In this document: in pieces, positions 1 to 64,000 of the stretch | How the letters are laid out: every line of letters begins with the position of its first letter | Numbering within the stretch: position 1 is the first letter of the stretch | Source of the DNA: Anaerolineae bacterium | GTDB taxonomy: Bacteria > Chloroflexota > Anaerolineae > B4-G1 > SLSP01 | Length of the DNA stretch: 64,000 nucleotides | Assembly: GCA_049975385.1 (NCBI GenBank) | Contig: JBNGDO010000001.1 | Span: forward strand, 2,600-66,599 | Reading direction: 5' to 3' | The notes under the pieces: generated by a model | The model's database searches: none | What the model saw: the letters and a program-made list of their open reading frames with translations, nothing else | What the model was told of the DNA's origin: nothing | Made by a program: the position numbers and the translations under genes

Positions 1-1541
1 ACGGTCGATTCGGTGGGGCCGTAGAAGTTCCACAGCGGGATGCCCCACGCCAGCACCTTCTGCGCCGGCGCGCGCGGCAGGGCCTCACCGCCGCAGCAGA
101 TCAAGCGCAGGGATAACGGGTCGGCAGTGTCGTAGAGATCGACCAGCCGTTGCAGCGCCGACGGCGTCTGGTTGACGATGGTGACGTGCTCTGCGCGCAG
201 CAGTTCGAGGAACGCTGTGGGCGACTGCGCGACGGCTTGCGGGACGATGACCAACCGGGCTTCACAGAGCAGGGGCGTCCAGAGTTCCCACACCGAGAAA
301 TCGAAGGCGTACGAGTGGAAGACCGTCCACACGTCGGCGGCGTTGAAGCCGAAGACCGGGCGGGTGGCTTCGATGAGGTTGATCACGCTCTGGTGAGCGA
401 TGGCGACGCCTTTGGGTTGGCCCGTCGAACCGGAGGTGTAGATGACGTAGGCCAGGTTGTGCCCCTGCGCGCCGCCATCCAGGTTCGTGTCCGCGTGGGC
501 GGCGATAGCGGGCCACGCGGCGTCCAGGCAGACGATGTGCGCGGGGGTGGGTGGGAGCGTGTCGACGAGCGCGTTCTCGGTCAATAGCACCGGCGTCTGC
601 GTGTCGGCGAGCATAAACGCCTGGCGCTCGGGCGGGTAAGCGGGGTCGATGGGGACGTAAGCGCCGCCGGCCTTGAGGATGCCGAGCATCCCGACGAGCA
701 TCGCCGTCGAGCGCGTGACGTCCATCGCTACGGGGACTTCCGGGCCGACGCCGAGCGCCCGCAGGTGCCGGGCCAATCGGTTGGCGCGGGCGTTCAACTC
801 GCGGTAGGTGAGCGTCTGCCGGGGCTTTCCCGGTTCAGCGCAGACCACGGCGATAGCCTCCGGCGTTCGCGCGGCCTGGCGCTCGAAGCGGCGGTGGATG
901 CACTGTCCGGTATAGCCGGTGTCAGTCGTGGTGTCATTCCAAGCGACGAGGATTTGGTGGCGTTCGGCTTCGGTCAACATGGGGAGGGATTTGAGGGATA
1001 AGTCCGGCGTGGTGACGAAGCCTTCTAGCAGTGTGAGCAGGTGCCCGGCCAACCGCGCGACGGCGGCGGCTTCGAAACGGTCGCCGGCGTAGTCGATGTG
1101 CAGGTGCAGCGCGTCATCGACGGTGATGGTGAAGGGGACGGCGGCGTGTGTGTCCTCCACGCGTGTGCCGAAGACGAGCAGTGTCTCGAGATGGGATAGC
1201 TCCGGCTGGTATGCAGTGGCCGAGTTGGCTTGCAGTGCTGTGAGCCAGGCGCGTGCTTTTTGCTCCGGTTGGATGGTTGTGTGTGTGAGTATGGGAGTTT
1301 GGGTGATATGTACCCCGAAGGCCACGTCTGTTTCGCCGCTGTAGCGGCTGAGGAGTAGCGCCCACGCGCCTTGGATGAGTGTCAGTATATCGAGGGTGTT
1401 CTGGCGGGCAAAGTCACGCAGCGCGGCGGCAAGTTCCGGTGTGGGCGCGACCGCGTAGACTGCGCGCGACGTCACCCCGCCGTTATCCGGCAGGGGTTTG
1501 GCGATAGACAGCGGCGTTGGCGCGGGGAATTCATCAGTCAT
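1..1541 (-). CDS. Non-ribosomal peptide synthetase-like protein, N-terminal part (degenerate condensation-like region + adenylation domain); C-terminus runs off the window start
   Basis: Reverse-complement translation from ATG 1541..1539 gives MTDEFPAPTPL... and shows adenylation core motifs LTYRELNARANRLARHL (A1), AYVIYTSGSTGQPKGV (A3), FDFSVWE (A4) and NFYGPTE (A5). A C-domain-like stretch TLDILTLIQGAWALLLSRYSGETDVAFG precedes them. There is no in-frame stop before position 1, which is why the ORF track does not list it. Confidence 0.8.
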   Translation of the reverse strand, partial: MTDEFPAPTPLSIAKPLPDNGGVTSRAVYAVAPTPELAAALRDFARQNTLDILTLIQGAWALLLSRYSGETDVAFGVHITQTPILTHTTIQPEQKARAWLTALQANSATAYQPELSHLETLLVFGTRVEDTHAAVPFTITVDDALHLHIDYAGDRFEAAAVARLAGHLLTLLEGFVTTPDLSLKSLPMLTEAERHQILVAWNDTTTDTGYTGQCIHRRFERQAARTPEAIAVVCAEPGKPRQTLTYRELNARANRLARHLRALGVGPEVPVAMDVTRSTAMLVGMLGILKAGGAYVPIDPAYPPERQAFMLADTQTPVLLTENALVDTLPPTPAHIVCLDAAWPAIAAHADTNLDGGAQGHNLAYVIYTSGSTGQPKGVAIAHQSVINLIEATRPVFGFNAADVWTVFHSYAFDFSVWELWTPLLCEARLVIVPQAVAQSPTAFLELLRAEHVTIVNQTPSALQRLVDLYDTADPLSLRLICCGGEALPRAPAQKVLAWGIPLWNFYGPTEST

Positions 1542-4500
1542 ATTGATCAAATAGCTTGTTAAGCTGCCGCGGGCGGGCGCGGGTGAGGGCAGCGATGCGG
1601 TCGTTGGATTCGCGGAGCCGCTCACTGAGGACGTTGATGAGCGCCAGCGACATCTCCGGGTTCTGACGCGCCAGGGCGATGAGGGGTTCGCGACGCAGGC
1701 GCAGCGTGAGCGTGTCCTGGATGGCGACGGCGGAGGTGGTGTGCGGGCTGTTATCGAAGAAGTTGGCCTCGCCGAAGTACGAGTGCGCCTCGATGGTTGC
1801 CAGCCGCGCGAAAGAACCGGTGCGCTTCTCCTGCTCGATACCGACGCGCCCGTTGACCACCACGTATAGTGCGCCGCCGGGATCATCGTTGTTGTAGATG
1901 CGCGTGTCTTCCTCGTACATTTCTTCCTCGCAGACGTTCGCCAGAATTTTGAGCTGGTCGATGGTCATCCCCTGGAAGAAGGGGACTTCTTTGAGGAAAA
2001 TGATCTTCTCAATGGCAGAAAGCATAAGGTCCTCCTTCATAAAACCGGTTTGAACGCCGTTTATCAATCGTTTGGCAATCTGGGCCGCGAGACGCACTTC
2101 CTCTTCCGGGTCTTTGAGCGCCGTCACCAGGAGTTCCTCAATCTGGGTGAGGGTGAGGGGGGGAGAGGGAGAGGGAGAGAGAGAGGAGGGGGGAGCGTCT
2201 AGCTTTGGAGTTTCGACGGCTGTGGTCTCGGCTGTTGCCGTTTCGGTTTTGGGGCCGTCGAGCGCGCCGAAGAGGTCGGCGGGGGGGCGACGGCGTGCGC
2301 GCGGCGCGGGCTCGGTGTCGGCGGGCGGCGCGTCAGGCTGGGCCGCCTCCGTCTTTGGCGCGTCGAGGGCGGCGAAGAGATCTTTCGGCGCGGCGCGGCG
2401 CCGGCGACGCCCTTCGGTTTCCGGTGCAGTGGGTGGTGACTCGGGACTCGAAGAGGCTTTGGGCGTGGGCGGGACGAGTGCCGCGCCGAGTTGCCCTAGC
2501 GCAAAGACCGTCATCGTGCGTACCCACGGATCTTCGGGAAGCGTGGCGAGCTTCTGGATGGCTTCGGCGGTATCCGGTGCCTCCATATCCCAGGTTTCCT
2601 TGCTGAGTGTCAAAAGCTTGCTCGTCGGGGTGTCCGGTTCGAAGAGTGGTGCAATCAACTCGGCGGTCTTGGGCGTGGTCAGCGATTCCAGAGCCTCGAC
2701 GGCATTCGCGCGCGTCCGGGAATTGTCGCTGCGTAGGGAATCGTTGATGATTTCTACGCTGTTCGGGTCCTGGATTGCAGAAAGCAGGTAGAAGATTTCC
2801 GTGGTGAGGCGTTGGCTTTGTTCACGCAGCGCGTTTTGCAGCACGGCGAAGCCCGGATGCGTGGCACAAGGTTCCAGAGCTTCGACCAGGCCGTAGTTAC
2901 CGTAGATGGCAAGCAGGTTGCCGGTGATGTTCGCGCCGACGATCAATGGCCCAAACTCCTTAGGGTTGATGCGGCTCAAGACGACGGCGGTCATTTTGCG
3001 CAGTTGTGCGTTTGGCGAATCGAGCTTGGGATGGATGACCGGGATGATCGTCTTGTCGAGTGCCACGAGTGTTGCGGCAGCGGTCTCACGGACTTGCGGG
3101 CTGGTGTCGGTGAGTGCATCGACGATCAGGGGATAGGTTTTGCGGCTGCCTACGCGTCCTAATATGACGAGAGCGGCCCGGCGCGTGCGTTCGACGGGGT
3201 CGTCGAGGCGAGCGCTGACTTTGGCCTCGAGTTCAGTCTTCACCACATCGTTGAGCGATGTCTTCTGCACAGCGGTTTCAATGGCCAGAGCGGCTTCGAG
3301 GCGAACCTCGTCGGCTGGATCATCCAGATAAGCCATCAACCGGTGGAGGGTTTGTTCGCTCTTGATCTGCCCTAGGATGCGGACGCCGTAAGCGCGGTAA
3401 TGGGCATTATCGCCGGTCAGGAGGGCTTCGAACGCATCCGCAGCAGGCTTGAGCGTGTATAGCTGGTCCGATTGCGCCAGGACCGAAAGGACCTGTCCAA
3501 GCACATTGATGTCGGGGTCGTTGACCATATTCGACATTTGGGTGAGGAATTGCGGATCGTTGGGCGCGGCAAGTTGTTGCAGTCCCACAATGGCGGACTG
3601 TCGGACCTGTCCGGAGGGGTCATTGGTAAAGTCGAGATACAGTTGGCGCACGGCATCGCCGCGTAGATCGGCGGCGGCAAGCACGTCGAGGATAGCGGCG
3701 CGGGTGTGGCTTTCGGGTGCGGCGTGGGCGGTCTGGCTCAGGATGGGGATAGCATCGCGCCCGCCGATTCTGCTAATGAGTTGCGCCATAAACACGGTGA
3801 GTTCGTGGCTGGTGCTGCTTTCGAGCTTCTCGCGTAGTTTGCTCAACGTTGCGGGATCGGCGACGGTTAACTCGGAAACACTTTGGGTCAGCAGGAAGGA
3901 GTAGTCCTCTTGTTCGAGCATCTTAACGAGCGCCTGTCCATACTGCCGGCGAACGATAAGTGCATTGGCGATGTAACCGATGGCGAGTGCGAGCGTTAAG
4001 GTAGGCAAGAACCATCGCAGTGCTACAAATGGTGGTAACAAGAGGATACTGCCGATAAACACACCGATGGGGGCGACGAGGCCGTCGATAAAGGCGTGCG
4101 CGCGTCCTTTAATGCGCAAGGGGACAGCGTTGTAGAGCAAACTGTTGATCTGATAGCCAGCGTTGCCATAGAAAGCGGTGCTATCGAAGTAGCCGAAGGC
4201 AGCCATTGGCAAACCGGGGAAGAACGCTAGGCCTGCGGAAATCGCTAGATTGCCGGCTGGGAAGATCAAATAGGCGTTGCCCACCCCAATCCAGCCGATG
4301 ATGCGGCTGAGCAAGAAGAGCTGGAAAGGCAGCATAATCAGGTTCGCCACGCCGGTTACGAGACCGTAGAAATTTGCCATCGCCTCGGTCGTCTGGAGTT
4401 TATCGACAATGATCACGCTGGTCTGATATCCGACAAAGGTGAGGAGAATCACGACGACAAGTGTGCCGGTGGCGATCCAGCGCAGGAAACGTGACTGTGT

Positions 4501-5211
4501 GACGTAATGGTACCCTTCACGTAACTCGTTGAGATATGAGATGCGGGTTTTTTCTGTTGTCTTGGCCTTGACGCCGGATAACCCGGCTGGAAGCGTATCT
4601 CCGGTGGACCTGATTATGCGCGGCATCACCCATGCTCCCAACGCCATCATCCCTAACATACTGAGCCACACGATGATGATACTGTTGGGCGACAGTACTT
4701 TGTTCAGAGACTCCATACTCAACCCGGCGATGATACTACCGATGCTGCCCGCTGTGCCCAGGACGGGCACGATACGCTTGGCCGCTCGTGTGTCGTAGAA
4801 GCCGTTGATGTAAGTGAACCAGTGCGCGGTGAGAATGTCGGTCAGTGGAACGTATATCAACAGATAGAGCAAGGGGTAGGCAACGCGTGTGAGTCCTATA
4901 TTGAGCAGACCAAAGCCAATGAGGATGCCGGTTCCACCGATGAGCAAGATGGCGATCAAAAGCTTGTGACTGGCGATGCGATCGGCGAACGCGGTGTAGA
5001 TAGCGACTGCGGGTATGGAAAGGATGGCTCTAACCATAAAGAACCAGGGCAGTCCCTTCACGCCTACTTGTTCCAGGAAGGCGGCTGCGACGATGGTCTC
5101 GCCCCAGACCGCGCCAAGCGTGACTGCCAGCAGCATCGCATAGAGCAGGAGCAGCCGCGGCCACTCTTCCGATCGAACGTTGAACAGCTTGTTGAGGAAT
5201 TGCACCATAAT
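1534..5211 (-). CDS. Multidomain membrane protein: N-terminal ~12-TM TLC (ATP/ADP-translocase-like)/MFS transporter domain + PBS-lyase-type HEAT repeats + disordered Pro/Arg-rich linker + C-terminal cyclic-nucleotide-binding (CAP-effector) domain
   Basis: Part of the 1261-aa ORF 1534..5319. The likely start is the internal ATG at 5211 (MVQFLNKLF...), which is preceded by AAGGAAGGTG. The N-terminus has hydrophobic TM helices. HEAT-like E..VR..A..AL repeats follow. The C-terminus (FFQGMTIDQLK...GEANFF...TAVAIQDTLTLRL) is a cNMP-binding fold. The stop TGA at 1536..1534 overlaps the next ATG at 1541. Confidence 0.7.
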   Translation of the reverse strand: MMVQFLNKLFNVRSEEWPRLLLLYAMLLAVTLGAVWGETIVAAAFLEQVGVKGLPWFFMVRAILSIPAVAIYTAFADRIASHKLLIAILLIGGTGILIGFGLLNIGLTRVAYPLLYLLIYVPLTDILTAHWFTYINGFYDTRAAKRIVPVLGTAGSIGSIIAGLSMESLNKVLSPNSIIIVWLSMLGMMALGAWVMPRIIRSTGDTLPAGLSGVKAKTTEKTRISYLNELREGYHYVTQSRFLRWIATGTLVVVILLTFVGYQTSVIIVDKLQTTEAMANFYGLVTGVANLIMLPFQLFLLSRIIGWIGVGNAYLIFPAGNLAISAGLAFFPGLPMAAFGYFDSTAFYGNAGYQINSLLYNAVPLRIKGRAHAFIDGLVAPIGVFIGSILLLPPFVALRWFLPTLTLALAIGYIANALIVRRQYGQALVKMLEQEDYSFLLTQSVSELTVADPATLSKLREKLESSTSHELTVFMAQLISRIGGRDAIPILSQTAHAAPESHTRAAILDVLAAADLRGDAVRQLYLDFTNDPSGQVRQSAIVGLQQLAAPNDPQFLTQMSNMVNDPDINVLGQVLSVLAQSDQLYTLKPAADAFEALLTGDNAHYRAYGVRILGQIKSEQTLHRLMAYLDDPADEVRLEAALAIETAVQKTSLNDVVKTELEAKVSARLDDPVERTRRAALVILGRVGSRKTYPLIVDALTDTSPQVRETAAATLVALDKTIIPVIHPKLDSPNAQLRKMTAVVLSRINPKEFGPLIVGANITGNLLAIYGNYGLVEALEPCATHPGFAVLQNALREQSQRLTTEIFYLLSAIQDPNSVEIINDSLRSDNSRTRANAVEALESLTTPKTAELIAPLFEPDTPTSKLLTLSKETWDMEAPDTAEAIQKLATLPEDPWVRTMTVFALGQLGAALVPPTPKASSSPESPPTAPETEGRRRRRAAPKDLFAALDAPKTEAAQPDAPPADTEPAPRARRRPPADLFGALDGPKTETATAETTAVETPKLDAPPSSLSPSPSPPLTLTQIEELLVTALKDPEEEVRLAAQIAKRLINGVQTGFMKEDLMLSAIEKIIFLKEVPFFQGMTIDQLKILANVCEEEMYEEDTRIYNNDDPGGALYVVVNGRVGIEQEKRTGSFARLATIEAHSYFGEANFFDNSPHTTSAVAIQDTLTLRLRREPLIALARQNPEMSLALINVLSERLRESNDRIAALTRARPRQLNKLFDQYD

Positions 5212-5473
5212 CTGCACCTTCCTTAAGGACGCATCGATTGCTATAAGATACTGTCGCTCAGTGTCAGCACAATCGGCCGATGTTGCTACATAATTCCGTT
5301 GACCTTGCTGAACTTTCACAAAGGCGATGACCTTATCATAGCACAGTTTAACTGCGTTAGGATAAAGTTTATGTAGCGGTTTTGTAGCAGTTGTGTTAGG
5401 AAATCACCGTTATGTGAACTTCGCGAAGGTGCACGGGCCTTGGGCTCGCATACTTTCGCAAATCGCGGCAACT

Positions 5474-8400
5474 TCAAAATTTCTCCGGAATGTGGCTCAA
5501 TTGAGGAACTTGGCCGGACTCTGTCAGAATCAATCCCACCCGCGCAGCATACGCGGCACGAATCTCCTGGTGCAGTAGGATGTTCTCCAGATAGGTCCGG
5601 CGGAAGTAGCTATCTGCGGGGATAAGCGCGTGTTTACGCGCCATTTCGTCATAGGCTCTACGGAGATATTTGGTTGCCTCTTCAGGTTGTTCGTTGGCTG
5701 CAAGGGCCTGGCTGTAGCGGAAGAGGATTTCCTCGCTCACGCACTCAGTAATTTGCACAAAACCGAACGTCTGGTAAAGCTCCAGCGCCTTCTGAGCGGT
5801 GTCTAGTGCGTTGTTCAGGTGCTCGTAGACTATGCCGGGCTTGGCGGTGGCGGCATCTTTGGCAAGCATTGCCAGTTTGAGGTGCGCGGCGGTGGCTTTG
5901 CACAGGGCCGCCATCTCATACTGCCGCGAGACCAGGGGGCTTTGAAGGGCAAGCTCTTGGACTTCTTCAGCCAGTTCCAGCGCCATGCGCAGGTGGGCTT
6001 CATCGCCGAGGGCGTTGTAGAGGATGGCCCAAACCAGTTTCAGGCTGGCAAGCCCGCGGTCCTGGACCGGCTCACCGATGTCGCGGATGCGCTCCAGGCT
6101 GGCGAGCGCTTCGGTGTACTGGTATTGCTCGCTTTGAATTTGGGCGATGTGGAACAGCGGGTACACTTCGTCGCGGGAGCCGATCAAGATGCGCTGGCAC
6201 TCTTCCAACAGCGCCAGACCGCCCTGGTAATCACCCAGGTAGATGCCCTGGATCCGCCCGCAGGCCTGCAACGCCTTGCTCTCATTGGGGCGGTGACCGA
6301 TTTCGCGGCTGATGTTAAGACGTTCCTGCTGGTATTCTGTCAGCAGGCGGTAGTAATCGCCGCTGCGTTCAAATTCCAATCCCAGCAGGTTGAGCAGCGA
6401 CATCTGGGTGATCTTGTCGTCGAGGCCCTGGCGCATCGCGAGTGCGGCCGCGGCCTCCAGGTACTCCATACTGAGCGAAGGCTCATCGCTGAAGGCAAAG
6501 ACCCCGCCCATACCGATGAGTAATCGCGCCTCAAAATGCTCGTCCTGCACCTGGCGGGCGAGTTCGAGGGCGCGCTCGGCCAGCGGCTGCCATTCGGGAT
6601 CGCTTAAGGCCAGACGATGGTTGACGATGGCGATGAGGCTTTCCATTTCGCGGCGTTGGTCGCCCAATTCCTGCGCCAGCGCGAGGGCCTGTTGCGCCAT
6701 CGGGATGCCGGCGTCGATTTCTTCTTTGCATTGGTAATCGGCCACGCCCGGCTGTTGGAGCAGCGCGTCGATGGTGAACGTGGGATCGTCGGCTAACTGC
6801 TCTGCCAGCGGCAGCAGCGCCTTGGCATCTTCCCACATCGCTTCGAATTGTCCCATAAGGTAGAAGACCGCGCGCCGCTCGTTGAGGACGCTGAAACGTT
6901 GTATGCGTATGGCGCGGCATTGATCTTCGTCGCTTGCTTTGTGCTCCAATGCGTCGAGGATTTCCAGGGCACGCGTGAACTGTTTGCCTGCTTCGGCGTT
7001 GGCGTAGACGTGCTTGGCGTGCGCAGCGCCCTTGAGAACATAATCCAATTCTTTGTCCGGCAGGCCGGCGTGCCGGAAGTGATAGGCCAAAGCGCCGTAG
7101 AACTGTGGAGAGGGTTCGGTGGCATCCGATTTACAGCAATGGCTTTCGATATACTCGGCAATGCGCAGGTGATAACTGGTTCGTTGGGTGTTGAGTAGAC
7201 GGTCGTAGGCCGCGTCGCGGATCAACGATGATCGGAAGACGTATTCGATGCCTAGCTCCGAAGCGCGCCCGCGCTCGCGGATCAACTGCGCGCGTTGCAA
7301 CGCCGTGAGGTGGGCCTTGACGCGCGCCGGGTGAGTTGCCAAGACTTCGATGATTTTCGACCAGAACACGGTGCCGACCACGGAAGCGATTTGCAGGATG
7401 TGTTGCTCTTCCGGCGTGAGCCGGTCGATGCTTGCCAGAAGTAAGTTCTGCAAGCTATCGGGCAGCGTGAGGGTGGTGACAGCCTGGGTGGTGCGCCAGC
7501 GACCATCCTCCGGCGCACGGGTTAAAATCCCCTCAAAAATCAGCGCGCGCACCAATTCCTGGATGTAATATGGGTTACCCTCGGCTTTGCTGATGATGAG
7601 GTCTTGTGTGGCTTCGGGGAGCACATCCGGCCCGATCAACTTCGCAATCATCTCCTGGCTCTGCTCGGCGGTAAGGGGGGCAAGCGTGAGGCTGGTCAGG
7701 CGATGCGGGTATTCAGTCTCGATGTAGTAGCGAAATTCCCAGATCTGCGAAGTGCGATCTGGCCGGAAGACAAATAGCCACAGCAAGTCAGTGTAATCGC
7801 AGAGTGGGAGGCAGTATTTGAGCAGGTCCAGCGACGTGGCGTCTACCCATTGCATATCGCTGAGGTTGATCACGAGCGGCCCCTGTTGTGTGAGCGCCTC
7901 GACCCAACTGCGCAGCGTGAGGAAGAATTGCTGGCGCAGGCTGTCGGCGTCGAGACGCCTGATCTGCTCGGCGTGGTCAGCTTCCAGTGGAAGTGACAGC
8001 AGCGTCGCCAGGTCGGGATAATACTCATCGGCATGATCGCCCCACAGCATCTCGGCTTGTTGGTAGAGACGGTCGCGCGTTTTCTCCTGCGGCTCGTCCG
8101 AACGGATACCGAGCCAGTTGCGTAGCATGTCTTGCCACACCGCATAGGGTTGCGACTGGGTGTAAGAGCGGCAGCGCCCGCGCAGCCATATGACGCCGAT
8201 CTCCGCATCTGCGGAGGGGGTGGGGTAGGTTGGCTGGCCGACCTCGGCGCCTTTGTCACGCGCTTCGGCCAAGAGCGCGTTTTGCCGGGCGAAATACTGG
8301 CGCACTTCATTGGTGAGCAGTGATTTGCCCATCCCATGTTCGCCCGTAAGGATGACAATGCCGCCAATGCCATCACTTAGGTCTTCGATGCAAGCTTTGA

Positions 8401-9382
8401 GACTGTCAACCTCTGCGTCGCGCCCGATGAGCGGGCTGGGTAGCTCATATTCGGGCTTTTCCAGGCTGACGTAGGGCGCAAGAGGCCGGTAGACAGCGAC
8501 GGGTGTGCTCACGCCCTTGACCTTGATCTCGCCGAGCGGTAGCCACTCGAACTGTGAGGTGGTGAGACGGAACGTGTTCTCACTCACCAGCACGGTGCCG
8601 GGTTCGGCGGCGGTTTCCATGCGCGCGGCAAGCGCGATGGCCTCGCCCATAGCCGTTTCTTCCCGGTACTGGCGGTCGTTGCCCACGCTGGTGACGATGA
8701 CCTCGCCCGTGTTGACGCCCACGCGCAGCGCCAGGCTGATGCCCTCGCGTTTTTCCAGGTCAGCGGCGAACGGTTGCAGTGCCGACTGCATCGCCAGGGC
8801 CGCCAGCACCGCGCGCTCCGGGTCGTCCTCGTGCGCCGTCGTCGTCCCGAAGAAGGCAACCAGGCCATCCCCACGGAATTGATCGACTTTGCCGCCGAAA
8901 CGGTAGATCTCCGTTTCCAGGATCTGGAGGACGCGGTTCATCATCTTGACCCACGCCTCGGTGCCGACCTGTTCCATCAGATCGGTGGAACCTTTGACGT
9001 CCGCGAGGATGATCGTTGCCAGGCGGCGTTCCCCTTCGAGTGGAGCTAGATCGCCGGGTTCTGCTGGGCCGGTCGATGCGCTAGAAAGCGCGCTGGGAGG
9101 CGTGCCAGGAGGCGCACCTTCCGGCACACTTTCTCGGATGCTTTCCGGTGCGCCAGCAAATGCCTGATCTGGTATGCGTTCTGGGGGAACCTCCTGTGTC
9201 CGCAGCGGAATAACGTCGAATGCGGAAGCGGCGCTGAGGGGATTGCCGCACTCGCTGCAAAAGCGATGGGCGCGCGGATTTTTCGTCCCGCAGGCCGGAC
9301 AGACCAGCCGGAGACGCGCGCCGCACATCCCACAGAATTTATGTCGTGCGCGAACCTTGAAGCCGCACTCAGGACACTTCAT
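5474..9382 (-). CDS. Double zinc-ribbon + class III adenylate/guanylate cyclase + STAND (AAA_16/NB-ARC-like) ATPase + TPR-repeat protein
   Basis: The N-terminus has four CxxC pairs (CPECG...CGMCG...CPACG...CSECG). The cyclase domain reads RRLATIILADVKGSTDLMEQ...FRGDGLVAFFG...VGVNTGEVIV. The P-loop is GIVILTGEHGMGKS. The C-terminal ~600 aa are TPR-like helical repeats. Confidence 0.85.
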   Translation of the reverse strand: MKCPECGFKVRARHKFCGMCGARLRLVCPACGTKNPRAHRFCSECGNPLSAASAFDVIPLRTQEVPPERIPDQAFAGAPESIRESVPEGAPPGTPPSALSSASTGPAEPGDLAPLEGERRLATIILADVKGSTDLMEQVGTEAWVKMMNRVLQILETEIYRFGGKVDQFRGDGLVAFFGTTTAHEDDPERAVLAALAMQSALQPFAADLEKREGISLALRVGVNTGEVIVTSVGNDRQYREETAMGEAIALAARMETAAEPGTVLVSENTFRLTTSQFEWLPLGEIKVKGVSTPVAVYRPLAPYVSLEKPEYELPSPLIGRDAEVDSLKACIEDLSDGIGGIVILTGEHGMGKSLLTNEVRQYFARQNALLAEARDKGAEVGQPTYPTPSADAEIGVIWLRGRCRSYTQSQPYAVWQDMLRNWLGIRSDEPQEKTRDRLYQQAEMLWGDHADEYYPDLATLLSLPLEADHAEQIRRLDADSLRQQFFLTLRSWVEALTQQGPLVINLSDMQWVDATSLDLLKYCLPLCDYTDLLWLFVFRPDRTSQIWEFRYYIETEYPHRLTSLTLAPLTAEQSQEMIAKLIGPDVLPEATQDLIISKAEGNPYYIQELVRALIFEGILTRAPEDGRWRTTQAVTTLTLPDSLQNLLLASIDRLTPEEQHILQIASVVGTVFWSKIIEVLATHPARVKAHLTALQRAQLIRERGRASELGIEYVFRSSLIRDAAYDRLLNTQRTSYHLRIAEYIESHCCKSDATEPSPQFYGALAYHFRHAGLPDKELDYVLKGAAHAKHVYANAEAGKQFTRALEILDALEHKASDEDQCRAIRIQRFSVLNERRAVFYLMGQFEAMWEDAKALLPLAEQLADDPTFTIDALLQQPGVADYQCKEEIDAGIPMAQQALALAQELGDQRREMESLIAIVNHRLALSDPEWQPLAERALELARQVQDEHFEARLLIGMGGVFAFSDEPSLSMEYLEAAAALAMRQGLDDKITQMSLLNLLGLEFERSGDYYRLLTEYQQERLNISREIGHRPNESKALQACGRIQGIYLGDYQGGLALLEECQRILIGSRDEVYPLFHIAQIQSEQYQYTEALASLERIRDIGEPVQDRGLASLKLVWAILYNALGDEAHLRMALELAEEVQELALQSPLVSRQYEMAALCKATAAHLKLAMLAKDAATAKPGIVYEHLNNALDTAQKALELYQTFGFVQITECVSEEILFRYSQALAANEQPEEATKYLRRAYDEMARKHALIPADSYFRRTYLENILLHQEIRAAYAARVGLILTESGQVPQLSHIPEKF

Positions 9383-9432
9383 GAATCATGATGAATCATG
9401 AATCATGAATCATGAATCATGATTCATGATTT
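9381..9432. repeat. Tandem heptanucleotide repeat (ATGAATC/ATTCATG units, ~7 copies) filling the whole 49-nt spacer between the cNMP-binding gene and the cyclase gene
   Basis: Reads atgaatcatgatgaatcatgaatcatgaatcatgaatcatgattcatgattta, with direct 7-nt periodicity. On the minus strand it provides in-frame TGA stops two codons upstream of the cyclase ATG. Confidence 0.9.
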
Positions 9433-9868
9433 AGTAATAGGCGTTCAGGGCCATACGGAAACGTTTGGCGAGTTCGACCATGATATCCACGGCCATTTCG
9501 CCATCCCGCCTCAGCACGCCGAGGAAGTTCTCGCGGGGGAGAATGAGGCACTCGGTCGATTCGGTGGCGATAACCGATGCGGTGCGCGGGCCGTTGTCGA
9601 GCAGGGCTAACTCGCCAAAGAAGTCCCCAGGCCCAAAGGTGTTGACTACCGCCTTGCTGCCGTCGGCCTTCTCGCGCACGGCCTCGGCTTTTCCGGATGC
9701 AATGACGAAGAATCCGTACCCATCGCGGCCCTGCGGCACAATCACCTCGCCGGGAGCGCACGTACGATCGACGAAAATCCGCGCTAGGTTTTGGATTTGG
9801 CGCTTCTTCAAATTTTCAAAGAGGGGGACTTTACAGAGAATCTCGATTGCTCGTTCCAGGTCTGCCAT
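9431..9868 (-). CDS. Standalone cyclic-nucleotide-binding domain protein (145 aa)
   Basis: MADLERAIEILCKVPLFENL...GDFFGELALLDNGPRTASVIATE is the canonical CAP/cNMP-binding beta-barrel signature with no fused output domain. An AT-rich promoter-like region lies upstream (9890..9960). Confidence 0.85.
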   Translation of the reverse strand: MADLERAIEILCKVPLFENLKKRQIQNLARIFVDRTCAPGEVIVPQGRDGYGFFVIASGKAEAVREKADGSKAVVNTFGPGDFFGELALLDNGPRTASVIATESTECLILPRENFLGVLRRDGEMAVDIMVELAKRFRMALNAYY

Positions 9869-10041
9869 AATGATTCCTCCTTAAGCTGGGCTGGTAACCT
9901 ATTGTTTTATTATAGTTCAATGATGAAAGTGTGCAACCGGGAATACGTTTAAAGACGCTTGCGCGCCACCTCGTGTCGAGTGCGCCGGAATTGGTTCAGT
10001 GCATTGCCAATTGGAAGAAGGTGCCCCACACTATTAGCCTG

Positions 10042-10653
10042 TCACAGTCCCAGGTGTTGCATATCGTTCAATCTGTTCAACACCGGTCCAATACGCTGAA
10101 ATTCAACCTCTGTTAGCGAAGTGTTGCCCAGCGCGAACTGCCAGTAATCGCCCAGGGACTTATGCAGCAGCAGGCACAGCAGCGCCCGGATCGCGCCGCC
10201 GTGCGAGGCGATGAGCACCGTCTGCTCGGGATGCGCGCGCCGGATGTCATCAAGAGCCGCGTGGACCCGCGCTGCGAGCTGCGCCAACGTCTCGCCGCCC
10301 GGCGGAGCGTGGTGGACGCGGTCGGCATTCCACCAGGCTACCGTCTCCGGGAACGCGGCCTCCATCTGCGGATACGTCAACCCGTGCCATTCCCCAAAGC
10401 TCATCTCCCGCCAGCGCGGATCGAGGCGCACGTCGAGCGTGTGATGCCGCGCAATCGCGTGTGCCGTCTCCGCCGCCCGGCAGAGGTCGCTGGCGTAGAT
10501 CGCGTCCAGCGGCGTCATCGCCAACCGCCCGGCGATGGCCTCCGCCTGCCGCAGTCCCGCCGCGCTCAAGGGTACGTCGGTCTGTCCCTGATAGCGTCCT
10601 TCGGCGTTCCACGCTGTCTCGCCATGGCGGACTAAGAATAATCGTAAACTCAT
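10042..10653 (-). CDS. Histidine phosphatase family protein (phosphoglycerate mutase-like / alpha-ribazole phosphatase-like)
   Basis: The N-terminal RHGET.WN motif (LFLVRHGETAWN) and a later catalytic H (ASHGGAIRAL) match histidine phosphatases. Length is 203 aa. Confidence 0.8.
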   Translation of the reverse strand: MSLRLFLVRHGETAWNAEGRYQGQTDVPLSAAGLRQAEAIAGRLAMTPLDAIYASDLCRAAETAHAIARHHTLDVRLDPRWREMSFGEWHGLTYPQMEAAFPETVAWWNADRVHHAPPGGETLAQLAARVHAALDDIRRAHPEQTVLIASHGGAIRALLCLLLHKSLGDYWQFALGNTSLTEVEFQRIGPVLNRLNDMQHLGL

Positions 10654-10919
10654 ATCAATCCTTCGAAAACATAAGCGGATTATACATAAAATCTGGCGAA
10701 TGAGTATTTTCGCCGGAAGCGGATTGCCAATTTCAGATAAGCGTGTTATATAAACGCTAGTACAGCAAGGCGCAAGTTCTTTCCCGCATAGGGGTACTCA
10801 GAGGGGATCGGCAGATTCCCGACGTCTGCATATAGCCGGTGATCTGGCGATCCCCTTGAAGCTATAAATCAGGATGGGATTTACGCCGCGCCGTAACATG
10901 CATTTTTTAGGAGGCAATC

Positions 10920-12263
10920 ATGACCGGTATCATCATTCAATGGGTTCGTACTGCGCAGGGCGCCGGAGAACGTCTGAAGCATCAGATCCCCCTTCGGTTT
11001 GTAGATCAGCCTGCGCCTGACCTGGCGTCTGTTACGGTGGACGCCGGCACGCGTTTCCAAACCCTCGAAGGGTTCGGCGGCGCGTTCACCGAGGCGGCAG
11101 CGGTCACGTTGTACAAGATGCCGCCGGAGCAGCAGGCCGAAATCCTCAAGGCGTACTTCGATCCCCAGGCGGGACACGGCTACACGCTTTGCCGGACGCA
11201 TATCAACAGTTGCGACTTCTCGCTGGGTAACTACGCTTACGACGAGGTGGATGGCGACGTGGAACTCGTGCATTTCTCCATCGACCGCGACCGGCAAGCG
11301 TTGATGCCCATGATCAAGGCAGCGATGGACGTTGCGGGTGGGGGGCTCAAGCTCTTCGCCTCGCCGTGGAGCCCGCCCGCGTGGATGAAGACCAACGGCG
11401 AGATGAACCACGGCGGCAAGCTCAAGCCGGAATACCGCGACGCCTGGGCGCGCTACTACTGCCGCTACATTCACGAGTACGAGAAAGCGGGGATTCCCAT
11501 CTGGGGCCTGAGCGTGCAGAATGAGCCATTGGCAGTCCAGACCTGGGATTCCTGCATCTACACGGGCGAGGAGGAGCGCGATTTCGTCCGCGATTACCTC
11601 GGCCCGGCGCTGGAACGCGAAGGGCTGGCGGACGTCAACCTCATCATCTGGGACCACAACCGCGACCTGCTCTACGAACGCGCCAAAATCGTGCTGGACG
11701 ATCCGGCGGCGGCGCGCTACGTGTGGGGGACAGGCTTCCACTGGTACGTCGTCGATGCGTTTGACAACGTGCAGCGGGTGCACGATGCCTATCCCGATAA
11801 GCACCTGCTCTTCACCGAAGGTTGCCAGGAAGGCGGGCCGCATCTTGGCGAGTGGGCCGTGGGTGAGCGCTACGCCCGCTCGATGCTCCACGACCTCAAC
11901 CGCTGGACGGTGGGGTGGGTGGATTGGAACCTGGTGCTGGACGAGATCGGCGGGCCGAACCACGTGGGCAACTATTGCAGCGCGCCCATCATCGCCGACA
12001 CGCGCACAGGCGAAGTGCTCTACCAGTATTCCTACGACTACATCGGCCACTTCTCGCGCTACATCCGCCCCGGCGCGCAGCGCATCATCGCCGCGCCGAC
12101 GTGCGACGAATTGGAAACGACGGCGTTCGTCAATCCTGACGGGCAGATCGCCGTCGTCGTGCTCAACCGCACGGAGAAGGATGTGCCCTTCGCGCTCAAG
12201 TTCGCCGGGCAAGTCGCCGTCACCGACAGTCCGGCGCACTCGATCCAGACGTATTGCTGGTGA
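10920..12263 (+). CDS. Glycoside hydrolase family 30 (glucosylceramidase-like O-glycosyl hydrolase)
   Basis: FGGAFTEAAA, SPWSPPAWMK and SVQNEP are GH30 catalytic-region motifs. The RBS is aggagg, 6 nt upstream of the ATG. Confidence 0.8.
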   Translation: MTGIIIQWVRTAQGAGERLKHQIPLRFVDQPAPDLASVTVDAGTRFQTLEGFGGAFTEAAAVTLYKMPPEQQAEILKAYFDPQAGHGYTLCRTHINSCDFSLGNYAYDEVDGDVELVHFSIDRDRQALMPMIKAAMDVAGGGLKLFASPWSPPAWMKTNGEMNHGGKLKPEYRDAWARYYCRYIHEYEKAGIPIWGLSVQNEPLAVQTWDSCIYTGEEERDFVRDYLGPALEREGLADVNLIIWDHNRDLLYERAKIVLDDPAAARYVWGTGFHWYVVDAFDNVQRVHDAYPDKHLLFTEGCQEGGPHLGEWAVGERYARSMLHDLNRWTVGWVDWNLVLDEIGGPNHVGNYCSAPIIADTRTGEVLYQYSYDYIGHFSRYIRPGAQRIIAAPTCDELETTAFVNPDGQIAVVVLNRTEKDVPFALKFAGQVAVTDSPAHSIQTYCW

Positions 12264-12265
12264 TG

Positions 12266-12365
12266 GGTAATTGGAGATTGGGAATCAGTAATCAGTAATC
12301 GGGGATTGGGAATCAAGCTGGCGTCTTTCCCAATCCCCAGTTACCAGTTGCCGATTACCAATCCC
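12266..12365. repeat. Palindromic intergenic element built from 7-nt modules (GGGATTG/GGAATCA/GTAATCA ... CCCCAGT/TACCAGT/TACCAAT)
   Basis: The left arm ggtaattggagattgggaatcagtaatcagtaatcggggattgggaatc and the right arm ccaatccccagttaccagttgccgattaccaatccc are near-perfect reverse complements around a 15-nt loop. It fills the GH30-methyltransferase intergenic space exactly. Confidence 0.85.
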
Positions 12366-12375
12366 TACACTTGTT

Positions 12376-13026
12376 ATGGAATGTCCTTTATGTCTACACT
12401 CAGAGACGGAACGCGTGCAGGGACCGGACGCGCGCCGGTACTATGTGTGCGACACTTGCGCGTTGATCTTTGTCGATCCGGCTCAGCATCTATCGCCGGA
12501 TGAGGAGCGGGCGCGCTATCTGCTTCACCAGAACAGCCGGCAGGATCATGACTACGTGGCGTTTCTGAACCGGCTTCTCCGGCCGCTGTTGCCGTATCTC
12601 GATGCCGGCGCGCGTGGACTCGATTACGGCTGCGGCCCTGTGCCGGTCTTGTCGCATTTAGCGCGGGAGCAGGGTATCGTCTGTGACGATTACGACCCGT
12701 TTTTTGCGGACGGCGCGCTAAATCCACCTTATGGCGTGGTTTTCGCCTCTGAGTGTTTCGAACACTTTCACCGCCCGGCAGCAGAGATGGCGCGCATACT
12801 GGCTTTGTTGCAACCGGGTGGACTTTTGGGGATCATGACCGAACGCTGGACGACGCCGGCGGCGTTTGCAGGGTGGTACTACGCGCAGGCCCCGACGCAC
12901 GTGTGCTTTTATCACGCGGACACGTTCGACTTTCTGTGTGACCGCTTTGGTTTGACGCCCATGTGGCGAGATGAGAAGCGTGTCATCATCCTCCGGCGCA
13001 ATGTGGCCGGAGTGCGTGAACAGTAG
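12376..13026 (+). CDS. Class I SAM-dependent methyltransferase with N-terminal Cys4 zinc-ribbon
   Basis: The N-terminus has CPLC...CDTC. A GCG-containing SAM-binding loop (LDYGCGPV) and an acidic residue after beta2 follow. Substrate is unknown. Confidence 0.55.
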   Translation: MECPLCLHSETERVQGPDARRYYVCDTCALIFVDPAQHLSPDEERARYLLHQNSRQDHDYVAFLNRLLRPLLPYLDAGARGLDYGCGPVPVLSHLAREQGIVCDDYDPFFADGALNPPYGVVFASECFEHFHRPAAEMARILALLQPGGLLGIMTERWTTPAAFAGWYYAQAPTHVCFYHADTFDFLCDRFGLTPMWRDEKRVIILRRNVAGVREQ

Positions 13027-13176
13027 TTACGTACTTATGAACACGAACAAGGATTCTTACCGCGGAGCACGCAGAGTTCGCAGAGTTTTTATGCTTTTTC
13101 TCTGCGTGCTCAGCGATCTCTGCGGTGAAAAAATAAGGGCCGCGCAATGACTGTGTGAACATCAAGGAAATGAGGT

Positions 13177-14265
13177 GTGTCAATGAGCTTGTTATTCAAT
13201 CCTGGCGCCTTTGGTGCATTGAGCTTGCCCAATCGTCTTGTGCGTTCGGCCACTGCGGAGCGCATGGCGGACGATGACGGCCATCCGCTGCCTGAACTTG
13301 CTTCCCTGTACCGCGACCTGGCGCGCGGCGGGGTGGGGCTGATCATCACCGGGCACATGTACGTGCATCCTGCGGGACGGTGTCATCTGGGCATGACGGG
13401 CATCTACGACGACGCGTTGATCCCCGGACTGGCGGCGCTGGTCGATGCTGTGCATCATGAGGGTGGCAAAATCGCCGTGCAGATCAATCACGGCGGGATG
13501 CAATGCGCCCGCGAGAGCGTCGCCGGAACCATAGCGCCCTCGGCGGTGGACGCGTCGTTCCTGCTGCAGCCCGCGCGCGAGATGACGCCGGACGAGATCG
13601 CCACCGCCATCGACGCTTACGCGCAGGCGGCCCGCCGCGCTAAAGCTGCCGGGTTCGACGCGGTGCAACTGCACGGCGCGCACGGCTATCTGATCAACCA
13701 GTTCCTCTCGCCGTTCGTCAATCGTCGCTCCGACGCGTGGGGCGGTGATCTGGAGAATCGGATGCGCTTCCTGCGCGCTGTTTGTACGGCAGTGCGTGCC
13801 CAGGTTGGGCCGGATTACCCGCTGTTCATCAAGTTTGGGATGGTGGACGGCGTCGAGGGCGGCCTGACGCTCGCTGAAAGCGTGCGCGTTGTGGCGGGGC
13901 TGGCGGAGATGGGCCTGGACGCGGTCGAACTCAGCGGCGGGATTACCGCAGGGACCATCCAGAACTCCAAAGCGGGCGTGCGCGCCCCTGAGGATGAGGC
14001 CTACTTTCGCCATTTCGCGCAAGCGGCGCGCCCTGTCACGTCTTTGCCGCTGATGCTCGTCGGCGGTTTCCGTTCGCGGCAGGTGATGGACGATGTGCTG
14101 GACTCTGGCGATGTGGACTTCATCTCGCTGTGCCGTCCGCTCATCGCCGAACCGGACCTTCCACTGCGTCTGCAAGCCGGGCAAACCCGCGCCGCCTGCA
14201 TCTCCGGCAACCGTTGTTGGCCCAAAGCGGAAGGCGAAGGCATTGCTTGCCGGTGTTTGGATTAG
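13177..14265 (+). CDS. Old Yellow Enzyme family NADH:flavin oxidoreductase
   Basis: HGAHGYLINQFLSP...NRRSDAWGG and the overall TIM-barrel layout are typical of OYE / 2,4-dienoyl-CoA-reductase-like flavoproteins. Confidence 0.85.
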   Translation: MSMSLLFNPGAFGALSLPNRLVRSATAERMADDDGHPLPELASLYRDLARGGVGLIITGHMYVHPAGRCHLGMTGIYDDALIPGLAALVDAVHHEGGKIAVQINHGGMQCARESVAGTIAPSAVDASFLLQPAREMTPDEIATAIDAYAQAARRAKAAGFDAVQLHGAHGYLINQFLSPFVNRRSDAWGGDLENRMRFLRAVCTAVRAQVGPDYPLFIKFGMVDGVEGGLTLAESVRVVAGLAEMGLDAVELSGGITAGTIQNSKAGVRAPEDEAYFRHFAQAARPVTSLPLMLVGGFRSRQVMDDVLDSGDVDFISLCRPLIAEPDLPLRLQAGQTRAACISGNRCWPKAEGEGIACRCLD

Positions 14266-14280
14266 CTTTCAGCGGTCAGC

Positions 14281-14390
14281 TATCAGCGATCAGCGGTCAG
14301 CCGGAACGGTAGGTGTTGGCGCATGGTTCAACCACCAAACCACCAAACCACCAAACCACCAAACCACCAAACCACCTAACCACCGAACTG
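14281..14390. repeat. Two adjacent short tandem repeats in the nagB 5' region: (TCAGCGN)x5 then (ACCACCAA)x5
   Basis: Reads cagcggtcagctatcagcgatcagcggtcagcc followed by caaccaccaaaccaccaaaccaccaaaccaccaaaccacctaaccaccgaac, directly upstream of the nagB RBS aaggagg. Confidence 0.85.
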
Positions 14391-14412
14391 CTACTGTGAT
14401 AAGGAGGACACA

Positions 14413-15153
14413 ATGAATCTACACATCTACAAGACAAAAGATGATATGGGCATGGCGGCGGCAGGGCAGACGGCGCAGTGGCTCAACGCGGCGATTGCGG
14501 CGCGTGGAGAGGCGAACTTGATCCTTGCCACAGGCGCGAGCCAGTTTGAGATGTTGGAAAGCCTCGTTCTTCAGGACGTGGATTGGTCGAAGGTGACGGT
14601 CTTCCATCTGGATGAATACATCGGGTTGCCTGAGACACACCCGGCAAGCTTCCGCAAGTATCTCAAGGAGCGTTTCGTGGATAAGCTGCCAGAGTTGCGG
14701 ATGTTCCACTACGTCAACGGCGAGGCCGCCGATCCGGCCGCCGAATGCGCGAGATTGGGCGCCCTCATTGCCGCGCATCCCATCGACGTGGCGTGCATTG
14801 GCATCGGCGAGAACGGGCACCTGGCGTTCAACGATCCGCCCGCCGACTTCGAGACCGAGGAACCCTACATTGTCGTGGACCTGGACGAGGCCTGTCGCCG
14901 CCAGCAGTTGGGCGAAGGCTGGTTCCCCACGCTCGCGGATGTGCCCGCGCAGGCGATTTCGATGAGCATCCGGCAAATCATGAAGAGCGCCGCTATCGTC
15001 TGCACCGTCCCCGACGCGCGCAAGGCGCAGGCCGTGAAAGGCGCGGTCGAAGGCCCGGTGACGAATCTGCATCCCTCGTCGATTTTGCAGCAGCATCCGC
15101 AGTGCGACCTGTTCCTCGACGAACCGGCAGCGGTACTTTTACGTAATGCGTGA
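14413..15153 (+). CDS. nagB: Glucosamine-6-phosphate deaminase
   Basis: Motifs [13 protein letters not shown] and [13 protein letters not shown]. Length is 246 aa. Confidence 0.85.
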
Positions 15154-15170
15154 TGGTTGAGAGGGCAATT

Positions 15171-15200
15171 CACGTATCACGAGTCACGCATCACGCGAAA
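15171..15200. repeat. Heptanucleotide tandem repeat (CACGNNT x4) in the nagB-nagA spacer
   Basis: Reads cacgtatcacgagtcacgcatcacgcg. If translation were to start at the upstream TTG it would encode YHESRIT. Confidence 0.8.
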
Positions 15201-15213
15201 AGGATGTGTCAAG

Positions 15214-16200
15214 GTGAATTATCGCTCTGGTTTTGTGGATTTGCAGGTCAACGGCTTTCTGGGCGTGGATTTCTCCAGCCCAGACTTGACCGAAGTAGAT
15301 TTCGTCCGCGCGTGCCGGGCGTTGTTGGCGCAGGGGACGGCAGCGTTTTTGCCGACGGTGATCACCAGCTCACTCGATGCCTATGCCCATAATTTGCCGT
15401 TGATGGCAGAGGTGATGGCGCGCGAAGAATTCGCGTGCGAGGAATTCCAGGGCCGCCTATTAGGCTTTCACCTGGAAGGTCCTTTTATCTCACGAGTGCC
15501 GGGTGCGGTAGGCGCACACAATCCGGCCTACGTTCGCGATCCCGATACTGCGCTGCTGGAGCAACTGCTCGGTTGGACAGATGGGCGCGTGCGCTTGCTC
15601 ACACTGGCGGCAGAATTGCCCGGCGCGGATGACCTGGCGCGCTGCGCCGTAGAGCGAGGGATCGCCGTCTCGATCGGACATTCGCTCTACACGACTGACG
15701 ATCTGGACCGGCTGGCGGACGCTGGCGCGACGGCGCTCACGCACTTCGGCAACGGCGTACCAAACGTACTGCCGCGCCACGACAACCCTTTGTGGGCCGG
15801 AGTGGCGCACGACGCGTACACGGCGATGTGCATCACGGATGGGCATCACCTGCCTGCGCCGGTGATCAAGACGGTGGCGCGGGTCAAGGGCGCGGACAAG
15901 TTCATCGTTGTCAGCGACGCGTCGCCGGTGGCGGGATTGCCGCCGGGCCGCTATCATTTTCTGGATAACGACGCGATCCTGGAGCCTTCAGGCCTTTTCC
16001 ATAACCCAGATAAACAGTGCCTCGTGGGCTCTTCAGCAACGATGCGACAGTGTATGGCGCACTTAGCCAGCCTCGGAGAACTTTCCATCGCCGAACTGCA
16101 TCAAGTGAGCGTCACGAACCCCCTAGACCTTATCGGCATTGACTACAATGTTGATGGAACGCCAGAATGCTTGACAAATCACCAAGTCACGCTAGAATGA
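15214..16200 (+). CDS. nagA: N-acetylglucosamine-6-phosphate deacetylase
   Basis: DLQVNGFLGVDF, GFHLEGPFIS and a later HxxNG match the NagA amidohydrolase. The start is most likely GTG 15214, which follows aaaagga. The longer TTG-initiated ORF (15157) only adds repeat-encoded residues. Confidence 0.8.
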   Translation: MNYRSGFVDLQVNGFLGVDFSSPDLTEVDFVRACRALLAQGTAAFLPTVITSSLDAYAHNLPLMAEVMAREEFACEEFQGRLLGFHLEGPFISRVPGAVGAHNPAYVRDPDTALLEQLLGWTDGRVRLLTLAAELPGADDLARCAVERGIAVSIGHSLYTTDDLDRLADAGATALTHFGNGVPNVLPRHDNPLWAGVAHDAYTAMCITDGHHLPAPVIKTVARVKGADKFIVVSDASPVAGLPPGRYHFLDNDAILEPSGLFHNPDKQCLVGSSATMRQCMAHLASLGELSIAELHQVSVTNPLDLIGIDYNVDGTPECLTNHQVTLE

Positions 16201-16322
16201 ATTCCGTTCTGAGAGTTTACGAGTATTGATGATTATGCGACCAAACGCAGTGCAAATTTACGATATTCTGGGTGCGAAGAAGCCGGACCGCTAGGTCCGG
16301 GAATTTGTGCTGAACGAGATCG

Positions 16323-16366
16323 AACCGGCCCTAGTCAAAGACAAAGACTAGGGCCGGTTTTTTTGT
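16323..16366 (+). terminator. Rho-independent terminator after nagA
   Basis: Stem aaccggccctagtc / gactagggccggtt with a 9-nt loop, followed by TTTTTTT. Confidence 0.8.
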
Positions 16367-16380
16367 TTCCGAGGAATAAT

Positions 16381-16479
16381 ATGATACATCAGCAGTTGCC
16401 GTATGCGGGTAAAGTCATCAAGGTCAAGCGCGATAAGCCAGACAATGTCTGGATAGCTGCGTTTGCCCAAGACAATTGA
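16381..16479 (+). CDS. Candidate leader peptide (32 aa) with a cluster of 4 Lys codons: MIHQQLPYAGKVIKVKRDKPDNVWIAAFAQDN
   Basis: The ATG is preceded by gaggaa. It has AAA..AAG..AAG..CGC..AAG within nine codons. Its stop lies 13 nt before the terminator hairpin and 95 nt before the homocitrate synthase ATG. Confidence 0.35.
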   Translation: MIHQQLPYAGKVIKVKRDKPDNVWIAAFAQDN

Positions 16480-16492
16480 GGGGGTGTCACAA

Positions 16493-16530
16493 GGCCAGCT
16501 TCCAGATAACGGAGAAGCTGGCCTTTTTTG
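16493..16530 (+). terminator. Intrinsic terminator / putative attenuator hairpin upstream of homocitrate synthase
   Basis: Stem ggccagcttc / gaagctggcc followed by TTTTTT. It lies between the leader ORF and the homocitrate synthase RBS aaaggagagaggg. Confidence 0.7.
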
Positions 16531-16573
16531 TTGTGGCAAAGGTTTCGAATAATCCAAGAAAGGAGAGAGGGAC

Positions 16574-17710
16574 ATGGCATTGGATCAGTTTGCTATCATT
16601 GAATCGACGTTGCGTGAGGGGGAACAGTTCGTGGGGGCGAGCTTTACCACCGCGCAGAAGGTCGAAATCGCGCGGCTTCTGGACGCGTTCGGCGTGGAGT
16701 GTCTGGAGCTGACGTCGCCGTTGGCATCTCCGCAGAGCTACGAGGATGCGAAGGCCATCACGCGACTGGGGCTTAACTGTCACGTGCTGACGCACGTCCG
16801 CTGCCGGATGGAGGATGCCAAACTGGCGCTTGAGACAGGCGTGGACGGACTCGACGTCGTCATCGGAACATCGTCGATGCTGCGCGAATTCAGCCATGGC
16901 AAGGAGATCGACGAGATCATCGATCTTGCGCTTGAGGTCGTCGCGTTTGTGCGCTCGCAGGGGATTCGCGTGCGCTTCAGTACCGAGGACTCGTTTCGCA
17001 GCGACGCGCGCGATCTCTTCCGTATCTATGAGGCGGTGGACAAGATCGGCGTGCATCGTGTAGGGATTGCGGATACGGTAGGTGTTGCGACGCCGCGCCA
17101 GGTCTACGAGCTGGTTCGCGAACTGCGTCAGCGTGTCACCTGCGACATCGAATTCCACGGGCACAACGACGCTGGCTGCGCCATCGCCAACGCCTTCGAG
17201 GCGCTCGATGCTGGCGCGACGCACGTGGACACGACGGTCCTCGGTATCGGCGAGCGCAACGGCATCACGCCGCTGGGGGGATTGATCGCCCGGCTGTACG
17301 CCACCAATCGGGCGTCGGTCGCCAAGTACGATCTGCCGCTTTTACGCGCCATCGACAACACGGTCGCACAATTTGTGGGTGTGGATGTGCCCTTCAACAA
17401 CTACATCACCGGGATCGCGGCCTTTACGCACAAGGCGGGCATTCACGCCAAGGCGATTCTCAACAACCCGGAAACCTACGAAATCCTCGATCCACAGGCC
17501 TTCGGGTTGACCCGCTACATCAGTATCGCGCACCGTCTTACCGGCTGGAATGCGATCAAAAACCGCTCGGAGCAACTCGGCCTGGCGCTGGACGACGATC
17601 ACATCAAAGCGATCACCGCGCATATCAAGGCGCTCGCCGACGAAAAGGCGCTCTCGCTGGATGACGTGGATGCGTTGCTGCGCCGTTGGGCAAATGGTGG
17701 GGGTGGGTAG
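16574..17710 (+). CDS. Homocitrate synthase (alpha-aminoadipate lysine pathway; LeuA/NifV family)
   Basis: Motifs [44 protein letters not shown] and [11 protein letters not shown], at 378 aa (too short for LeuA). This is the architecture of Thermus-type homocitrate synthase. Confidence 0.85.
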
Positions 17711-17722
17711 GTGTAGGAGCAA

Positions 17723-17756
17723 ACAGGGCGTTTCTGCGATCGCAGAAACGCCCTGT
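17723..17756. terminator. Bidirectional terminator (perfect 34-nt palindrome) between convergent homocitrate synthase and cNMP-binding genes
   Basis: Reads acagggcgtttctgcgatcgcagaaacgccctgt and contains a GCGATCGC core. Confidence 0.7.
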
Positions 17757-17790
17757 GCATTGTGAAGAGATGGACTAGATGGAAGATGGA

Positions 17791-18222
17791 CTACATAATG
17801 TCCAGCACGCGGCTGAAGCGGGCCGCCAACTCTTGCAGCACGGCGACAGCCATATCTGCATCTTCACGGAGCAGGCCGAGGAAATCCCATCGTGTCAGGA
17901 CCAGGCAGCACGTTGGCTCGGTCGCCACGACCGAGGCAGTGCGCAGCCGCTCGGTCAGCAGCGCCATCTCGCCGAAGAAATCGCCTACTTCGAGTTCGTG
18001 TAGGGTAACCCCTGTCCCATCCAACTGTTCGCGGATAACCTCGACCTGGCCTTCTATGATGACGAAAAATCCTTCACCGCCTTTGCCTTGCGTGACGATT
18101 GTCTCACCTGGATCATACGTGCGCTCGACGAAGCGTTTCCCCACTTGTTCGATCTGCCGCCGGTTCAGCCCGCGGAACAGCGGCGTGCGTTGCAAGACGA
18201 TCAATCTATCAGCGACAGCCAT
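17791..18222 (-). CDS. Standalone cyclic-nucleotide-binding domain protein (143 aa), paralog of 9431..9868
   Basis: LFRGLNRRQIEQVGK...GDFFGEMALLTERLRTASVVATE has the same domain-only architecture as the first copy. Confidence 0.85.
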   Translation of the reverse strand: MAVADRLIVLQRTPLFRGLNRRQIEQVGKRFVERTYDPGETIVTQGKGGEGFFVIIEGQVEVIREQLDGTGVTLHELEVGDFFGEMALLTERLRTASVVATEPTCCLVLTRWDFLGLLREDADMAVAVLQELAARFSRVLDIM

Positions 18223-18223
18223 A

Positions 18224-19270
18224 TCACACCCCCTTCAGTTTTAGCTCTTCGGCGCGATGACACGCCACGAAGTGATCCGGCTTGAGTTCGCGGAATTCCG
18301 GCGTCTCTATTTCGCATCTTTCTATAGCATAGCGGCACCGGGGATGGAAGTAACAGCCTGACGGTGGGTTGGAAGGATCGGCTACGTCACCCTGCATGAT
18401 GATGCGCTCGGATTTGTACAGCGGGTCGGGCTTCGGCACCGCCGACATTAGTGCCTCGGTATAGGGATGCAACGGGGCGTTGTAGAGCGCGTCGGACTCG
18501 GCCATCTCAGCAATCTTGCCGACGTACATCACCGCGACGCGATCGGAGATGTGCTGCACGACGCTGAGGTCGTGAGCAACGAAGACAAACGCGAGGTTGA
18601 AGTCACTCTGCAAGTCCTGCAACAGATTCAGCGTTTGTGCCTGGATGGAGACATCCAGCGCTGAAACCGGTTCGTCGCAGAAGATGATCTTGGGATTCAG
18701 CGATAACGCGCGCGCGATGCCGATGCGCTGGCGCTGCCCGCCGGAGAACTCGTGAGGATAGCGCCGGATGTGCTCGCGGCGCAGCCCCACCCGTTCCAGC
18801 AGGTTGATCACCGTATCTTCCATTTCCTTACCGACCTTCATCCCATGAATTACCATCGGCTCCGAAACGATATCGAAGACCGACATCCGAGGATTCAGCG
18901 AGTTGACGGGATCCTGAAACACCATCGAAATCTCTCGCCTGACGCGTTTCATCTGGTCTTTGCTAAGATCGAAGAGATTGACAACCTCCTCGGTGTTGCC
19001 AGGCGAGAGAGCGTCGGTTTTGTAATACGCGGCACCGCCGGTAGGTTCGTAGAGGCGGATTACCGTCCGGCTGGCTGTGGTCTTCCCGCAGCCACTCTCC
19101 CCTACGAGACCCAGCGTTTCACCTCTGCGGAGGTAGAAACTGACATCGTCCACGGCCTTTACATTGCCCACGACCTTTCTAAGGAGTCCCTTCTGGATGG
19201 GGAACCACTTCTTCAGTCCCTGCACATCCAATAGAATCGTGTCATCGTTAGTTATCATGCGTTCAGCCAT
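18224..19270 (-). CDS. Oligopeptide/dipeptide-type ABC transporter ATP-binding protein (OppF/DppF-like)
   Basis: Walker A GESGCGKTT, signature FSGGQRQR, and the C-terminal oligopeptide-ABC extension CYFHPRC. Confidence 0.85.
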   Translation of the reverse strand: MAERMITNDDTILLDVQGLKKWFPIQKGLLRKVVGNVKAVDDVSFYLRRGETLGLVGESGCGKTTASRTVIRLYEPTGGAAYYKTDALSPGNTEEVVNLFDLSKDQMKRVRREISMVFQDPVNSLNPRMSVFDIVSEPMVIHGMKVGKEMEDTVINLLERVGLRREHIRRYPHEFSGGQRQRIGIARALSLNPKIIFCDEPVSALDVSIQAQTLNLLQDLQSDFNLAFVFVAHDLSVVQHISDRVAVMYVGKIAEMAESDALYNAPLHPYTEALMSAVPKPDPLYKSERIIMQGDVADPSNPPSGCYFHPRCRYAIERCEIETPEFRELKPDHFVACHRAEELKLKGV

Positions 19271-19284
19271 GTTTGTTCTACCTC

Positions 19285-20352
19285 CTATACATTCTCATAA
19301 AGCAAGCAGCGCGCCCAGTGATCAGGCTCCACCTCAACCCAACTCGGAGCGATCCGGTCGCACTTGCCCGGCATGAATGAGGGACAGCGAGGGTGGAAGA
19401 CGCATCCGGAGGGGAGATGGAAGGGATCGGGCACCATGCCCTTGATGGAAGCCAGGCGCTCACTGCTGCGCTTGCCCACTTTCGGGATGGACTCGAGCAG
19501 CGCGCGCGTATACGGGTGCTTGGGTTCGTAGAAAACCTTGACTGTGCTGGCTTTTTCCACCTGCTTGCCCATATACATCACGACGATCTCGTTAGCCATC
19601 TCTGCGACCACGCCCAGGTTATGGGTGATGAACATGATGGCCATGTCCACTGTCTCTTGCAACTCACGCATCAGGTCGAGGATCTGTGCCTCGATGGAGA
19701 CGTCGAGCGCTGTCGTCGGCTCATCGGCGATTAGCATGAACGGCTCACATGAGAGCGCGATAGCGACCATCACACGCTGCCGCTGCCCGCCGGAGAGCTG
19801 ATGTGGATAGGCATCCACTCGCTCCTCCGGCTTTGGGATCCCCACCTTGCGCAACATATCGATGGAAATCTGGCGAGCCTCTTCCTTTGTCACAGGCCGG
19901 TACTTCGTAATCTTTTCAGCCATCTGTTCCCCGACCGGAATCCGGCGGTGAAGATCTAGCGCCTCGCCGATCAAGGTTCCCGTGGTGTACACGGGCGTCA
20001 GGGAGCTCATCGGCTCCTGAAAGATCATGGCAAATTCGCCACCCCGGATCGAGCGAATCGTGCTGCCGTCCGGATCGAGGTTTGTGATATCTACGATCTC
20101 TGGGGGTTTGCTTGGGTCAAACTTGTCTCGACGATGATAAAGGATCTTGCCGCTCACAATCTTCCCCGGCTTGGGGATCATCCGCATCGCGGCTTTAGCT
20201 GTGACCGATTTCCCACAGCCGCTCTCGCCGATCACGCCTAGCGTTTCCCCTCGGTTTACAGTATAGGTCACGCCATCCACAGCGTGGACCGTCCCGTCGC
20301 GCACTTCGAAGTCCACCCGCACGTCTTTGATTTCAAGTAACGGTTCAGCCAT
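19285..20352 (-). CDS. Oligopeptide/dipeptide-type ABC transporter ATP-binding protein (OppD/DppD-like)
   Basis: Walker A GESGCGKS, signature LSGGQRQR and C-terminal CVFHPRC. Start chosen at MAEPLLEIKD (ATG 20352). The longer ORF to 20520 overlaps the permease gene. Confidence 0.85.
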   Translation of the reverse strand: MAEPLLEIKDVRVDFEVRDGTVHAVDGVTYTVNRGETLGVIGESGCGKSVTAKAAMRMIPKPGKIVSGKILYHRRDKFDPSKPPEIVDITNLDPDGSTIRSIRGGEFAMIFQEPMSSLTPVYTTGTLIGEALDLHRRIPVGEQMAEKITKYRPVTKEEARQISIDMLRKVGIPKPEERVDAYPHQLSGGQRQRVMVAIALSCEPFMLIADEPTTALDVSIEAQILDLMRELQETVDMAIMFITHNLGVVAEMANEIVVMYMGKQVEKASTVKVFYEPKHPYTRALLESIPKVGKRSSERLASIKGMVPDPFHLPSGCVFHPRCPSFMPGKCDRIAPSWVEVEPDHWARCLLYENV

Positions 20353-20363
20353 TGTTCTCTCCT

Positions 20364-21527
20364 TTACCGTCCACCGTAGGGGTCCATCGCATCGCGCAAC
20401 CCGTCCCCAAGCATGTTGAAAGCCAGGACGGCCAGGATGATGAATGGGACCGGGATCAACCACCAGGGCGCGAAGCGGATCGCGCGGATGCTGCTGACTT
20501 CCTGAAGCAGGACGCCCCAACTGGTCAGCGGTGGGCGCAGCCCCAGTCCCAGCCAGCTCAGGGCTGTCTCCGAGAGAATCATGCCGGGGATCATCAGGGT
20601 GGCGGTGACGATAGCGTGGCTCAGCGTGCCCGGCAATAGATGCCGGAACATAATGCGCCGGTCGCTTGCGCCAGCGCTCTGCGCCGCCAGGACGTACTCG
20701 CGTTCACGTAGCGACAGGATAAGGCCGCGGAATTGGCGTGCCAACGTACCCCAGTTGATGAAAACGAGAATCAGCGTCAGCATGAAATACACTACGATAG
20801 GTGACCAGGTAATGGGGATGGCTGCCGACAGCGCCATGAACAGCGGAATTTGCGGGAAGGCGCCCACGAACTCCGTGAGGCGCATAACGAGGATGTCGGT
20901 TACCCCACCATAGTAGCCAGAGATTGCGCCCATCACCATCCCCAAGAAGAGCGTGAGTCCCTGCCCTATCAATCCCAACAGCAGCGAGAGACGCCCGCCA
21001 TAGATGATGCGCGAAAGGACATCGCGTCCCGTGCGATCCGTCCCGAACAGGAAAACGGTGCCCTCTGGGTATTTCTCTGTGTTGATGCCAAACAGATGTA
21101 TCCTGCTGGGAATGAGTCCTAGCAGCTTGTAAGGCTCTGCTTTGACGAAGAAGGAGATCGGGTAGATCTGATTCTTATCCACATTCCATGTCCGCCTGCG
21201 CGCCACAGCGTCGATTTCCACTTCCAGACCGTAGACGGCAGGACGCAAGCTAAACGCTCCATCGGGATTTTTGAAGACCAGGGGTTGTGGGCGCGCCTCC
21301 AGGAGATCGGATTGGGAGTTCACGCGATAGGGTGCAAAGAACTCGGCAAAAAGCCCACAGATCACGTAGAAGAGGATCAGCATGATTCCCCCAACGATCG
21401 CCAGTTTATTCTTTTTGAACCGCCACCAGACCAGGCCCCAATATGCCTGACTTAGATCTCCCTTTTCCTGGCCCACGACGGGTTCAGGTTCTTGTTTTTC
21501 CACGATTAGTGGCTGTTGCTCTGACAT
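20364..21527 (-). CDS. ABC transporter permease (OppC/DppC-like)
   Basis: BPD-transport inner-membrane component with an N-terminal extension typical of OppC. Confidence 0.85.
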   Translation of the reverse strand: MSEQQPLIVEKQEPEPVVGQEKGDLSQAYWGLVWWRFKKNKLAIVGGIMLILFYVICGLFAEFFAPYRVNSQSDLLEARPQPLVFKNPDGAFSLRPAVYGLEVEIDAVARRRTWNVDKNQIYPISFFVKAEPYKLLGLIPSRIHLFGINTEKYPEGTVFLFGTDRTGRDVLSRIIYGGRLSLLLGLIGQGLTLFLGMVMGAISGYYGGVTDILVMRLTEFVGAFPQIPLFMALSAAIPITWSPIVVYFMLTLILVFINWGTLARQFRGLILSLREREYVLAAQSAGASDRRIMFRHLLPGTLSHAIVTATLMIPGMILSETALSWLGLGLRPPLTSWGVLLQEVSSIRAIRFAPWWLIPVPFIILAVLAFNMLGDGLRDAMDPYGGR

Positions 21528-21542
21528 TGTCTCATCCTCCTT

Positions 21543-22529
21543 TCAGTCCAGGCGGATGCGCGGATCGAGCGCAGCCAGCATCAGGTCGCCAACCAGCGTG
21601 CCGACCATCGTCATCAGAACGATAAACACCAGCACCGTTCCGGCAAGGAACATGTCCTGTACCTGTAGAGCCTGCACGAAGAGCGGGCCGATCGTAGGTA
21701 AGTTCAGCACCGTCCCGACCAGCGCATCCCCGGCGATAACACCGGGAAGATAATCGGCCGTCAAGATGACGACGAGCGGGTTGATGGCGACGCGCACCGC
21801 GTGCTTCCAGGTCACTTTCCCGTTTTTTAATCCCCGCGCGCGCGCTGCTTCCACAAAGGGCTGGCCCAACGTCTCCAACAGGTTGCCGCGCATAAGCCGC
21901 ACCAAACCTGCCGTCCCCGTGACCGCGCTGATCAGTGCCGGGATCCAGAGGTGTTTCAGCAGATCGACGACGCGGGCCCAACTCCAGGGTGCATCGATAA
22001 ACTCGCGTGAGAACAGTCCGCCTACTTCTACCTTCAACACCATCATCGAGAAGAAGAGGACCAAGAGGGCTAACAGGAAACCTGGCATTCCCAAACCTAA
22101 GAAACTTAGTGTGGTGACGATCTGATCACCGAGGGAGTACTGGTGCGTAGCGGAGTATACGCCGATGGGGATAGCTAAACACCAGATGATGGTGATACTC
22201 GCCAGAGATAGGATCACCGACATCAGGGCGCGCTGCCCGATGATCTCCTTAACCGGTCGTTCAAACTGAAAGGATTCGCCGAAGTCACCCTTGACGAAAT
22301 TGGTGACCCAGTTCCAGTACCGTACCATGATGGGTTGATCGAGCTTGTACCGCGCGCGATACTCATCAATTCGTTGCGCGGCGCTGCGATCACCACGCGC
22401 CTGGAGCTCCTGAAGCTTCTGGGTGAGGAAGTCGCCTGGCGGCAACTCGATGATGAGGAAGCTGACGAAGGAAACCAGCACTACCATGATCACCATGTAG
22501 AGTATACGCCTCGCGATATATGATAGCAT
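21543..22529 (-). CDS. ABC transporter permease (OppB/DppB-like)
   Basis: Six-TM permease with the conserved EAA-like loop (EAARARGL). Confidence 0.85.
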   Translation of the reverse strand: MLSYIARRILYMVIMVVLVSFVSFLIIELPPGDFLTQKLQELQARGDRSAAQRIDEYRARYKLDQPIMVRYWNWVTNFVKGDFGESFQFERPVKEIIGQRALMSVILSLASITIIWCLAIPIGVYSATHQYSLGDQIVTTLSFLGLGMPGFLLALLVLFFSMMVLKVEVGGLFSREFIDAPWSWARVVDLLKHLWIPALISAVTGTAGLVRLMRGNLLETLGQPFVEAARARGLKNGKVTWKHAVRVAINPLVVILTADYLPGVIAGDALVGTVLNLPTIGPLFVQALQVQDMFLAGTVLVFIVLMTMVGTLVGDLMLAALDPRIRLD

Positions 22530-22657
22530 TCCTACCTCCTTCCTGCGGTTGAGAATACGTTAACCGACGAAAAACGCTCAGCACGCACAGTCGGGCAATG
22601 CGGGCACGATTAGGAAATCGCAGCTATAATTAGATGTTTGTGCGCGCAAATGAAAAT

Positions 22658-22690
22658 CGTGGAGGAGGGAAGTAGCTTCCCCCCTCCACA
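22658..22690 (-). terminator. Hairpin between the binding-protein gene and the permease genes (possible attenuating terminator)
   Basis: Stem gtggaggagggaag / cttcccccctccac, followed on the minus strand by a T-rich stretch. Confidence 0.5.
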
Positions 22691-22698
22691 ATGCTTAC

Positions 22699-24720
22699 CT
22701 ATTTATCCATCCACCACTGCTCAGGATGGCCATTGCCGGGCGTGCCAGGTGCCCAAGGGCCGGTCACGCCGAACTCCAAGATATTGCGCATGTAGTTCTT
22801 AGCGACCACAGGCATGGCCTGATCGCCGGTCGCGCCGAGATAGAAGGGCCCCTGCTCGATGTAGACGTCCACGGCCTCCCAGATCAGCTCGTGGCGCTTC
22901 TCCTCATCGGGCTCCTGTAGGCCTCGCCTGTAGATCTCTTGCAGACGAGCAGCCGGGCTGCCCGGCTCGGGCTCCCATCCTTGCTCGCCACCAGTCGAGT
23001 AATAAGCGCCCTGCCGCGGGAATCCGCGCGTTCCTTCACCAATACCACGGATCGGGAAAATCCAGTCGGGATAGGTCCAGAGGTCGAGCTCAGAAACATG
23101 GCCCGTCTTGAGCATATAGAGACCGTAGTCACTGCGGATCCCGTCCTCCGGTGTGCCGTCCACGTTGTTGATCAACACCTTGACCCCCACATCCTCGAGG
23201 TTCTCCTTGTAGACTTCAAGGAAAGGCGTGTTCAGCATGATGTTGCCCCAGTTGTTGAGATCGATGACAAGGGTGAACTCTGTTCCGCTGGGGAGGTCGC
23301 GCCATCCATCACCGTCGGCGTCCACGAGCCCTGCTTTGTCGAAGTACTCCTTGGCTAGGTCCGGGTTGTACTCCACGTAGGCATTGGCCCACTTGTTGAA
23401 CATCTCTTGCCCCTCCGGGCTGGCGAAGTGCCACGATTGTGGGCTGATGGTCATATTCTTGATGTCGCCGATACCCTCCCAGACTACGTCCAGGACGCGT
23501 TGGCGGTTCATCGCGTGCGACAGCCCGATGCGGAAGTCCTGGTTGCGCAGGAGTTCGCGGATCTCTACTGCCTCATCCGTTTCTTTCGCCGGATCGTACT
23601 CCTGCATTTCGCTGTAGTCCATGTTGATCATGATCCCAGGCCAGGCGCCGGCACCGTTCATCCAACCGGGCACCAGGCGGAAATCGCCGGCTTCAGCGTT
23701 CTCATTGAGCAACGGGATCTGTGTGGGGTCTTCAACGCCACGGAAGACGGCGTCATAGCGACCCTGAGCAACCTGTAGTGTACGAACCTCAGCGTCCTGC
23801 ACGAGTTCGACGCGCAGATAGTCGATGTAGGGCAGTTGGTTGCCTTCCGCGTCGACCTTCCAGTAGTAGGGATTGCGCTCGAAGAGCCAGGACTCTCCCG
23901 GGGTGTACTCCTTGAGACACCACGCGAACAGGCATGGATAACCTGGCGTCTCAGCGTAGCGGTTCATCAAGTCGAGCTCGGTGTACCCATCGTCACCGGG
24001 CTTGCCGTCGTAGTCGGGATGATACTGTTTGAGGAAGTGAGCAGGCGTCATCAGTGGTTCCCACTCCCAGAAGCCCTGGGCCAAGATGTAGGGCATGATG
24101 TAGTTGGGCTTGTCATACTTGAGCACCCAGGTGTAGTCGTCGGGGAACTCCATCGTGATGGGCGTTCCATCGCTGTTGCGGGCATACCACGGGACGTTGC
24201 GGGTTTTGAAGTTTTCGTTCTTTGCCAGATCTTCCCACCAAAATTTCAGGTCGGCAGTGGTCCAAGGCTCGCCGTCGGACCACTTAAGGCCCTTGCGGAA
24301 GTGGAAGGTGATCGTCTTGTCATCATCGGTCCACGTGGGCATCTCGGTCAACAGGCCAGGCTCATACCCCGTCAGGTCGGGTTTCCAGCGGACGGGCGGA
24401 TCGTAAAGCCACATTTTGATGTGACCCATACCACTATCACCTGTCACAGCATTCAACGTGCCGCCGTATTTGCCGATGGAATCGACGACGTCGATGACTT
24501 GCACATCTGCAGGCAGACGTTCCTCAACCGGGGGCAGGCCCATCGAATCCAGCATCGGAGATTGCTTATATTGGCTGGGTGCCGGTTCCTCTTTGGTCTC
24601 CGGAACGGCGGTAGCCGCTGGGGCTTGGGTTGTAGGCTCGGCCGTTGGCTTGGTGCAGGCTGAGGCCAGCATCGACAACGCCATCAACACACTAAACAGT
24701 AGAAACAGTCGCTTCTTCAT
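22699..24720 (-). CDS. ABC transporter substrate-binding lipoprotein, family 5 (Opp/Dpp-type, unusually large ~670 aa)
   Basis: Start at MKKRLFLLFSVLMALSMLASAC, which is a lipoprotein signal with a lipobox Cys. It is preceded by ggagg. The mature part is Pro/Thr/Glu-rich and is followed by the SBP_bac_5 fold. Confidence 0.8.
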   Translation of the reverse strand: MKKRLFLLFSVLMALSMLASACTKPTAEPTTQAPAATAVPETKEEPAPSQYKQSPMLDSMGLPPVEERLPADVQVIDVVDSIGKYGGTLNAVTGDSGMGHIKMWLYDPPVRWKPDLTGYEPGLLTEMPTWTDDDKTITFHFRKGLKWSDGEPWTTADLKFWWEDLAKNENFKTRNVPWYARNSDGTPITMEFPDDYTWVLKYDKPNYIMPYILAQGFWEWEPLMTPAHFLKQYHPDYDGKPGDDGYTELDLMNRYAETPGYPCLFAWCLKEYTPGESWLFERNPYYWKVDAEGNQLPYIDYLRVELVQDAEVRTLQVAQGRYDAVFRGVEDPTQIPLLNENAEAGDFRLVPGWMNGAGAWPGIMINMDYSEMQEYDPAKETDEAVEIRELLRNQDFRIGLSHAMNRQRVLDVVWEGIGDIKNMTISPQSWHFASPEGQEMFNKWANAYVEYNPDLAKEYFDKAGLVDADGDGWRDLPSGTEFTLVIDLNNWGNIMLNTPFLEVYKENLEDVGVKVLINNVDGTPEDGIRSDYGLYMLKTGHVSELDLWTYPDWIFPIRGIGEGTRGFPRQGAYYSTGGEQGWEPEPGSPAARLQEIYRRGLQEPDEEKRHELIWEAVDVYIEQGPFYLGATGDQAMPVVAKNYMRNILEFGVTGPWAPGTPGNGHPEQWWMDK

Positions 24721-24872
24721 TACAAAACCTCCTTCGAGTTTACTATGTGAAATTGGGAAATGGGTTTCATTGTCGTTGTGTATATTTGTATGGTACACCT
24801 CCTTAATTGAACTTGAACCGAAAACATACTTAGATTTACACCCTCCAAAACGGTTTGTCGTTGGCGGAGTGT

Positions 24873-26339
24873 TTACACCAATAAGGCCAGGGCCTGCGTC
24901 GTGCGCTGCACGGTCTCTTCTATCGGTGCATCTTCCCAGAGGATTTTCTGGAGCATATCCTGTAAGAAGAGGGAAGCATGCAGGTAATTGTTCAAAAATG
25001 GACGTGGGCGCGCCAATTCAAGGAATGGGATGATCCGCTCCAGCCAGGGATGCCCGCCGCTGCTCAGGCTGGCGTTGATATCCCGGTGTGGTGCAATTTG
25101 TAAATGTTCTTCGCAATATGCCTTTAGTGTCTCCGGCGTGGAAACTTGTTTGAGAATCTCGGTACAGAGTTCGCCCTCTGGCGACTGTCGTAAAATCGCC
25201 CAACTGGTGCCGCCTAGCGACATCACCTGCGGGGATGCCAGCGTTGGGCGCGGCGCCGGTATGAACCCCAGATGCGCGACGGCGTCTTCTTCCTCGGTCC
25301 AGTCGGACTCGTCCTGGATGTGTGGCCACTCGTAGCTGCCGCCCAGCGTCATCGGAGCCATACCCTTGGCCAGGTGATTGGTGAAGTCCCACCAGTGGAA
25401 GTTGACGACCTCGGACGGCAGATAGTGGCGTCGCCGCACCGAGATCCGGCGCAGAAAACGTAGCGCCTCACTGATGGCCGGATCATCTAACCGTGCATCA
25501 GCCCTCCCCGTCATTTGCGCGCCAGCGGCCCAAAAGAATGGGATCAGCAAATTGATCAACGCTTCTCCAGCGGCTGTACCGACAGGGATGACGACCGCAT
25601 ACTGATTGTTATAGCGCTTTTGTACTTCGGGTAGTGCAAAATGGTCGATTATTCCTAACCAGGTATCCCAAGTTTCCGGTGGCGCGATGCCTTCGGCTTC
25701 AAACCAGTCTCGCCTATACCACAGTCCGGACACGTCCGCTTGCACGGGTACGCCGTAGAGCTGGCCGTCTACGGTGTTGTTGAGGGCTACCGGCGGCTCC
25801 AGGCTTTGGGTCAGTTCGCGCGCCCACTGTTGATCGAGCTTGTCCAGGGGGGCGATGTACCCGGTGCGCGCGTAGTCGGGAATCCATACATAGTCCATTG
25901 GCACAATGTCCGGTGCCTCACCCTGGGCGACCGTCCGCCGCAACTGGCGGTGAAAGTCGTCGCGGGAGCACATCGTCACTTTTAGTTTGACTTCCTGATC
26001 GGGGTGGTGCAGGTTCCAGGCGTGGACGGCGCTTTCCATAGAGCCGAGCCAGAACACGTCATAGTGTGTGAGGACGTGAATGTCGGTTTGCTTTTCTATG
26101 CGTTTCGGCATACCACGCGCGACAAAGGTGCCTTGTCCGGCACGGCGATACAGATAGCCTTCGCGCGCCAGTTCGGTGAGGGCTTGACGTACGGGGGCGC
26201 GGCTCACATGATACAACTCGCATAACTCCATTTCGGTCGGCAAACGGTCGCCTGGCCGCAAAGTATCGGATTCCATTTGCTCTTTGAAATGGAGTTTGAG
26301 TTGGTAGTAGATAGGAACTGGAGAATTTCGATCAACCAT
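24873..26339 (-). CDS. GntR-family HTH regulator fused to a sugar-ABC (family 1) solute-binding domain
   Basis: The N-terminus PIYYQLKLHFKEQMES...LPTEMELCELYHVSRAPVRQAL is a GntR winged helix. The C-terminal ~400 aa resemble an extracytoplasmic sugar-binding protein. Confidence 0.75.
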   Translation of the reverse strand: MVDRNSPVPIYYQLKLHFKEQMESDTLRPGDRLPTEMELCELYHVSRAPVRQALTELAREGYLYRRAGQGTFVARGMPKRIEKQTDIHVLTHYDVFWLGSMESAVHAWNLHHPDQEVKLKVTMCSRDDFHRQLRRTVAQGEAPDIVPMDYVWIPDYARTGYIAPLDKLDQQWARELTQSLEPPVALNNTVDGQLYGVPVQADVSGLWYRRDWFEAEGIAPPETWDTWLGIIDHFALPEVQKRYNNQYAVVIPVGTAAGEALINLLIPFFWAAGAQMTGRADARLDDPAISEALRFLRRISVRRRHYLPSEVVNFHWWDFTNHLAKGMAPMTLGGSYEWPHIQDESDWTEEEDAVAHLGFIPAPRPTLASPQVMSLGGTSWAILRQSPEGELCTEILKQVSTPETLKAYCEEHLQIAPHRDINASLSSGGHPWLERIIPFLELARPRPFLNNYLHASLFLQDMLQKILWEDAPIEETVQRTTQALALLV

Positions 26340-26597
26340 AAATAGCCTAACCCGGATAAACCGGAACTAAGCAGGCCATCGATGCCCGTGTTCTCGCTCA
26401 TTGTGCAAGAATTTAGGTGGTTAGGCCCTGACTTCTTATCCTGAAGGGCACTTTGGTATTTCTTTATAACATTATAACACTGCGATTGCGGTTTGTCAAT
26501 AGGTTTGCCGGGATTTTTGCTGATCTATTTTCAAATGCGCGATTGACTTTGAGCCAAATTGGCGAGAATGGAGACGAAATCATTATCAGGAGGGGGT

Positions 26598-27215
26598 ATG
26601 GACATCTGGCAGGGACAGTGGGTACGTCTGCGCGGCGTGGAGCCGGGCGACGCCGATGTTTTCTTCGCGTGGCGTGACAGTGATATGGGGCGCTTTACGG
26701 ATTTTGTAAAGTTCCCACATTCATTGGAAGCCACCCGCAAGCACTTTGAGAAGATGGCGACGTCGGAAGCAAAGGACGACGCTTTCGATTTCGTCATCGA
26801 GAACGAAGGTGGAGAAGCCGTCGGCATTATCAACTCACATACCTGTGACCGACGGGTGGGGTGCTTTATGTACGGCCTGGCGATTGGCCCGGATTATCGT
26901 CGCAGAGGCTACGCCGCCGAAGCCATCCTCCTGCTGTTGCGCTATTTCTTCGATGAACGCAATTACCAGAAGGTCTCGGCGACAGTCTATTCGAACAATG
27001 AAGCCTCACAGCGCCTCCACGAGCGTCTGGGGTTTACGCTGGAGGGCCGCATCCGCCGCGTGGTCTTTACGCTAGGCCAGCACTTCGATGAGCTCCACTA
27101 CGGGATGACGGTGGAAGAGTTTCGGGCGAATAAGCGAATGAGCGAATGGATGAATCAGCGAATGGATGAATCAGCGAATGAGCGAATAGAAGAATTCCCA
27201 ACCACCAATCGCTGA
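26598..27215 (+). CDS. GNAT family N-acetyltransferase (RimJ/RimL-like) with repeat-encoded C-terminal extension
   Basis: Start at MDIWQGQWVRLR, after aggaggggg. The acetyl-CoA motif is RRRGYAAEAILLLLRYFF. The last ~30 aa (ANKRMSEWMNQRMDESANERIEEF...) are encoded by GCGAATN heptamer repeats. Confidence 0.75.
   Translation: MDIWQGQWVRLRGVEPGDADVFFAWRDSDMGRFTDFVKFPHSLEATRKHFEKMATSEAKDDAFDFVIENEGGEAVGIINSHTCDRRVGCFMYGLAIGPDYRRRGYAAEAILLLLRYFFDERNYQKVSATVYSNNEASQRLHERLGFTLEGRIRRVVFTLGQHFDELHYGMTVEEFRANKRMSEWMNQRMDESANERIEEFPTTNR
27126..27188. repeat. Tandem heptanucleotide repeat (GCGAATN x9) inside the 3' end of the GNAT gene
   Basis: Reads gcgaataagcgaatgagcgaatggatgaatcagcgaatggatgaatcagcgaatgagcgaatag. 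Confidence 0.85.
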
Positions 27216-27225
27216 TCACCAATTA

Positions 27226-27357
27226 CTAATCCCCACTTGCTTTTCTGCGTTGAAAGACAATGGGCAGCAATGGCAAGGCGACCACGTTGAGCGCAGCGAT
27301 GATGACGAACGTCCAGCGGAAACCCCAATACGCTCCCGCCGGGTCGATGAAGTGCTT
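27226..27357 (-). pseudogene. 3' fragment (~43 codons) of an MFS-type transporter gene, truncated at the palindromic repeat element
   Basis: Reverse-complement translation gives TKHFIDPAGAYWGFRWTFVIIAALNVVALPLLPIVFQRRKASGD*, a typical last TM helix plus C-tail. No upstream remainder of the gene exists, and the repeat element starts at 27357. Confidence 0.35.
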
Positions 27358-27469
27358 GGTAATCAGTAATCAGTAATTGGGGATTGGGAATCTGATGGTT
27401 CGTTTGTTCTCCGAACCTGCCAGTTACTAATCCCGAATTACCAATCCCCAATCCCCAATCACCGATTAC
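27357..27469. repeat. Palindromic modular repeat element (same family as 12266..12365)
   Basis: The left arm ggtaatcagtaatcagtaattggggattgggaatc and the right arm ccagttactaatcccgaattaccaatccccaatccccaatcaccgattacc flank an internal hairpin ggttcgtttgttctccgaacc. It overlaps the stop of the GT2 gene. Confidence 0.85.
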
Positions 27470-28403
27470 CGTTTGCCATTCGCAGTTTGCTCTTGAGCAC
27501 CTGACGGTAGGCGGCGATGCGGGCGGCGCGTAGGTCGCGGCGGTGGCCGACGAGCCATTTCGCGCCCTCGACGCCGGTCTGCCAGAGGTATTGGGCGAGC
27601 AGCCAGAGCCGCAGGAGTTCGGCGATGGTGTTGCCGTGGACTTTGCGCGTGTAGCGCACTTTGCTCGATTGGAAGTAGATGTGGCGCGCGGGCACAACCT
27701 GTTCGCTGCTCTTGCCCTCGTGGTGGATGATGCGCGCCTCCGGAAAGTAGACGACGCGCCACCCGGCTTCCCGTATCCGGCGACACCAATCCAGTTCCTC
27801 GGAGTACATAAAGAAGCCCTCGTCCATGCCACCAACTTGCGCGACAACTTCACGGCGTGTCAGCATGGCCGCGCCAGTGATCCAATCCACGTTCTGGATA
27901 AGATCATCGGGTTGCTCTTGCGCGTAGTAATAACGCAACAGCTTGCGCGGCGCGAGTTTTTCGAGCCAGGTGCTTTCGAGGAAAAGCACCGGCAGGGTGG
28001 GGAAGTGACGGCGCGAGGATTGCACGCTGCCGTCGGGATTGAGCAGTTGCGGGCCGGCCATACCTACATCGGGATGCGCCCGGATGTAGTCCACCATGCG
28101 CGGCAGTGCGTCCTCCACGATTTCGGTGTCGGGATTGAGCAGCAGCACGAAGTCGCCTGTGGCGGCGGCGAGGCCCTGATTGTTGCCGCCGGTGAACCCA
28201 CGGTTCTTTGCGTTGGCGATGACGTGCACGTCGGGGAAGGTCGCGCGCAGCATGGCGACGCTCTCATCGTGCGAGGCATTATCGGCGACGATGATTTCTA
28301 ATCCGGGTTTTCCATTCCATGAGGCATAGACGGAGGTGAGGGCACGCTTTAGCAGATCACGCACGTTCCAGCTCACGATAATGACGGACAGAACGGTGTT
28401 CAT
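27459..28403 (-). CDS. Glycosyltransferase family 2
   Basis: VIIVSWN...ADNASHDES...DFVLLLNPDT is the GT-A fold with a DxD-type motif, followed by the later ED..W region. Confidence 0.8.
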   Translation of the reverse strand: MNTVLSVIIVSWNVRDLLKRALTSVYASWNGKPGLEIIVADNASHDESVAMLRATFPDVHVIANAKNRGFTGGNNQGLAAATGDFVLLLNPDTEIVEDALPRMVDYIRAHPDVGMAGPQLLNPDGSVQSSRRHFPTLPVLFLESTWLEKLAPRKLLRYYYAQEQPDDLIQNVDWITGAAMLTRREVVAQVGGMDEGFFMYSEELDWCRRIREAGWRVVYFPEARIIHHEGKSSEQVVPARHIYFQSSKVRYTRKVHGNTIAELLRLWLLAQYLWQTGVEGAKWLVGHRRDLRAARIAAYRQVLKSKLRMANGNR

Positions 28404-28409
28404 CGGGGT

Positions 28410-29423
28410 CTAGTATTGCCGTCGTACGGCAAAGGCGGCGATCTCTTGCATAGCCTGGCGGTAGGGGGTGTCGGGGTAGGTCTCGAGCAGTGCTTGCGCT
28501 TCGGCGCTGCGCGTCTCAGCCTGCTGCATGGCCCACTCGGCGGCGTCAGATTGGCGCAGATCGGCAATCAGGGGTTCAATGATGTTTTCGTCACGCACTT
28601 GTGCGTTGTGCTTATACCCGGCAGTTGCGAGGATAGTGCGGATGCGCACATCATCGGGATGGCGATGGCAGTAGTGCAACACCGGCAAAGTGATGATACC
28701 CTGGCGCAGGTCGCCGCCTATTGGTTTGCCGAGTTTAGCTTCGTCTCCCATAAAATCGAGCACGTCGTCGACGATCTGGAAGGCTTCGCCGAGGAGTTTG
28801 CCGAACGTTTGCAACTTCTGTATATCAGCCTTGGGGCGGCATGCCAGCAGTGGGCCGCTTTCCGCAGCAAGGGCGAAGAGCGAGGCGGTTTTGGCGAAGA
28901 TGCGGTCGTAGTAGCTGGTTTCAGTGGGAAGTTGGTTGCGGTTAGCGAACATCTGGTTGAGTTCGCCGTTGCAGATGACGGCCAGCGTCTCGGAGAAGCG
29001 TTCCACCAGTTTGAGATTCTGGCTGCGCGTAGCCAGCTCCGCGGCCCAGGCGAAGGCCACATCGCCCGTAAGGACGGTCGCGGCGGCGCTCCAGTTCGCG
29101 TTTAGCGTTTGTTTGCCTCGACGCACCAACGCATTGTCGATCAGATCATCGTGGATCAGCGTGGCGGTGTGGAGCATTTCGACTGCGGCAGCGACGGGAA
29201 TGGCGTTTGTCGTGTCTACGTCAAATATGTGGGCCGACAACAATACCAACGCCGGGCGCAGGCGCTTGCCGCCGCCGTTGATGATGCTTGCCAGTGCCGG
29301 GGCGATAGGATCAGGAAGGCGTTGTTGGATTTCGAGCATGGTTGCGTGGACGGCCAGCAACTCATCCTGCAACATCATAGCGTATGGTAGTTCCTTTGAT
29401 TTCATTCGTTCTCGCGCTGGCAC
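28410..29423 (-). CDS. Polyprenyl diphosphate synthase (trans-isoprenyl diphosphate synthase family)
   Basis: First DDxxD motif LIHDDLIDNALVRRGKQT and second motif FQIVDDVLDF. Confidence 0.8.
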   Translation of the reverse strand: MPARERMKSKELPYAMMLQDELLAVHATMLEIQQRLPDPIAPALASIINGGGKRLRPALVLLSAHIFDVDTTNAIPVAAAVEMLHTATLIHDDLIDNALVRRGKQTLNANWSAAATVLTGDVAFAWAAELATRSQNLKLVERFSETLAVICNGELNQMFANRNQLPTETSYYDRIFAKTASLFALAAESGPLLACRPKADIQKLQTFGKLLGEAFQIVDDVLDFMGDEAKLGKPIGGDLRQGIITLPVLHYCHRHPDDVRIRTILATAGYKHNAQVRDENIIEPLIADLRQSDAAEWAMQQAETRSAEAQALLETYPDTPYRQAMQEIAAFAVRRQY

Positions 29424-29488
29424 TGGATTGTGCGCATATTATACCACAATCGTTGGCCGACTGAACGGATTAAGAAGATGTGAATCTG

Positions 29489-30322
29489 TCAATTCCCTGC
29501 CGGATACAGCCGAAAAAGGCGCTGGGCGTTGGCGGTTGTTGCCATAGCGATGGTCTCTACTGCGAGGTCCTTCAATGCAGCGATGCGCTCGGCGACGTAG
29601 GTGACGTAGGCCGGTTCGTTGCGCCGTCCGCGATAGGGATGTGGTGTGAGATAGGGCGCGTCCGTTTCCAGCAGCAGGCGATCCAGCGGCACTTGCCGGG
29701 CGACCTCGTGAAGGCCAGTGGCTTTCTTGAACGTTACCGGGCCATCCATGCCGATGTAGAGGTTCAGCGCCAGCGCTTCTGGCAGTAGCGCCTGCCCGGC
29801 GGCGTAGGCGTGGAGCGTTCCGCTGCGTTCGGGGTGATCGCGCACCCACTCGCGGAGCATATCCAGGATGTCGGCGTGCGCGTCCCGATCGTGGAGAATA
29901 ACCGGCAGCGACAGTTCGGCAGCCAGCGTCAACTGCGCTTCGAGGGCGGCGCGCTGCCGTGCCGGTTCGGCACAGGGCCAGCCCCGGTCGGGGATGTTGG
30001 GCCAGTAGTAGTCGAGACCAATCTCGCCGATGGCGACGACGCTGGGATGGGCAGCGAGTTCGCGCAGTTCAGCCAGCGTCGCGGGCGTGAGACTGTCCGC
30101 CTCTGTCGGGTGGACGCCGACGGCTGCATAGAGCGCGCACGGGGCGGCGTGGCGTTCCGCCAGCGCGACGGCGGCGCGGCTGTCCTCAAGTGTGCTGCCC
30201 GGCACGATGGCAGCGGTCACACCGCACTCGGCGGCGTGCGCCAGCGTCGCGTCCAGGTCGTCCGCAAAACGAGCGTGTTGCAGATGCGCGTGCGTGTCGA
30301 TGAGCATAGGGGCATTATACAC
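29489..30322 (-). CDS. TatD-family metal-dependent hydrolase/DNase
   Basis: The N-terminal LIDTHAHL and the later H..D metal ligands match the TatD TIM-barrel. Length is 277 aa. Confidence 0.8.
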   Translation of the reverse strand: MYNAPMLIDTHAHLQHARFADDLDATLAHAAECGVTAAIVPGSTLEDSRAAVALAERHAAPCALYAAVGVHPTEADSLTPATLAELRELAAHPSVVAIGEIGLDYYWPNIPDRGWPCAEPARQRAALEAQLTLAAELSLPVILHDRDAHADILDMLREWVRDHPERSGTLHAYAAGQALLPEALALNLYIGMDGPVTFKKATGLHEVARQVPLDRLLLETDAPYLTPHPYRGRRNEPAYVTYVAERIAALKDLAVETIAMATTANAQRLFRLYPAGN

Positions 30323-30547
30323 GTCAAGGGGCAGACTACAAAAGTCTCAGCGGATATCCATTCTTTGTGCACTCTCGCGCAACGCACGGGTTTGTTCAAC
30401 CAGACAGATCGTGAGATTTTTGTAGTCTCAGGTGTTTTCGACGATTTATCTACGTACCGCTTATGAAATTCTAATACGACTGTGTTATAATCCTGAAGCT
30501 GAAGATGTACATGATACTGAACTGACCGGATAACCGCGGACTAGACC

Positions 30548-33256
30548 TTGTTAAATCCGTTGGATCCGTGGAGTGATTTTACGGAGGACAATATGTTACC
30601 CTGGTTTAACACACAGGAACAAAATATCGATGACTTGATCCGGCGTATTCCGGAAGTGTTGCCGATTCTTCCATTGCGGAACACTGTAGCTTTTCCTTAT
30701 ATTGTGATGCCGCTCGCGGTAGGGATACCGCGCTCAGTACGATTGATCGAAGATGTGGATCGTGGTGATCGCGTGGTTGGCCTGGTGGCGATGAAGGACC
30801 CATCTGTGGAAGTGCCTTCGACCACGCAGGTGTACCAGGTGGGGACGGCGGCAATCATCCACCGCGTCATGCGTTCCGACGATGGCACGCTGACGGTCTT
30901 CATCCAGGGCCTCGAACGGTTCCGTGTGGTTGAGTGGACCACGGAAGAGCCATATCTCCAAGCGCGCATTCGCTTGACGCCCGACATTGTCGAAGGTTCG
31001 GTGATCGAAGAGGCGCTGCGTCGCAGCCTTTTGGATGTTGCCACGCGTCTGGCCGAACTGATTCCACAGTTCCCCGATGAGGCCGTGCGCTTTATCCAGC
31101 AATTGGAAGACCCGCGCTTGCTCGTCTATTTGTTGGCATCGAACATGCGCATCGATATGTCAGAGGCGCAGCGCCTCCTTGAGGTGGATCGCCTGACGCA
31201 CAAGATGGAGCACTTGGTCAAGGTTTTGACGCACGAGTTGGAAGTGCGCGAAATCGGCCAGCAAATCCAGGAGAAGGCCAAAGAGGAGATCGAGAAGACG
31301 CAGAGGGAGTATTATCTCCGCCAGCAGATGGACGCGATCCGCAAGGAATTAGGCGAAGGCGACGACGGACGCCGCGAGGTGGAGGAGTACCGGCAAAAGA
31401 TCGAAGAATCCGGGATGACAGACGAGGCGAAAGAGGAGGCCGAGCGCGAGTTAGCGCGCCTCGAAAAGATGCCGCCGCAGGCCGCCGAGTATTGGGTCAT
31501 CAAGACGTACCTCGATTGGCTGGTCGCCTTGCCGTGGAAGGCGCTGACCGAAGATCACCTGGACATTTCCGACGCGCGCGCGGTGCTTGACGAAGATCAC
31601 TACGACCTTGAGGACGTCAAGGAGCGCATCTTGGAATTCCTGGCCGTGCGCAAGCTGCGCCAAGAACGCGGTTTGGATGATGACGACTCTGACTTGCAAG
31701 GGCGCAAAGTCGAAGGCTCCGGCGCGATCCTGTCCTTGGTGGGGCCGCCCGGTGTGGGCAAGACTTCGCTGGGGCAATCCATTGCGCGGGCATTAGGACG
31801 TAAGTTCACGCGTATGAGCCTGGGTGGGATGCGGGACGAGGCTGAAATCCGCGGGCACCGTCGCACGTACATTGGCGCGATGCCCGGGCGCATCATGCAG
31901 GCGATCAAACGCGCGGGCGTCAAAAACCCGGTCTTTATGCTCGATGAGGTTGACAAAATCGGCTCGGACTGGCGTGGGGACCCGTCTTCGGCGTTGCTCG
32001 AAGTGCTCGACCCACAGCAAAACCATGCCTTCCGCGATCACTATCTCGACGTGGACTTTGACCTGAGCCAGGTGCTCTTTATCTGCACCGGGAACACGGT
32101 CGCGACGATTCCGGCCCCGCTTTTGGATCGGATGGAGACGATTGAGATCGACGGTTACACGGAATACGACAAGCTGCACATCGCGGAGCAATACCTTGTG
32201 CCGCGCCAGCTTAGGGTGAACGGCTTGCTGCCGGATGAGATCATCTTTGGTGAACCGGCGCTTCGCGCCATCATCCGTGACTTCACACGGGAGGCTGGCG
32301 TGCGCCAGTTGGAGCGCGAGATCGGCAAGGTCTGCCGCAAGGTGGCGACGCAAGTGGCCGAGATGGAAGAGGAACAGTCGGCAGAGGTGGGGGAAGAGGA
32401 GGTTGAAGTGGTCGCTGATACAGCCCCTGGGGCGGTCACCGAAGCCGTCGAGGCTGTTGTTGCAGATGCAAGTGTCCAGACTGAAATGGAAGTCTCTGAA
32501 ACTGAGGCCTCGGATGCGACAGAAACTACTGACGCTTCCGAACCGGTAGAGCCGATTGAGATCACGCCGGAGAAAGTGCGCGAATACCTGGGCAAGCCGC
32601 GTTATCGCTTCGAGGCTGCGCTGCGGACCGAGCGCCCCGGTGTGGCGACGGGTCTGGCGTGGACGCCGACCGGTGGCGAGGTGCTCTTCGTTGAGGCGGC
32701 GACGATGCCTGGTCAGGACGGCAATCTGATCCTCACGGGGCATCTGGGCGATGTGATGCGCGAATCGGCGCGTATCGCCTTGAGTTATGTCGAATCACAC
32801 GTCAAGGACCTGGGATTGGACGATGAGTCTTGCAAAGGCAAAATTCACTTGCACGTCCCAGCCGGGGCCGTGCCCAAAGATGGCCCTTCGGCGGGCATCA
32901 CGATGGTCACGGCACTGGTCTCCTTGCTCACCAGTCGCCCAGTTTCTTCCGATCTCGGTATGACGGGCGAGGTGACGTTGCAAGGCCAGGTGCTTCCCAT
33001 CGGCGGCTTGAAGCTGAAGGTGCTGGCTGCGCATCGTGCAGGGCTGAAGCGTGTCCTTGTGCCCAAGTTGAACGATGTGGACCTGGATGAACTGCCGGAC
33101 AAAATCCGGGATGAGATGGAGTTTGTCCTGGTGGAGGATGTGAACGAGGTGTTGGAACACGCGCTGACGCCCAAAGAGCCGGAGTCAGAATCAGAGGCCA
33201 CACCTGAGACCGAAGCCGCTGAACCTGAGACTCCGCCAGAGTCGGGTGCAGCGTAG
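30548..33256 (+). CDS. lon: ATP-dependent Lon protease (LonA type) with acidic insertion and acidic C-tail
   Basis: LON N-domain LPILPLRNTVAFPYIV, Walker A GPPGVGKTSLGQSIA, GAMPGRIMQAIK..PVFMLDEVDK, and catalytic Ser in DGPSAGITMVTALVSLLT with K in GGLKLKVLAAHRAG. A ~70-aa Glu/Asp/Thr-rich insertion lies at nt 32340..32560. Confidence 0.9.
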   Translation: MLNPLDPWSDFTEDNMLPWFNTQEQNIDDLIRRIPEVLPILPLRNTVAFPYIVMPLAVGIPRSVRLIEDVDRGDRVVGLVAMKDPSVEVPSTTQVYQVGTAAIIHRVMRSDDGTLTVFIQGLERFRVVEWTTEEPYLQARIRLTPDIVEGSVIEEALRRSLLDVATRLAELIPQFPDEAVRFIQQLEDPRLLVYLLASNMRIDMSEAQRLLEVDRLTHKMEHLVKVLTHELEVREIGQQIQEKAKEEIEKTQREYYLRQQMDAIRKELGEGDDGRREVEEYRQKIEESGMTDEAKEEAERELARLEKMPPQAAEYWVIKTYLDWLVALPWKALTEDHLDISDARAVLDEDHYDLEDVKERILEFLAVRKLRQERGLDDDDSDLQGRKVEGSGAILSLVGPPGVGKTSLGQSIARALGRKFTRMSLGGMRDEAEIRGHRRTYIGAMPGRIMQAIKRAGVKNPVFMLDEVDKIGSDWRGDPSSALLEVLDPQQNHAFRDHYLDVDFDLSQVLFICTGNTVATIPAPLLDRMETIEIDGYTEYDKLHIAEQYLVPRQLRVNGLLPDEIIFGEPALRAIIRDFTREAGVRQLEREIGKVCRKVATQVAEMEEEQSAEVGEEEVEVVADTAPGAVTEAVEAVVADASVQTEMEVSETEASDATETTDASEPVEPIEITPEKVREYLGKPRYRFEAALRTERPGVATGLAWTPTGGEVLFVEAATMPGQDGNLILTGHLGDVMRESARIALSYVESHVKDLGLDDESCKGKIHLHVPAGAVPKDGPSAGITMVTALVSLLTSRPVSSDLGMTGEVTLQGQVLPIGGLKLKVLAAHRAGLKRVLVPKLNDVDLDELPDKIRDEMEFVLVEDVNEVLEHALTPKEPESESEATPETEAAEPETPPESGAA

Positions 33257-33287
33257 ACAGACCTTCCAATGCTAAAATAGCAAAATG

Positions 33288-33325
33288 ACGCCGCTACTTC
33301 GCGCGAAGTAGCGGCGTTTTGTTGT
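33288..33325 (+). terminator. Rho-independent terminator after lon
   Basis: A 30-nt perfect palindrome acgccgctacttcgc/gcgaagtagcggcgt followed by TTTGTTGT. Confidence 0.8.
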
Positions 33326-33374
33326 CACGCAGAGTGCAATATGCCACTTTTGCTTTCGTCTGTCTGACGCTATA

Positions 33375-34184
33375 ATGCCTGCTATGACACTCGATACTCC
33401 TGTTGCCGCGTTTGCCGATCGACTCATCGTCGGAGATGCTCTCGATGTACTACCGCGGATTCCATCGGCAAGCGTGCATCTCGTGTGTACCGATCCCCCA
33501 TACAATCTCGGCAAGGACTACGGCGCGATGGTGGACATAAAAGCGTGGGATGCGTACGAACAGTTTACGCGTACGTGGCTGGCGGAGTGTCACCGCATTC
33601 TGCGCGACGACGGAAGCCTTTATGTTTTTATGGGTGTGCGCTTTATCGCCCGGCTGTATCTTATCCTGGAGGAGATGGGGTTCCTTTTCAACGGCTGGAT
33701 CACCTGGCACTACACGCAGGGGACTGGGCGGACGATAGGCTTTTCGCCTCGGCACGAGGACATCTTGTACTTCACGAAGAGCGCCGACTACACGTTCAAC
33801 CTCGACGCGGTACGGATTCCGCAGAAGTACTACCGCGAGCGGAACAACATGCGTGGCGCGAATCCCGGCGATGTGTGGGCGTTCTCGCACGTGCATTACA
33901 GTAACCCAGAACGCGAAGATCACCCCACGCAGAAACCGGAGGCGTTGATCGAGCGTATTGTACGCGCCAGCTCGAATGAAAACGACATCGTGCTCGATCC
34001 GTTTGTGGGCAGCGGGACGACCGCGCGTGTGGCGCAAGCGCTCAACCGGCGCTATATCGGCATCGACGTTACGCCGGAGTACATCGCGATGGCAAAGCGT
34101 CGCCTGGCGCGTCCTTTCGCGGGCTTCGACTCCGTTGATCCCCGCGCGCATCGAAAGTCGCAGGATATGCCGAATGGCTCGTAG
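33375..34184 (+). CDS. DNA methyltransferase, beta-class N4-cytosine/N6-adenine type (N6_N4_Mtase family); no adjacent restriction endonuclease
   Basis: Motif IV DPPY (VCTDPPYNLGKDYG) precedes motif I FVGSGTT (LDPFVGSGTTARVA), which is the beta-class order. Length is 269 aa. Confidence 0.8.
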   Translation: MPAMTLDTPVAAFADRLIVGDALDVLPRIPSASVHLVCTDPPYNLGKDYGAMVDIKAWDAYEQFTRTWLAECHRILRDDGSLYVFMGVRFIARLYLILEEMGFLFNGWITWHYTQGTGRTIGFSPRHEDILYFTKSADYTFNLDAVRIPQKYYRERNNMRGANPGDVWAFSHVHYSNPEREDHPTQKPEALIERIVRASSNENDIVLDPFVGSGTTARVAQALNRRYIGIDVTPEYIAMAKRRLARPFAGFDSVDPRAHRKSQDMPNGS

Positions 34185-34270
34185 ACATTTAACCACGAAT
34201 CTACACAAATTCTTGCTTTTGATTCGTGAAAATTTGTGTAGATTCGTGGTCTATCTTTTTTGAGGTGTAA

Positions 34271-35239
34271 ATGGACGAAATTATTGTATTGACGGAAGGG
34301 TCAGACCTGGAAATCGATTATCTGGCCGACTTTCAGCAGCACAAGAAAGTGCGGCAGAATCTTTTTTACACGCTGGAGGGCGCAGAAACCTTCTACACCT
34401 ATCGTGGCGAGGAGTTACAGGAGATCCGCTCCGACGACGAATACGCTTTCTTCGCCAGACAACCGTTTTGGACGGCGGCTCGCCACCTCGCTTTTGCGAG
34501 TCTGGGATGCGGCAATGCCGGTCCAGAGAAGCCGCTACTGCACGCAGCGTACGCCGAGGGACGAGCTGTGACCTACTTCGGCGTCGATTCCTCACGGGCG
34601 ATGTTGGATTTGGCGCAGCAGAATCTTGCCGATGAGCTTTTCCCCAGGAAATTCGTCCTGGCGGATTTTGTGCGGCCCGATTTTGTGCAACAGTGGCGCC
34701 CGCATCTGGCTGGATTCGATGCGCAGCTTTATGTGTTACTTGGTGGCACGTTCGGCAACTTCGAGCAGGATGTCATCGCCGAGGTAGTGGCACGCATCGT
34801 CCCCGGTGGCCAGTATCTGTACCTGGACGTCGTCCCGCAATACGAGACGGAGGCCCAGAACGCGCAACTGCGCAACCGGTTGATCCATCTTTCCCAGAAC
34901 CTCAGCCGGTTTTTTGAGAATCTGCTGGAAAAGCTTGGTCTCGACCAGACGTGCGGCGAGTTGGTCACTGAAGAGGTCGATGAAGCGGCGACCGGCGCTT
35001 TGCGCTACGTCGTGCAGTTCCATATCCACGAGGCGCTTGATTTCCCTTGTTTTGGTGGTGTTGTTCACCTCATGCCCGGCGAGTCCATCGAACTGATGAA
35101 CGTCCGCGCGTACAAGCCCACCGCCTTGCAGCGGTTTTTAGCGCAGTGGGGCTTTCGCTATATCGACACCTACACCCCGGACGTAGGCCACCTGGCGCAT
35201 TTGTGGCAGCGGTTCTTGTTCCAGAAGCTGGAAGCTTGA
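34271..35239 (+). CDS. EgtD-like (Methyltransf_33 family) SAM-dependent methyltransferase
   Basis: LFYTLEGAETFY, LGCGNAGPEKPLL, YFGVDSSRAMLDLA and VLLGGTFGNF follow the EgtD pattern (FYD..GS.LFE.I / ELGSG..KT..LL / DIS...L / FLGS.IGNF). No egtB/egtC-like neighbours. Confidence 0.55.
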   Translation: MDEIIVLTEGSDLEIDYLADFQQHKKVRQNLFYTLEGAETFYTYRGEELQEIRSDDEYAFFARQPFWTAARHLAFASLGCGNAGPEKPLLHAAYAEGRAVTYFGVDSSRAMLDLAQQNLADELFPRKFVLADFVRPDFVQQWRPHLAGFDAQLYVLLGGTFGNFEQDVIAEVVARIVPGGQYLYLDVVPQYETEAQNAQLRNRLIHLSQNLSRFFENLLEKLGLDQTCGELVTEEVDEAATGALRYVVQFHIHEALDFPCFGGVVHLMPGESIELMNVRAYKPTALQRFLAQWGFRYIDTYTPDVGHLAHLWQRFLFQKLEA

Positions 35240-35299
35240 TACTGGATGCTGGTTCTTAATTCGCTCATTCGCTCATTCTCTATGCGCTGACTCACGCCT

Positions 35300-36451
35300 A
35301 TGACATTCAATTTCCGCTTCTTCGTGAAAGTGTTTGTGACGGTGCTGTTCCGGTCAAAGGCGCCCACTGCCTGGATCTGGCTGCGGCGCGTGGTGGTGTT
35401 GCTGGCTGCCTACGCACTGTTTATCGTTGTGGAGATCGGCAACTGGACCGGATTTTTCCTCGATAACCTTCTTTTTCCCGATCACCGGACGCAGCCTATC
35501 GACGAACCCGTCTTCATCATCGGCAACCCGCGCAGCGGCACGACCTTTCTGCAACGTCTGTTGGCGCGGGATACCGCCAACTTCTCGTGCCTCAAGATGT
35601 GGGAGATTTTCTTCGCGCCGTCGATCACGCAGCGGAAAATCGTCTGGACATTGGGCGCGGTGGATCGCTGGGTGGGTGCCCCGATTAAGCATATCGTCGA
35701 TCGGATAGAAGCGCGCATCCGTGCGTCTACGAAGTTGCACCGGGTAGGCCTGCGCGCACCGGAAGAGGATGAATATCTGCTACTTCACACGGCGTCCACA
35801 ATCGTCGTTGGCTTGCTGTTTGCTGTGCCGGAATTGGCCGCGCCCTACGTTTTCTTCGACCGTGATATTCCGCCGGAGGAGCAAACTCGCGTGATGGCGT
35901 TCTACGCGGCATGCATCCGGCGTCATCTCTATGCGCACAAAGCGCAGGTTCACTTTCTGTCCAAGAATCCGTATTTCACACCAAAGGTAGAAGCGTTACG
36001 CGCATCCTTCCCCGATGCGCATTTCATCGTGCTGGCGCGCAACCCATTGAACGCGATCCCGTCGTATGCGAGTTTGTCGCAGTACGTGTCGCATATCCTG
36101 TACACCAGGAATATACTCTCGGACCACAACTATGTTATCACGGCGACGCAACATTGGTATCGCTATCCGGCAGCGTGTTTGTCCGGCGTATCGGACAGCT
36201 TTATCGAGGTGAAATTCGAGGATATGGTGCACGACCCACGGGCAACGGTGAAAGCGATCTACCAGCACCTTGGTTTTGAGATCAGCCCGGCATTCGATAC
36301 GATTTTGCAACAGGAAACCGAACGAGCACGGACTTACAAGAGCGAACACGAATATTCCCTCGAAAAGATGGGCTTCACCCGCGAGGAAATCTTGACCACA
36401 TACAGCGACATCTTCGAGAAATGGGGGTATGAAAAGAATCATGAATCATGA
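35300..36451 (+). CDS. Membrane-anchored sulfotransferase
   Basis: The N-terminal TM segment is followed by the 5'-PSB motif IIGNPRSGTTFLQRLL and the 3'-PB-like region FIVLARNPLNAIPS. The last codons and the stop are supplied by the heptamer repeat. Confidence 0.65.
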   Translation: MTFNFRFFVKVFVTVLFRSKAPTAWIWLRRVVVLLAAYALFIVVEIGNWTGFFLDNLLFPDHRTQPIDEPVFIIGNPRSGTTFLQRLLARDTANFSCLKMWEIFFAPSITQRKIVWTLGAVDRWVGAPIKHIVDRIEARIRASTKLHRVGLRAPEEDEYLLLHTASTIVVGLLFAVPELAAPYVFFDRDIPPEEQTRVMAFYAACIRRHLYAHKAQVHFLSKNPYFTPKVEALRASFPDAHFIVLARNPLNAIPSYASLSQYVSHILYTRNILSDHNYVITATQHWYRYPAACLSGVSDSFIEVKFEDMVHDPRATVKAIYQHLGFEISPAFDTILQQETERARTYKSEHEYSLEKMGFTREEILTTYSDIFEKWGYEKNHES

Positions 36452-36476
36452 TTCACACATCACGTTTCACGAATCA
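36436..36476. repeat. Heptanucleotide tandem repeat (GAATCAT/TCACNNA) spanning the sulfotransferase stop and the GH4 RBS
   Basis: Reads gaatcatgaatcatgattcacacatcacgtttcacgaatcag. The AATCATG variant supplies the sulfotransferase TGA stop. Confidence 0.85.
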
Positions 36477-36487
36477 GGAGGATCTCT

Positions 36488-37888
36488 ATGATCAAAGTAG
36501 CAGTTATTGGAGCAGGAAGTCTCACTTTTACACGGCGGTTGATGATGGACATTCTGGCCGTTCCGGAACTGCGCGATACCGAGTTCCGCTTCATGGATAT
36601 CAACCCGACGTATCTGGAGATGGTCACGAACGTTTGTCGGAAAATGATGACGGATGCAGACATCCGCGCCGATAGCGGCGTCCCCACCACAATTGTACCC
36701 ACGCTCGACCAGCGCGAAGCGATTGCGAGCGCGGATTACGTCTTTTGTCTGGCGCGGGTGGGCGGCCTGGAAGCGTTCCGTCACGACATCGAAATCCCGC
36801 TGAAGTACGGCGTGGATCAGTGCGTAGGCGACACGTTGGGGCCGGGCGGCATCTTCTACGCGCTGCGCAGCATCCCCGTGCTGCTCGACATCGCCAAAGA
36901 CATGCGCGAGGTCGCGCCGGGCGCGCTGCTGCTCAACTATTCCAATCCCATGGCGATGAACACCTGGGCCGTGCGTCGCGCGGGCGGTGTGCCGATTGTT
37001 GGATTGTGTCACGGCGTCCACGGCGGACATTACCAGATTGCGCAAGTGCTGGACCTGCCGCAAGACGAAGTGGACTTCATCTGCGCGGGGATCAATCACC
37101 AGACGTGGTACATCCAGGTGACGCACAAGGGCAAGGATATGACGCCCTATCTGCTCGAAGCCTTCGAGAAGCATCCCCGGTATTCGCAGACCGAGAAAGT
37201 GCGCATCGACGTGCTGCGGCGCTTCGGCTACTACTCGACGGAGTCTAACGGCCATTTGAGCGAGTATGTGCCGTGGTATCGCAAGCGGCCTGACGAGATC
37301 AAGGACTGGATCTCGCTGGACAGTTGGATCAACGGCGAAACCGGCGGCTATCTGCGGGAGACGACCGAGAAACGCGAAGAATACGAAGAGCTGTACCCCA
37401 AGTACATGAGCGGCGAAGTGGACATGATCCCCCTCGGTGACCGCAGCAGCGAACACGGATCGTACATCATCGAGTCGCTGGAGACCGGGCGGCTGTATCG
37501 CGGGCACTTCAATGTGGCGAATACGGGCCTCATCACCAATCTGCCCGACGGCTGCACCGTCGAGTTGCCCTGCTACGTGGACGGCAACGGCATCAGCCCG
37601 GCGTGGGTGGGCGATTTGCCGATGGCGTGCGCGGCGACGTGCCGCGTCAGCGTCAATGTGCAGGAGATGGCGGTCGAGGCGGCGTTGACGGGCAACCGCG
37701 AACTGGTCAAGCTTGCCGTGCTCCACGACCCGCTGACCGGCGCCGTCTGCAACCCGCCGGAAGTCTGGGCGATGTGCGACGAAATGTTCGACGCCCTGGC
37801 CCCGTGGCTGCCGCAGTTCAACGGTGAAGGACGCACGTGGCCCGACATCCCACAGCCCAACGGCGGCATCTTGCGATTCCCAAAATAA
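36488..37888 (+). CDS. Glycoside hydrolase family 4 (NAD+/Mn2+-dependent alpha-glucosidase/alpha-galactosidase-like)
   Basis: The Rossmann motif KVAVIGAGS, NYSNP, and the Cys-His metal site (GLCHGV) are GH4 hallmarks. The RBS is aggagg. Confidence 0.8.
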   Translation: MIKVAVIGAGSLTFTRRLMMDILAVPELRDTEFRFMDINPTYLEMVTNVCRKMMTDADIRADSGVPTTIVPTLDQREAIASADYVFCLARVGGLEAFRHDIEIPLKYGVDQCVGDTLGPGGIFYALRSIPVLLDIAKDMREVAPGALLLNYSNPMAMNTWAVRRAGGVPIVGLCHGVHGGHYQIAQVLDLPQDEVDFICAGINHQTWYIQVTHKGKDMTPYLLEAFEKHPRYSQTEKVRIDVLRRFGYYSTESNGHLSEYVPWYRKRPDEIKDWISLDSWINGETGGYLRETTEKREEYEELYPKYMSGEVDMIPLGDRSSEHGSYIIESLETGRLYRGHFNVANTGLITNLPDGCTVELPCYVDGNGISPAWVGDLPMACAATCRVSVNVQEMAVEAALTGNRELVKLAVLHDPLTGAVCNPPEVWAMCDEMFDALAPWLPQFNGEGRTWPDIPQPNGGILRFPK

Positions 37889-37889
37889 A

Positions 37890-37953
37890 GTAGACGGTAG
37901 ACAGTAGACGGTAGACGGGGGGGAGTATCCCTGTCTACCGTCTACTGTTTTCT
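37890..37953 (+). terminator. Terminator hairpin built from GTAGACG heptamer repeats
   Basis: gtagacggtagacagtagacggtagacggggggg pairs with ccctgtctaccgtctactg (19-bp stem, one mismatch) and is followed by TTTTCT. Confidence 0.75.
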
Positions 37954-38040
37954 GTCTACCGGTATGCCGTTTAACTTTCAAAGACGGGTATAACTTCAGT
38001 GCAATCTCTTTGCCCTCCTTGCTATACTGTGAAAGCAGGT

Positions 38041-38108
38041 GGGATCAGGGATTAGGGAGCGGGTTGCAGTTGCTTTCCCAATCCCCAGTCCCTAATTCCC
38101 AGTTACCC
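38041..38108. repeat. Palindromic modular repeat element in the 5' leader of the fused oxidoreductase gene
   Basis: gggatcagggattagggagcggg ... cccaatccccagtccctaattcccagttaccc, downstream of a tatact -10-like box. Confidence 0.8.
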
Positions 38109-38125
38109 TTTCAAGAGGAGCACGT

Positions 38126-41100
38126 ATGGCAGACTATCGTATCAAAGCACACCCGATTCTTTCGGTCCTTTCCGATGATTTCGTCGAATTTACCTGGCAG
38201 GGCGAGCCATTGACGGCGCGGCGCGGGGAGATGATCGCGTCGGCGTTGTTCGCGCACGGCATCCACGTCTTCGGGCATCATCACCACGATAGATCGCCGC
38301 AGGGCATCTTCTGCGCGAACGGGCAATGCTCGCAGTGTCTCGTCATCGCCGACGGGCTGCCGGTGAAGGCGTGTATGACACCGGTGACGACTGGTATGGT
38401 CGTCGAGCCTTTGGAAGGATTGCCTGTGTTGCCGCCAGTGGCGGAGCCACCACCCTCACGTGCCTTGGAGACGGTGGACGCGCCCGTGCTCATCATCGGT
38501 GGGGGACCGGCAGGGATGTCGGCGGCGATCCAGTTGGCGGAGTACGGTGTCCGCGTGTTGCTGGTGGATGACAAGGATCGCCTCGGCGGGAAGCTGGTCT
38601 TGCAGACGCACCGCTTCTTCGGCTCCGTGGACGCCGTCTACGCGGGCACACGCGGCATCGACATCGCCACACGGCTCGAAGAAGACGTCCGCCGCCACGA
38701 CAACATCGAAGTCTGGCTCAACAGCACCGCATTGGCGGTTTTTAGCGACGGCAAAGTGGGGATTCTGCGGGGCGCGGATCATGAATCACGAATCACGAAT
38801 CATGAATCACGGATTACGGATCACGCATCACGCCTCACGCGTCACGAGCCGGAGTATGTTCTGGTTCACCCCGAAATCCTCCTCGTCGCCGCGGGCGCGC
38901 GGGAGAAATCGCTGACGTTCAAGGGGAACACGCTGCCGGGTGTCTATGGCGCGGGGGCGTTCCAGACGTTGGTGAACCGCGATTTGGTGCGGGCTGCCGA
39001 GCGGCTGTTTATCGTCGGTGGTGGGAACGTGGGGTTGATCGCGGGGTATCACGCGCTTCAGGCCGGTATCGAGGTGGTGGGGCTGGTCGAGGCGCTGCCG
39101 GAATGTGGCGGGTACAAGGTCCACCGGGACAAGCTGGCGCGTTTTGGCGTGCCGATTTACACATCGCACACAATTCTGTCTGCCAACGGCGACCCCGCCA
39201 ACGGCGGTAACCATGTGGAATCGGTGACAATTGCCCAGGTCGATGAGCATTTCCAGCCAATCCCTGGCACGGAGCAATCCTTTGCCTGCGACACGGTGCT
39301 CATCGCCGTGGGCCTCGATCCGGTGAACGAGTTTACGCAGAAGGCGCGGGACTTCGGGATGACGGTGTTCGACGCGGGCGACGCTCAGGAGATTGCGGAA
39401 GCCTCGGCGGCGATATTTTCCGGCAAGATTCGCGGGCTGGAGATCGCGCGGGCGCTCGGCGCGACGGAGGACGCCGTCCCCGATGAGTGGCGGCGCACTG
39501 GCGACATCCTCAAGTCGCATCCCGGCGCGGTGATTCCGGAGCGCATTCCCGAACAGGAGGAGGGCGTTTTCCCGGTCTTCCACTGCTCGCAGGAGATTCC
39601 GTGCAATCCCTGCACCTCGGTCTGTCCGCAGCAGTTGATCCACATTGACCCAACCGACATCCGCGGTATCCCTACTTACCTGGGCCTGGAGGCGGAGAAG
39701 GCGTGCCTGGGCTGTGAGCAATGCGTCGCCGTGTGCCCCGGGCTGGCGATCACGTTGGTGGATTACCGCAAGGACGCCGAGATGCCGACCGTGACGTTGG
39801 CCTACGAGTTTCTAGCGAGCCGCATCGCCGTTGGCGACCGGGTGACAGCGCTCGATACGGTGGGCAACGTTCTCGGCGAGGCAGAGGTAACAAGTGTGCG
39901 TGCGATCAAGCGCAACGACCGCACTGTGTTGGTCAAATTGCGCGCGCCGAAGGCGATTGCCAAGCTGATCGCCGGGCTGCGTGTGCAAGACCTGGCGGTC
40001 GGTTCGGCGCTGAGCGACGAAGTTGTGAATCTGGACGACGACGCGGATGCAGACATCCGAATCGTCTGCCGCTGCGAGCGCGTGACGGCGGGCGAAATCC
40101 GCGCGCTGATCCGCAAGGGCTACCGCGACGTCAACGAGATCAAGGCCGTCACGCGCGCCGGGATGGGCGCTTGCGGCGGCAAAACGTGCAGCGCGCTCAT
40201 CCTACGTCTCTTCCGCGAGGAAGGCATCCCCCTCGACGAAGTCACCCCAAACATTCCGCGTCCCCTCTTCGTCGAGGTTCCGCTGGGTGTCTTTGCGGCA
40301 AATCAGCGAATGGGCGAATCAGCGAATAGCGGATTACGAGATACGAATCACGAATCACGAATTACGGATCGCGCATCACGCATCACGCATCAAGGCCCCC
40401 TTACTCCTTACTCCGTACTCCCTACTTCTTCTGATGTGATCATCATCGGCGCCGGAAGTGTGGGCGTGCCGGCGGCGCTGGCGATGACGCGGATAGGGCT
40501 GAAGGTGCGCGTGTTCGACGGGGCGGCGAGCCAGGGACAGGGTTCCAACAAATCGGCGATTGGCGGCGTGCGCGCCACACACTCCGATCCGGCGAAGATT
40601 CGCCTGTGCCTGCGCAGTCTGGAGATTTTCTCGACGTGGGAGGAAACCTACGGCCACAACATCGAGTGGACGACCGGGGGCTACACCTTCGTCGCCTACC
40701 GCGAGCGCGAGGCGCAGACGCTCAAGAATCTGCTCAAGGTCCAGCATACCTACGGCCTCGACATCGACTGGTACGACCGCGATGATTTCCTCCGGATCGT
40801 TCCCGATGTGAACCGCGAGGGTCTCCTCGGCGGGACGTTCTCCCCGCACGACGGGCATTGCTCGCCTTTGCTGGCGGGGCACGCTTTCTACGATGCGGCG
40901 AAAGCAGCGGGCGCGCTCTTCCACTTCGACGAGCCGGTGACGGAGATTCTGGTCGACGACACGATCACAGGCCGGCGCATACGCGGCGTGCGGACGAACC
41001 GGGAAACCTACCTCGCGCCAGTCGTCGTCAACGCTGCCGGGGCGTGGGCGCGGGCCGTCGGGCGATGGGTGAACATGGATCATCCCGTGCAACCTGAGTC

Positions 41101-41587
41101 ACACGAGGCTGGAATCACCGAACCGGTGGCGCATTTCCTCGATCCGATGCTGGTAGACATCCGCCCCGCGCCGGGATCGGCCAACTACTACTTCTTCCAA
41201 TTGCGGGATGGGCAGGTCGTTTTCTGCATCACGCCGCAGCCGAGCATCGCGGGCTTCGATCGACGCGAGACGAGCGTTTTCTTGCCGCAGGTTGCGTCGC
41301 GTATGGTGGATTTGGTCCCGCGTCTGGCGAACCTTCGCGTGCGGCGCACTTGGCGCGGCCTCTACCCGATGACGCCGGACGGCTCGCCGCTCGTCGGTTG
41401 GGCGCGGGAGGTGAGCGGTTATCTGATGGCGATCGGCATGTGCGGGCAGGGCTTCATGCTCGGTCCCGGCCTGGGCGAGCTGCTGGCGCGGATGGTCGCG
41501 CAGGAGGAGCTGTCGCCGGAAGATCGGGAGGTGTTGAAGGTGTTGTGGCCGTACCGGGCGTTCGCGGGGGAGGAGGCGTTGAAGTAG
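38126..41587 (+). CDS. Fused HcnA/HcnB/HcnC-like (opine oxidase / heterotetrameric sarcosine oxidase / PDH1-like) FAD and Fe-S oxidoreductase, 1153 aa
   Basis: Residues 1-95 form a 2Fe-2S domain (CANGQCSQC...C). A pyridine-nucleotide-disulfide oxidoreductase follows (VLIIGGGPAGMSAA ... FIVGGGNVGL). Next come two 4Fe-4S-like motifs (CSQEIPCNPCTSVCP, CLGCEQCVAVCP) and a BFD-like 2Fe-2S (CRCERVT...GMGACGGKTC). After a heptamer-encoded linker lies a DAO-family FAD oxidase (VIIIGAGSVGVPAALAM...). There is no stop codon anywhere in the frame. Confidence 0.75.
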   Translation: MADYRIKAHPILSVLSDDFVEFTWQGEPLTARRGEMIASALFAHGIHVFGHHHHDRSPQGIFCANGQCSQCLVIADGLPVKACMTPVTTGMVVEPLEGLPVLPPVAEPPPSRALETVDAPVLIIGGGPAGMSAAIQLAEYGVRVLLVDDKDRLGGKLVLQTHRFFGSVDAVYAGTRGIDIATRLEEDVRRHDNIEVWLNSTALAVFSDGKVGILRGADHESRITNHESRITDHASRLTRHEPEYVLVHPEILLVAAGAREKSLTFKGNTLPGVYGAGAFQTLVNRDLVRAAERLFIVGGGNVGLIAGYHALQAGIEVVGLVEALPECGGYKVHRDKLARFGVPIYTSHTILSANGDPANGGNHVESVTIAQVDEHFQPIPGTEQSFACDTVLIAVGLDPVNEFTQKARDFGMTVFDAGDAQEIAEASAAIFSGKIRGLEIARALGATEDAVPDEWRRTGDILKSHPGAVIPERIPEQEEGVFPVFHCSQEIPCNPCTSVCPQQLIHIDPTDIRGIPTYLGLEAEKACLGCEQCVAVCPGLAITLVDYRKDAEMPTVTLAYEFLASRIAVGDRVTALDTVGNVLGEAEVTSVRAIKRNDRTVLVKLRAPKAIAKLIAGLRVQDLAVGSALSDEVVNLDDDADADIRIVCRCERVTAGEIRALIRKGYRDVNEIKAVTRAGMGACGGKTCSALILRLFREEGIPLDEVTPNIPRPLFVEVPLGVFAANQRMGESANSGLRDTNHESRITDRASRITHQGPLTPYSVLPTSSDVIIIGAGSVGVPAALAMTRIGLKVRVFDGAASQGQGSNKSAIGGVRATHSDPAKIRLCLRSLEIFSTWEETYGHNIEWTTGGYTFVAYREREAQTLKNLLKVQHTYGLDIDWYDRDDFLRIVPDVNREGLLGGTFSPHDGHCSPLLAGHAFYDAAKAAGALFHFDEPVTEILVDDTITGRRIRGVRTNRETYLAPVVVNAAGAWARAVGRWVNMDHPVQPESHEAGITEPVAHFLDPMLVDIRPAPGSANYYFFQLRDGQVVFCITPQPSIAGFDRRETSVFLPQVASRMVDLVPRLANLRVRRTWRGLYPMTPDGSPLVGWAREVSGYLMAIGMCGQGFMLGPGLGELLARMVAQEELSPEDREVLKVLWPYRAFAGEEALK
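38777..38846 (+). repeat. In-frame heptanucleotide repeat inside the FAD/NAD domain, encoding DHESRITNHESRITDHASRLTRHE
   Basis: Reads gatcatgaatcacgaatcacgaatcatgaatcacggattacggatcacgcatcacgcctcacgcgtcacg. The reading frame avoids the TGA present in other frames. Confidence 0.85.
40301..40430 (+). repeat. In-frame heptanucleotide repeats (GCGAATN, GAATCAC, CATCACG, CTTACTC families) forming the linker between the HcnB-like and HcnC-like parts
   Basis: Reads aatcagcgaatgggcgaatcagcgaatagcggattacgagatacgaatcacgaatcacgaattacggatcgcgcatcacgcatcacgcatcaagg...ccttactccttactccgtactccctacttcttct. It encodes NQRMGESANSGLRDTNHESRITDRASRITHQGPLTPYSVLPTSS. Confidence 0.85.
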
Positions 41588-41591
41588 GCGA

Positions 41592-41646
41592 GGATGCAGG
41601 ATGCAGGATGCAAGAGTGTGATTGGATTGCCGGGTGGGGATTGAAT
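41592..41646. repeat. Heptamer repeat (GGATGCA x3) plus GATTGGA-type modules directly after the oxidoreductase stop
   Basis: Reads ggatgcaggatgcaggatgcaag gtgtgattggattgccgggtggggattgaatc. Confidence 0.75.
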
Positions 41647-41729
41647 CTTCACCAGTTAATGATATAATGAATTAAAGAATTTATGTGGAATTACAGAATT
41701 CTGTAAAGCCTGGTGAAAGGAGTTGTCTG

Positions 41730-42002
41730 GTGACTGTCAATATCAAGAATCAAGAGGTGGAGAGTTTATTGGACTCTGTCGTTCAATTGACCGGAGAAAC
41801 CAAAACCGCTGCAATCCGTCAAGCCCTGGCTGAACGGTTGGAGCGTCTCTCTTTGATGCGTGTGGTTCCCCAGGATGCGGCTCGGCTAGAGGCGTTTCTG
41901 CAAGACGAAATCTGGGCTAATATCCCAAAGCATCTGCTTGGAACGTCTTTGACTAAAGCGGAAGAAGAGGCTATTCTGGGCTATGGAGAGCATGGAATAT
42001 GA
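41730..42002 (+). CDS. vapB: VapB-like antitoxin (ribbon-helix-helix/Arc-type) of a VapBC pair
   Basis: The likely start is GTG 41730, preceded by aaaggag (the ORF track starts at ATG 41685). The fragment TKTAAIRQALAERLERL is typical of small antitoxins. Its stop overlaps the vapC start (ATGA at 41999..42002). Confidence 0.6.
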   Translation: MTVNIKNQEVESLLDSVVQLTGETKTAAIRQALAERLERLSLMRVVPQDAARLEAFLQDEIWANIPKHLLGTSLTKAEEEAILGYGEHGI

Positions 42003-42385
42003 TCGTTGATACTTCAGCGATTGCGGCGATCTTTTTTAAGGAATCCGGATATGAGGATCTGCTAGAGAAGCTCGGTCGTGCTCACGAGGTAGGGATCGGT
42101 GCGCCGACATTGGTCGAATGTGGCATTGTCCTGAGTGCGCGGTTGGGGCGCGATGCACGTGGAATGTTGTCTCGTTTCTTGGAAGAGACTCATGTGTTTA
42201 TTGTGCCCTTTGTTGATGTGCATTACAGTACGGCTGTAACGGCGTGGCAGAAATTTGGCAAGGGAAGACATCCTGCTGCATTGAATTTCGGCGATTGTTT
42301 GACCTATGCTGTTGCCAAGCTGGCGGGAGGCCCCCTGTTGTGTGTAGGCGATGACTTTTCGCAAACCGATCTGGAATTAGCGTAA
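41999..42385 (+). CDS. vapC: PIN-domain toxin VapC
   Basis: MIVDTSAIAAIF (first acidic D), NFGDCLTYAVAK and GDDFSQTDL carry the conserved PIN acidic residues. Length is 128 aa. Confidence 0.8.
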   Translation: MIVDTSAIAAIFFKESGYEDLLEKLGRAHEVGIGAPTLVECGIVLSARLGRDARGMLSRFLEETHVFIVPFVDVHYSTAVTAWQKFGKGRHPAALNFGDCLTYAVAKLAGGPLLCVGDDFSQTDLELA

Positions 42386-42430
42386 TCAGCTGGCCACCAA
42401 CAGACGCTTGTCGTATTTGAGAGCAACTAC

Positions 42431-42469
42431 AGGTGCGACGCACTTTCCGAAGTGCGTCGCACCTTTTAT
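42431..42469 (+). terminator. Rho-independent terminator after vapBC
   Basis: Stem aggtgcgacgcactt / agtgcgtcgcacct with loop tccga, followed by TTTTA. Confidence 0.8.
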
Positions 42470-42581
42470 GTCAGTAGTCTATTTTGGGGTATTTGATTAT
42501 AATGAAGGAGTGGGGTGGAATCCACTCCTTCATCTGTTATACGACAGGTAAGTGCGGATTAGCTGCTAGGAGAAATGACTA

Positions 42582-43373
42582 ATGAACGCTAACCGATTTG
42601 ATGAGTTTGTCCAATTACTGACTCAACTCCCGATAGATGTATGGCAAGCGGCAGTGCTGGAGGAGCCTGAGTGGAAATGGATGCTGCCTTTGTCGAAGGT
42701 GTGGGAATTTGGGCATTTTGCGGTTTTGTTTGTTGTTCTCGGACTGAACGATTACCAGACGAAAGGGAAAGCCGACGTTGGATACTGGCCTAAAGTGGTG
42801 CCTTTGATCCGCCAAGGATCTGAGCCGAAGGATCTGTTGCAATTAATTGATGTTCTGGAACCGTTTTTCATCAGAGAGCGATTCGGGCAAAACAAAACCA
42901 AAAGGCTCAAGCGATTTCTGGAAAGTAATCTTTGCCGTGAGATTTGGGTAAGCAGCCCTTCTTCACTTGCGGCAAATTTCGGACGAATTTGGCACTCCCT
43001 TGGACTTGCAATGAGGCAAAAGTCTACTGATAAAACGATAGCTTTTGCGATGAAGTGTTTGGCGCTTGCGCTTCTAATGGCTAATGAAACTAAGTTTGAC
43101 TTTGGAGCTATCCCAGTACCGGTGGATTCACGAATCCGAAATATCTCGACTCGTCTTGGCCTCACTAGCGGGGATGAAGCGACAGAACGTGAAAGGTGGC
43201 GTAGAGTGCTTGATCGCATTCGCGAATCACATCCTGAAATCACAATGGTACATCTTGATAGCCTTCTTTGGCAAATTGGCACTTTGTCTCCGCAAGAGAT
43301 GAAATCTCATCTCGTAAAACTTGGAAGTGGTAGTCTGGCACCGCGCATTTCTCAACTCTTCTACAGGTTTTGA
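42582..43373 (+). CDS. HhH-GPD-superfamily protein, probable AGOG-like N-glycosylase/DNA lyase (8-oxoguanine DNA glycosylase type); located in a low-GC island
   Basis: AFAMKCLALALLMANETKFDFGAIPVPVDSRIRNISTRLGL matches the glycosylase K...P-V-D-[ST]-x-I-x-R-[VI]-x-x-R-L-G pattern (EndoIII: PTIAVDTHIFRVCNRTQF) with a non-canonical hairpin. Local GC is ~45 % against ~62 % in flanking DNA. Confidence 0.4.
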   Translation: MNANRFDEFVQLLTQLPIDVWQAAVLEEPEWKWMLPLSKVWEFGHFAVLFVVLGLNDYQTKGKADVGYWPKVVPLIRQGSEPKDLLQLIDVLEPFFIRERFGQNKTKRLKRFLESNLCREIWVSSPSSLAANFGRIWHSLGLAMRQKSTDKTIAFAMKCLALALLMANETKFDFGAIPVPVDSRIRNISTRLGLTSGDEATERERWRRVLDRIRESHPEITMVHLDSLLWQIGTLSPQEMKSHLVKLGSGSLAPRISQLFYRF

Positions 43374-43415
43374 TACACCAAACTCAAGTAGTCATTACCG
43401 TATATAGGTGGGAAT

Positions 43416-43745
43416 ATGGAATTCACCGACCTTATTCAACGCGCTCTGTCAATTCGCAAGCTGTATAGCGAGTTTGAGGAACAAAACTACGGCACCTCCT
43501 GGACCAACGAAGAACTGGCCCTGGGTTTTGTGGGCGACGTTGGCGATCTGGTCAAACTTGTCATGGCGCAAAGCGGGCGTCGCACGATCCCCGATGCGGA
43601 AAGTAAATTGGCGCACGAATTGGCCGATTGTCTATGGTCCGTCATCGTTCTTGCCGATGTGCATAACATAGACCTGGAAGACGCCTTTTTACGAACAATG
43701 GACGATCTGAAAAATCACATCAAGAAGAATCTGGTTGTAGGATAA
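43416..43745 (+). CDS. MazG-like nucleotide pyrophosphohydrolase (small all-alpha NTP-PPase)
   Basis: 109 aa. WTNEELALGFVGDVGDLVKLVMA and AHELADCLWSVIVLADVHNIDLEDAF fit the MazG/HisE-like EExxE/D metal-binding helix layout. Low GC. Confidence 0.65.
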   Translation: MEFTDLIQRALSIRKLYSEFEEQNYGTSWTNEELALGFVGDVGDLVKLVMAQSGRRTIPDAESKLAHELADCLWSVIVLADVHNIDLEDAFLRTMDDLKNHIKKNLVVG

Positions 43746-43774
43746 CCGGAACATCTCACACGAAAGGACACACA

Positions 43775-45118
43775 ATGCAATCCAATATTACTCTCGACGA
43801 TCTGGCAAAGTTTGCGGCGGCCTTCGACGCCGATCCCAAGAACCGCCTGGCGGCGAACGCTGTGGCGCAGAACGATATCGCGGCGGTGGCGCTCAACCGC
43901 GAGAGCGTCAACCGCATCAATCACACCTACTCGCACCTCATCGAGACGCCGGAGGCGACGGACCAGGGCGCGACCGGGCGTTGCTGGATGTTCGCCGGAC
44001 TCAACGTGATGCGGCTGGCGGCGATCCAGAAGATGAACTTGAAGATGGAGAAGTTCGAGCTTTCTCAGGCCTACCTGATGTACTGGGACAAGCTGGAAAA
44101 GGCCAACTTCTTCCTGGAGAACATCATCGAGACGCGCGATGAACCGTTGGACGGGCGGTTGGTGATGTGGTTGCTCGCCGACCCGCTCCCCGACGCCGGG
44201 CAGTGGGATATGTTCGTGAGTCTGGTGAAGAAATACGGCGTCATCCCCAAAACGATGATGCCGGAGACGAAGAGCAGTAGCGCGTCGCGTCTGATGAATA
44301 GCCGGCTCGTCGCCAAGCTGCGCGAGTTCGCGCAAACGTTGCGCGATACGTCCACGCAGGGCGTCGATGTGGATGGCTTGCGGGAGACCAAGGCTGCGAT
44401 GTTGACGGACTTCCACCGCATGCTCACGATCCACTTCGGCAAACCGCCCGCCAGCTTCGAGTGGGCGTGGCGCGATAAGGACAAGGCGTATCATCTTCAC
44501 GGTGTGATCACGCCGCTGGATTTCTATGCGGAGTATGTCGGTATCGACCTGGACGATATGGTCTGCCTCATCAACGCGCCGACGCAGGACAAGCCCTACA
44601 ATAAGCTTTACACGGTGGCATACCTCGGCAATGTCGTCGGTGGGCAGCCGGTGCGTTATCTCAACGCCGATGTCAAAATCCTCAAGAAAGCGGCCGTGGA
44701 CAGCATCGTCGATGGACAGGCCGTTTGGTTTGGCAGCGACGTGGGCCAGATGCTGGAGCGGGATCTGGGCCTCCTGGATATGGATGTCTACGATTACGAG
44801 CTGGTGTATGGTGTACCGTTTGCCCTCGACAAGGCGGGGCGGCTGGACTATGGTCACAGCCGGATGACCCATGCGATGCTGCTCACCGGCGTCGACCTGG
44901 ACGAGACCGGGCGTCCGGTGAAGTGGCGCGTCGAGAACAGTTGGGGCACGAAACGCGGTGACGAGGGCTATATGTTGATGACCGATCGCTGGTTTGAGGA
45001 GTATCTCTATGAGATCGCCGTGAGCAAGCGCTATCTCTCGCCTGACTTGCTGGCCGTTCTCGAGACCGAACCGGTCGTGCTCCCGCCCTGGGATCCGATG
45101 GGGGCACTGGCCCGGTAA
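43775..45118 (+). CDS. pepC: Aminopeptidase C / bleomycin hydrolase (peptidase C1B)
   Basis: The catalytic triad sits in QGATGRCWMFAGLN (Cys), HAMLLTGVD (His) and VENSWG (Asn). Length is 447 aa. Confidence 0.85.
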   Translation: MQSNITLDDLAKFAAAFDADPKNRLAANAVAQNDIAAVALNRESVNRINHTYSHLIETPEATDQGATGRCWMFAGLNVMRLAAIQKMNLKMEKFELSQAYLMYWDKLEKANFFLENIIETRDEPLDGRLVMWLLADPLPDAGQWDMFVSLVKKYGVIPKTMMPETKSSSASRLMNSRLVAKLREFAQTLRDTSTQGVDVDGLRETKAAMLTDFHRMLTIHFGKPPASFEWAWRDKDKAYHLHGVITPLDFYAEYVGIDLDDMVCLINAPTQDKPYNKLYTVAYLGNVVGGQPVRYLNADVKILKKAAVDSIVDGQAVWFGSDVGQMLERDLGLLDMDVYDYELVYGVPFALDKAGRLDYGHSRMTHAMLLTGVDLDETGRPVKWRVENSWGTKRGDEGYMLMTDRWFEEYLYEIAVSKRYLSPDLLAVLETEPVVLPPWDPMGALAR

Positions 45119-45194
45119 AGCCGCCATCCTTGTGAAGATGCGTGAATCTGTCGCGCACCTGCACTTTTGCAGGCGTTAGTGATACGGAGGGATT

Positions 45195-47519
45195 GTGATG
45201 AAATACCTGCGCGTTTTAACCTGTTTGTGGTTAGTTTTCGCACTGTGCGCCTTGGCCGATCCGGTAAGGGCGGATGTTGTCCCCCCTGTCGATGCAGTGG
45301 ATATGCAACTGGTGGGGCAGTTCGGCGGTGCTTCGTATGCTGTTGCGCTGCAAGGGACCTACGCCTACGTGGGCGTGGGACCACGGCTGGTCGTGCTGGA
45401 CGTGAGCGATCCTGCAAATCTCGTCCTGGTGGGACAGACGGAAGTGCTGCCTGATATCGTCAAGGACGTCGCCGTCGCCACTGGATACGCTTACGTCGCC
45501 GCCGGGGCCAGGATGTTCGTGGTAGATATCGCCGATCCCGCCGCACCTGCGATCCTGGGATTCTGTGCTGCCCCGGACGACGTCAATGGCGTTGTTGTGT
45601 CCGGGTCGTATGCCTATCTCGCTGTTAAGAATGGCAGTCTACGCGTCGTGGACGTGAGTACGCCCGCTACTCCAAGCGAGATCGGCTCTCACGTAGTGGC
45701 GGCTTCAGCGGAAGCGCAGAGTGTAGCCGTAGCCGGAAATTTCGCTTACGTCGTCGCCGGAAACACACTCTATATCGTGAACGTGACGACGCCTTCAAGC
45801 CCTTCTCCGGCCGGGTCGTTGCCGTTTACCCAGCCCCTTCAGGATGTCGTCGTTGTAGGAAGCACGGCCTATGTCGCAGCAGGGAGTCTCGGCTTGCGCA
45901 TTGTGAACGTGGCCGCTCCCGCCACGCCCGCGGAGGTGGGATTTTACGACACACCTGGGTCGGCTTACGGCGTGACGGTGGTAAACAGCTATGCTTATGT
46001 GGCCGATGGCTATCAAGGGCTACAGATTATCGACGTTGCCGTCCCAAGCACGCCGGTCTTTGCGGGAGATGCCGCGACCCACGAGCTGGCCTCGGATGTG
46101 GCCGTGATGGGCACCTACGCCTACGTTGCCGACCGTTTCCGCGGACTGCGCGCGTTCAACGTCAGCACTCCGGCGTCGCCGGTTGAAATCGGGCATTACG
46201 ACATCGTCGGTAATGCCCGGCGAGTGCTGCCGGTCGGCAATCTACTCTACGTCGCCGATGCCGATGGCGGTTTGCGTATACTGAATGTGTCGAACCCCAT
46301 GCGACCGCGCGAGATCGGTCATTACGACTCACCCGGCAATGCGGCGAGTGTGTCGATTGCCGGGAAGTACGCCTACGTTACCGATGGTCTGGACTTGCGC
46401 ATCGTCGACATCTCTGTACCCTCTGCCCCTGTGCCAGAGCCGGAACCGTTCGAAACTTATAATGGTTGGGCGTATGTGGTGATTGTCCAACAGGATTTTG
46501 CTTTCATTGCCGAAGGCGGTGGAGCTAAAGGTCTGCATGTCGCCAGCCTCGCTAATCCAGTTGACCCTATCACAGAAGAATTTGTTGATACCTCCGGTGA
46601 CGCTCTAGATCTGGCAATTGTGGGACAACGTGCTTACCTTGCCGCCGATGTCGGGGGGTTGCGTATTGTCGATATTTCCGCGCCAGTCGATGCCTCGCTT
46701 CTCGGTTTCTGGGATGTGCCCGATATTAATGTATCGGATGTCGCTGTCGAAGGGACGCTGGCCTACGTCGTCGACGGGCAGAATCTATACGCCGTGGATA
46801 CGACGAATCCTGTCGCGCCAACCAGCGTGATGACTTGGACGACAGCCGGTAGTGCCGAGGGCGTGACTGTGCTCAACAGTATCGCTTATCTCGCTGAGGG
46901 GCACGCCGGATTGCGCCTCCTGGATGTTGCGGAACCGTCAGCGCCTGAGGAAATCGGCTACTACAACACGCCCGGTGAAGCCCTGTACAGCGCGCTGGCA
47001 AACCAGTACATCTACGTGGCGGATGGGCATGGTGGTGTGATCGTGCTCTGGTACGGTCCGCTGGCATCAGGCACTGTCTCAACGGGTGGCGGTGCCTTCA
47101 CTTCGGAATTCGATGGCACGACGTACTACTTCCCTACGGGCGCTTTTACTGACACAATCATTCTGCGGCATGCGCCCATACCTGCGGCGGTCGTTCCCTC
47201 GCTCGGTGACCTATCGGGGATCAATCACTTCTTCAACACGACTGCGGTCTACAGCAGTACTGGCCAACTGGCGCAGCTTGTGCCGGGGACGGTTTTCACC
47301 ATCTCTGTCGCCTACACCCCCGAGGAACGTGGCGTGGTCGCTGATTCGACATTGGCCCTCTACTATTGGGATGGCGATGTCTGGTCCACGGAGGGGATCA
47401 CCAAAGTAACGACGGCGCAGGAGAATATGGTGTTCTCGCGGCTCGATCACCTCACGCTGTTTGGCGTACTCGGCGAATCGCGATCCATTTATCTCCCTCT
47501 CGTCATGCGCGCATTTTGA
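45195..47519 (+). CDS. Secreted LVIVD-repeat beta-propeller protein
   Basis: A signal peptide MMKYLRVLTCLWLVFALCALA is followed by ~12 repeats of YAYVA.G..GL.I.DVS.P..P. Confidence 0.75.
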   Translation: MMKYLRVLTCLWLVFALCALADPVRADVVPPVDAVDMQLVGQFGGASYAVALQGTYAYVGVGPRLVVLDVSDPANLVLVGQTEVLPDIVKDVAVATGYAYVAAGARMFVVDIADPAAPAILGFCAAPDDVNGVVVSGSYAYLAVKNGSLRVVDVSTPATPSEIGSHVVAASAEAQSVAVAGNFAYVVAGNTLYIVNVTTPSSPSPAGSLPFTQPLQDVVVVGSTAYVAAGSLGLRIVNVAAPATPAEVGFYDTPGSAYGVTVVNSYAYVADGYQGLQIIDVAVPSTPVFAGDAATHELASDVAVMGTYAYVADRFRGLRAFNVSTPASPVEIGHYDIVGNARRVLPVGNLLYVADADGGLRILNVSNPMRPREIGHYDSPGNAASVSIAGKYAYVTDGLDLRIVDISVPSAPVPEPEPFETYNGWAYVVIVQQDFAFIAEGGGAKGLHVASLANPVDPITEEFVDTSGDALDLAIVGQRAYLAADVGGLRIVDISAPVDASLLGFWDVPDINVSDVAVEGTLAYVVDGQNLYAVDTTNPVAPTSVMTWTTAGSAEGVTVLNSIAYLAEGHAGLRLLDVAEPSAPEEIGYYNTPGEALYSALANQYIYVADGHGGVIVLWYGPLASGTVSTGGGAFTSEFDGTTYYFPTGAFTDTIILRHAPIPAAVVPSLGDLSGINHFFNTTAVYSSTGQLAQLVPGTVFTISVAYTPEERGVVADSTLALYYWDGDVWSTEGITKVTTAQENMVFSRLDHLTLFGVLGESRSIYLPLVMRAF

Positions 47520-47557
47520 CATCTGCCTATTCTAACTCTTTTCGCTAGAGAGGACCG

Positions 47558-48043
47558 ATGTATAGAGACGAGTTATGGTACCGGCAGCTAATCCGAGATA
47601 TCGAGGCAAACCGGTGGGGGTTCACCGATAGGCAACTGCGCGCATACCAGATAGATTTGATGCTGCGCATAGCGCTGCGAGTCAAGGAGCTTTCCGATGC
47701 GTGTGAAACGTGCCGTAGTTTTCAGCGGATCCTAAGCCGTATGGAGGAGGAATTCCCAGAACTGCCGGGGTCTAAGGCGCAGCGAAACTACCATATACAG
47801 CAGTTGCGTATGATGATCGAGCATTTTGTGAAAATCCACCGGTTAGTGCCGGCGCACTACTACACCCGCCTGCTTGCCAACTACGGTTTCGTCGTGGGGC
47901 TTATCTTCGGCATCGCAGTGGGATTGCTGCTGTTGAACAATGGCCTGTATTTGCCCGTGGCCTCGGTTGCCGGCTTGATTCTAGGCGCTACTTTCGGTTG
48001 GATTGTGGATGCCCGTGTGAAGCACGAACAGCGCGTGCTATAA
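47558..48043 (+). CDS. Hypothetical protein with two C-terminal TM helices
   Basis: ORF with a reasonable start context. There are no recognisable motifs apart from the hydrophobic C-terminus (GFVVGLIFGIAVGLLLL...VASVAGLILGATFGWIV). Confidence 0.4.
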   Translation: MYRDELWYRQLIRDIEANRWGFTDRQLRAYQIDLMLRIALRVKELSDACETCRSFQRILSRMEEEFPELPGSKAQRNYHIQQLRMMIEHFVKIHRLVPAHYYTRLLANYGFVVGLIFGIAVGLLLLNNGLYLPVASVAGLILGATFGWIVDARVKHEQRVL

Positions 48044-48155
48044 AGGACAATAACTGCACCGCTCTGGAGTGGCGCTTATTGCCATTGACTTTTACATTTT
48101 TTGCCTTATTATAAGAATAGTGTGATTATATTATGATTTATTCTCAGGTTTTCTT

Positions 48156-49460
48156 GTGATGCGATTCAGAATTTGGTTGATGCTGGCCTTGTGCCTGGCT
48201 TTGCTATGTGCTCGCCCCGTGATGGCGTCGAGTTGTCTCTCCGGCGCGCTCACCTCTTCAGCCGCTCCTCCGGTGGGTGATGATGTGCCGCTATCGGTCG
48301 ACACGAGCACCTGGGCCGCGCACACGTTGCAGTTGGGCGAAGAAGTCGGCTGTCTCGCGCAGCGCAGCGGCATAGACCTGCGTGCCGTTGCTGAAGCGAA
48401 TCGCATCCTCAACCCTACCTTGTTGGGCTCCGGGCAGATAGTTAGCCTTCCTCCCGTCGAACCACGTACGCTCGTGGCCGCTCGCTTGGATGATACGCCA
48501 CTCACTCTCGCTGTGGCGCGTGGGCTGCCGTTATGGGAGGTGCTGCGCCTCAACGCTGAACCGTTTTACACTGGCAAAAGCATACGGCTTCCCGGCGCTG
48601 AGGCGACGACTTGCCTGCCGTATCCCCTGGCAGCTTTGGCCGTCTCGCCGCAGCCGGTTACCCGTGGGAACACGGCCCTGTTCGTTTTTGAAACGCTGAC
48701 ACCGGCCGCCTGCGAGATCAGCTATCTCGATCAGACAGAGCCGTGCTATCCGCTGGACGACGCCCACCTCTACGCGCTGGTGGGGCTTTCGGCGTTGGTG
48801 GATGCGGGTACGTACACGGTGAAGATTGCTGTGCAGACCGATGGGTTGGAAACGGCGTTCACTGTACCGCTGGACGTTAGCGCTGGGCGCTATGGCTATC
48901 AATATATCAATCCGCCGGCCTCGCTTTCGAAGCTGATGGATCCTGATCTTATGCAGGATGAGTCGGACCATCTCGCTCTGTGGCGCACCATTCGCACGCC
49001 TGAACGTGATTGGCAACTCCCCCTCACGTTTCCGTTGCCGTTCCGGGTTTCAGTTTCGGCCAGATACGGCGACCGGCGCTCGTATGGTGGGATGGTCGAT
49101 GGCTATCACTCGGGCGTGGATTACCGCGCGTGGGGCGGGATGCCCGTGCTCGCGCCGGCAGATGGTGTGGTGATCCTCGCCGAACGGTTGGAAGCGCGGG
49201 GAAATGCGGTACTCCTGGATCACGGCGGCGGCCTGATCACCGGTTACTGGCACCTATCGCAGATCGACGTGGAGGTGGGACAGCACGTGCAGCGCGGCGA
49301 AACTTTTGCCTTGGTCGGCAACACCGGTCTTTCGACGGGCTCGCACCTGCATTGGGAGATGTGGGTCAATGGCGTCTCTGTGGATAGCACGCAGTGGTTG
49401 AGCTCTGATGCTTTTACCGGCTTGACCCTTCCCGAACTCGATACTTCCGCTGCGCCGTAA
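48156..49460 (+). CDS. LysM + M23 family peptidoglycan metalloendopeptidase
   Basis: A signal peptide is followed by a LysM-like segment (LGEEVGCLAQRSGIDLRAVAEANRIL) and then M23 motifs HSGVDY and GNTGLSTGSHLHWE. Confidence 0.8.
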   Translation: MMRFRIWLMLALCLALLCARPVMASSCLSGALTSSAAPPVGDDVPLSVDTSTWAAHTLQLGEEVGCLAQRSGIDLRAVAEANRILNPTLLGSGQIVSLPPVEPRTLVAARLDDTPLTLAVARGLPLWEVLRLNAEPFYTGKSIRLPGAEATTCLPYPLAALAVSPQPVTRGNTALFVFETLTPAACEISYLDQTEPCYPLDDAHLYALVGLSALVDAGTYTVKIAVQTDGLETAFTVPLDVSAGRYGYQYINPPASLSKLMDPDLMQDESDHLALWRTIRTPERDWQLPLTFPLPFRVSVSARYGDRRSYGGMVDGYHSGVDYRAWGGMPVLAPADGVVILAERLEARGNAVLLDHGGGLITGYWHLSQIDVEVGQHVQRGETFALVGNTGLSTGSHLHWEMWVNGVSVDSTQWLSSDAFTGLTLPELDTSAAP

Positions 49461-49469
49461 GAGGATAAT

Positions 49470-50033
49470 ATGCAGACTGCGGACAAGGTTTACGCCAGTA
49501 TCTGGCGGCGCATTGTCGCTTATCTCGTTGATTATGTGATTTCATTCGCAGTGCTTATTCCGCTTCAATATCTTTTTTCAGTTGTGACGCGTGGTTTCCC
49601 CTATAGCTTATTCAAAACCGGGCTACAAATTGAACTTTGGATTCTCCTGACTGTTTCGTTGCCGGTTTGGTTGTACTTCATTTTCAGCGAGCATTCGACT
49701 CACCAGGCTACCTTTGGAAAACGGCTGCTAAGGGTGCGGGTCACACGCGTCTCCGGCGAGAGAATGAGTTTTGCACAGGCCATCCTCCGCACTGCGATCA
49801 AGTTGTTGCCGTGGGAACTGACGCATCTCTCGCTGATGCTGCCTGTGCCTATGTGGTGGGATACAACGCCTAATCTACGCGCTGGAATCGTTATCGCGTA
49901 CGTTCTTGTCGGTGTGTATCTTCTGGTGATGTTGTTGAACAGCCGCCGCCAGAGCGTCCACGATATGATCGCGCGAACGGTTGTGGTAGAAGCGCCGAAG
50001 CATGAAGTGCTAACTTCGTCAGTTGAGGTGTGA
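49470..50033 (+). CDS. RDD-family membrane protein
   Basis: WRRIVAYLVDYVI is the RDD signature. It has three TM segments and is 187 aa long. Confidence 0.6.
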   Translation: MQTADKVYASIWRRIVAYLVDYVISFAVLIPLQYLFSVVTRGFPYSLFKTGLQIELWILLTVSLPVWLYFIFSEHSTHQATFGKRLLRVRVTRVSGERMSFAQAILRTAIKLLPWELTHLSLMLPVPMWWDTTPNLRAGIVIAYVLVGVYLLVMLLNSRRQSVHDMIARTVVVEAPKHEVLTSSVEV

Positions 50034-50035
50034 TG

Positions 50036-50704
50036 ATGTGCGGACGTTTTACTTTGGGTGTGAATCTTGATGATCTGATCGAGGCGTTCCCGGACTTTAC
50101 GTTCCCGCCGGAGACGGAGCCGCGCTACAACATCGCGCCGACGCAGAACGTGATGGTCGTCCCCAACAACACTGCCGGGCACGTGAGCTTCTTTCGGTGG
50201 GGGCTAATCCCCTCTTGGGCCAAGGACCCCGCCATCGGCAACCGGCTAATCAACGCGCGCGGCGAGACACTGGCGGAAAAGCCGTCGTTCCGCGCAGCCT
50301 ATCTCCGACGGCGCTGTTTGATCCTCGCGGATGGTTTCTACGAATGGCAAGTGGTACCCGGCAGCAAGACCAAGCAGCCGATGTATATCCAACTGGCGAC
50401 GAAAAAGCCGTTCGCCTTTGCCGGATTGTGGGAACTCTGGCGGCCCGACGACACGCCCATCCTCTCCTGCACCATCATCACCACCGAGCCGAACGCCCTG
50501 CTCGCGCCGATCCACAACCGCATGCCCGTCATCCTGCCGCCGGACGCCTACGCCTTGTGGCTCGATCCCGCCGAACAGAAACCCGCCGCGCTCAATCACC
50601 TGCTCACGCCCTATCCCGCCGGCCTGATGACCGTCTATCCCGTCTCCCGCCTCGTCAACAGCCCGTCGAACGACACACCCGATGTGGTAATCGGTGAGCA
50701 GTAA
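50036..50704 (+). CDS. SOS-response-associated peptidase (SRAP/YedK/HMCES family) abasic-site processing protein
   Basis: The N-terminal MCGRF places the catalytic Cys at position 2 (third ATG of the ORF). FRWGLIPSWAKD and LADGFYEW are conserved SRAP motifs. Confidence 0.85.
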   Translation: MCGRFTLGVNLDDLIEAFPDFTFPPETEPRYNIAPTQNVMVVPNNTAGHVSFFRWGLIPSWAKDPAIGNRLINARGETLAEKPSFRAAYLRRRCLILADGFYEWQVVPGSKTKQPMYIQLATKKPFAFAGLWELWRPDDTPILSCTIITTEPNALLAPIHNRMPVILPPDAYALWLDPAEQKPAALNHLLTPYPAGLMTVYPVSRLVNSPSNDTPDVVIGEQ

Positions 50705-50786
50705 TCGGTAATCGGGGGAGGGGCTGCAGATCGGCGATTTTTGACTGATTACAAGTTACCAGTTACTGATTACCAATCACCAATCA
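50700..50786. repeat. Palindromic modular repeat element (GTAATCG ... GATTACC family) between the SRAP gene and the M20 peptidase gene
   Basis: gtaatcggtaatcggggg ... gattacaagttaccagttactgattaccaatcaccaatcac. The longer M20 ORF reads through it (PVTDYQSPITF). Confidence 0.8.
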
Positions 50787-50803
50787 CTTTTCTGCGAGGT
50801 CCT

Positions 50804-52177
50804 ATGAATTCTATTACATACGCCCAAACCCATCACGACAAATTCCTGGAAGAACTCAAGGCTTTTCTACGTATTCCGAGCATCAGCACACAGCCTGAGC
50901 ACAAGGCCGACATTGAACGTGCGGCGCTTTGGTTGCGCGACGAACTGTTGAACGTCGGTTTTCCCACGGCCGAGGTGATGCCAACGCCGGGCCATCCCAT
51001 CGTCTACGCGGAGTGGATGGCTGCCGGTCCCGATGCACCGACCGTCCTCGTCTACGGGCACTACGACGTGCAGCCGCCCGATCCGGTGGAACAGTGGCGC
51101 ACGCCACCCTTCGAGCCGACGGTGGTGGGCGATGACCTTTTTGCCCGGGGCGCATCCGATGACAAGGGGCAGGTGTTCGTCCACCTGAAGGCCGCTGAGG
51201 CGTTCAAGGCGACGGTGGACGCGCCGCCCGTAAACCTCAAGTGCATCTTCGAAGGCGAGGAGGAGATCGGCAGCCCGAGCTTTAGCCCCTTCGTGTTCGC
51301 GCACACGGATTTGCTGGCGGCGGACGTGGCGCTCATCTCCGATACGCACATCCTGGGAATGGACACGCCGACCATCGTCTACGCGCTGCGCGGGCTGGCC
51401 TATCTCGAGGTGAAAGTGACCGGGCCGGATCACGACCTCCACTCCGGCATCTACGGCGGCGCGGTGCTGAATCCCATCAACGCGCTCTGCCGGATGGTCG
51501 CGCACCTTCAGGATGCGGACGGTCGCATCACGATTCCCGGGTTCTACGACAACGTGCGCGACCTCGTTCCCGACGAGCGCGCGGAACTGGCGAAACTGCC
51601 CTACGATCACGCGACCTGGCTTGAGGAGGCCGGCGTGAAAGCGGATTGGGGCGAACCGGGCTACACCGTCGTCGAGCGCACGTCCGCACGCCCCACGCTG
51701 GATGTGAACGGCATCTGGGGTGGCTACATTCAGCCCGGCGCGAAGACGGTGCTGCCGAGTGAAGCATATGCGAAGGTTTCGATGCGCCTGGTGCCGGATC
51801 AGAACCCGAAGGAGATTGCGCGCCTGGTGACCGATTATTTGCAGCAGATTGCGCCGCCTGCTGTGACCGTCGAGGTCCGCGACCTGCACGGCGGCGACGG
51901 CGCGATTGTGCGCCGCGACAGCCCGGCGATGCAGGCGGCATTCCGCGCCTATGCTGAAACCTTCGGCGTCGAGCCGGTCTTCATGCGCGAGGGCGGCTCT
52001 ATCCCCGTCGTGGCGACGTTCCAGAAGGCGCTCGGCATCGAGACGATCCTGATGGGCTTCGGCTTGCCCGATGACCGGCTACACTCGCCGAATGAGAAGT
52101 TTCACATCCCGGCGTTTTACAAGGGGATCGAGACGGTGATTCGCTTTTTGGAAGGATTGCGGGAAACCGGGGTGTGA
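50804..52177 (+). CDS. M20 family metallopeptidase (dipeptidase/ArgE/DapE-like)
   Basis: Start at MNSITYAQ, after the repeat element. VLVYGHYDVQPP...GASDDKGQ and FEGEEEIGS are M20 metal-ligand motifs. Confidence 0.8.
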   Translation: MNSITYAQTHHDKFLEELKAFLRIPSISTQPEHKADIERAALWLRDELLNVGFPTAEVMPTPGHPIVYAEWMAAGPDAPTVLVYGHYDVQPPDPVEQWRTPPFEPTVVGDDLFARGASDDKGQVFVHLKAAEAFKATVDAPPVNLKCIFEGEEEIGSPSFSPFVFAHTDLLAADVALISDTHILGMDTPTIVYALRGLAYLEVKVTGPDHDLHSGIYGGAVLNPINALCRMVAHLQDADGRITIPGFYDNVRDLVPDERAELAKLPYDHATWLEEAGVKADWGEPGYTVVERTSARPTLDVNGIWGGYIQPGAKTVLPSEAYAKVSMRLVPDQNPKEIARLVTDYLQQIAPPAVTVEVRDLHGGDGAIVRRDSPAMQAAFRAYAETFGVEPVFMREGGSIPVVATFQKALGIETILMGFGLPDDRLHSPNEKFHIPAFYKGIETVIRFLEGLRETGV

Positions 52178-52264
52178 TCGATGTAGTTGCGGTTTCCATA
52201 CCGCGTGCGTAGGTGCGGCTTTCTTGTCAGCAGATTGAGCAGATTAAGCAGATTTTTGGTGTGG

Positions 52265-52296
52265 GCTTGCGGCGGATCGTACGATCCGCCGCAAGC
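52265..52296. terminator. Bidirectional terminator (perfect 32-nt palindrome) between convergent M20 and GNAT genes
   Basis: gcttgcggcggatcgtacgatccgccgcaagc followed by TTTT. It is preceded by the tandem GCAGATT repeat cagcagattgagcagattaagcagatt (52222..52250). Confidence 0.75.
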
Positions 52297-52300
52297 TTTT

Positions 52301-52714
52301 CTATTGTCCAGACTGCCGGTCGAAATTGCGCGTACACATCCCAACGGCGGGGTACATGCCGAACTGCTCGTAGAACGATTGCACGTCTGCGTCGCAGAGC
52401 AGGTCGATCATATACAAGTCCTGCAAGCGTTCCAACATCCGGCGCACCAGCGTTTGGCCGATCCCCTGATATTGGTACGCGGGCAGCACCTCGAGGAACG
52501 GGATGTAAGCCGCGAGCACGCCATCCGTGATCGCCGTGATGAAGCCGACGACCTGCCCGGTTGCCGTGTCCACCGCCAGCACAACCGCGTCGCTGTTGCG
52601 CAGCAGCCGCAGGTGTGTTTCTGGCGTTGGCGGATTCGGCCAGCCGACGAAGAAGCCGTCTAGCTGCGCGGGGGTGATGTCTTCTGCTGAGTTCGGATAT
52701 TCGATTATGTCCAT
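52301..52714 (-). CDS. Small GNAT family N-acetyltransferase (137 aa)
   Basis: VVGFITAI...YIPFLEVLPAYQYQGIGQTLVRRMLERL is the GNAT motif A with the Q/R-x-x-G-x-G/A loop. Confidence 0.75.
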   Translation of the reverse strand: MDIIEYPNSAEDITPAQLDGFFVGWPNPPTPETHLRLLRNSDAVVLAVDTATGQVVGFITAITDGVLAAYIPFLEVLPAYQYQGIGQTLVRRMLERLQDLYMIDLLCDADVQSFYEQFGMYPAVGMCTRNFDRQSGQ

Positions 52715-52749
52715 AAGGATGCCTAAACGACTATCATTTGTTGATCTGC

Positions 52750-53064
52750 TTAGTTTGTAGATCCATAGATCATCATCCTGTCCTGTGCAATCGCTTGCCT
52801 GAAGTAAGGGTTTCTGATTGCTCTTTCCTCTACCAGATCAACCGAGCGTTCGAATAGCTGTTCCAATGCTTCTTTGAACCCGAAGTATTGCTCGAAAGCG
52901 CCCAGTGTATGTGCTTCGGCAAAATCCACGACGAAATCCACATCGCTGTGCTGTGCAGTAAAGTCTCCACGCGCCGCAGAGCCAAATAGCTCCAGCCGTT
53001 TGACGCCGTATTTCCGGCACAACTCGGCTAGTTCATCCATATAGGTGCTGATTTCCAGTGTCAT
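52750..53064 (-). CDS. Minimal nucleotidyltransferase (MNT/MntA-like, DNA-polymerase-beta superfamily), 104 aa
   Basis: LELFGSAARGDFTAQHSDVDFVVDF fits the hG[GS]x9-13Dh[DE]h signature of MNT antitoxins. No HEPN (Rx4HxY) partner was found; the downstream gene is a GNAT. Confidence 0.75.
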   Translation of the reverse strand: MTLEISTYMDELAELCRKYGVKRLELFGSAARGDFTAQHSDVDFVVDFAEAHTLGAFEQYFGFKEALEQLFERSVDLVEERAIRNPYFRQAIAQDRMMIYGSTN

Positions 53065-53084
53065 AGCTTACCTCTCGCTCAAAG

Positions 53085-54770
53085 TCATTGTTGCTGTACC
53101 TTCGCCCAGCTATCCCGCAGCGAGACGGTGAGGTTGAAGACGAGTTTGCCCTCGGCAGTGTCCGGGTCGGTGCAGAAGTAGCCCTTGCGCATAAACTGGT
53201 AGCGGTCGCCGGGTGTTGTGTCTGCCAGGCTGGGTTCGACTTTCACGTCGGCCAGCACGTTCAGCGAGTCGGGGTTCAGATTGGCGATGTAGTCCTGGCC
53301 CTCTTCGACGTCGTTGGGATCGTCCTTCACGTAAAGGTAGTCGTACTCGCGCACCTCGGCGTCCAGCGCGTGGGCGGCGGAGACCCAATGGATTGTCCCG
53401 CGCACCTTGCGTCTGTCAGGCGTTCTACCGCCACGCGATTCTGGATCGTAGGTGCAATGTAGTTCGATCACATTGTCGTCTGCGTCCTTGACCACGTCCA
53501 CGCAGGTGACGTAGTAGGCGTTCATCAGCCGCACCTCGCGCCCTGGCGAAAGGCGATAGTACTTGCGCGGTGGATCCTCCATAAAGTCCTCGCGCTCGAT
53601 GTAGATCTCGCGAGAAAACGGGACTTCACGCGTGCCCATTTCCGGCTTCTGCGGGTGGTTGGGCACTTCGAAGTCCTCCATCTTGTCCTCAGGATAGTTG
53701 TCGATCACGACCTTGACCGGGTCGAGCACGGCCATCACGCGCGGCGCGCGTTCGTTCAAGTCCTGGCGGATGCAGTGTTCGAGCAGCTTGATGTCGACGA
53801 TGCTGTTGGCTTTGGCGATACCGATGCGGTCGCAAAAGTCGACGATGGATTCCGGTGTGTAGCCCCGACGTTTCAGCCCCCGGAGGGTAGGCATACGCGG
53901 GTCGTCCCAGCCGCACACGTGCCCTTCGTTGACCAATCGCAGCAGGAAGCGCTTGCTCAGCACGGTGTAGGTCAGGTTCAGCCGCGCGAACTCGAGCTGC
54001 TGCGGGTGATAGATGCCCAGCGCGTCGAGGAACCAGTCGTAGAGCGGGCGGTGATCTTCGTAGCCCAGGTCGCACAGCGAGTGGGTGATGCCTTCGATAG
54101 AATCTTCCAGACCGTGCGCCCAGTCGTACATCGGGTAGATGTGCCATTCGTCGCCGGTCCGGTAATGTTCGCGGTGCAGGATGCGGTACATCACCGGGTC
54201 GCGCAGGTTGATATTGGGCGAGGCCATATCGATTTTGGCTCGTAGCACGCGGGATTCCTCAGGGAACTCGCCCGCGCGCATCCGGCGGAACAGGTCGAGG
54301 TTTTCCTCTACGGAACGGTCGCGGTACGGGCTGTTTTTCCCCGGTTCGGTGAGCGTGCCGCGATACTCGCGCATCTCGTCGGGGCTGAGGTCATCGACGT
54401 AAGCCAGTCCCTTCTGGATCAAGTCTTCGGCCCACGCGTACATCTGCTCGAAGTAGTCGGAGGCGTAGAAGATATTGTGCTCGCCGACATCGAACCCTAG
54501 CCAGCGGATATCCTCAACCATAGACTGCGCGTACTCGACCTCTTCTTTGGCCGGGTTGGTATCGTCGAAGCGCAGGTTGTACTTGCCGCCGTAGTCCTCC
54601 GCGATGCCGAAGTCGATGCAGATGGCTTTGGCGTGCCCGATGTGCAGGTAGCCGTTCGGCTCCGGCGGGAAGCGCGTGTGGACACGCCCGTCAAAGCGTC
54701 CGCTCTCGATGTCTTCGTCGATGGCCACGCGGATAAAGTCACAGGATATAGTTTCTTCGTTCTCGGTCAT
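53085..54770 (-). CDS. glnS: Glutamine--tRNA ligase
   Basis: HIGH motif in [21 protein letters not shown]-type VLSKR, and a ~560-aa length with C-terminal beta-barrel anticodon-binding domains. Start at MTENEET (ATG 54770), after ggaggag. Confidence 0.85.
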
Positions 54771-54852
54771 ACTCTCCTCCTCGAATAGTCCAAAGTCCCA
54801 CGTCAAAAGCTAAAGCTCTTGAAAGCTCTGCGTCTCTGTGGTGAATTTCTGC

Positions 54853-56271
54853 CTACAAATCGTAGTATAGTTCGATTTCGTAAGGATGTGGCCGGTTATT
54901 GACTTGTTGCTCTTCCCACCGCTTGCGCTCGATCCAACGCTGGATCAGTTCTGCGTTGAACACATCGCCCGCAAGCAGAAACTCGTGATCGGCTTCCAAC
55001 GCATCCATCGCCGCGCCGAGTGACGTGGGCAACGCCTTGATTGTCGCGCGCTTTTCCGCCGGCCACGCGAAGATGTCCTCATCCACCGGCCCGAAGCCCA
55101 TCTCGGTCGGATCGGTCTGCTTGAGGATGCCATCGAGACCGGCGAGCAACTGCGCCGCCATCGCCAGGTAGGGATTGCAGGTCGCATCGGGTGGACGGAA
55201 TTCGAAGCGCGCCGAGTCGGGCTGGTTGGCGTATTTAGGGATGCGAATCGCCGCACTGCGGTTGCCGAGCGAGTAAATGGCGCTGATAGGCGCTTCGTAG
55301 CCTGGCACCAAGCGCCGGAAAGAGTTGGTGCTCGGATTGGTGAAAGCCATCACTGCGCCGCCGTGGTGCAGCAGGCCGCCGATGTAGTACCGGCCCAGGT
55401 CGCTGATCGTCCCGTATTGCTCTGGATCGTAGCACAGGTTCTTGCCATCCTGCCAGAAATACTGGTGGAAGTGCATCCCCGAACCGGCCTCACCGTAGAG
55501 CGGCTTGGGCATGAAGGTCACGGTCATCCCCTCCTTGAACGCCGTCATCCGCGACACATACTTCACCAGCATCGCCCCGTCCGCCGCCTGGATGAGTGGC
55601 AGCATCGGCGTTTCGATCTCGCATTGGCCTGGCCCACCCACTTCGTGATGGTGATATTTGACATCCAGGCCCATGTCCAGCAAGTGCCGACTGATGCGTG
55701 AGCGCAGATTGTAAAGGTGATCCTGAGGTGGGATGGCGTGGTACCCACCGTGACGCGGGATAGTGTAACCGCTGCCCATCTCGTGCGCGTTCCAGTCCGC
55801 TTCTTCCGATTCCACACGGTAAAAGGCTGAGTTCATACTGTTCTGGTAGCCCACACGATCGAACACGTAGAACTCAAACTCCGGTCCCCAAAGGCTGGTG
55901 TCGGCGACGCCGGTAGACTGCATATAAGCCTCAGCGCGCAGGGCGATGTTGCGCGGGTCGTAAGGAAAAGTCGCGCGGGTATCGGCTTCCTTCGCTGAGC
56001 AGATGAAACTCAGCGTAGGCAGGTCCCAAAATGGATCCTGCGCGCCGGTACCGAGATCCGGTACCGCCACCATATCGCCCGCGCAGATCGATTTGAACCC
56101 TACGCTGGAGCCGTCGAAGCCAATGCCTTCGGTCATCAATGCCGGCGTGAATTTTGTGCCAGGGATGGTCACGTGATGCCAACGCCCCCAGAGATCGCAG
56201 AATTTGAGGTCCACCATGGCAATCTCGTGCTCACGGATAAAGCTTTGCGCCTCTTCGAGTGTCTCGAACAC
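54853..56271 (-). CDS. glnA: Glutamine synthetase type I
   Basis: The ATP-binding signature is KPLYGEAGSGMHFHQ. Length is 472 aa. It has a GTG start with ggagg upstream. Confidence 0.9.
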   Translation of the reverse strand: MFETLEEAQSFIREHEIAMVDLKFCDLWGRWHHVTIPGTKFTPALMTEGIGFDGSSVGFKSICAGDMVAVPDLGTGAQDPFWDLPTLSFICSAKEADTRATFPYDPRNIALRAEAYMQSTGVADTSLWGPEFEFYVFDRVGYQNSMNSAFYRVESEEADWNAHEMGSGYTIPRHGGYHAIPPQDHLYNLRSRISRHLLDMGLDVKYHHHEVGGPGQCEIETPMLPLIQAADGAMLVKYVSRMTAFKEGMTVTFMPKPLYGEAGSGMHFHQYFWQDGKNLCYDPEQYGTISDLGRYYIGGLLHHGGAVMAFTNPSTNSFRRLVPGYEAPISAIYSLGNRSAAIRIPKYANQPDSARFEFRPPDATCNPYLAMAAQLLAGLDGILKQTDPTEMGFGPVDEDIFAWPAEKRATIKALPTSLGAAMDALEADHEFLLAGDVFNAELIQRWIERKRWEEQQVNNRPHPYEIELYYDL

Positions 56272-56381
56272 TCCTAATTTCCTCCCAGGTTATTATGTGG
56301 CCTTGCTGACGTTATTATATGCGCCTTTGTTTTGTCGGCAAGAAAAGTCATTTGAACGTTATGCCGAAGTTGTGTATACTT

Positions 56382-56436
56382 TGGGCGTAAGATGTGATAC
56401 GTAAAGCGTGATGTGTGAAACGTGAGCAGAGAATCA
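56382..56436. repeat. Degenerate heptamer repeats (GTGATAC/GTGAAAC/GAATCAC) in the glnA / sugar-isomerase divergent region
   Basis: Reads gatgtgatacgtaaagcgtgatgtgtgaaacgtgagcagagaatcacgtatcag. Confidence 0.65.
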
Positions 56437-56471
56437 CGTATCAGCAAGAAAATTATCTCAAGGAGAACAAA

Positions 56472-57224
56472 ATGACCCGTATTCCCATTGCCCTGCAATT
56501 ATATTCCATTCGCCACGATTGTGAGGAAGACCTGCCTGGTACGCTGAAGGCCGTTGCGGAGATGGGCTACGAAGGTGTGGATTTCGCCGGGTATTATGGC
56601 TACGACGCTCCGACAATCCGCGCGATCCTCGATGATCTGGGCCTTAAGGCTGCGGGATGTCACACCGGCATCCAGACCTTACTCGGCGACGAGTTGCAGA
56701 AGACGGTTGAGTTCAATCGCATTCTCGGCAACAAGTATCTGATCGTGCCCGGCCTGCCAGAATCTTATCGCGATTCCCGCGACGCCTGGCTCAGAACCGC
56801 CGAGGTGTTCAACGAGATCGCGGCCAAACTCAAGCCTGAAGGTATGTTCACCGGCTATCACAACCACCACATCGAGTTCACACCGCTGGATGGTGAACTG
56901 CCGTGGGATACCTTCTTCGGCAACACCGTGCCCGAGGTGGTGATGCAGATCGATCTCGGCAATGCGCTGCACGGTGGGGGCGATCCGGTGGCTTTCCTCA
57001 AACGCTATCCGGGCCGCGCGCGCACGGTGCATCTCAAGGCATACTCCGCGACGAACGACAAGGCGCTCATCGGCGAGGATGACGTGGATTGGACCGAGGT
57101 CTTCCGCGTCTGCGAGGCCGATCCCGTGACCGAGTGGTACATCGTCGAGCAGGAGAGCTACCCGTACTCGCCGCTGGAGAGCGTGGAACGTTGTCTCCAG
57201 GCGCTCAAGGCGATGGGGAAATGA
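56472..57224 (+). CDS. Sugar phosphate isomerase/epimerase (xylose-isomerase-like TIM barrel)
   Basis: Start at MTRIPIALQLYSIR, after aaggag. Metal-binding H/E/D residues are spaced as in the AP-endonuclease-2 / L-ribulose-5-P 3-epimerase fold. Confidence 0.75.
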   Translation: MTRIPIALQLYSIRHDCEEDLPGTLKAVAEMGYEGVDFAGYYGYDAPTIRAILDDLGLKAAGCHTGIQTLLGDELQKTVEFNRILGNKYLIVPGLPESYRDSRDAWLRTAEVFNEIAAKLKPEGMFTGYHNHHIEFTPLDGELPWDTFFGNTVPEVVMQIDLGNALHGGGDPVAFLKRYPGRARTVHLKAYSATNDKALIGEDDVDWTEVFRVCEADPVTEWYIVEQESYPYSPLESVERCLQALKAMGK

Positions 57225-57225
57225 G

Positions 57226-57320
57226 GCAGGATGCAAGAATCAGCGAATCAGCGAATGACTGAATCGGCGGATCACGGATCACGAATCCCCAATTACCAGT
57301 TACCGATTACCAATCATAGA
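57226..57320. repeat. Composite heptamer repeats (GGATGCA, GCGAATC, GGATCAC, then CCAATTACCAGTTACCGATTACC module) between the isomerase gene and uxuA
   Basis: Reads gaggcaggatgcaagaatcagcgaatcagcgaatgactgaatcggcggatcacggatcacgaatccccaattaccagttaccgattaccaatc. Confidence 0.85.
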
Positions 57321-57333
57321 AAAAGGACAAAAA

Positions 57334-58323
57334 ATGATTAAGATTGCTGAAGTATTACCCCCTTATCCGACACCGTTGTGGCGATTGGTCAAGCAGTGCG
57401 GCGTGAATTACGTCGTCGGATCGATGGATTTCCGGCGCGGCCTTAACGTGGATAAAGAATACCTGCCGTGGAGCTATATGTCGCTGGTGCGGATGAAGAC
57501 CGCTTACGAAGATGGTGGCTTCCAATTGGATGTGATCGAAAGCCGTCCACCGCTCAACAAGGCCAAGCTGGGTCTGCCAGGGCGCGACGAGGAAATCCAG
57601 CACGCCATCGATATGATCCGCAACATGGGCGCGCTCGGCATCCCGGTGTGGTGCTACGAGTGGATGCCCGTCTTCAACTGGATGCGCACCTCGACCACGG
57701 CGCCAGCGCGGGGTGGGGCGCTGGCGACCGCCTACGATCACGACCTGATGCGCAATGCGCCGCTCACCGAGTACGGCGTCGTCACCGAGGCGCAGTTGTG
57801 GGAGAACCTGGAATACTTCCTCAAAGCGGTCGTGCCGGAAGCGGAAAAGGCCGGCGTCAAGCTGGCGATGCACCCCGACGATCCCCCGCTCTCTCCGATC
57901 CGTGGATTGGGGCGCATTATGCGCAGCATCGAAAACTACCAGCGGCTGCTCGACCTCGTCCCCAGTCCGGTCAACGGCATCGCGCTGTGCATGGGCAATT
58001 TCACGCTGATGACCGACGACTTGCCCGACGTTATCCGTCATTTCGGCAAGCAGGACAAAATCTTCTTCGTCCACTTCCGCGACGTGCGCGGCACGCCGGA
58101 GAAGTTCGTCGAGACTTTCCACGACGATGGGAAGACCGACATGCTGGCCTGTATGCAGGCCTACCGCGACGTCGGCTACGAGGGCGTCTGCCGTCCCGAT
58201 CACGTCCCCACGATGGAAGGCGACAGCAACGACCGCCCATCATATTCATCGGTGGGTCGGCTCTTTGCCATCGGCTATCTCAAGGGCTTGCGTGAAGCTG
58301 TGTATGGTGGGCAGTCCGGCTAA
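57334..58323 (+). CDS. uxuA: D-mannonate dehydratase
   Basis: [12 protein letters not shown] (E. coli YNFMPVLDWTRT), LAMHPDDPP (MAVHPDDPP), [14 protein letters not shown] and [17 protein letters not shown] match UxuA blocks. Confidence 0.75.
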
Positions 58324-58353
58324 CGACTACCCGACTAATGACTATCTGACTAT
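58321..58353 (+). promoter_or_regulatory. Conserved ~25-nt motif TAACGACTACCCGACTAA(T/C)GACTAT immediately upstream of the GH42 start; a second copy lies at 63784..63825 upstream of the ORF starting at 63834
   Basis: Both copies are near-identical octamer-periodic tandem units (ACGACTAC/CCGACTAA/CGACTATT), and both end 15-30 nt before a start codon on the plus strand. Confidence 0.5.
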
Positions 58354-58367
58354 TTCAGGAGCACACT

Positions 58368-60399
58368 ATGATTACAAAATACCCCCCAATTACGTTGAAA
58401 TTGCCCGTCTTTCTACACGGTGGCGACTACAATCCCGACCAGTGGCCAGCCGAAGTGTGGGAAGAGGATATGCGTCTGATGAAGCTCGCCCACTGCAACG
58501 CGATGTCGGTGGGCATCTTCGCCTGGGCGCGTCTGGAACCTGCCGAGGGCCAGTTCGACTTCGACTGGCTCGACCGTGTGATGGACATGATCGCCGAGAA
58601 CGGCGGCGTGGCCGTGCTCGCGACGCCGAGCGGCGCGCGCCCGCCCCGAAGTGCTGCGCGTTCGCGCCGACCGGCAGCGCAATCTCTTTGGGGGCCGGCA
58701 TAATCACTGTCTCACCTCGCCGGTCTATCGCGAAAAGGTGCGCATCATCAACAGCAAACTGGCCGAGCGCTACGCCGACCACCCCGCGTTGGCCGTGTGG
58801 CACCTTTCCAACGAGTACAGCGGCGATTGTCACTGCGACATGTGCCGCGCGGCTTTCGTCGAATGGCTCAAAGCGAAGTACGGCACGCTGGACGCGCTGA
58901 ATCACGCCTGGTGGACGGCTTTCTGGAGCCACACGTACACGGACTGGGACCTGATCGAACCGCCCAGCCCCATCGGCGAGATGTCGGTGCATGGACTGAA
59001 CCTGGACTGGAGGCGCTTCGTCACCGACCAGACGACGGATTTCATGCGGCACGAGATCGCCGCGCTGCGCGAGTTCACGCCGGACATTCCCGTCACGACC
59101 AACATGATGGGCACCTTCCCCGGCCTCAACTACTGGAAGATGGCGCCGTACCTGGACGTCATCTCGTGGGATAGCTACCCAACGTGGCACAAGGATGATG
59201 ACGTCGTATTGGCTTCTGACGTGGCCTTCGTCCACGACATCAACCGCTGCCTCAAGGGTGGCAAGCCGTTTATGCTGATGGAGAGCGTCCCAAGCGCCAC
59301 CAACTGGGTGCAATCGGCCAAGGTGAAGCGACCAGGCATGCACGCGCTCTCGTCGCTGCAGGCCGTCGCGCACGGCTCGGATACGGTACAGTACTTCCAG
59401 TGGCGCAAAAGCCGCGGCTCGTCGGAGAAGTTCCACGGCGCAGTGGTCGATCACGTAGGGCATGAGAACACGCGCGTCTTCCGTGACGTCGCCGATCTCG
59501 GTGCGAAGCTGGAGAAGCTGGATGACGTGGTGGGGACGACGGTGCGCCCCGATGTGGCCATCATCTACGATTGGGAGAACGTGTGGGCGATGAACGACGC
59601 GCAAGGCCCCCGGCGCGGCGACAAGGGCTACCTGGACGCCTGCAAGCGCCACTACCGCGCGTTTTGGTCGCGCGGCATCCCTGTGGACATCATCGATATG
59701 GAGCAAGATTTGACCCGTTACAAGCTCGTCATCGCGCCGATGCTCTACATGCTGCGTCCCGGTGTGGATGAGCGTATCGCGGACTTCGTCGCAGCAGGTG
59801 GGACGTTCGTTGCCACCTACTGGACGGGCATCGTGGACGAGAACGACCTGGTCTTCCTGGGTGGCTGGCCCGGCGGCAAGCTGCGTGAGGTGCTGGGGAT
59901 TTGGGATGAGGAGATCGACGCATTGTACGAAAACGACCGCAATGCCGCCGTCTTCGAGGCCGGGAACCCCCTTGGCCTCGGTGGGGAATACGAGCTACGC
60001 GACTACTGCGCGCTCGTGCATCTCGAAGGCGCGGAGGTCCTGGCAACGTACCGCGACGACTTCTACGCCGGGCGACCCGTACTCACCGTCAATGCTTTTG
60101 GCGACGGCAAGTCGTACTACCTTGCGTCCAATCCTGACGACCATTGCCTCGCTGATTTCTACGGGGCGATGGACGTAAACCTGGACTTGCTGCACTCGCT
60201 CGACGCGGAATTGCCGCACGGCGTCAGCGCGCAACTGCGCACTGATGCCGAGACGAAATACGTCTTCCTGATGAACTTCAATGCGGAATCGGTCGTTATC
60301 GATCTGGGAGCAGCGACCTACACCGATTTACTTACTGGGGAGACGGTGAGCGGGATGACCGAGCTGGGCGTCTATGACGTGAAGGTGCTCGCGGCGTAA
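58368..60399 (+). pseudogene. GH42 beta-galactosidase, disrupted by a frameshift and small deletion near 58640..58650
   Basis: The N-terminal part (DYNPDQWP...AWARLEP...VLATPSGARP) is in frame 0. The remainder (PEVLRVRADRQRNLFGGRHNHCLTSPVYREK...) continues in frame +1 from 58645. The usually conserved P.W(L/M)...HPE segment between the two is missing, so two ORFs (58368..58703 and 58651..60399) are called. Confidence 0.6.
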
Positions 60400-60453
60400 G
60401 ATTACGGAGTGTGTGTAAGACCCCAAGGGTTTTTGAAACCCTTGGGGTCTTTT

Positions 60454-63400
60454 CTATGTTTTTTGGAATTCGGCCAGTAACGCCGCTGCCACTTCCTCCA
60501 ACGACAAGGCTGAGTCGCACGGCACGCTGAGGCCCAGTTCCTCCAGCAGGTCTTCGGCTTTCTGCTGTGTATCGCATTCGCTGGCCGGATGGCGGCGCAC
60601 CAGGTCGAGCAGCACGGCAGCCCGGTTTCTCAATCCCTGCTGCGCGAAAAGGCGGGCCAGATTCATCAGGATTTTGGTCGCCATCATCAGCGTCTGGGTC
60701 TCTTGGGCGATTTGCAGGGCTTTGGTCAGGTGGGTTTGTGCTTCGACACAGTCGTTGTGCGTACAGGCGATCTCGCCCAGGTTGTTGAGACACGTCATGA
60801 TCGTCCACGGTTCCTGGATGGCGTAGCCGATGGTGAGGCCGTCCTGATAGAACTGGGCTGCTTTCCTGTAGTCGCCCAGCGTATAAGCGATTTCCCCCAG
60901 ATTGCTCAACGCAACGGCCTCACCGTTTTGATCACCAATCTGGCGGCAGATGTCCAGACTCTGCTGATAAAACGATTCGGCTTTTGGATAGTCTTCCGAA
61001 TGGTGGAAGACCGTGCCCAGGTTGTTGAGGTGAATCGACACGTTGAATTGGTCGCCCAGGTCACGGCTTAGCGCCAGACACTCCTCGAAGATACGCTGTG
61101 CTTTCGTATACTCGCCCCGGTGGCAGGCGACGTCGCCCAGGGCATTGAGTTTTGGCATAATGAGCCGCTGATCGCCGAGGCTCCGGCTGAGGGCCAGGCT
61201 TTCTTCGAGCAGCGCTTTGGCTCGGTCCAAATCGCCAGTCCGGTGGTAGATAAGGCCGAGGATTTGGAGCGATTGCGCTGCACCTCTGTGGTCCCCAATC
61301 TGTCTGGACAGGATCAGGCTTCGTTCGGCCAGTTGCAGCGCCTCGTCATTTTGTCCCAGGTGGCGGATCGTATTTGCCAGGTTGACCAGGCTAAAGATTT
61401 GTTCGTCCGGCATCTTCAATCGCTCGAAAATCCTTAGGCTGCGTTCCAAAGCCATCGCCGCCTGTTGGTAGAGGCCCAGATGGTTGCAGAGCGCACCCTG
61501 ACGGGCCAGCAGCTTGCCGAACAATCTCTCCTGACTCGGATCTGCACTCCACCGGTCTATCGCCGGAGCGAGGAGCGCCAACCCGGCTTGAAACCAGCAA
61601 CGGATGTCGTAGAAGTCATAGAGGCTCTCCAGGCTCTGCTCGACCTCGTGGACGTGACCGCCCGTCACGGCCCATTGCCAGGCCTCGCGCACGTTATCGC
61701 GCTCTGGGGCGAGTTCTGCCAGTGCCTGCCTTTGTTCTGTTCCCTTCAGACGTGCTTCTTGTCCTTCCAGGAAAACGGCGAAGTAGCTGGCGTGCTGCAT
61801 ATGCGCGGCTTCGTGTTTCTGCGGATTGTCAGCAAGCTTTTCGGCGGCGTATTGTCTGAGTAACTCATGTATATCGTACCGATCCGGCGAGGTATGGCGG
61901 AGTAAGGACTTATCCAGCAGGCTTGTCAGCGTGGATGGCGATGCCCCGGCGACTGCAATGGCTGCTTCGGCGCGAAACCCTCCCCGGAAGACGGACAGTC
62001 GAGCGAAAAGGTCCTTTTCTGCCTCGCCGAGTTGTTGCCAGGAGTGCTCAAACGTCGCCCGGATATTACGGTGTCGCTCTGGGACGTTGTGCCATCGCGT
62101 CGTCAGGATGTCGAGGTTGTGTTCAATGGCCTGGGCGATCTCCGCGCAGGAATGTACGGATGCCCAGGCGGCGGCCAGTTCGACGCCCAGCGGCATACCT
62201 TCGACCAACTGGCAGATGTGGATGACGGCGGGAAGCTCCGTTTCCGTTACGGAAAAGCGCCGGTTCGCCTGGCGTGCGCGCTGCTGGAACAGGTCTATGG
62301 CGCTGTAGGCTTTTGCCCATCCTTCCTCCGGTTTCTCAGAGGCGGTGGGGTAGATGAGTCCCCCGATCTCGTAAACCCATTCTTCCTGCAAGTTCAGCCG
62401 TTCGCGCGATGTTACCAACAGCGTCGTCTTTGGCGCATGCCGGAGTATCTCGGCGATCAGGCTGACTTCTGGCAGGAGGTGCTCCAGATTGTCCAGTACC
62501 AATAGCATTTCTTTCTCGCGCAGATAGTCTAGAAGCTGGCGCTGAGGTTTCTGTTGGTTGTGGAGACGTAGACCCAGCGCATCAGCTATGCCAGTGACGA
62601 TCGTATCGTTCGAGTTGGTGGCGGCGAGCGGGACGTGGTAGACGCCGTGGGCGAACGCGCCAATCTGCTCCGCCGCCGCCTGCAATGCCAGGCGCGTTTT
62701 GCCGATCCCGCCTGGCCCGCTCAGGGTCAGGAGTCGCGATCTTGGATTGGCAATCATCTCGGCCAATTCTGCCAGCTCGTCTTCCCGACCGACGAAGGGT
62801 GTTGGTAGCGTGGGGAGCGAAGAAGGCGCACTCTCGTTCTCCAGTTCTTCGCTCGCAGCCTTTATCCTTTCGTACAGCGCCATCGTCTCGGCCATCGGCT
62901 CGACGCCCAACTCTTGGGCCAGGATGCGGCGGCAGGTTTCGTATTGGGCCAGCGCTGCACTGCGTTCCCCTTCCATCGCTAGTAGATGCATCAATTGGCG
63001 GTGCGCTTCTTCGCGCCAGGACTCCAACTCCACTTGCCGCCAGGCGGCTTGCCGCGCGCGGGTGAGTTCGCCGCGCCGGGTGTAGTAATCGGTCAGTGTG
63101 AACAGTGCCTCGATGGCCTCGCGGTGCAGCCACTCGCGTTTGAGACTCGCCCATTCCTCGAAAAGCGTGCTGTCACTTACGAAGAACTGTTCCAGGAAGT
63201 CCCCGCGATACAGGTCGGCCATCTGCGCCATACGGCGCAGGCACGGCAGGCAGCTCTCTCTGCGACGGTGTGCGTGCGATTGGCAGGCGGCGCGCAGTGC
63301 CTGGAATTCGGCGACGTCCAGATTATAGTCGCTGGCGGGATTGCGTTGCACAGTATCACGGTCCACGAGTAAGAATGGGGTAGCGCATTGGTCGTCGTTG

Positions 63401-63630
63401 AGCGCCTGGCGCAGGTAGAGTAACGTCTGACGCAGGCTTTGGCGCGCTTTGCGTTCCGGCTGATCGGGCCACAGCAGCGTCGCGAGGGCATCACGGCGCT
63501 GCGGATGGGCGGATTCCAGCGCGAGATAGGCCAGCAGTGCGCGCGCTTTGTCGGTGGCGAACCCGGTCAAAGGGTTGCCATCCAGCGTGACTTCGAATGT
63601 TCCGAGTAGACGTATTTCTAGGTATGCCAT
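60454..63630 (-). CDS. SARP-family (AfsR/DnrI-like) transcriptional regulator with BTAD, NB-ARC/STAND ATPase and TPR repeats
   Basis: Start at MAYLEIRLLGTFEVTLDG, an OmpR/PhoB-type winged helix. The BTAD region is (E)WLHREAIEALF.... The P-loop is LTLSGPGGIGKTRLAL, followed by hhhhD (LLVLDNLEHL) and extensive C-terminal TPRs. Confidence 0.8.
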   Translation of the reverse strand: MAYLEIRLLGTFEVTLDGNPLTGFATDKARALLAYLALESAHPQRRDALATLLWPDQPERKARQSLRQTLLYLRQALNDDQCATPFLLVDRDTVQRNPASDYNLDVAEFQALRAACQSHAHRRRESCLPCLRRMAQMADLYRGDFLEQFFVSDSTLFEEWASLKREWLHREAIEALFTLTDYYTRRGELTRARQAAWRQVELESWREEAHRQLMHLLAMEGERSAALAQYETCRRILAQELGVEPMAETMALYERIKAASEELENESAPSSLPTLPTPFVGREDELAELAEMIANPRSRLLTLSGPGGIGKTRLALQAAAEQIGAFAHGVYHVPLAATNSNDTIVTGIADALGLRLHNQQKPQRQLLDYLREKEMLLVLDNLEHLLPEVSLIAEILRHAPKTTLLVTSRERLNLQEEWVYEIGGLIYPTASEKPEEGWAKAYSAIDLFQQRARQANRRFSVTETELPAVIHICQLVEGMPLGVELAAAWASVHSCAEIAQAIEHNLDILTTRWHNVPERHRNIRATFEHSWQQLGEAEKDLFARLSVFRGGFRAEAAIAVAGASPSTLTSLLDKSLLRHTSPDRYDIHELLRQYAAEKLADNPQKHEAAHMQHASYFAVFLEGQEARLKGTEQRQALAELAPERDNVREAWQWAVTGGHVHEVEQSLESLYDFYDIRCWFQAGLALLAPAIDRWSADPSQERLFGKLLARQGALCNHLGLYQQAAMALERSLRIFERLKMPDEQIFSLVNLANTIRHLGQNDEALQLAERSLILSRQIGDHRGAAQSLQILGLIYHRTGDLDRAKALLEESLALSRSLGDQRLIMPKLNALGDVACHRGEYTKAQRIFEECLALSRDLGDQFNVSIHLNNLGTVFHHSEDYPKAESFYQQSLDICRQIGDQNGEAVALSNLGEIAYTLGDYRKAAQFYQDGLTIGYAIQEPWTIMTCLNNLGEIACTHNDCVEAQTHLTKALQIAQETQTLMMATKILMNLARLFAQQGLRNRAAVLLDLVRRHPASECDTQQKAEDLLEELGLSVPCDSALSLEEVAAALLAEFQKT

Positions 63631-63833
63631 ACTTTCCGTCGCTGTACGTGTTCGTGATGTGCTACTGCTGATTATAATGGCAAGCTTTGTGAAGAGCAAT
63701 TCAGGGATGGCCTTATGACGTTTTTATGACGGTGCTCCATTACGATTACGCTTGTGACCATGTCTGTACCGGCTTGTATTTGTTAACGACTACCCGACTA
63801 ACGACTATTCGACGACTTGACTTGGGGTGAACT

Positions 63834-64000
63834 ATGAAACAACGAGGCTATCTTTCGTATCTACTGCGGTTGTGGGAAACGAGTGACGGGGAAAAAGACG
63901 TTTGGCGTGCTTCCGTGGAGCGTCCGGGCACGGGAGAGCGCCACAGTTTCGCCGACGTCCAGGCATTGTTCGAGTTCCTACAGCGCGAGATGACGACGCA
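63834..64000 (+). CDS. Hypothetical protein, 5' part only (runs off window end)
   Basis: ATG at 63834 (MKQRGYLSYLLRLWETSDGEKDVWRASVERPGTGERHSFADVQALFEFLQREMTT...), preceded by the conserved octamer-repeat motif. Confidence 0.3.
   Translation, partial: MKQRGYLSYLLRLWETSDGEKDVWRASVERPGTGERHSFADVQALFEFLQREMTT

Follow-up and report, generated by a model that had tools for sequence, protein, structure and literature searches.

Two candidate lysine-keyed leader-peptide attenuators in series upstream of homocitrate synthase in an Anaerolineae bacterium

The homocitrate synthase (HCS) gene in the window, the whole 64,000-nucleotide stretch of DNA that was analysed, is preceded by a leader that we read as two lysine-keyed, ribosome-mediated transcription attenuators in series on one transcript (probability roughly 0.78). 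Through both attenuators, a shortage of charged lysine tRNA would most likely switch lysine synthesis on. The sequence analysis supports, for each of the two stages (E1 and E2), a classical four-segment attenuator in which the 1:2, 2:3 and 3:4 pairings would be mutually exclusive. We predict that the mini-ORFs are translated, that ribosomes stall on them, that the conformer is chosen kinetically, that transcription terminates at both sites and that the outcome responds to lysine.

Leader region and regulated gene

Both leaders and both terminators lie within the ~370 nt between nagA and HCS. The features of this region and its flanks are as follows.

14413–15153: nagB
15157–16200: nagA
16171–16198, + strand: sigma-70-type promoter, TTGACA −35 (16171–16176), 16-nt spacer, TAGAAT −10 (16193–16198)
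16229–16294, + strand: E1 leader ORF, translation MIMRPNAVQIYDILGAKKPDR*
16271–16311, + strand: E1 segments 1:2, putative anti-antiterminator hairpin, minimum free energy fold −23.8 kcal/mol
16291–16334, + strand: putative E1 antiterminator (2:3), CUAGGUCCGG (16291–16300) with CCGGCCCUAG (16325–16334)
16323–16364, + strand: E1 intrinsic terminator (3:4, terminator 1), 14-bp stem, 9-nt loop, T7
16371–16479, + strand: E2 Shine–Dalgarno (SD) sequence GAGGAA (16371–16376) and leader ORF (16381–16479), from translation
16422–16467, + strand: E2 segments 1:2, putative anti-antiterminator, −21.3 kcal/mol
16447–16507, + strand: putative E2 antiterminator (2:3), GUCUGGA(U)AGCUG (16447–16459) with CAGCUUCCAGAU (16496–16507)
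16491–16529, + strand: E2 intrinsic terminator (3:4, terminator 2), stem 16491–16502/16514–16525, T6 (16524–16529)
16560–17710, + strand: HCS, SD AAGGAG (16560–16565) and coding sequence 16574–17710, 378 aa, TIGR02146

Alpha-aminoadipate lysine synthesis begins with homocitrate synthase. The gene at 16574–17710 is a bona fide alpha-aminoadipate-type homocitrate synthase, as a preliminary description of this DNA had proposed, its product scoring 470.7 bits against TIGR02146 (homocitrate synthase; cut-off 413.55). The nearest solved structures are the homocitrate synthases of S. pombe and T. thermophilus, and a look-up of the exact protein returned no record. Neither other lys genes nor further copies of the attenuator element were found in the 64 kb window.

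The promoter matches the consensus at 11 of 12 positions and overlaps the nagA stop codon (16198–16200), and transcription is predicted to start at ~16205. Three loci (L084, L085 and L087) have a near-identical promoter despite a different upstream gene. A match of at least 10/12 was found 5′ of the first leader in 60 of 63 loci, compared with 2% of shuffles, and in these loci the promoter was seen 5′ of the first leader only. We also considered, and rejected, a promoter placed between terminator 1 and E2, since the T-rich tract, which ends at 16368, is only 14 nt away from the E2 ATG. With a promoter 5′ of E1 and no room for one before E2, HCS would thus stand behind two lysine attenuators in series.

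The E1 leader ORF begins at ATG 16229, with alternative starts at TTG 16226 and ATG 16235, and its SD in the window is weak (GAG, 16221–16223). Two AAG lysine codons stand in tandem at 16277–16282, the peptide ends in ...GAKKPDR*, and the UAG stop (16292–16294) falls within the loop/3′ arm of the 1:2 hairpin. The tail ...KKPD(R/H/L/N)* is kept by 15 relatives; among the close ones, indels are in frame and substitutions conservative.

The E2 leader, MIHQQLPYAGKVIKVKRDKPDNVWIAAFAQDN*, is the 32-codon ORF with a good SD and four lysines in nine codons from which the preliminary description started, and all of these elements are present. It runs from ATG 16381, 4 nt after the SD, to TGA 16477–16479; residues 11–19 read KVIKVKRDK, with Lys codons AAA 16411, AAG 16420, AAG 16426 and AAG 16435. 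The proposal of a leader peptide and terminator 5′ of HCS holds, except that this leader appears as the second stage and not as the sole one. Relatives whose HCS is 93–95% identical share the long leader ...K(V/D)KR(D/N/T)KPD(N/D)VWIAAF..*, with varying stop sites, and a gene caller called 32-aa and 29-aa E2 ORFs in L084 and L081. The window's ORF, like that of its closest relatives, continues beyond the point at which more distant relatives stop, and its stop geometry therefore departs from the family norm: with a hairpin loop of 3 nt here, the reading frame misses the UAG usual in the family. Sequencing error as the source of the 3-nt loop and long leader was rejected, the variant being common to five independent metagenomic relatives.

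Alternative pairings and their conservation

Transcription would begin at the sigma-70 promoter and pass through E1 and then E2. In each stage the Lys codons are placed just 5′ of, or inside, segment 1 of the 1:2 hairpin, while segment 2 could alternatively pair with the terminator 5′ arm (2:3), precluding the terminator hairpin (3:4). With little Lys-tRNA available, a ribosome would stall at the AAG codons and mask segment 1, leaving segment 2 free to capture the emerging segment 3, and RNA polymerase would read through. When Lys-tRNA is ample, the ribosome would reach the stop at or beyond segment 2 and mask that segment, and the terminator would form. HCS mRNA would be made only once both terminators had been passed, and repression by lysine is therefore expected to be tighter and steeper.

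The E1 1:2 hairpin consists of an outer stem (16271–16278/16304–16311) and an inner stem (CCGGACC 16283–16289/GGUCCGG 16294–16300). In the alignment of 15 E1 sequences, pairing reaches 97% in the inner stem and 72%, with covariation, in the outer; RNAalifold also gives the inner stem. The antiterminator partner, CCGGCCCUAG, is the 5′ arm of terminator 1, and the duplex contains a single U–C mismatch. Folded before the terminator 3′ arm is made, 2:3 amounts to −18.1 kcal/mol, and 95.6% of its cells are paired in the 15 sequences. Terminator 1 (arms 16323–16336/16346–16359, T7 16358–16364) has a stability of −28.7 kcal/mol; its stem is 90% paired, with five pairs altered on both sides, and the E1 alignment overall is 86.3% paired. 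The antiterminator (−18 kcal/mol) is far weaker than its own terminator, so read-through at E1 would have to rely on kinetics.

In E2 the 1:2 hairpin again has an outer stem (16425–16432/16458–16465) and an inner stem (CCAGAC 16438–16443/GUCUGG 16447–16452), and the last three Lys codons lie inside or adjoin its 5′ strand. Both stems are 90–92% paired with covariation, a score reached in 0 of 500 shuffles, and RNAalifold gives the same stems. The alternative antiterminator pairing that the preliminary description suggested looking for was found: the partner CAGCUUCCAGAU is supplied by terminator 2, from its 5′ arm and loop. This duplex (−22.1 kcal/mol when the 3′ arm is not yet made; z = −3.3 relative to shuffled arms) equals the terminator in stability and is 89.6% paired in 14 sequences. 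Terminator 2, whose arms are perfectly complementary (−21.5 kcal/mol), had been placed at 16493–16530; it is real, with coordinates now 16491–16529. Its G+C stem does begin 13 nt past the E2 stop, whereas the 45 nt formerly measured to the HCS ribosome-binding site run to the HCS ATG, the SD lying ~28 nt from the terminator end. The terminator is 96% paired, with seven pairs altered on both sides; the base of its stem covaries freely, while CAGCUUCC, which the antiterminator also uses, is conserved. Overall, the E2 alignment (14 sequences) is 91.8% paired with 10 pairs altered on both sides, and none of 500 shuffles was as good. A simple terminator scan of the window detected neither terminator, presumably because their loops (9 and 11 nt) exceed its 3–8 nt limit.

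The 2:3 pairing is specific to each leader. When the partner was slid as a control, 15–53% of cells paired in the E1 and E2 alignments (19–49% for E2). Averaged over 76 instances, the duplex between the RNA past the last Lys codon and the 5′ arm of its own terminator has −18.8 kcal/mol and a z of −2.25, and matched leader/terminator pairs outscored mismatched ones in 5000 of 5000 permutations. At all 11 tandem loci each leader favours its own terminator over the other in the same genome (p = 0.001); in the window, matched pairings give −17.4 and −21.4, versus −12.2 and −13.4 when swapped. Compensatory changes in 2:3 amount to two cells per alignment, its support coming mostly from conservation and class-level co-variation. 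Full-length equilibrium folds with the ribosome footprint masked still favour the terminator.

Conservation of a Lys-rich leader among relatives, another check that had been suggested, extends well beyond the closest ones: a Lys-rich mini-ORF and terminator precede HCS or lysW-HCS at ~64 of 80 Chloroflexota HCS loci. The HCS loci of more distant lineages (L113–L168) have no such leaders except L135 and L144. A detector requiring a Lys-rich ORF tail and a terminator within 75 nt found 76 sites in 64 kb upstream of HCS from 80 relatives, compared with 23 in 1.2 Mb of control sequence, a ~60-fold enrichment near HCS. Applied to both strands of the window, it returned the E1 and E2 sites and one spurious match. 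The 76 leaders have medians of 24 aa and 4 Lys. An in-frame ATG lies 5′ of the Lys cluster in 59 of them (4 of 76 for each of the two remaining frames), and SD-like motifs are present in 28. Relatives differ in how many Lys codons they have and in how these are spaced while keeping the frame, and the stop stays in its place while its codon varies between TAG, TGA and TAA. Some relatives look degenerate: in L014 the ORF enters the terminator, and L007 has a terminator without a U tract. The E2 Lys/hairpin core is 94–100% identical and terminator 2 80–98%, compared with ~69% for HCS third codon positions (a figure that leaves out L084); the N-terminal part of the E2 peptide, at 60–75%, changes at about the neutral rate.

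A search of the accessible literature found no description of a Chloroflexi lysine leader. We give even odds to a broader proposal: that these elements form an undescribed and unmodelled Chloroflexota-wide Lys leader attenuator family, whose duplication in a Thermoflexales-like clade gave two Lys-tRNA sensor stages in series, E1 followed by E2, and that the ~160-nt RNA released at terminator 1 could also act as a stable attenuator-derived small RNA, like rnTrpL.

Alternative explanations

A single attenuator, made up of the 32-codon leader and terminator 2, would leave 16323–16364 as the terminator of nagA and the ...KKPDR* ORF as fortuitous. The preliminary description took this view of the upstream terminator, given there as 16323–16366 and as insulation from nagA. 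The hairpin does lie 3′ of nagA (stop 16198–16200, stem from 16323) and would end nagA transcripts, and the SD of the E1 ORF is weak in the window. However, E1 is kept in 15 relatives with its AAG AAG, hairpin and terminator with conserved CCGGCCCUAG arm; L084 and L085 retain it behind genes for ABC-2 membrane proteins in place of nagA; and in L002 and L003 it is the sole attenuator before HCS, apparently also in L001, where the U tract is masked by Ns. The conserved promoter 5′ of E1, the short distance from the T-rich tract to the E2 ATG and the specific complementarity of the terminator 1 5′ arm to E1 segment 2 also argue against a lone second stage, which we consider unlikely. The upstream terminator is real (16323–16364), but it reads as part of the E1 attenuator and not as a mere insulator.

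Other readings give the Lys codons no sensing role. Tandem layouts are frequent among riboswitches and T-boxes, and the internal loops and hairpin are strongly conserved (GGAUAGCUG, AAGCCRGAC), as they might be if the RNA bound lysine, another metabolite or a protein irrespective of translation and the ORFs were incidental. What is deeply conserved, however, is an open frame with a variable Lys count, an in-frame start and a stop fixed in place but not in codon, and the structured part, at ~45 nt, is small for a lysine aptamer, with loops ranging from 3 to 14 nt. A search of the 64 kb window against Rfam (lysine riboswitch, T-box, leaders, any family) gave no gathering-score match, and a search of 16100–16650 at E ≤ 10 returned nothing above chance level; such a switch is quite improbable. 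Alternatively, a nascent K-x-(S)K-K..P-D peptide could stall the ribosome via the exit tunnel, possibly with a metabolite, independently of Lys-tRNA supply. The motif K(K/Q)SKK..PD is kept across Chloroflexota, and +X+ and Pro-containing motifs are reported as stalling contexts (abstracts of PMC12583479 and PMC11611912). Yet the conserved residues coincide with stems (AGCAAG outer; CCGGAC/GUCUGG inner), the N-terminal part of E2 is unconserved, the tail past the Lys/hairpin core differs among groups, and a lysine-induced stall here would turn the biosynthetic gene on at high lysine, the wrong sign; we hold peptide arrest to be very improbable. That the ORFs and hairpins are relics or chance, with no role in HCS regulation in this organism, might be suspected from the window's E2 ORF no longer ending at the family's usual UAG. 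The presence of the long-leader variant in five independent metagenomic relatives, the identity of the core and terminator 2 compared with HCS third positions, and the enrichment over control sequence make this close to negligible.

If the two-stage reading is right, Chloroflexota join Thermus in controlling the alpha-aminoadipate lysine pathway by ribosome-mediated attenuation, and the window offers a clean natural case of two complete leader-peptide attenuators in series, with steeper lysine repression as its prediction. The ~75 natural variants of one attenuator design could serve to construct a model of the RNA family and would help to annotate lys regulons in uncultured Anaerolineae and Caldilineae. 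Annotation would also be corrected, the small ORFs being regulatory leaders and the "nagA terminator" belonging to the lys leader.

Comparison with known systems

Leader-peptide attenuation has reportedly been described for the lysine (alpha-aminoadipate) gene cluster of Thermus thermophilus. The mechanism is thus known from Thermus, and it is the Chloroflexota sequence family and the tandem layout that appear undescribed. The preliminary description had likened the arrangement to Thermus, and a Lys mini-ORF and terminator were indeed recovered 5′ of HCS in the Thermus locus. L089, whose HCS matches the T. thermophilus PDB sequence at 100% identity, has MLARAKKLGRRGVG* (L089:940–984) as its leader and CCGGCCCGGGUUCGGGCCGG-UUUUC as its terminator; Thermus and Meiothermus HCS loci carry an analogous tandem-Lys leader. 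Thermus and the window have in common a sigma-70-type promoter, a Lys mini-ORF, overlapping alternative hairpins and a G+C-rich intrinsic terminator, followed by HCS. The stage nearest to Thermus is E1, with CCGG... after the tandem Lys and with CCGGCCC/GGGCCGG as the terminator stem. The two differ in the number of attenuators (one in Thermus, two in series in the window), in Lys pattern (two adjacent in 14 aa, compared with three to four spaced as K-x-K-R-x-K in the 32 aa of E2), in Lys codon (AAA versus AAG), in the setting of HCS (first gene of the lys cluster versus a solitary gene) and in phylum (Deinococcota versus Chloroflexota). Homology at the sequence level was unsupported by nhmmer profile searches in both directions: against the Thermus loci the E1 profile gave weak terminator matches only (E 0.04–0.9) and the E2 profile at most a weak terminator match, and the Thermus leader profile had no match in the window.

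The lysine riboswitch (L-box, RF00168) likewise controls lysine genes in cis through premature termination, but the window element is far smaller, has no model match and is proposed to sense translation of Lys codons instead of binding lysine. We know of no Rfam leader family for lysine. With the enterobacterial trp, his, leu, thr, ilv and pheA attenuators the window shares the four-segment logic, the intrinsic terminator, regulatory codons in or near segment 1 and a leader ORF that ends at segment 2 or ahead of it; it differs from them in being keyed to lysine, in having two complete attenuators in tandem and in belonging to another phylum. Tandem cis-regulatory RNAs include tandem riboswitches and T-boxes, and the mgtM and mgtP leader ORFs of Salmonella mgtCBR. 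These too place two sensors in series, with an expected sharper or deeper response, whereas in the window both sensors would be ribosome-mediated and keyed to the same amino acid, each with its own complete terminator.

The homocitrate synthase gene and its leader region

The gene at 16574-17710 encodes a homocitrate synthase (HCS) of the alpha-aminoadipate pathway. The window derives from a Chloroflexota genome of the Anaerolineae/Thermoflexales-like group. The gene product aligns over its full length with the HCS of S. pombe and T. thermophilus, whose structures are solved; the closest proteins in reference genomes, from Anaerolineae/Thermoflexales-like MAGs, are at most 89% identical, and metagenomic ones reach 95%. 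No further lysine genes were found within the 64-kb window. The region contains the following features.

14413-15153: nagB, upstream of HCS
15157-16200: nagA, upstream of HCS
16171-16198: near-consensus promoter (TTGACA, 16 nt, TAGAAT) overlapping the nagA stop codon
16229-16294, +: leader ORF of the upstream element (E1), peptide MIMRPNAVQIYDILGAKKPDR
16323-16336/16346-16359, +: terminator 1, perfectly complementary arms, then T7; -28.7 kcal/mol
16371-16376, +: ribosome-binding motif (SD) of the second element (E2), GAGGAA
16381 (ATG) to 16479 (TGA), +: E2 leader ORF, peptide MIHQQLPYAGKVIKVKRDKPDNVWIAAFAQDN
16491-16502/16514-16525, +: terminator 2, perfectly complementary arms, then T6; -21.5 kcal/mol
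16574-17710, +: HCS, 378 aa; TIGR02146 (equivalog model, alpha-aminoadipate pathway), 470.7 bits, cut-off 413.55

Downstream of HCS, on the opposite strand, lie a small cNMP-binding protein gene and an opp-type ABC operon. The cNMP-binding protein (143 aa, 17791-18222, -) is convergent to HCS and occupies the same place in L081 and L084-L087. It is one of several cyclic-nucleotide signalling genes in the window; the others encode a 1,261-aa HEAT-repeat and cNMP-binding protein (1534-5319, -) and a protein of 1,302 aa that combines zinc-ribbon, adenylate/guanylate cyclase and AAA_16 domains (5474-9382, -).

The 32-codon Lys ORF, its SD, both terminators and HCS had been recognized in the preliminary description, and translation, arm complementarity, hairpin energies and TIGR02146 confirm them. 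Rfam gave no match to any part of the leader region. The terminator at 16323-16366, previously taken to insulate the locus from nagA, belongs instead to E1, a Lys leader that is part of the HCS leader region: E1 is the sole element before HCS in L002/L003, and it is retained in L084 and L085, although no nagA-related genes lie upstream there. Furthermore, the arm of terminator 1 (ACCGGCCCUAG) has kept its sequence among relatives, which a plain terminator does not need. E1 apparently also stands alone in L001, a locus left out of the E1 alignment, its U tract being replaced by a masked N run (L001:360-380). Both elements occur in tandem in the clade nearest the window (L004-L012, L014, L016, L034, L081-L087), with a tiny E1 ORF ending in (M/V/A)KKPD(R/H/L/N).

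The window promoter is nearly identical in L084, L085 and L087, and a promoter match of at least 10/12 precedes the first leader in 60 of 63 loci, with TTGACA almost always perfect (shuffles, 2%). Since this promoter lies upstream of E1 and just 14 nt lie between the T-rich tract of terminator 1 (ending at 16368) and the E2 ATG, E2 and HCS would be expressible only by read-through of terminator 1. On this reading, a single promoter is followed by two serial Lys leader-peptide attenuators, the supposed insulator being the first. The nagA stop TGA (16198-16200) overlaps the -10 box TAGAAT (16193-16198), so that nagA read-through transcripts would enter the attenuators too.

A leader family in Chloroflexota

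The 450-800 nt upstream of HCS were compared in 80 Chloroflexota genomes, using a detector of Lys-rich mini-ORFs with an intrinsic terminator at most 75 nt beyond. Conservation of the leader was evident: 64 of the 80 loci matched, with 76 instances, directly before HCS or before lysW-HCS. Usual peptide tails are NKQSKKQVPDHTVW, SKKSKSKKPDPWSG, KKSKKQMPD and MKSKRSKPDPGSG. Over the 64-kb window the detector returned the E1 and E2 sites and one spurious match, and over 1.2 Mb from the same loci, as a control, 23 matches. Two of the control matches, both in L015 at the start of an operon, look genuine. Tandem Lys leaders were also seen outside the window's clade: in L015 they lie at that operon start, at distances of about 3.7 and 3.6 kb from HCS on its 5' side, and in L023 they precede HCS by 354 and 163 nt. 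Such tandems in other lineages suggest that leader duplication is recurrent.

Other arrangements were seen. E2 may have decayed in L014:332-458, where the usual UAG is CAG, the ORF enters the terminator and the U tract is poor, and in L007:3850-3973, whose terminator hairpin lacks a U tract. In some Anaerolineae a lysK/argE-like gene precedes HCS (L015:3700-4000; L018:2200-2470; L019:2590-2856; L020:3750-4000), and short tandem repeats take up the spacers as inverted arrays (GGAACTAAG... facing ...CTTAGTTCC; CAGTGAT... facing ...ATCACTG), which would give very long hairpins instead of a leader attenuator. In L037:3550-3900 and L052:3650-3950 the stretch from the leader terminator to lysW is occupied by short repeats of the GCTGA type (AGCTGATAGCTGACCGCTGATGGCTGAT...).

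Several features point to a translated leader. An in-frame ATG lies upstream of the Lys cluster in 59 of 76 instances; the other two frames each have one in 4 of 76. Lys codon number (2-7) and spacing vary across the family while the frame is kept, leader indels in close relatives are in frame, and the stop codon, be it TAG, TGA or TAA, keeps a constant position with respect to segment 2, the strand shared by the two alternative hairpins. What persists over deep divergence is the open frame. Regional identities indicate selection on the Lys codons and RNA, not on a small protein.

Identity to the window in four relatives with valid HCS figures (HCS 93-95% identical)
E2 Lys and hairpin core: 94-100%
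Terminator 2: 80-98%
Terminator 1: 78-93%
E2 peptide, N-terminal part: 60-75%
HCS third codon positions: 67-70%

The window's E2 leader is unusually long. Most E2 relatives have a 5-nt hairpin loop and stop at the UAG within GGAUAGCUG (tail KPDxGSG). With a window loop of 3 nt, the Lys frame bypasses that UAG and continues to UGA 16477. A sequencing error was rejected as the cause: the same loop and a KPD(N/D)VWIAAF continuation recur in L081 and L084-L087, with differing stop positions, and gene callers had annotated the long ORFs in L081 and L084. The window stop is still upstream of terminator 2; a ribosome terminating there would sit over segment 2, with its leading edge just short of 16491, and so keep the attenuator logic. 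An alternative-frame mini-ORF, MRVKSSRSSAISQTMSG (16403-16456, +; one Lys codon), ends at UAG 16454-16456, the leader stop of more distant relatives; it is probably a side effect of the loop being 2 nt shorter.

Alternative RNA structures

Each element has the four segments of a classical attenuator and can form an anti-antiterminator hairpin (segments 1:2), an antiterminator (2:3) or the terminator (3:4).

16283-16289: E1 segment 1, CCGGACC, immediately 3' of AAG AAG
16291-16300: E1 segment 2, CUAGGUCCGG, starting 1 nt before the stop UAG (16292-16294) and including it
16325-16334: E1 segment 3, CCGGCCCUAG
16425-16443: E2 segment 1, CAAGCGCG...CCAGAC, carrying the last three Lys codons
16447-16465: E2 segment 2, GUCUGGAUAGCUGCGUUUG
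16496-16507: E2 segment 3, CAGCUUCCAGAU, terminator 5' arm and loop
E2 segment 4: terminator 3' arm

Energies for 1:2, 2:3 and 3:4 are -23.8, -18.1 and -28.7 kcal/mol in E1 and -21.3, -22.1 and -21.5 kcal/mol in E2. Folding thus finds the antiterminator pairing sought with the E2 terminator 5' arm (segment 2 with 16496-16507, -22.1 kcal/mol, folded without the 3' arm yet made). The termination conformer is 91.8% paired in the E2 alignment (14 sequences), with double changes in 10 pairs and 0 of 500 shuffles matching the observed value, and 86.3% paired in the E1 alignment (15 sequences); RNAalifold independently recovered the same stems for both. Antiterminator cells are paired at 89.6% (E2) and 95.6% (E1), versus 15-53% with the partner slid; true compensatory changes are few in these alignments. 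The base of the E2 terminator stem covaries freely and the portion common to the antiterminator (CAGCUUCC) is conserved, a pattern that marks a double constraint.

Averaged over the 76 instances, pairing between the RNA 3' of the last Lys codon and the 5' arm of the element's own terminator comes to -18.8 kcal/mol (mean z -2.25 versus shuffled arms), and matched leader-terminator pairs were superior in 5,000 of 5,000 permutations. In 11 tandem loci each leader preferred its own terminator over the other one (Wilcoxon p = 0.001), a within-locus comparison that controls for composition and phylogeny; in the window, matched pairings reach -17.4 and -21.4 versus -12.2 and -13.4 when swapped. A ribosome with AAG in its A site would cover segment 1 and free segment 2, whereas one at the leader stop would cover segment 2, a geometry that yields the right regulatory sign. 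We put the probability of leader-peptide attenuation at HCS at about 0.8, the response to lysine being a prediction. The attenuator first proposed here was right in kind (Lys leader, terminator, HCS) but incomplete, missing E1.

Comparison with the Thermus attenuator

The Thermus locus (L089), recovered by means of the T. thermophilus HCS sequence from the PDB, has a TTGACA-type promoter, alternative hairpins, a leader (MLARAKKLGRRGVG, L089:940-984) with tandem Lys then tandem Arg codons, and a terminator (CCGGCCCGGGUUCGGGCCGG-UUUUC) directly before HCS. Meiothermus-like loci (L103-L108) carry a leader M..AKK(V/L)..AGGAG upstream of HCS; the same scan returned no such leader at HCS loci of more distant lineages except L135/L144. 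Profile searches of the window elements against Thermus gave no link beyond a weak terminator match, and we found neither a description of a Chloroflexota lysine leader in the literature searched nor an Rfam model. The Thermus and Meiothermus-like terminators have a CCGGCC/GGCCGG stem in common with E1 and Caldilineae-type terminators. Of the window's two elements, E1 is the more similar to the Thermus attenuator. By analogy, the window elements would work like that attenuator; we regard them as mechanistically of its kind but as a distinct sequence family.

Follow-up and report, generated by a model that had tools for sequence, protein, structure and literature searches.

Heptamer-repeat DNA read in frame as linker and loop within a single reading frame that holds the modules of a two-gene Fe-S flavoenzyme in an Anaerolineae bacterium

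The window analyzed in this work is a stretch of 64,000 nt from an uncultured Anaerolineae bacterium (assembly GCA_049975385.1, contig JBNGDO010000001.1, positions 2,600-66,599, forward strand), to whose own numbering all coordinates refer. It contains an ORF encoding 1153 aa, in which three modules, designated A, B and C, follow one another. The ORF is intact, confirming what had been observed in a sequence-only reading of this DNA: zero in-frame stop codons were found when it was read throughout, and its product is 100% identical to a database protein (P0001) labelled 'MAG: FAD-dependent oxidoreductase [Anaerolineae bacterium]'. The locus displays the following features:

38030-38110, + strand: upstream intergenic inverted heptamer arrays GGGATYA / TCCCWAT, hairpin-forming (z -2.73)
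38115-38120, + strand: Shine-Dalgarno-like (SD) GAGGAG, 5 nt ahead of the ORF ATG, read from the sequence
38126-41587, + strand: fused ORF with modules A, B and C, ATG start, 1153 aa
38183-38407, + strand: 'A' module, N-terminal [2Fe-2S] domain (Fer2_4, residues 20-94; Pfam E 1.5e-22)
38486-39349, + strand: 'B' module, FAD/NAD(P) Rossmann oxidoreductase (Pyr_redox_2, residues 121-408; Pfam E 2.1e-27; SoxA and PH1363 matches)
38778-38847, + strand: heptamer array of AATCACG/CATCACG type, about 10 units, 84% matches (TRF, ATCACGA x10)
39584-39745, + strand: two 4Fe-4S-type Cys motifs (Fer4_7 and Fer4_9; invariant Cys columns)
40061-40216, + strand: BFD-like [2Fe-2S] domain (Fer2_BFD, residues 646-697; E 5.1e-12)
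40298-40432, + strand: B-C linker, A725-S769, 45 aa, three array blocks (TRF and comparison with unfused orthologues)
40433-41494, + strand: 'C' module, DAO-type FAD dehydrogenase (residues 770-1123; Pfam DAO E 5e-68)
40436-40438, + strand: GTG, in frame, V771 of DVIIIGAGS
41591-41612, + strand: (AGGATGC)x3 array, beginning 4 nt past the ORF stop codon

Catalytic and cluster-binding residues are conserved in the orthologue alignment: C83, C648, C650, C683 and C688 (2Fe-2S and BFD cysteines) are invariant among the aligned orthologues, and C63, C68 and C71 of the A module are nearly so. The 4Fe-4S motifs comprise C487/C493/C496/C500 and C527/C530/C533/C537, with a Pfam Fer4 match at residues 492-540; an SO_alpha_A3 match (E 4.5e-05) overlaps the BFD-like domain, and the Pfam DAO profile is matched over its full length (1-353 of 353) in the C module. 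Sequence matches in the PDB include 1Y56_B (E 2.5e-50, residues 765-1127), SoxA (E 1.4e-21) and 1Y56_A, and fold matches (Foldseek) include 1vrq_A (E 3.4e-25), 2gag_A, 1y56_A and 1y56_B. The DAO module, the second Rossmann module and the Fe-S relay ([2Fe-2S] and BFD) of PDH1/Sox/Hcn/Oox-type enzymes are therefore all present, but such enzymes consist of two or three separate polypeptides, and here a single ORF was found.

Among solved structures, the DAO module is closest to the 1Y56_B chain of the L-proline dehydrogenase PDH1 from Pyrococcus horikoshii (1Y56, alpha4beta4); the alpha chain of that enzyme, PH1363, resembles the N-terminal region of the 1153-aa protein in both sequence and fold. 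Both enzymes have the two-flavin amine dehydrogenase logic in common, although PDH1 is made of two separate polypeptides instead of one, and the 1153-aa protein additionally carries the two 4Fe-4S motifs and the BFD domain. Regarding SoxABGD (2GAG, 1VRQ/1X31), SoxA aligns to residues 16-425 and SoxB to the DAO module, and the SO_alpha_A3 match is shared. A Sox orthologue was ruled out, since the scores lie far under the NCBIfam cut-offs (soxA, TIGR01372, 161 bits vs 1164; soxB, TIGR01373, 89.9 vs 529), and neither the folate-binding C-terminal half of SoxA nor gamma and delta subunits were found; zero NCBIfam models scored above cut-off for this protein. HcnABC and OoxAB comprise a small 2Fe-2S protein, a Pyr_redox_2/BFD subunit and a DAO subunit, as do the modules described here, but are constituted by two or three polypeptides rather than a single chain, the likeness being by module type only. 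The genome context of the ORF is uninformative on the substrate, and holds no hint of cyanogenesis or opine use.

Tandem arrays are widespread in the window, with 20 arrays of period 7 vs 1.15 expected from Markov simulations, 5 of period 8 (1.25 expected) and 5 of period 14 (0.1 expected). At 12-33 bp/kb, they are densest in the window and its closest relatives; values fall to 3-7 bp/kb in L005 and L011, two nearer relatives with split genes, and to 0-2 bp/kb in other lineages. Nearly all other arrays of the window sit between genes, and the two in the ORF lie 652 nt and 2171 nt inside it; the AGGATGC-type unit that follows the stop codon was also found within the linkers of two orthologues (P0002 and P0011). 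Heptamer repeats of this sort, like the enzyme type itself, are already known, including TAACTGA in Beggiatoaceae and cyanobacteria (PMC4679880), and GGGAATC in Xanthomonas and GGGGAYT/STRR in Nostoc (PMC4692102). Those repeats and the arrays described here are alike in being lineage-specific, strongly over-represented, mostly intergenic, often arranged in inverted pairs, scarcer in coding DNA, and different in length and sequence between close relatives. However, the known repeats come from other phyla and are of one unit type, whereas the Anaerolineae arrays bring many unit types together and are read through as a conserved enzyme linker and loop. Our literature searches found no earlier report of heptamer arrays in Anaerolineae or Chloroflexota.

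The HESRIT peptide encoded by some of these arrays was rejected as a meaningful motif, being the direct outcome of translating (AATCACG)n: whichever frame is read, NHESRIT results in cyclically permuted form. When six copies of NHESRIT were used as a query, only six tiny hypothetical ORFs matched. The same peptide had been reported from a NagA leader, and a YHESRIT reading does occur at the 5' end of the ORF that starts at 15157; the NagA label, however, derives from the motif only, because this ORF has no Pfam match at E<=1e-5.

The first array within the fused ORF encodes residues 218-241 (RGADHESRITNHESRITDHASRLTRHEPE, as quoted earlier), located where a turn joins strands 211-215 and 243-254, a position at which outgroups have only 4-5 residues. 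The proposal that this block, given as starting at 38777, is an insertion agrees with the shorter outgroup turn and with the structure models, in which it occupies a beta-hairpin turn predicted to be disordered; residues 218-240 are coil with pLDDT <50, flanked by better-predicted strands. The second array region, the B-C linker, is constituted by AATCAGCG-type 8-mers, AATCACG/CATCACG 7-mers and CCTTACT 7-mers (TRF at 40297-40430: AATCAGCG / CGAATCA / CCTTACT arrays), and the same block order is found in the intergenic spacer at 57225-57335. Its peptide is ANQRMGESANSGLRDTNHESRITDRASRITHQGPLTPYSVLPTSS, again as quoted, and the predicted single chain would span the junction as ITHQGPLTPYSVLPTSSDVIIIGAGSVGVPAALAMTR. 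The description of a low-complexity linker open in the coding frame, with a GTG next to it at VIIIGAGS, matches the sequence, and the aligned unfused orthologues place the old stop and start exactly where they had been expected (40301-40430), with the linker taking the place of everything from the ancestral C-terminal tail through stop, spacer, SD and ATG to the first residues. No RNA structure was found in the linker (z +1.25). Linker pLDDT is 25-29, and residues 726-766 (pLDDT <50) lack secondary structure, with better-predicted strands on both sides. Both arrays are thus disordered in both AlphaFold models, which are of modest confidence (mean pLDDT 61.0 and 68.7, mediocre overall), and the linker is probably flexible.

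More than 20 distinct fused orthologues were identified in independent assemblies from four data sources (NCBI, JGI, ENA and Logan), each of them one continuous protein of 1084-1163 aa, with arrays that are all different and all in frame; synteny around the fused gene is conserved. Unfused orthologues consist of an AB protein of 696-709 aa ending in PLGVFAG(x)n-stop and a DAO protein of 385-389 aa starting with M(x)2-5-YDVIIIGAGS, their genes being separated by a 56-nt spacer or joined by an ATGA overlap, with GGAGG or AGGAG 5-8 nt before the DAO ATG. Among the 87 loci fetched at that stage, 71 were split, 8 fused and 8 AB only; in 43 of the 71 split loci, from many phyla, the two genes share a frame that is interrupted by one stop codon, or by two adjacent stops in two of these 43 (duplicates included in all counts).

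At least three independent B-C fusions were recognized (bootstrap 98-100%), most of them with non-repeat linkers; hence, repeats are not needed for fusion. Similarly, the statement that repeats weld modules A, B and C applies here to the B-C junction, but no array lies at the A-B junction, across which hundreds of homologues of ~700 aa, as well as the solved SoxA and PH1363 chains, are continuous. The linkers of the sister fused lineages P0018 and P0020 are Pro-rich and free of repeats, while the split relatives L010, L011 and L043 have spacers filled with arrays, and the tree nodes bearing on the order of arrays and fusion have bootstrap values of 70-80%; the arrays may have created the fusion, or may have colonized an older plain linker. 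With more than 20 fused orthologues from independent assemblies that keep the frame, sequence comparison argues for a genuine, conserved B-C fusion with a flexible linker, as had been proposed, and the product is probably expressed as one polypeptide.

All linker DNAs from distinct fused orthologues (5/5) and all repeat-bearing loop DNAs (8/8) are multiples of 3 nt; the spacers of split relatives have lengths mod 3 of 2, 0, 0, 2, 1 and 2. Stop codons pooled over the arrays number 0 in the coding frame vs 7 and 20 in the other two, and 25, 31 and 24 in the reverse-strand frames. In the window alone, where frame +1 of both arrays is open too, such openness is insignificant; it is the orthologues that lend significance to the open frame. 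The arrays themselves change rapidly: their columns are 14-53% identical vs 78-93% across the rest of the protein, and the orthologues P0003 and P0279, 99.6% identical outside the loop, carry unrelated loop arrays.

Considering the architecture, junction position, frame conservation and array turnover described above, we regard it as very probable that the ORF encodes a single-chain version of a two-gene enzyme, with an array-built tether and a tolerated loop whose frame is kept by selection. One ancestral gene, AB, would have supplied the N-terminal [2Fe-2S] domain, the FAD/NAD(P) Rossmann domain, the two 4Fe-4S motifs and the BFD-type [2Fe-2S] domain, and the other, C, the DAO-type FAD amine or amino-acid dehydrogenase; a substrate C-N bond would be oxidized at the DAO flavin, from which electrons would travel along the Fe-S clusters and reach the second flavin/NAD(P) site. 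In this Anaerolineae lineage, putatively hypermutable 7/8-nt tandem arrays fill intergenic spacers. The stop, SD and ATG of the split genes are absent from the B-C junction, where the array-filled segment would be read in frame as a disordered tether of ~45 residues, while a second array in the beta-hairpin turn of the FAD domain would be tolerated as a disordered loop. The arrays turn over through slippage of entire units and through complete exchange, in near-identical strains too. Purifying selection would leave alleles that are stop-free and in frame, and a slip of one unit breaks the gene, as in the contigs L094 and L090 described below.

The in-ORF arrays could instead act as an adaptive contingency (phase-variation) switch: with units of 7 nt, the loss or gain of any one unit changes the frame, and slips of one or two units would let the cell alternate between the complete ABC enzyme and truncated products. 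A precedent exists in the poly-psi domain of NeuO from E. coli K1, where the heptanucleotide VNTR AAGACTC is translated as RLKTQDS heptads (PMC3046976), and NeuO and the 1153-aa ORF have in common heptanucleotide units within the coding region, three units per 7-residue repeat, and a disordered segment (predicted here). Arrays that evolve far faster than their flanks also fit a switch, as does one pair of contigs, L094 and L090, which come from different metagenome samples and belong to a related lineage rather than to the genome of the window: these are identical over 10,644 columns save one CCCACAA unit in the loop array (4 vs 3 copies), which separates an intact 1155-aa protein from ORFs of 294 and 878 aa, the same frameshift and truncation that a single-unit slip causes in NeuO. 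Nonetheless, this is the one array-borne out-of-frame allele among roughly 25 lineages, and because another frameshift of the same cluster (P0301/P0302) lies outside any array, sporadic decay or an assembly error would explain the allele equally well. Moreover, the array of NeuO, at the 5' end, is long and perfect, with 2-93 copies, and its on/off switching was shown experimentally (PMC3046976), whereas the arrays described here, known from sequence alone, are short and degenerate, mix units, and occupy an internal loop and a linker between domains. Those of the window, in place of a long perfect array with high-frequency slippage, have 76-84% matches and at most ~3 identical units in succession, an imperfection that lowers the slippage rate. 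A switch is, on this evidence, unlikely.

A broader reading, which we consider quite improbable, is that the 7/8-nt arrays, instead of being passive junk, constitute an active genome-wide hypermutable system that turns intergenic spacers into protein linkers, thereby making or reshaping gene fusions, and also provides a reversible frameshift switch in the gene of a metabolic redox enzyme. If so, the same unit repertoire at different sites of one genome would imply a dedicated array-replacement mechanism, and phase variation would be at work in a free-living environmental bacterium.

It is very doubtful that two proteins are still made from the locus, either by a DAO start at GTG 40436 or through an unrecognized termination-reinitiation signal, the latter having been offered as an alternative to fusion. 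The GTG lies one residue into DVIIIGAGS, separate DAO subunits starting 4-7 residues further upstream, and in P0019, a fused lineage, the linker still contains a fossil ATG together with a weak SD, so that dual products are conceivable there. However, termination has no in-frame stop to act on, and the 21 nt preceding the GTG are pyrimidine-rich, with neither an ATG nor an SD-like sequence, in contrast to the GGAGG/AGGAG motifs of split orthologues. In addition, a separate DAO start would free the linker frame to drift, yet every linker DNA examined is in frame and the fused orthologues are continuous. Finally, an assembly artefact or a decaying MAG pseudogene, with collapsed repeats joining two genes, merits almost no credence: the arrays are repetitive, the related contig L089 is frameshifted elsewhere, and L088 has an N gap from just after the ATG to just past the loop-array site, but the identical protein is present in NCBI, the fused orthologues from four sources differ in their arrays and are all in frame, the arrays (70-135 nt) are under typical read length, and the catalytic and cluster-binding residues are conserved.

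The single-chain enzyme would thus constitute a clean natural case in which intergenic simple-sequence DNA has been recruited as a protein linker and a putative surface loop, with comparative evidence pointing to selection that keeps only the reading frame and leaves the peptide free to vary. The AB/C gene junction of this flavoenzyme family is evolutionarily labile, having been fused repeatedly, and heptamer-repeat-rich genomes are now extended to Anaerolineae, in whose annotation HESRIT-like low-complexity stretches should be taken as translated repeat DNA and not as domains. For enzymology, expression may be simpler with single-chain forms of such a multi-subunit Fe-S flavoenzyme.

The open reading frame at 38126-41587 (forward strand) starts with ATG and encodes 1153 aa with no internal stops, placing a [2Fe-2S] module (A), a FAD/NAD(P) Rossmann and Fe-S module (B) and a DAO module (C) in one continuous frame. 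The sequence-only reading had described such a fused ORF with in-frame heptamer blocks, and the ORF, the modules and the arrays were all found; the peptides it quoted for the array within B (the loop) and for the array segment between B and C (the linker) are letter-exact in our translation, and the GTG it placed right after the linker block, at VIIIGAGS, is present.

Features of the fused ORF and of a second array-bearing ORF in the window
Five nt upstream of the ATG, forward strand: GAGGAG
Residues 20-94: Fer2_4 [2Fe-2S] domain (Pfam)
Residues 121-408: Pyr_redox_2 Rossmann module (Pfam)
Residues 492-540: 4Fe-4S dicluster motifs (Pfam)
Residues 646-697: BFD-like [2Fe-2S] domain, overlapping a sarcosine-oxidase A3 match (Pfam)
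Residues 770-1123: DAO domain, full-length (Pfam)
38778-38847: loop array, ATCACGA x10 (Tandem Repeats Finder)
40297-40430: linker array, three adjoining blocks of AATCAGCG-type 8-mers, CGAATCA 7-mers and CCTTACT 7-mers (Tandem Repeats Finder)
40436-40438: GTG, the V of DVIIIGAGS
Across S769/D770: predicted tryptic peptide ITHQGPLTPYSVLPTSSDVIIIGAGSVGVPAALAMTR
15157-16200: ORF of the 'NagA leader', with an array at 15170-15196; begins LRGQFTYHESRIT and carries a NagA-like GFVDLQVNGFLGVDF motif

A public protein identical to the window ORF (P0001) is labelled 'MAG: FAD-dependent oxidoreductase [Anaerolineae bacterium]'. The nearest solved relative of its DAO module is 1Y56_B, the beta subunit of Pyrococcus horikoshii L-proline dehydrogenase PDH1 (E 2.5e-50), while the N-terminal part aligns with the sarcosine oxidase alpha subunit (E about 1e-21) and with PDH1 alpha; the same four PDH1/sarcosine oxidase chains were the top Foldseek matches of the AlphaFold model. 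No NCBIfam model named the fused protein at its curated cut-off (soxA, 161 vs 1164; soxB, 90 vs 529), and the protein thus belongs to the broad PDH1/Sox/Hcn/Oox kind, presumably as no orthologue of a named enzyme. Among 86 homologues, every Cys that would ligate one of the four predicted clusters is invariant or nearly so, and, judging from these families, electrons would pass from the DAO flavin through the Fe-S clusters to the second flavin/NAD(P) site. The gene neighbourhood is kept among relatives (a DNA methylase, a Methyltransf_33 protein, a GH4 hydrolase, a VapBC-like pair and several peptidases), and these neighbours give no hint of a pathway. Immediately 3' of the fused gene (41685-42385) is the toxin-antitoxin pair, VapB-like (PSK_trans_fac) and PIN-domain, which is syntenic in two fused loci, L001 and L003.

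The arrays are a genome feature of the window's lineage. Twenty period-7 arrays were observed in the window vs 1.15 in simulations, with periods 8, 14 and 16 also enriched, and the window and the relatives closest to it have an array density of 12-33 bp/kb, against 3-7 bp/kb in two nearer split relatives, L005 and L011, and 0-2 bp/kb in loci of other Anaerolineae, other phyla and archaea. The other window arrays are almost all intergenic or reach a few codons into gene ends, and many form inverted pairs that fold as strong hairpins. One of these, an inverted (GTAGACG)x4 / (GTCTACC)x4 at 37885-37965, makes a near-perfect ~30-bp hairpin directly past the GH4 stop (37888; RNA MFE -55.1 kcal/mol, z -10.5), and looks like a terminator or RNA-stabilising element made of repeat units; the hairpin region 38030-38110 and the AB-C spacer of the split locus L010 gave z values of -2.7 and -2.3. 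RNA structure was rejected as a role of the in-ORF arrays (z +1.25 and -0.05), which are unlike the intergenic inverted arrays in this respect. In L010 the coding loop array is itself an inverted pair, (GCGAATG)x5 then (AATTCGC)x3, a potential within-ORF hairpin. The one-armed spacer 57225-57335 contains AGGATGC, AATCAGCG-type 8-mers, GATCACG/AATCACG 7-mers and C-rich CCAATTA-type 7-mers, in the same block order as the linker, and extends as far as the following gene's SD and ATG. Gene-end arrays also lengthen C-terminal tails, as the last ~30 residues (ANKRMSEWMNQRMDESANERIEE...) of a GNAT acetyltransferase ORF (26559-27215) are the translated 8-mer array 27126-27187. The purest array of the window, (AACCACCA)x7.4 at 14330-14388 (96% matches), is intergenic, about 25 nt 5' of a gene whose start has a strong AAGGAGG. 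Heptamer arrays are known between genes in Beggiatoaceae, cyanobacteria and some Bacteroidetes (TAACTGA; PMC4679880), and in Xanthomonas (GGGAATC) and Nostoc (GGGGAYT) (PMC4692102), and are described there as rare in coding DNA (PMC4679880, PMC4692102); our literature search found no report of heptamer repeats in Chloroflexi or Anaerolineae.

The peptide HESRIT, previously taken as a repeated motif, is merely (AATCACG)n translated: because 7 and 3 have no common factor, any in-frame (AATCACG)n reads as a cyclic permutation of NHESRIT, and this is why the peptide turns up at both array sites of the fused ORF, loop and linker, and again at the 5' end of ORF 15157. The idea of a functional HESRIT repeat family was discarded, as NHESRIT x6 searched against 5.8 billion proteins returned only six hypothetical ORFs of 43-71 aa. 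As for the proposed 'NagA leader', the HESRIT reading does occur at the 5' end of ORF 15157-16200, but Pfam lends NagA no support (no match at E<=1e-5), and the true start probably lies downstream of the array.

Within the fused family the arrays change rapidly. Over the array columns the window protein is 18-53% identical to its ten closest orthologues (85-93% outside arrays), and the unit types vary among those relatives (AATCACG, AATCAGCG, CCTTACT, CCAAAAT, CAATCTC, GCAGGAG), with the loop and linker of one genome tending to carry shared types. Outside the loop, the homologues P0003 and P0279 share 99.6% identity, with about a dozen point changes between their 6-kb loci (L092, L093); the public contig of L092 begins with ~80 nt of leftover sequencing adapter (…TCGTCGGCAGCGTCAGATGTGTATAAGAGACAG). 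Their loop arrays (90 vs 108 nt, both in frame) are unrelated, together with about 20 nt of 5' flank, which indicates replacement rather than slippage. Likewise, the linker arrays of P0015 and P0287 differ (about 95% identity elsewhere), as does the loop between P0016 and P0294 (about 96.5%), the P0294 linker being 8 aa longer.

One pair of loci raises the possibility that the arrays act as a phase-variation switch, after the heptanucleotide VNTR of NeuO in E. coli K1 (PMC3046976). Aligned over 10,644 columns, L094 and L090, which come from two JGI samples, differ by a single CCCACAA unit of the loop array and nowhere else (4 vs 3 copies; L094 4925-4952, L090 3890-3920), a difference bearing the apparent signature of slipped-strand mutation; the shorter allele frameshifts the gene into ORFs of 294 and 878 aa, so that a one-unit slip breaks it. 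However, such a frameshifting slip was seen once only, another frameshift in that cluster lies outside any array, and the window arrays are degenerate, and we consider a switch rather unlikely. Among the truncated homologues L088, L089 and L090, only L090 was informative: L088 contains a 100-N gap, and L089 has frameshifts away from the arrays that are probably assembly errors. L094 also carries a third in-ORF array pair (4515-4568, TATTCCG x3 and ACGCAAT x4) where A, the 2Fe-2S domain, meets the Rossmann module of B; family-wide, arrays are thus found at both junctions between modules and at one hairpin turn, all insertion-tolerant places.

The hairpin turn is the predicted position of the loop, which answers the suggestion that the insertion at 38777 be mapped by modelling. 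Placement on solved SoxA or PH1363 by sequence alignment was abandoned since the region is too divergent, and AlphaFold secondary structure and pLDDT were used instead. A first AlphaFold2 run with 26 sequences was poor (mean pLDDT 61.0); a second with 86 sequences reached a mean pLDDT of 68.7 and pTM of 0.58. In the latter, residues 218-240 and 726-766 have pLDDT <50 (block means 25-33) without secondary structure, and the first run agrees on the low-confidence segments (219-239 and 711-766). Strands 211-215 and 243-254 border the loop, with a mean pLDDT of 83 for the block that follows it (residues 241-250), and outgroups have a turn of only 4-5 residues at this site (REGKE, RGGDT, KQGE), which places the modelled insertion at a hairpin turn. 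Directly past the linker, the DAO beta-alpha-beta motif is predicted with pLDDT 85-89.

For the B-C junction, 87 loci including duplicates were classified (80 from a species-representative genome scan and 7 fetched earlier). The split state is the rule among orthologues: AB, a ~700-aa unfused gene, and C are separate in 71 of the 87, AB stands alone in 8, and 8 are fused (L001-L004, L008, L009, L012 and L045). After ...PLGVFAG, split AB proteins have 2-12 more residues and then the stop, and split C proteins begin M(x)2-5-YDVIIIGAGS, with an ATGA overlap or a short spacer with GGAGG or AGGAG before the ATG. The window segment A725-S769 (40298-40432) fills exactly the interval from PLGVFA to DVIIIGAGS; hence the linker block lies, as had been proposed, at the former stop and start, replacing the tail, stop, spacer, SD, ATG and first residues. 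Repeats had been thought to join all three modules. This holds for B-C, but the A-B junction has no repeats in the window, and a joined A-B is found in hundreds of homologues of ~700 aa as well as in SoxA and PH1363, both of them solved chains. AB and C share a frame in 43 of the 71 split loci, with one stop between (two adjacent stops in two loci) and the ATG of C zero to about ten codons past it, usually <=3; these loci are among L010-L061, L085 and L086, from Asgard archaea, Cloacimonadota, Elusimicrobia, Marinimicrobia, Spirochaetota and others. The proportion exceeds the one-third chance expectation, in loci that are not phylogenetically independent. With a shared frame and a single stop so frequent, B-C fusion is mechanically easy. 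Selenocysteine or read-through at these stops was rejected (a mix of TAA, TAG and TGA, with an ordinary ATG after each), and a Shine-Dalgarno census of window genes (17/43) was set aside as unreliable owing to longest-ORF starts, individual junctions being used instead.

On comparative grounds the fusion is genuine, as one of the two earlier proposals held. The frame is kept, with no in-frame stops, in over 20 distinct fused orthologues of 1084-1163 aa and 50-90% identity (NCBI, JGI, ENA and Logan assemblies). Five distinct fused linker DNAs (135, 111, 120, 141 and 153 nt) and eight repeat-bearing loop DNAs (36-120 nt) all have lengths divisible by 3, and none by 7 or 21, which means that being in frame does not simply follow from unit size; in split relatives the spacer lengths mod 3 are 2, 0, 0, 2, 1 and 2. 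Pooled over linker and loop arrays, the coding frame has 0 stop codons, the other two frames 7 and 20, and the reverse strand 25, 31 and 24. The window has two ATCATGA units, each with a TGA, and their 21-nt distance leaves both TGAs out of frame. The other proposal, termination and reinitiation, or an exclusively internal start of the DAO module, appears very improbable: a separately started DAO would leave the linker frame unconstrained, whereas that frame is conserved, no internal stop exists, and the GTG at 40436 has no SD or ATG 5' of it in the window. That the fused ORF is an assembly artefact is more improbable still.

In a neighbour-joining tree (91 AB+C sequences, 200 bootstraps), the fused P0024 and P0025 are nested within a split Cloacimonadota group (100%), and the fused P0023 clusters with the split L082 and L079 (98.5%). 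In the wider group of Anaerolineae to which the window belongs (about 70% identity), fused and split members interleave at nodes of only 75-88% support, P0019 (fused) pairing with L046 (split), and P0015 and P0016 (fused) with L010, L043, L005 and L011 (split). Four fused representatives of 50%-identity clusters (P0121, P0122, P0126, P0137) have 33-56-aa non-repeat linkers. The idea that repeats created the fusion is thereby narrowed: only possibly did they make the B-C fusion, and only in the window's clade. Even there, either the arrays or the fusion may have come first: L010, L011 and L043, the nearest of the split relatives, have spacers filled with arrays, while plain Pro-rich linkers are seen in the fused sister lineages P0018 and P0020. 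The P0019 fusion is very recent, since its cluster holds AB-only proteins (699-703 aa) 93-94% identical to it. Its linker (L091 5089-5193) reads ...RRET-M-PTNNY, an old weak SD and a fossil ATG, and the split sister L046 begins MPNPTY; a 10-bp inverted repeat is also present in this linker.

The enzyme kind, the fused architecture and the heptamer arrays are each already known or in databases, and it is unlikely that the arrays constitute an active fusion-making and switching system. The novelty lies in the combination, namely lineage-specific hypermutable 7/8-nt arrays that the ORF reads as a loop and as a conserved tether between domains, and in the strain-level array turnover, with one frameshifting slip observed. 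In the arrays of the fused ORF, the reading frame alone is conserved.

Follow-up and report, generated by a model that had tools for sequence, protein, structure and literature searches.

The AGOG family of DNA glycosylases, represented by the structures of Pae-AGOG (1XQO/1XQP), Pab-AGOG (7OLB) and Tga-AGOG (7OU3), was described as exclusively archaeal in a 2012 review. Residue roles have been assigned in this family (PMC9638937; PMC3397491), and a glutamine that reads the N7-H of 8-oxoguanine (8-oxoG) is needed by Pae-AGOG, in which a Q31S mutant is inactive. The GO system of E. coli (MutM/Fpg, MutY and MutT) combines a lesion glycosylase with a nucleotide-pool sanitiser. The single-domain NTP pyrophosphohydrolases iMazG and DCTPP1/RS21-C6, of about 110 aa and with paired acidic motifs, prefer dCTP, dATP or 5-modified dCTP. 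VapBC type II toxin-antitoxin (TA) modules combine a PF07704 antitoxin gene with the gene for a PIN-domain toxin. Dag glycosylases provide a precedent for anti-phage glycosylases, and some of them cluster near AGOG by structure (preprint 10.1101/2025.10.29.685425). Relatives of AGOG, MazG and VapBC lie side by side in a 2.1-kb low-GC stretch of an Anaerolineae genome, and this stretch is probably a composite, in which a separate TA pair and a glycosylase gene have come to stand beside a resident mazG.

The low-GC stretch and its toxin-antitoxin unit

In the window (the whole 64-kb stretch of DNA that was analysed), GC content falls from 0.63–0.68 upstream of 41650 to 0.44–0.52 over 41650–43750, and returns to about 0.60 past 43750. 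The segments at 41501–43500 (0.480) and 41751–43750 (0.483) have the lowest 2-kb GC of the 64 kb (whole-window mean 0.584, sd 0.026). Third-position GC is also low in all four genes of the stretch, VapB (0.48, z −3.1), VapC (0.50, z −2.8), AGOG (0.44, z −3.7) and MazG (0.57, z −1.9), relative to 31 long ORFs (0.71±0.07). The low-GC stretch of the original prediction is, thus, real, and its four gene identifications also stand: the ORFs lie where they had been placed, and every Pfam score exceeds the gathering score of the family.

The vapBC insert (features on the plus strand, unless otherwise indicated) has at its left end a tandem repeat of the heptamer AGGATGC (41591..41612, no strand assigned). 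The repeat block said to bound the stretch on the left is present, but it consists of only 3.1 copies, and similar arrays of 7–8-nt units are scattered over the window (TRF). The AGGATGC block also lies 3' of the oxidoreductase stop codon at loci L059 and L085, both of which carry the same vapBC. A putative sigma-70-like promoter follows at 41641..41668 (TTGAAT and TATAAT with a 16-nt spacer, the second hexamer being preceded by TG); it has 10 of 12 matches in a consensus scan and is kept in L059 and L085. Between its −10 hexamer and the vapB start lies a perfect 16-nt palindrome, TTACAGAATTCTGTAA (41691..41706, identical to its own reverse complement and so without a strand), which may be the VapB operator, because type II TA modules usually autoregulate. 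The Rv0623-like antitoxin gene vapB (41730..42002; PF07704, 56 bits, E 5.8e-15) starts with GTG at 41730, behind the ribosome-binding site GGAG (the ORF at its longest begins at 41685), and is 92% identical to its counterpart in L059 and 90% to that in L085. The toxin gene vapC (41999..42385; PF01850, 50 bits, E 4.4e-13) begins in a 4-nt overlap (ATGA) with the vapB stop codon, its translation displays the four acidic PIN residues (D4, E40, D99 and D118), and its identity to the L059 and L085 genes is 87–88%. Gene order, overlap, acidic residues and promoter-proximal palindrome make this pair an ordinary VapBC module with no notable difference from others. An intrinsic terminator at 42431..42469 (a perfect 15-bp stem, 42431–42464, with a 4-nt loop, then TTTTAT) is genuine, but what it closes is vapBC and not the entire island, to which it had been attributed; its hairpin is also found 5' of the conserved element described below in L085.

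This element, of about 58 nt and non-coding (42474..42533), consists of GTAGTCTATTTTGGGGTATTTGATTATAAT followed by the perfect 12-bp hairpin that had been reported (arms 42502–42513 and 42522–42533). It is 85–92% identical at all loci of the lineage, whereas the adjoining non-coding DNA cannot be aligned. In the hairpin, 98% of cells are paired across nine sequences, and the changes are all one-sided, to G.U. The element has no match in Rfam, and no second copy was found in the window. It may act as a promoter, judging from the TATAAT at 42498–42503, although this hexamer is a consensus match only, and a transcript beginning just past it could not hold the whole hairpin.

The glycosylase and its clade

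The gene downstream of the element (42582..43373), which has its own AGGAG ribosome-binding site, encodes a predicted AGOG-family HhH-GPD DNA glycosylase/AP lyase of 263 aa. The assignment to this family, made originally from the letters alone, is borne out by a PF09171 score of 60.1 bits (gathering score 26.1), by sequence matches to the AGOG structures in the PDB and by an AF2 model (pLDDT 93), for which the best nine Foldseek matches are all AGOG (TM 0.67–0.72). The residues kept include the catalytic Lys and Asp (K151, D182), the stacking Phe and Trp (F155, W230), the base-edge Lys and Asp (K158, D226) and the O8-contacting Trp (W69). A damaged guanine would be flipped into a pocket in which F155 and W230 stack against it, K158 and D226 hold the base edge and W69 contacts O8; the enzyme would then remove the base and nick the AP site via a Lys151 Schiff base, with the assistance of Asp182.

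The protein nevertheless differs from the described AGOGs in several respects. It is just 18–22% identical to the characterised enzymes, no member of its clade exceeds 30%, and it falls far below the cut-offs of all four NCBIfam AGOG equivalogs. The species genomes that carry its clade are bacterial in 31 cases and archaeal in 27, and the gene is usually paired with DUF6884. Finally, Glu30 stands in place of the glutamine that reads N7-H, and the equivalent residue in the 102 homologues is E in 71, G in 13, S in 7 and Q in none. Specificity for 8-oxoG is therefore not assured, given that this glutamine is required in Pae-AGOG; 8-oxoG, or an oxidised derivative close to it, would be the most likely substrate.

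Beyond this lineage, the clade has a conserved partner, a DNA-binding protein of the DUF6884 (YaaA-like) type. An ORF of this type adjoins the AGOG-like gene, in the same direction, at 29 of 58 loci, five of which look like in-frame fusions; DUF6884 is absent from the 64-kb window. The domain has the peroxide-stress protein YaaA among its relatives, and one member binds abasic lesions. The surroundings of the AGOG-like gene are otherwise varied, from a housekeeping setting in Aquificaceae (fabF-rnc-AGOG-ychF-thrS) to sites near a large serine recombinase, an rve-family IS element, a GHKL ATPase or an SLFN/AlbA_2 gene.

These last neighbours bear on the possibility that the site of the glycosylase gene is a defence hot spot, and that the enzyme is a single-gene anti-phage glycosylase excising modified guanines from invading DNA, with targets such as 7-deazaguanine derivatives, as reported for Dag glycosylases; the nuclease and orphan genes found at the same position elsewhere would be alternative effectors. 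We consider this unlikely. The likeness to Dag and Brig1-type glycosylases and to defence hot spots comes from architecture and position: the glycosylase belongs to the HhH superfamily, stands alone and lies in a variable, TA-rich position of low GC, where the exchangeable DNA-acting cargo includes a nuclease. The 54–73% identity reached by homologues across phyla points to horizontal transfer, the residue reading the N7/C8 base edge is altered, and among the DUF6884 neighbours there are matches to the PADLOC candidate PDC-M57A and weak ones to DpdC. However, the pocket resembles that of an 8-oxoG enzyme, its residues being conserved, among them W69, which in Pae-AGOG contacts O8 of 8-oxoG; a housekeeping synteny surrounds the Aquificaceae genes; and the kinship of DUF6884 to YaaA and its abasic-lesion binding suit a role in repair no less than one in defence. 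No association with viruses, phages or plasmids was found, and neither integron integrase nor attC-like site is present; the phage origin of the cassette that had been suggested has no phage or IMG/VR match to support it. PADLOC gave no match for the window protein or 33 clade members, although its 2023 release predates the Dag preprint and presumably has no Dag models.

The MazG-like gene and its neighbours

The next gene (43416..43745) encodes a MazG-like all-alpha NTP pyrophosphohydrolase of 109 aa (PF03819, 27.4 bits against a gathering score of 22). Its best solved relatives are iMazG, from a Vibrio integron cassette (PDB 2Q5Z/2Q73; 2q5z at E 4e-6), and DCTPP1/RS21-C6 (range to 2e-4), with which it shares size, single-domain structure and paired acidic motifs. 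The residues D41, D44, E68, D71, E32, E33 and E88 are the same in all of 25 homologues. The first motif reads D-x-x-D here, with D41 and D44, against E-x-x-E in these relatives, and the gene, unlike that of iMazG, lies in the chromosomal backbone. It is followed after 29 nt by pepC (43775..45118; aminopeptidase C, Peptidase_C1_2, PF03051, E 3e-179), the first high-GC backbone gene. No terminator-like site was found on the plus strand between 42470 and 43900, and a single transcript that starts at the conserved element probably spans the glycosylase gene, mazG and pepC.

The original prediction interpreted the glycosylase and MazG as a portable, horizontally acquired GO-system, in which an 8-oxoG glycosylase and a MazG destroying 8-oxo-dGTP travel together and are held by vapBC. 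The gene identities stand, but the portable cassette does not, and we regard it as very unlikely. The two genes are adjacent and co-directional, 42 nt apart with no terminator between them; low GC and GC3 are common to all four genes, the arrangement is repeated on 24 contigs of a sister lineage, and some MazG-like homologues have further genes for repair or house-cleaning nearby, namely an AlkD-like gene together with Ham1 in L074 and a GIY-YIG nuclease gene in L075–L079, with SRAP downstream in the backbone. Searches by tblastn, by a profile HMM and with seeds from iMazG and RS21-C6, however, covered 6 kb to either side of the AGOG-like gene and found a MazG-family gene in none of 58 other genomes, nor in L062–L065, which carry the 67%-identical homologue P0016. 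Conversely, among 64 MazG loci with readable neighbours, an AGOG-like gene adjoins mazG only in the window and its syntenic sister lineage; AGOG-like homologues number 102, against more than 4,399 for MazG, and a more distant MazG clade has a xanthine-dehydrogenase/family-II pyrophosphatase/XdhC context. The resemblance to the E. coli system is one on paper: the glycosylase is an AGOG rather than an Fpg, the nearest characterised relatives of the pyrophosphohydrolase are not Nudix MutT 8-oxo-dGTPases, no MutY was seen here, and the two genes have no evolutionary coupling.

MazG has a GC content of 0.49–0.52 in four genomes with flanks at 0.60–0.63, and a value of about 0.50 is a trait of the gene itself in every genome examined. 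Its position and low GC are unchanged where the AGOG-like gene is absent. The same downstream backbone occurs with mazG but without an AGOG-like gene in related genomes (L066, L067, L075–L081 and L085), so the sequence comparison identifies the predicted housekeeping enzyme as a resident of the backbone and not as island cargo.

Gene positions across related Anaerolineae

These genomes share a scaffold that runs from a gene for a 1,153-aa flavoprotein oxidoreductase through the element, mazG and usually pepC to an LVIVD-repeat gene, a 161-aa gene and genes for SRAP and, before it, an M23 peptidase. Within this scaffold, two positions would be open. The first, for TA pairs, would extend from the oxidoreductase stop codon to the element, and is taken here by vapBC, which brings a promoter, a palindrome and a terminator of its own; the second, for a single cargo, would reach from the element, which forms its 5' edge, to the mazG ribosome-binding site, and here holds the AGOG-family gene. 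Both would gain and lose genes independently, by insertion or by loss and replacement, either of which fits a comparison of about eight lineages, all represented by metagenome assemblies.

The cargo position is empty in L067, L080, L081 and L085, contains three orphan genes (GC 0.39–0.49) in L066 and a LEM-3-type GIY-YIG nuclease in L075–L079. In the empty scaffold of L081, about 90 nt separate the oxidoreductase stop from the mazG start, with the element alone inside. The vapBC pair accompanies the AGOG-like gene in the window and L059, and stands without it in L085; a DUF2281/PIN pair accompanies the nuclease in L075, and TA genes are absent beside the nuclease of L079 and the orphans of L066. 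TA pair and cargo, thus, assort independently, and the idea that vapBC stabilises an AGOG-MazG cassette is contradicted by the same vapBC in L085. The sister lineage (L059–L061/L083, 80% identical) has the same synteny as the window. The backbone of the window is nearer to L066 (MazG 94%, pepC 94%) than to L059 (MazG 77%, pepC 92%), pepC identity being 92–94% across L059, L066, L067 and L085; the AGOG-like gene is nonetheless common to the window and L059. No flanking repeats, integrase or conserved cassette ends were found that would point to an insertion mechanism.

Acquisition of the whole 41.6–43.75 kb stretch in one recent horizontal transfer, with uniform low GC as its signature, would account for a contiguous GC trough with sharp edges, but is extremely improbable. 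The empty scaffold of L081 already has mazG at about 0.5 GC, L085 and L067 also argue against vapBC, the AGOG-like gene and mazG arriving together, and the conserved element divides the stretch into two separately filled positions. The divergence of the island genes between the window and L059 is about that of the flanking genes (77–92% amino-acid identity), so their presence is old, and low GC a persistent feature rather than a mark of recent arrival.

The slot architecture is modestly new, as is the glycosylase subfamily, and the genes of the stretch are otherwise ordinary. The glycosylase and the MazG-like enzyme may be co-expressed in this organism, but do not constitute an evolved pair.

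Composition of the low-GC stretch

The GC content of the window is 0.63–0.68 before position 41650, falls to 0.44–0.52 at 41650–43750 and returns to about 0.60 thereafter. The two lowest 2-kb GC windows of the entire 64 kb (0.480 and 0.483; mean 0.584, sd 0.026) lie in this stretch, and the GC drop of the original prediction is, in fact, the most extreme trough in the window. Its four ORFs share one direction and lie where they had been placed: vapB (41730–42002), vapC (41999–42385), a glycosylase gene (42582–43373) and mazG (43416–43745), all on the plus strand. Their GC3 values (0.48, 0.50, 0.44 and 0.57, respectively) compare with 0.71±0.07 for 31 long ORFs. All four proteins pass the curated Pfam thresholds, for an Rv0623-like antitoxin (PF07704), a PIN domain (PF01850), AGOG (PF09171) and MazG (PF03819), in agreement with the gene identities first proposed. 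The gene following mazG is pepC (43775–45118; PF03051, E 3e-179).

Two inserts and a resident mazG of intrinsically lower GC content together make up this contiguous trough, because mazG has a GC content of 0.49–0.52 in all four genomes tested and the two insert positions fill independently of each other. In L067, a related locus, mazG is the sole low-GC gene. A contiguous GC trough need not, therefore, reflect a single acquisition when one of its genes has a GC content of about 0.5 in every genome of the lineage examined. The genes of the stretch are 77–92% identical at the amino-acid level between the window and the sister-lineage locus L059, similar to the flanking genes, and the arrangement is therefore old rather than recently arrived.

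The stretch had been described as bounded by a repeat block. A heptamer repeat (3.1 copies, 41591–41612) does exist, but it is nothing special, heptamer and octamer arrays being common across the window. An 18-nt imperfect inverted repeat (41613–41630 and 43777–43794, 15/18 positions complementary) brackets the whole stretch and was considered as a pair of flanking repeats; it probably arose by chance, because its right arm coincides with the opening codons of pepC, and these codons are also conserved where the inserts are missing. No direct repeats were found at the junctions of the island or of the genes between the conserved element described below and mazG. Tandem arrays of 7- and 8-nt units, among them ATCACGA x10 and CGAATCA x11, are dispersed over the window, for example at 9391–9429, 14330–14388, 27126–27187 and 57237–57287, and in the related locus L085 at 9712–9942; they resemble the STRR-type repeats of cyanobacteria. 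Two in-frame arrays (38778–38847 and 40315–40392) lie inside the 1,153-aa oxidoreductase ORF (38126–41587) and yield 'HESRITNHESRIT' peptide inserts.

The vapBC pair has the features of an ordinary type II toxin–antitoxin module, as judged from its sequence. vapB and vapC share 4 nt (ATGA, 41999–42002), the acidic tetrad of the VapC PIN domain (D4, E40, D99 and D118) is readable in translation, and a σ70-like promoter (41641–41668) is present, with a 16-nt perfect palindrome (41691–41706) placed downstream from its -10 hexamer and ahead of the start codon. The pair has a strong terminator of its own (a perfect stem of 15 bp at 42431–42464 and then TTTTAT); this terminator and the 12-bp hairpin downstream from it (42502–42513/42522–42533) are both present, as originally reported. 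There is no sign that vapBC stabilizes a glycosylase cassette, as had been suggested, because vapBC also occurs where the glycosylase is missing and the glycosylase slot fills independently.

Two variable positions around a conserved element

The window and related loci share a scaffold consisting of a 1,140–1,153-aa flavoprotein oxidoreductase, mazG and, usually, pepC, an LVIVD-repeat protein, a 161-aa protein, an M23 peptidase and an SRAP protein. Between the oxidoreductase gene and mazG lies a conserved non-coding element of about 58 nt, GTAGTCTATTTTGGGGTATTTGGCTATAATGAAGGAGTGG-N8-CCACTCCTTC (42474–42533 in the window), with cargo directly downstream from it. The same element, consisting of TATAAT and the 12-bp hairpin, was found in this position in L059 (4865–4921), L066 (1463–1523), L067 (4970–5030), L075 (5173–5232), L079 (4173–4238), L080 (425–485), L081 (346–402) and L085 (4912–4975). 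Its sequence is 85–92% identical throughout the loci of the lineage, and the adjoining non-coding DNA is not alignable.

The occupants of the two gaps on either side of this element assort independently in the loci compared. In the window and L059, vapBC lies between the oxidoreductase gene and the element, and the AGOG-like glycosylase gene between the element and mazG. L085 has a vapBC pair 90% and 88% identical to that of the window, followed by a DUF5678/retropepsin-like pair, in the first gap, and nothing in the second; it has no glycosylase. A DUF2281/PIN pair precedes the element in L075–L077 and a GIY-YIG nuclease gene of the LEM-3 type follows it. L080 has a DUF2281 antitoxin alone in the first gap and nothing in the second, whereas the reverse is seen in L079 (the GIY-YIG nuclease in the second gap only) and L066 (three orphan genes with GC contents of 0.39–0.49, in the second gap only). 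Both gaps are empty in L081, in which the oxidoreductase stop codon, the element and the mazG start codon fall inside about 90 nt, and L067 has a different upstream gene and nothing between the element and mazG. The 242-aa GIY-YIG nuclease thus takes the glycosylase position in sister genomes (5255–5983 in L075, 4256–4984 in L079). In L078, for which the upstream gap was not read, the same gene is split (721–1062/2540–2977) by a gene encoding a 427-aa Mutator/IS256-type transposase. The scaffold of L066 is closer to the window (MazG 94%, PepC 94% identical) than that of L059 (77% and 92%), and yet the glycosylase is common to the window and L059 and absent from L066. The SRAP homologue (YedK/HMCES-type, abasic site-binding; 50027–50692, plus strand) of the window is found some 6 kb downstream and is 89% identical to that of L085. 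It is possibly a functional neighbour of an enzyme with AP-lyase activity, although it also occurs in genomes with no glycosylase.

The role of the element may be that of a promoter/operator of the mazG operon, a terminator of the upstream gene or a small leader RNA; all three are candidates on the basis of its sequence. The hairpin, which overlaps the final two bases of the perfect TATAAT, is paired in 98% of alignment cells across nine distinct sequences, and it is terminator-like in that a T-run comes after it in empty sites. Each of the seven changes observed in it affects one side of the stem and leaves a G·U pair; no double compensatory change occurs among the nine sequences, and covariation is therefore not demonstrated. 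The intergenic hairpins had no relevant Rfam match at E ≤ 1. A MITE or other dispersed repeat was rejected, there being no second copy in the window, as was a short upstream ORF: the 26-codon frame of the window is broken by a stop codon in L066 and differs in length elsewhere, which marks the element as non-coding. The glycosylase gene, mazG and pepC are likely to be co-transcribed, because no terminator-like site was found from the element to pepC and the gaps between these genes are only 42 nt (glycosylase gene–mazG) and 29 nt (mazG–pepC). An integron-type cassette array was also considered and is not supported. No integrase-like gene, of the IntI type or other, was found among the precomputed Pfam matches of the called genes or the locally called ORFs of the lineage loci, the GTTRRRY core is absent from the two hairpins on reading of their sequences, and the cargo junctions have no repeat in common.

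The MazG-like protein and its proposed unit with the glycosylase

The MazG-like protein matches PF03819 at 27.4 bits (threshold 22), and among solved structures it is closest to iMazG, encoded in a Vibrio integron (2Q5Z, E 4.2e-6), and to RS21-C6/DCTPP1 (E 1.5e-4 to 2e-3). The MazG-type acidic motif E-x-x-E/D is expected twice, and both copies are recognizable (D41-x-x-D44 and E68-x-x-D71), the first differing in having Asp for Glu. Across 25 homologues of 62–94% identity these residues never vary, nor do E32, E33 and E88, and the protein is therefore very probably an active NTP pyrophosphohydrolase. Its homology gives no specific pointer to 8-oxo-dGTP, and no characterized close relative (iMazG, DCTPP1) is known to have 8-oxo-dGTP hydrolysis as its main activity. 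In a distant MazG clade, mazG lies between genes for a xanthine-dehydrogenase-type molybdoenzyme, a family-II (DHH-CBS) pyrophosphatase and XdhC (23, 10 and 8 loci, respectively), and the run molybdoenzyme, DHH-CBS pyrophosphatase, mazG, XdhC and SPFH recurs (L093, L097, L106, L108, L109, L114, L116, L125, L126, L140–L144 and others). This context is one of nucleotide/purine housekeeping and hints at a role in purine-nucleotide house-cleaning. A link between MazG and DNA repair was considered and dropped: GIY-YIG, AlkD-like, PF01261 TIM barrel and Ham1 neighbours occur in a minority of MazG loci, and the pyrophosphatase/xanthine dehydrogenase/XdhC context dominates. Small-gene cassettes resembling toxin–antitoxin pairs and containing HepT and DUF5615 are also seen directly after mazG in the distant clade.

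The glycosylase and the MazG-like NTPase had been proposed to form a portable GO-system. For the glycosylase clade, a census based on one genome per GTDB species and an alignment of the clade yielded 58 loci (from 31 bacterial and 27 archaeal species). No MazG-family ORF was found within ±6 kb of the glycosylase in any of the 58 (tblastn, a MazG-like profile HMM, and phmmer with iMazG and RS21-C6 seeds), nor near P0016, a 67%-identical homologue of the glycosylase, in its four loci (L062–L065). The MazG-like family is also much the larger of the two, with more than 4,399 matches against 102 for the glycosylase. Only three of the 64 MazG-like loci with readable neighbours have an adjacent glycosylase: the window, L059 and L083. 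The last two belong to a sister lineage with identical synteny (24 contigs) and a glycosylase 80% identical to that of the window. The adjacency, as traced from these sequences, is thus vertical inheritance of one arrangement rather than independent co-occurrence. The proposed cassette is not supported, and the genes of the low-GC stretch are members or variants of known families.

The AGOG-like glycosylase clade and its partner

The 263-aa glycosylase is, as predicted, an HhH-GPD protein of the AGOG type: residues 46–236 match PF09171 at 60.1 bits (gathering threshold 26.1, E 2.7e-16), its sequence matches in the PDB are AGOGs only, and the nine top-ranked Foldseek matches of its AlphaFold (AF2) model (pLDDT 93.4, pTM 0.90) are all AGOGs (probability 1.0, TM 0.67–0.77; next match E 0.76). 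Sequence, profile and predicted fold all place it in this family. A PDB match to HalB was weak (E 0.35, not significant), and a search of the literature on it was uninformative. The protein is 18–22% identical to Pab-, Pfu- and Tga-AGOG and scores 47.6, 34.2, 24.2 and 16.9 bits against NCBIfam AGOG equivalog cut-offs of 240, 383, 368 and 474. The clade as a whole is at most 30% identical to the characterized AGOGs, which are 57–66% identical among themselves, and it is, on these grounds, a distinct subfamily of AGOG.

The roles of AGOG residues have been described in structures of Pab-AGOG with DNA (PMC9638937) and in a review (PMC3397491). The catalytic lysine lies in the HhH hairpin (Pae K140, Pab K142) and the catalytic aspartate in the GPD region (D172, D174) (PMC9638937). 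The purine pocket comprises stacking Phe146 and Trp212 and base-edge Lys149 and Asp208 in Pab, with Trp69 of Pae contacting O8 (PMC9638937; PMC3397491). In the window protein, the catalytic residues are kept as K151 (Lys in 99/102 homologues), which aligns with the lysine mutated in the K142Q structure 7P8L, and D182 (Asp in 100/102). The pocket is kept as F155 and W230 (stacking), K158 and D226 (base edge) and W69 (O8 contact), as in three canonical AGOGs; each of these seven residues is conserved in at least 92 of the 102 homologues. A Gln (Pae Q31, Pab Q24) accepts the N7-H hydrogen bond that discriminates 8-oxoG from G, and Pae Q31S is inactive (PMC9638937; PMC3397491). This position is occupied here by Glu30 (phmmer, profile HMM and MAFFT agree); in the 102 homologues it is E in 71, G in 13, S in 7 and Q in none. 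A carboxylate at position 30 could still take the N7-H bond, and, given this and the conserved W69, 8-oxoG or a close oxidized guanine is the substrate we favour, with some reserve. The activity predicted for an AGOG-family glycosylase would be excision of 8-oxoG and cleavage of the AP site by β-elimination. AGOG has long been described as archaeal (PMC3397491); the Glu-for-Gln clade was found in the genomes of 31 bacterial and 27 archaeal species. In Aquificaceae, its gene lies in a conserved fabF-rnc-glycosylase-ychF-thrS synteny, a housekeeping setting.

BLAST-based clustering of neighbours missed the conserved partner of the glycosylase, which was recovered by a Pfam and HMM census. A Pfam scan of 94 immediate neighbours (from the 58 genome loci and the P0016 loci L062 and L064) revealed two recurring families, DUF6884 (PF21818; nine members at E ≤ 1e-5) and YaaA (PF03883; seven members). 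According to an HMM built from the neighbours, 29 of the 58 genome loci have a DUF6884-like ORF next to the glycosylase (for example, L014 1421–2149, L015 6810–7526, L001 5203–5895 and L012 1019–1465), on the same strand in 28 of these 29 and within 200 nt, upstream or downstream, in 27. These neighbours are distributed over more than a dozen phyla of bacteria and archaea, and most have the CxxxK and LSAxxG motifs of the Pfam description. Apparent in-frame fusions of the two proteins, with no stop codon between the domains, occur in L016, L021, L040, L052 and L055. According to its Pfam curators, DUF6884 is related to the peroxide-stress protein YaaA, which binds DNA, and abasic lesions are bound by B. 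subtilis YfjM; the two proteins would, for these reasons, fit a lesion-processing pair. A literature search on DUF6884 found no published description of its pairing with AGOG-like proteins. The 64-kb window itself has no DUF6884 gene. In the P0016 loci (L062 1018–1938, minus strand; L063; L065; L064 2435–3391), a convergent ARPP-1 (PF20208) gene follows the glycosylase homologue, and an rve-family IS integrase precedes P0016 in one contig. In L001, the glycosylase is 3.5 kb from a large serine recombinase.

A role of the low-GC stretch in defence or anti-defence is rather unlikely, although several observations point that way. In its behaviour the slot resembles a small hot spot, and genes found close to some of the glycosylase relatives encode a serine recombinase, a GHKL ATPase or an SLFN/AlbA_2 protein or belong to an IS element. 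Glycosylase identities of 54–73% across phyla argue for horizontal transfer. The DUF6884-like neighbours also match the PADLOC "phage defence candidate" PDC-M57A and, weakly, DpdC. Single HhH glycosylases, some structurally close to AGOG, defend against phages with 7-deazaguanine DNA, the Dag precedent of a 2025 preprint (10.1101/2025.10.29.685425). However, PADLOC 2.0 gave no significant match for the four proteins of the stretch or for 33 members of the AGOG-like clade, its 2023 release being older than the Dag preprint and presumably lacking models for Dag glycosylases. The phage origin initially suggested finds no relative in IMG/VR or phage records, and a plasmid origin fares little better, with a single 23%-identical match on a haloarchaeal megaplasmid. 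It is very unlikely, in our view, that the gap between the element and mazG is a site-specific gene-capture position lacking an integrase and swapping single-gene DNA-targeting effectors (the AGOG-like glycosylase, the GIY-YIG nuclease and the orphan genes) under one fixed promoter, with the Glu30-type clade, often together with DUF6884, acting not in 8-oxoG repair but on foreign DNA, in which it would recognize a modified guanine (e.g. 7-deazaguanine).

As first posed, the finding was a new mobile module for the repair of oxidative damage; no such module is present here and interest falls accordingly. What these sequences, which come from metagenome assemblies, appear to offer is of modest novelty: a largely bacterial Glu-type AGOG clade, its DUF6884 partnership and a two-position variable slot with a conserved element as its marker. 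Adjacent in half of the loci and apparently fused in some, the DUF6884/YaaA-like protein is the evolutionary partner of the clade, suggesting an uncharacterized two-protein module for lesion processing. The locus itself illustrates, in a compact and natural form, how genes turn over at a specific locus: a single gap between genes, with a nearly invariant 58-nt element as its marker, repeatedly swaps DNA-acting cargo, and toxin–antitoxin pairs pile up just upstream.
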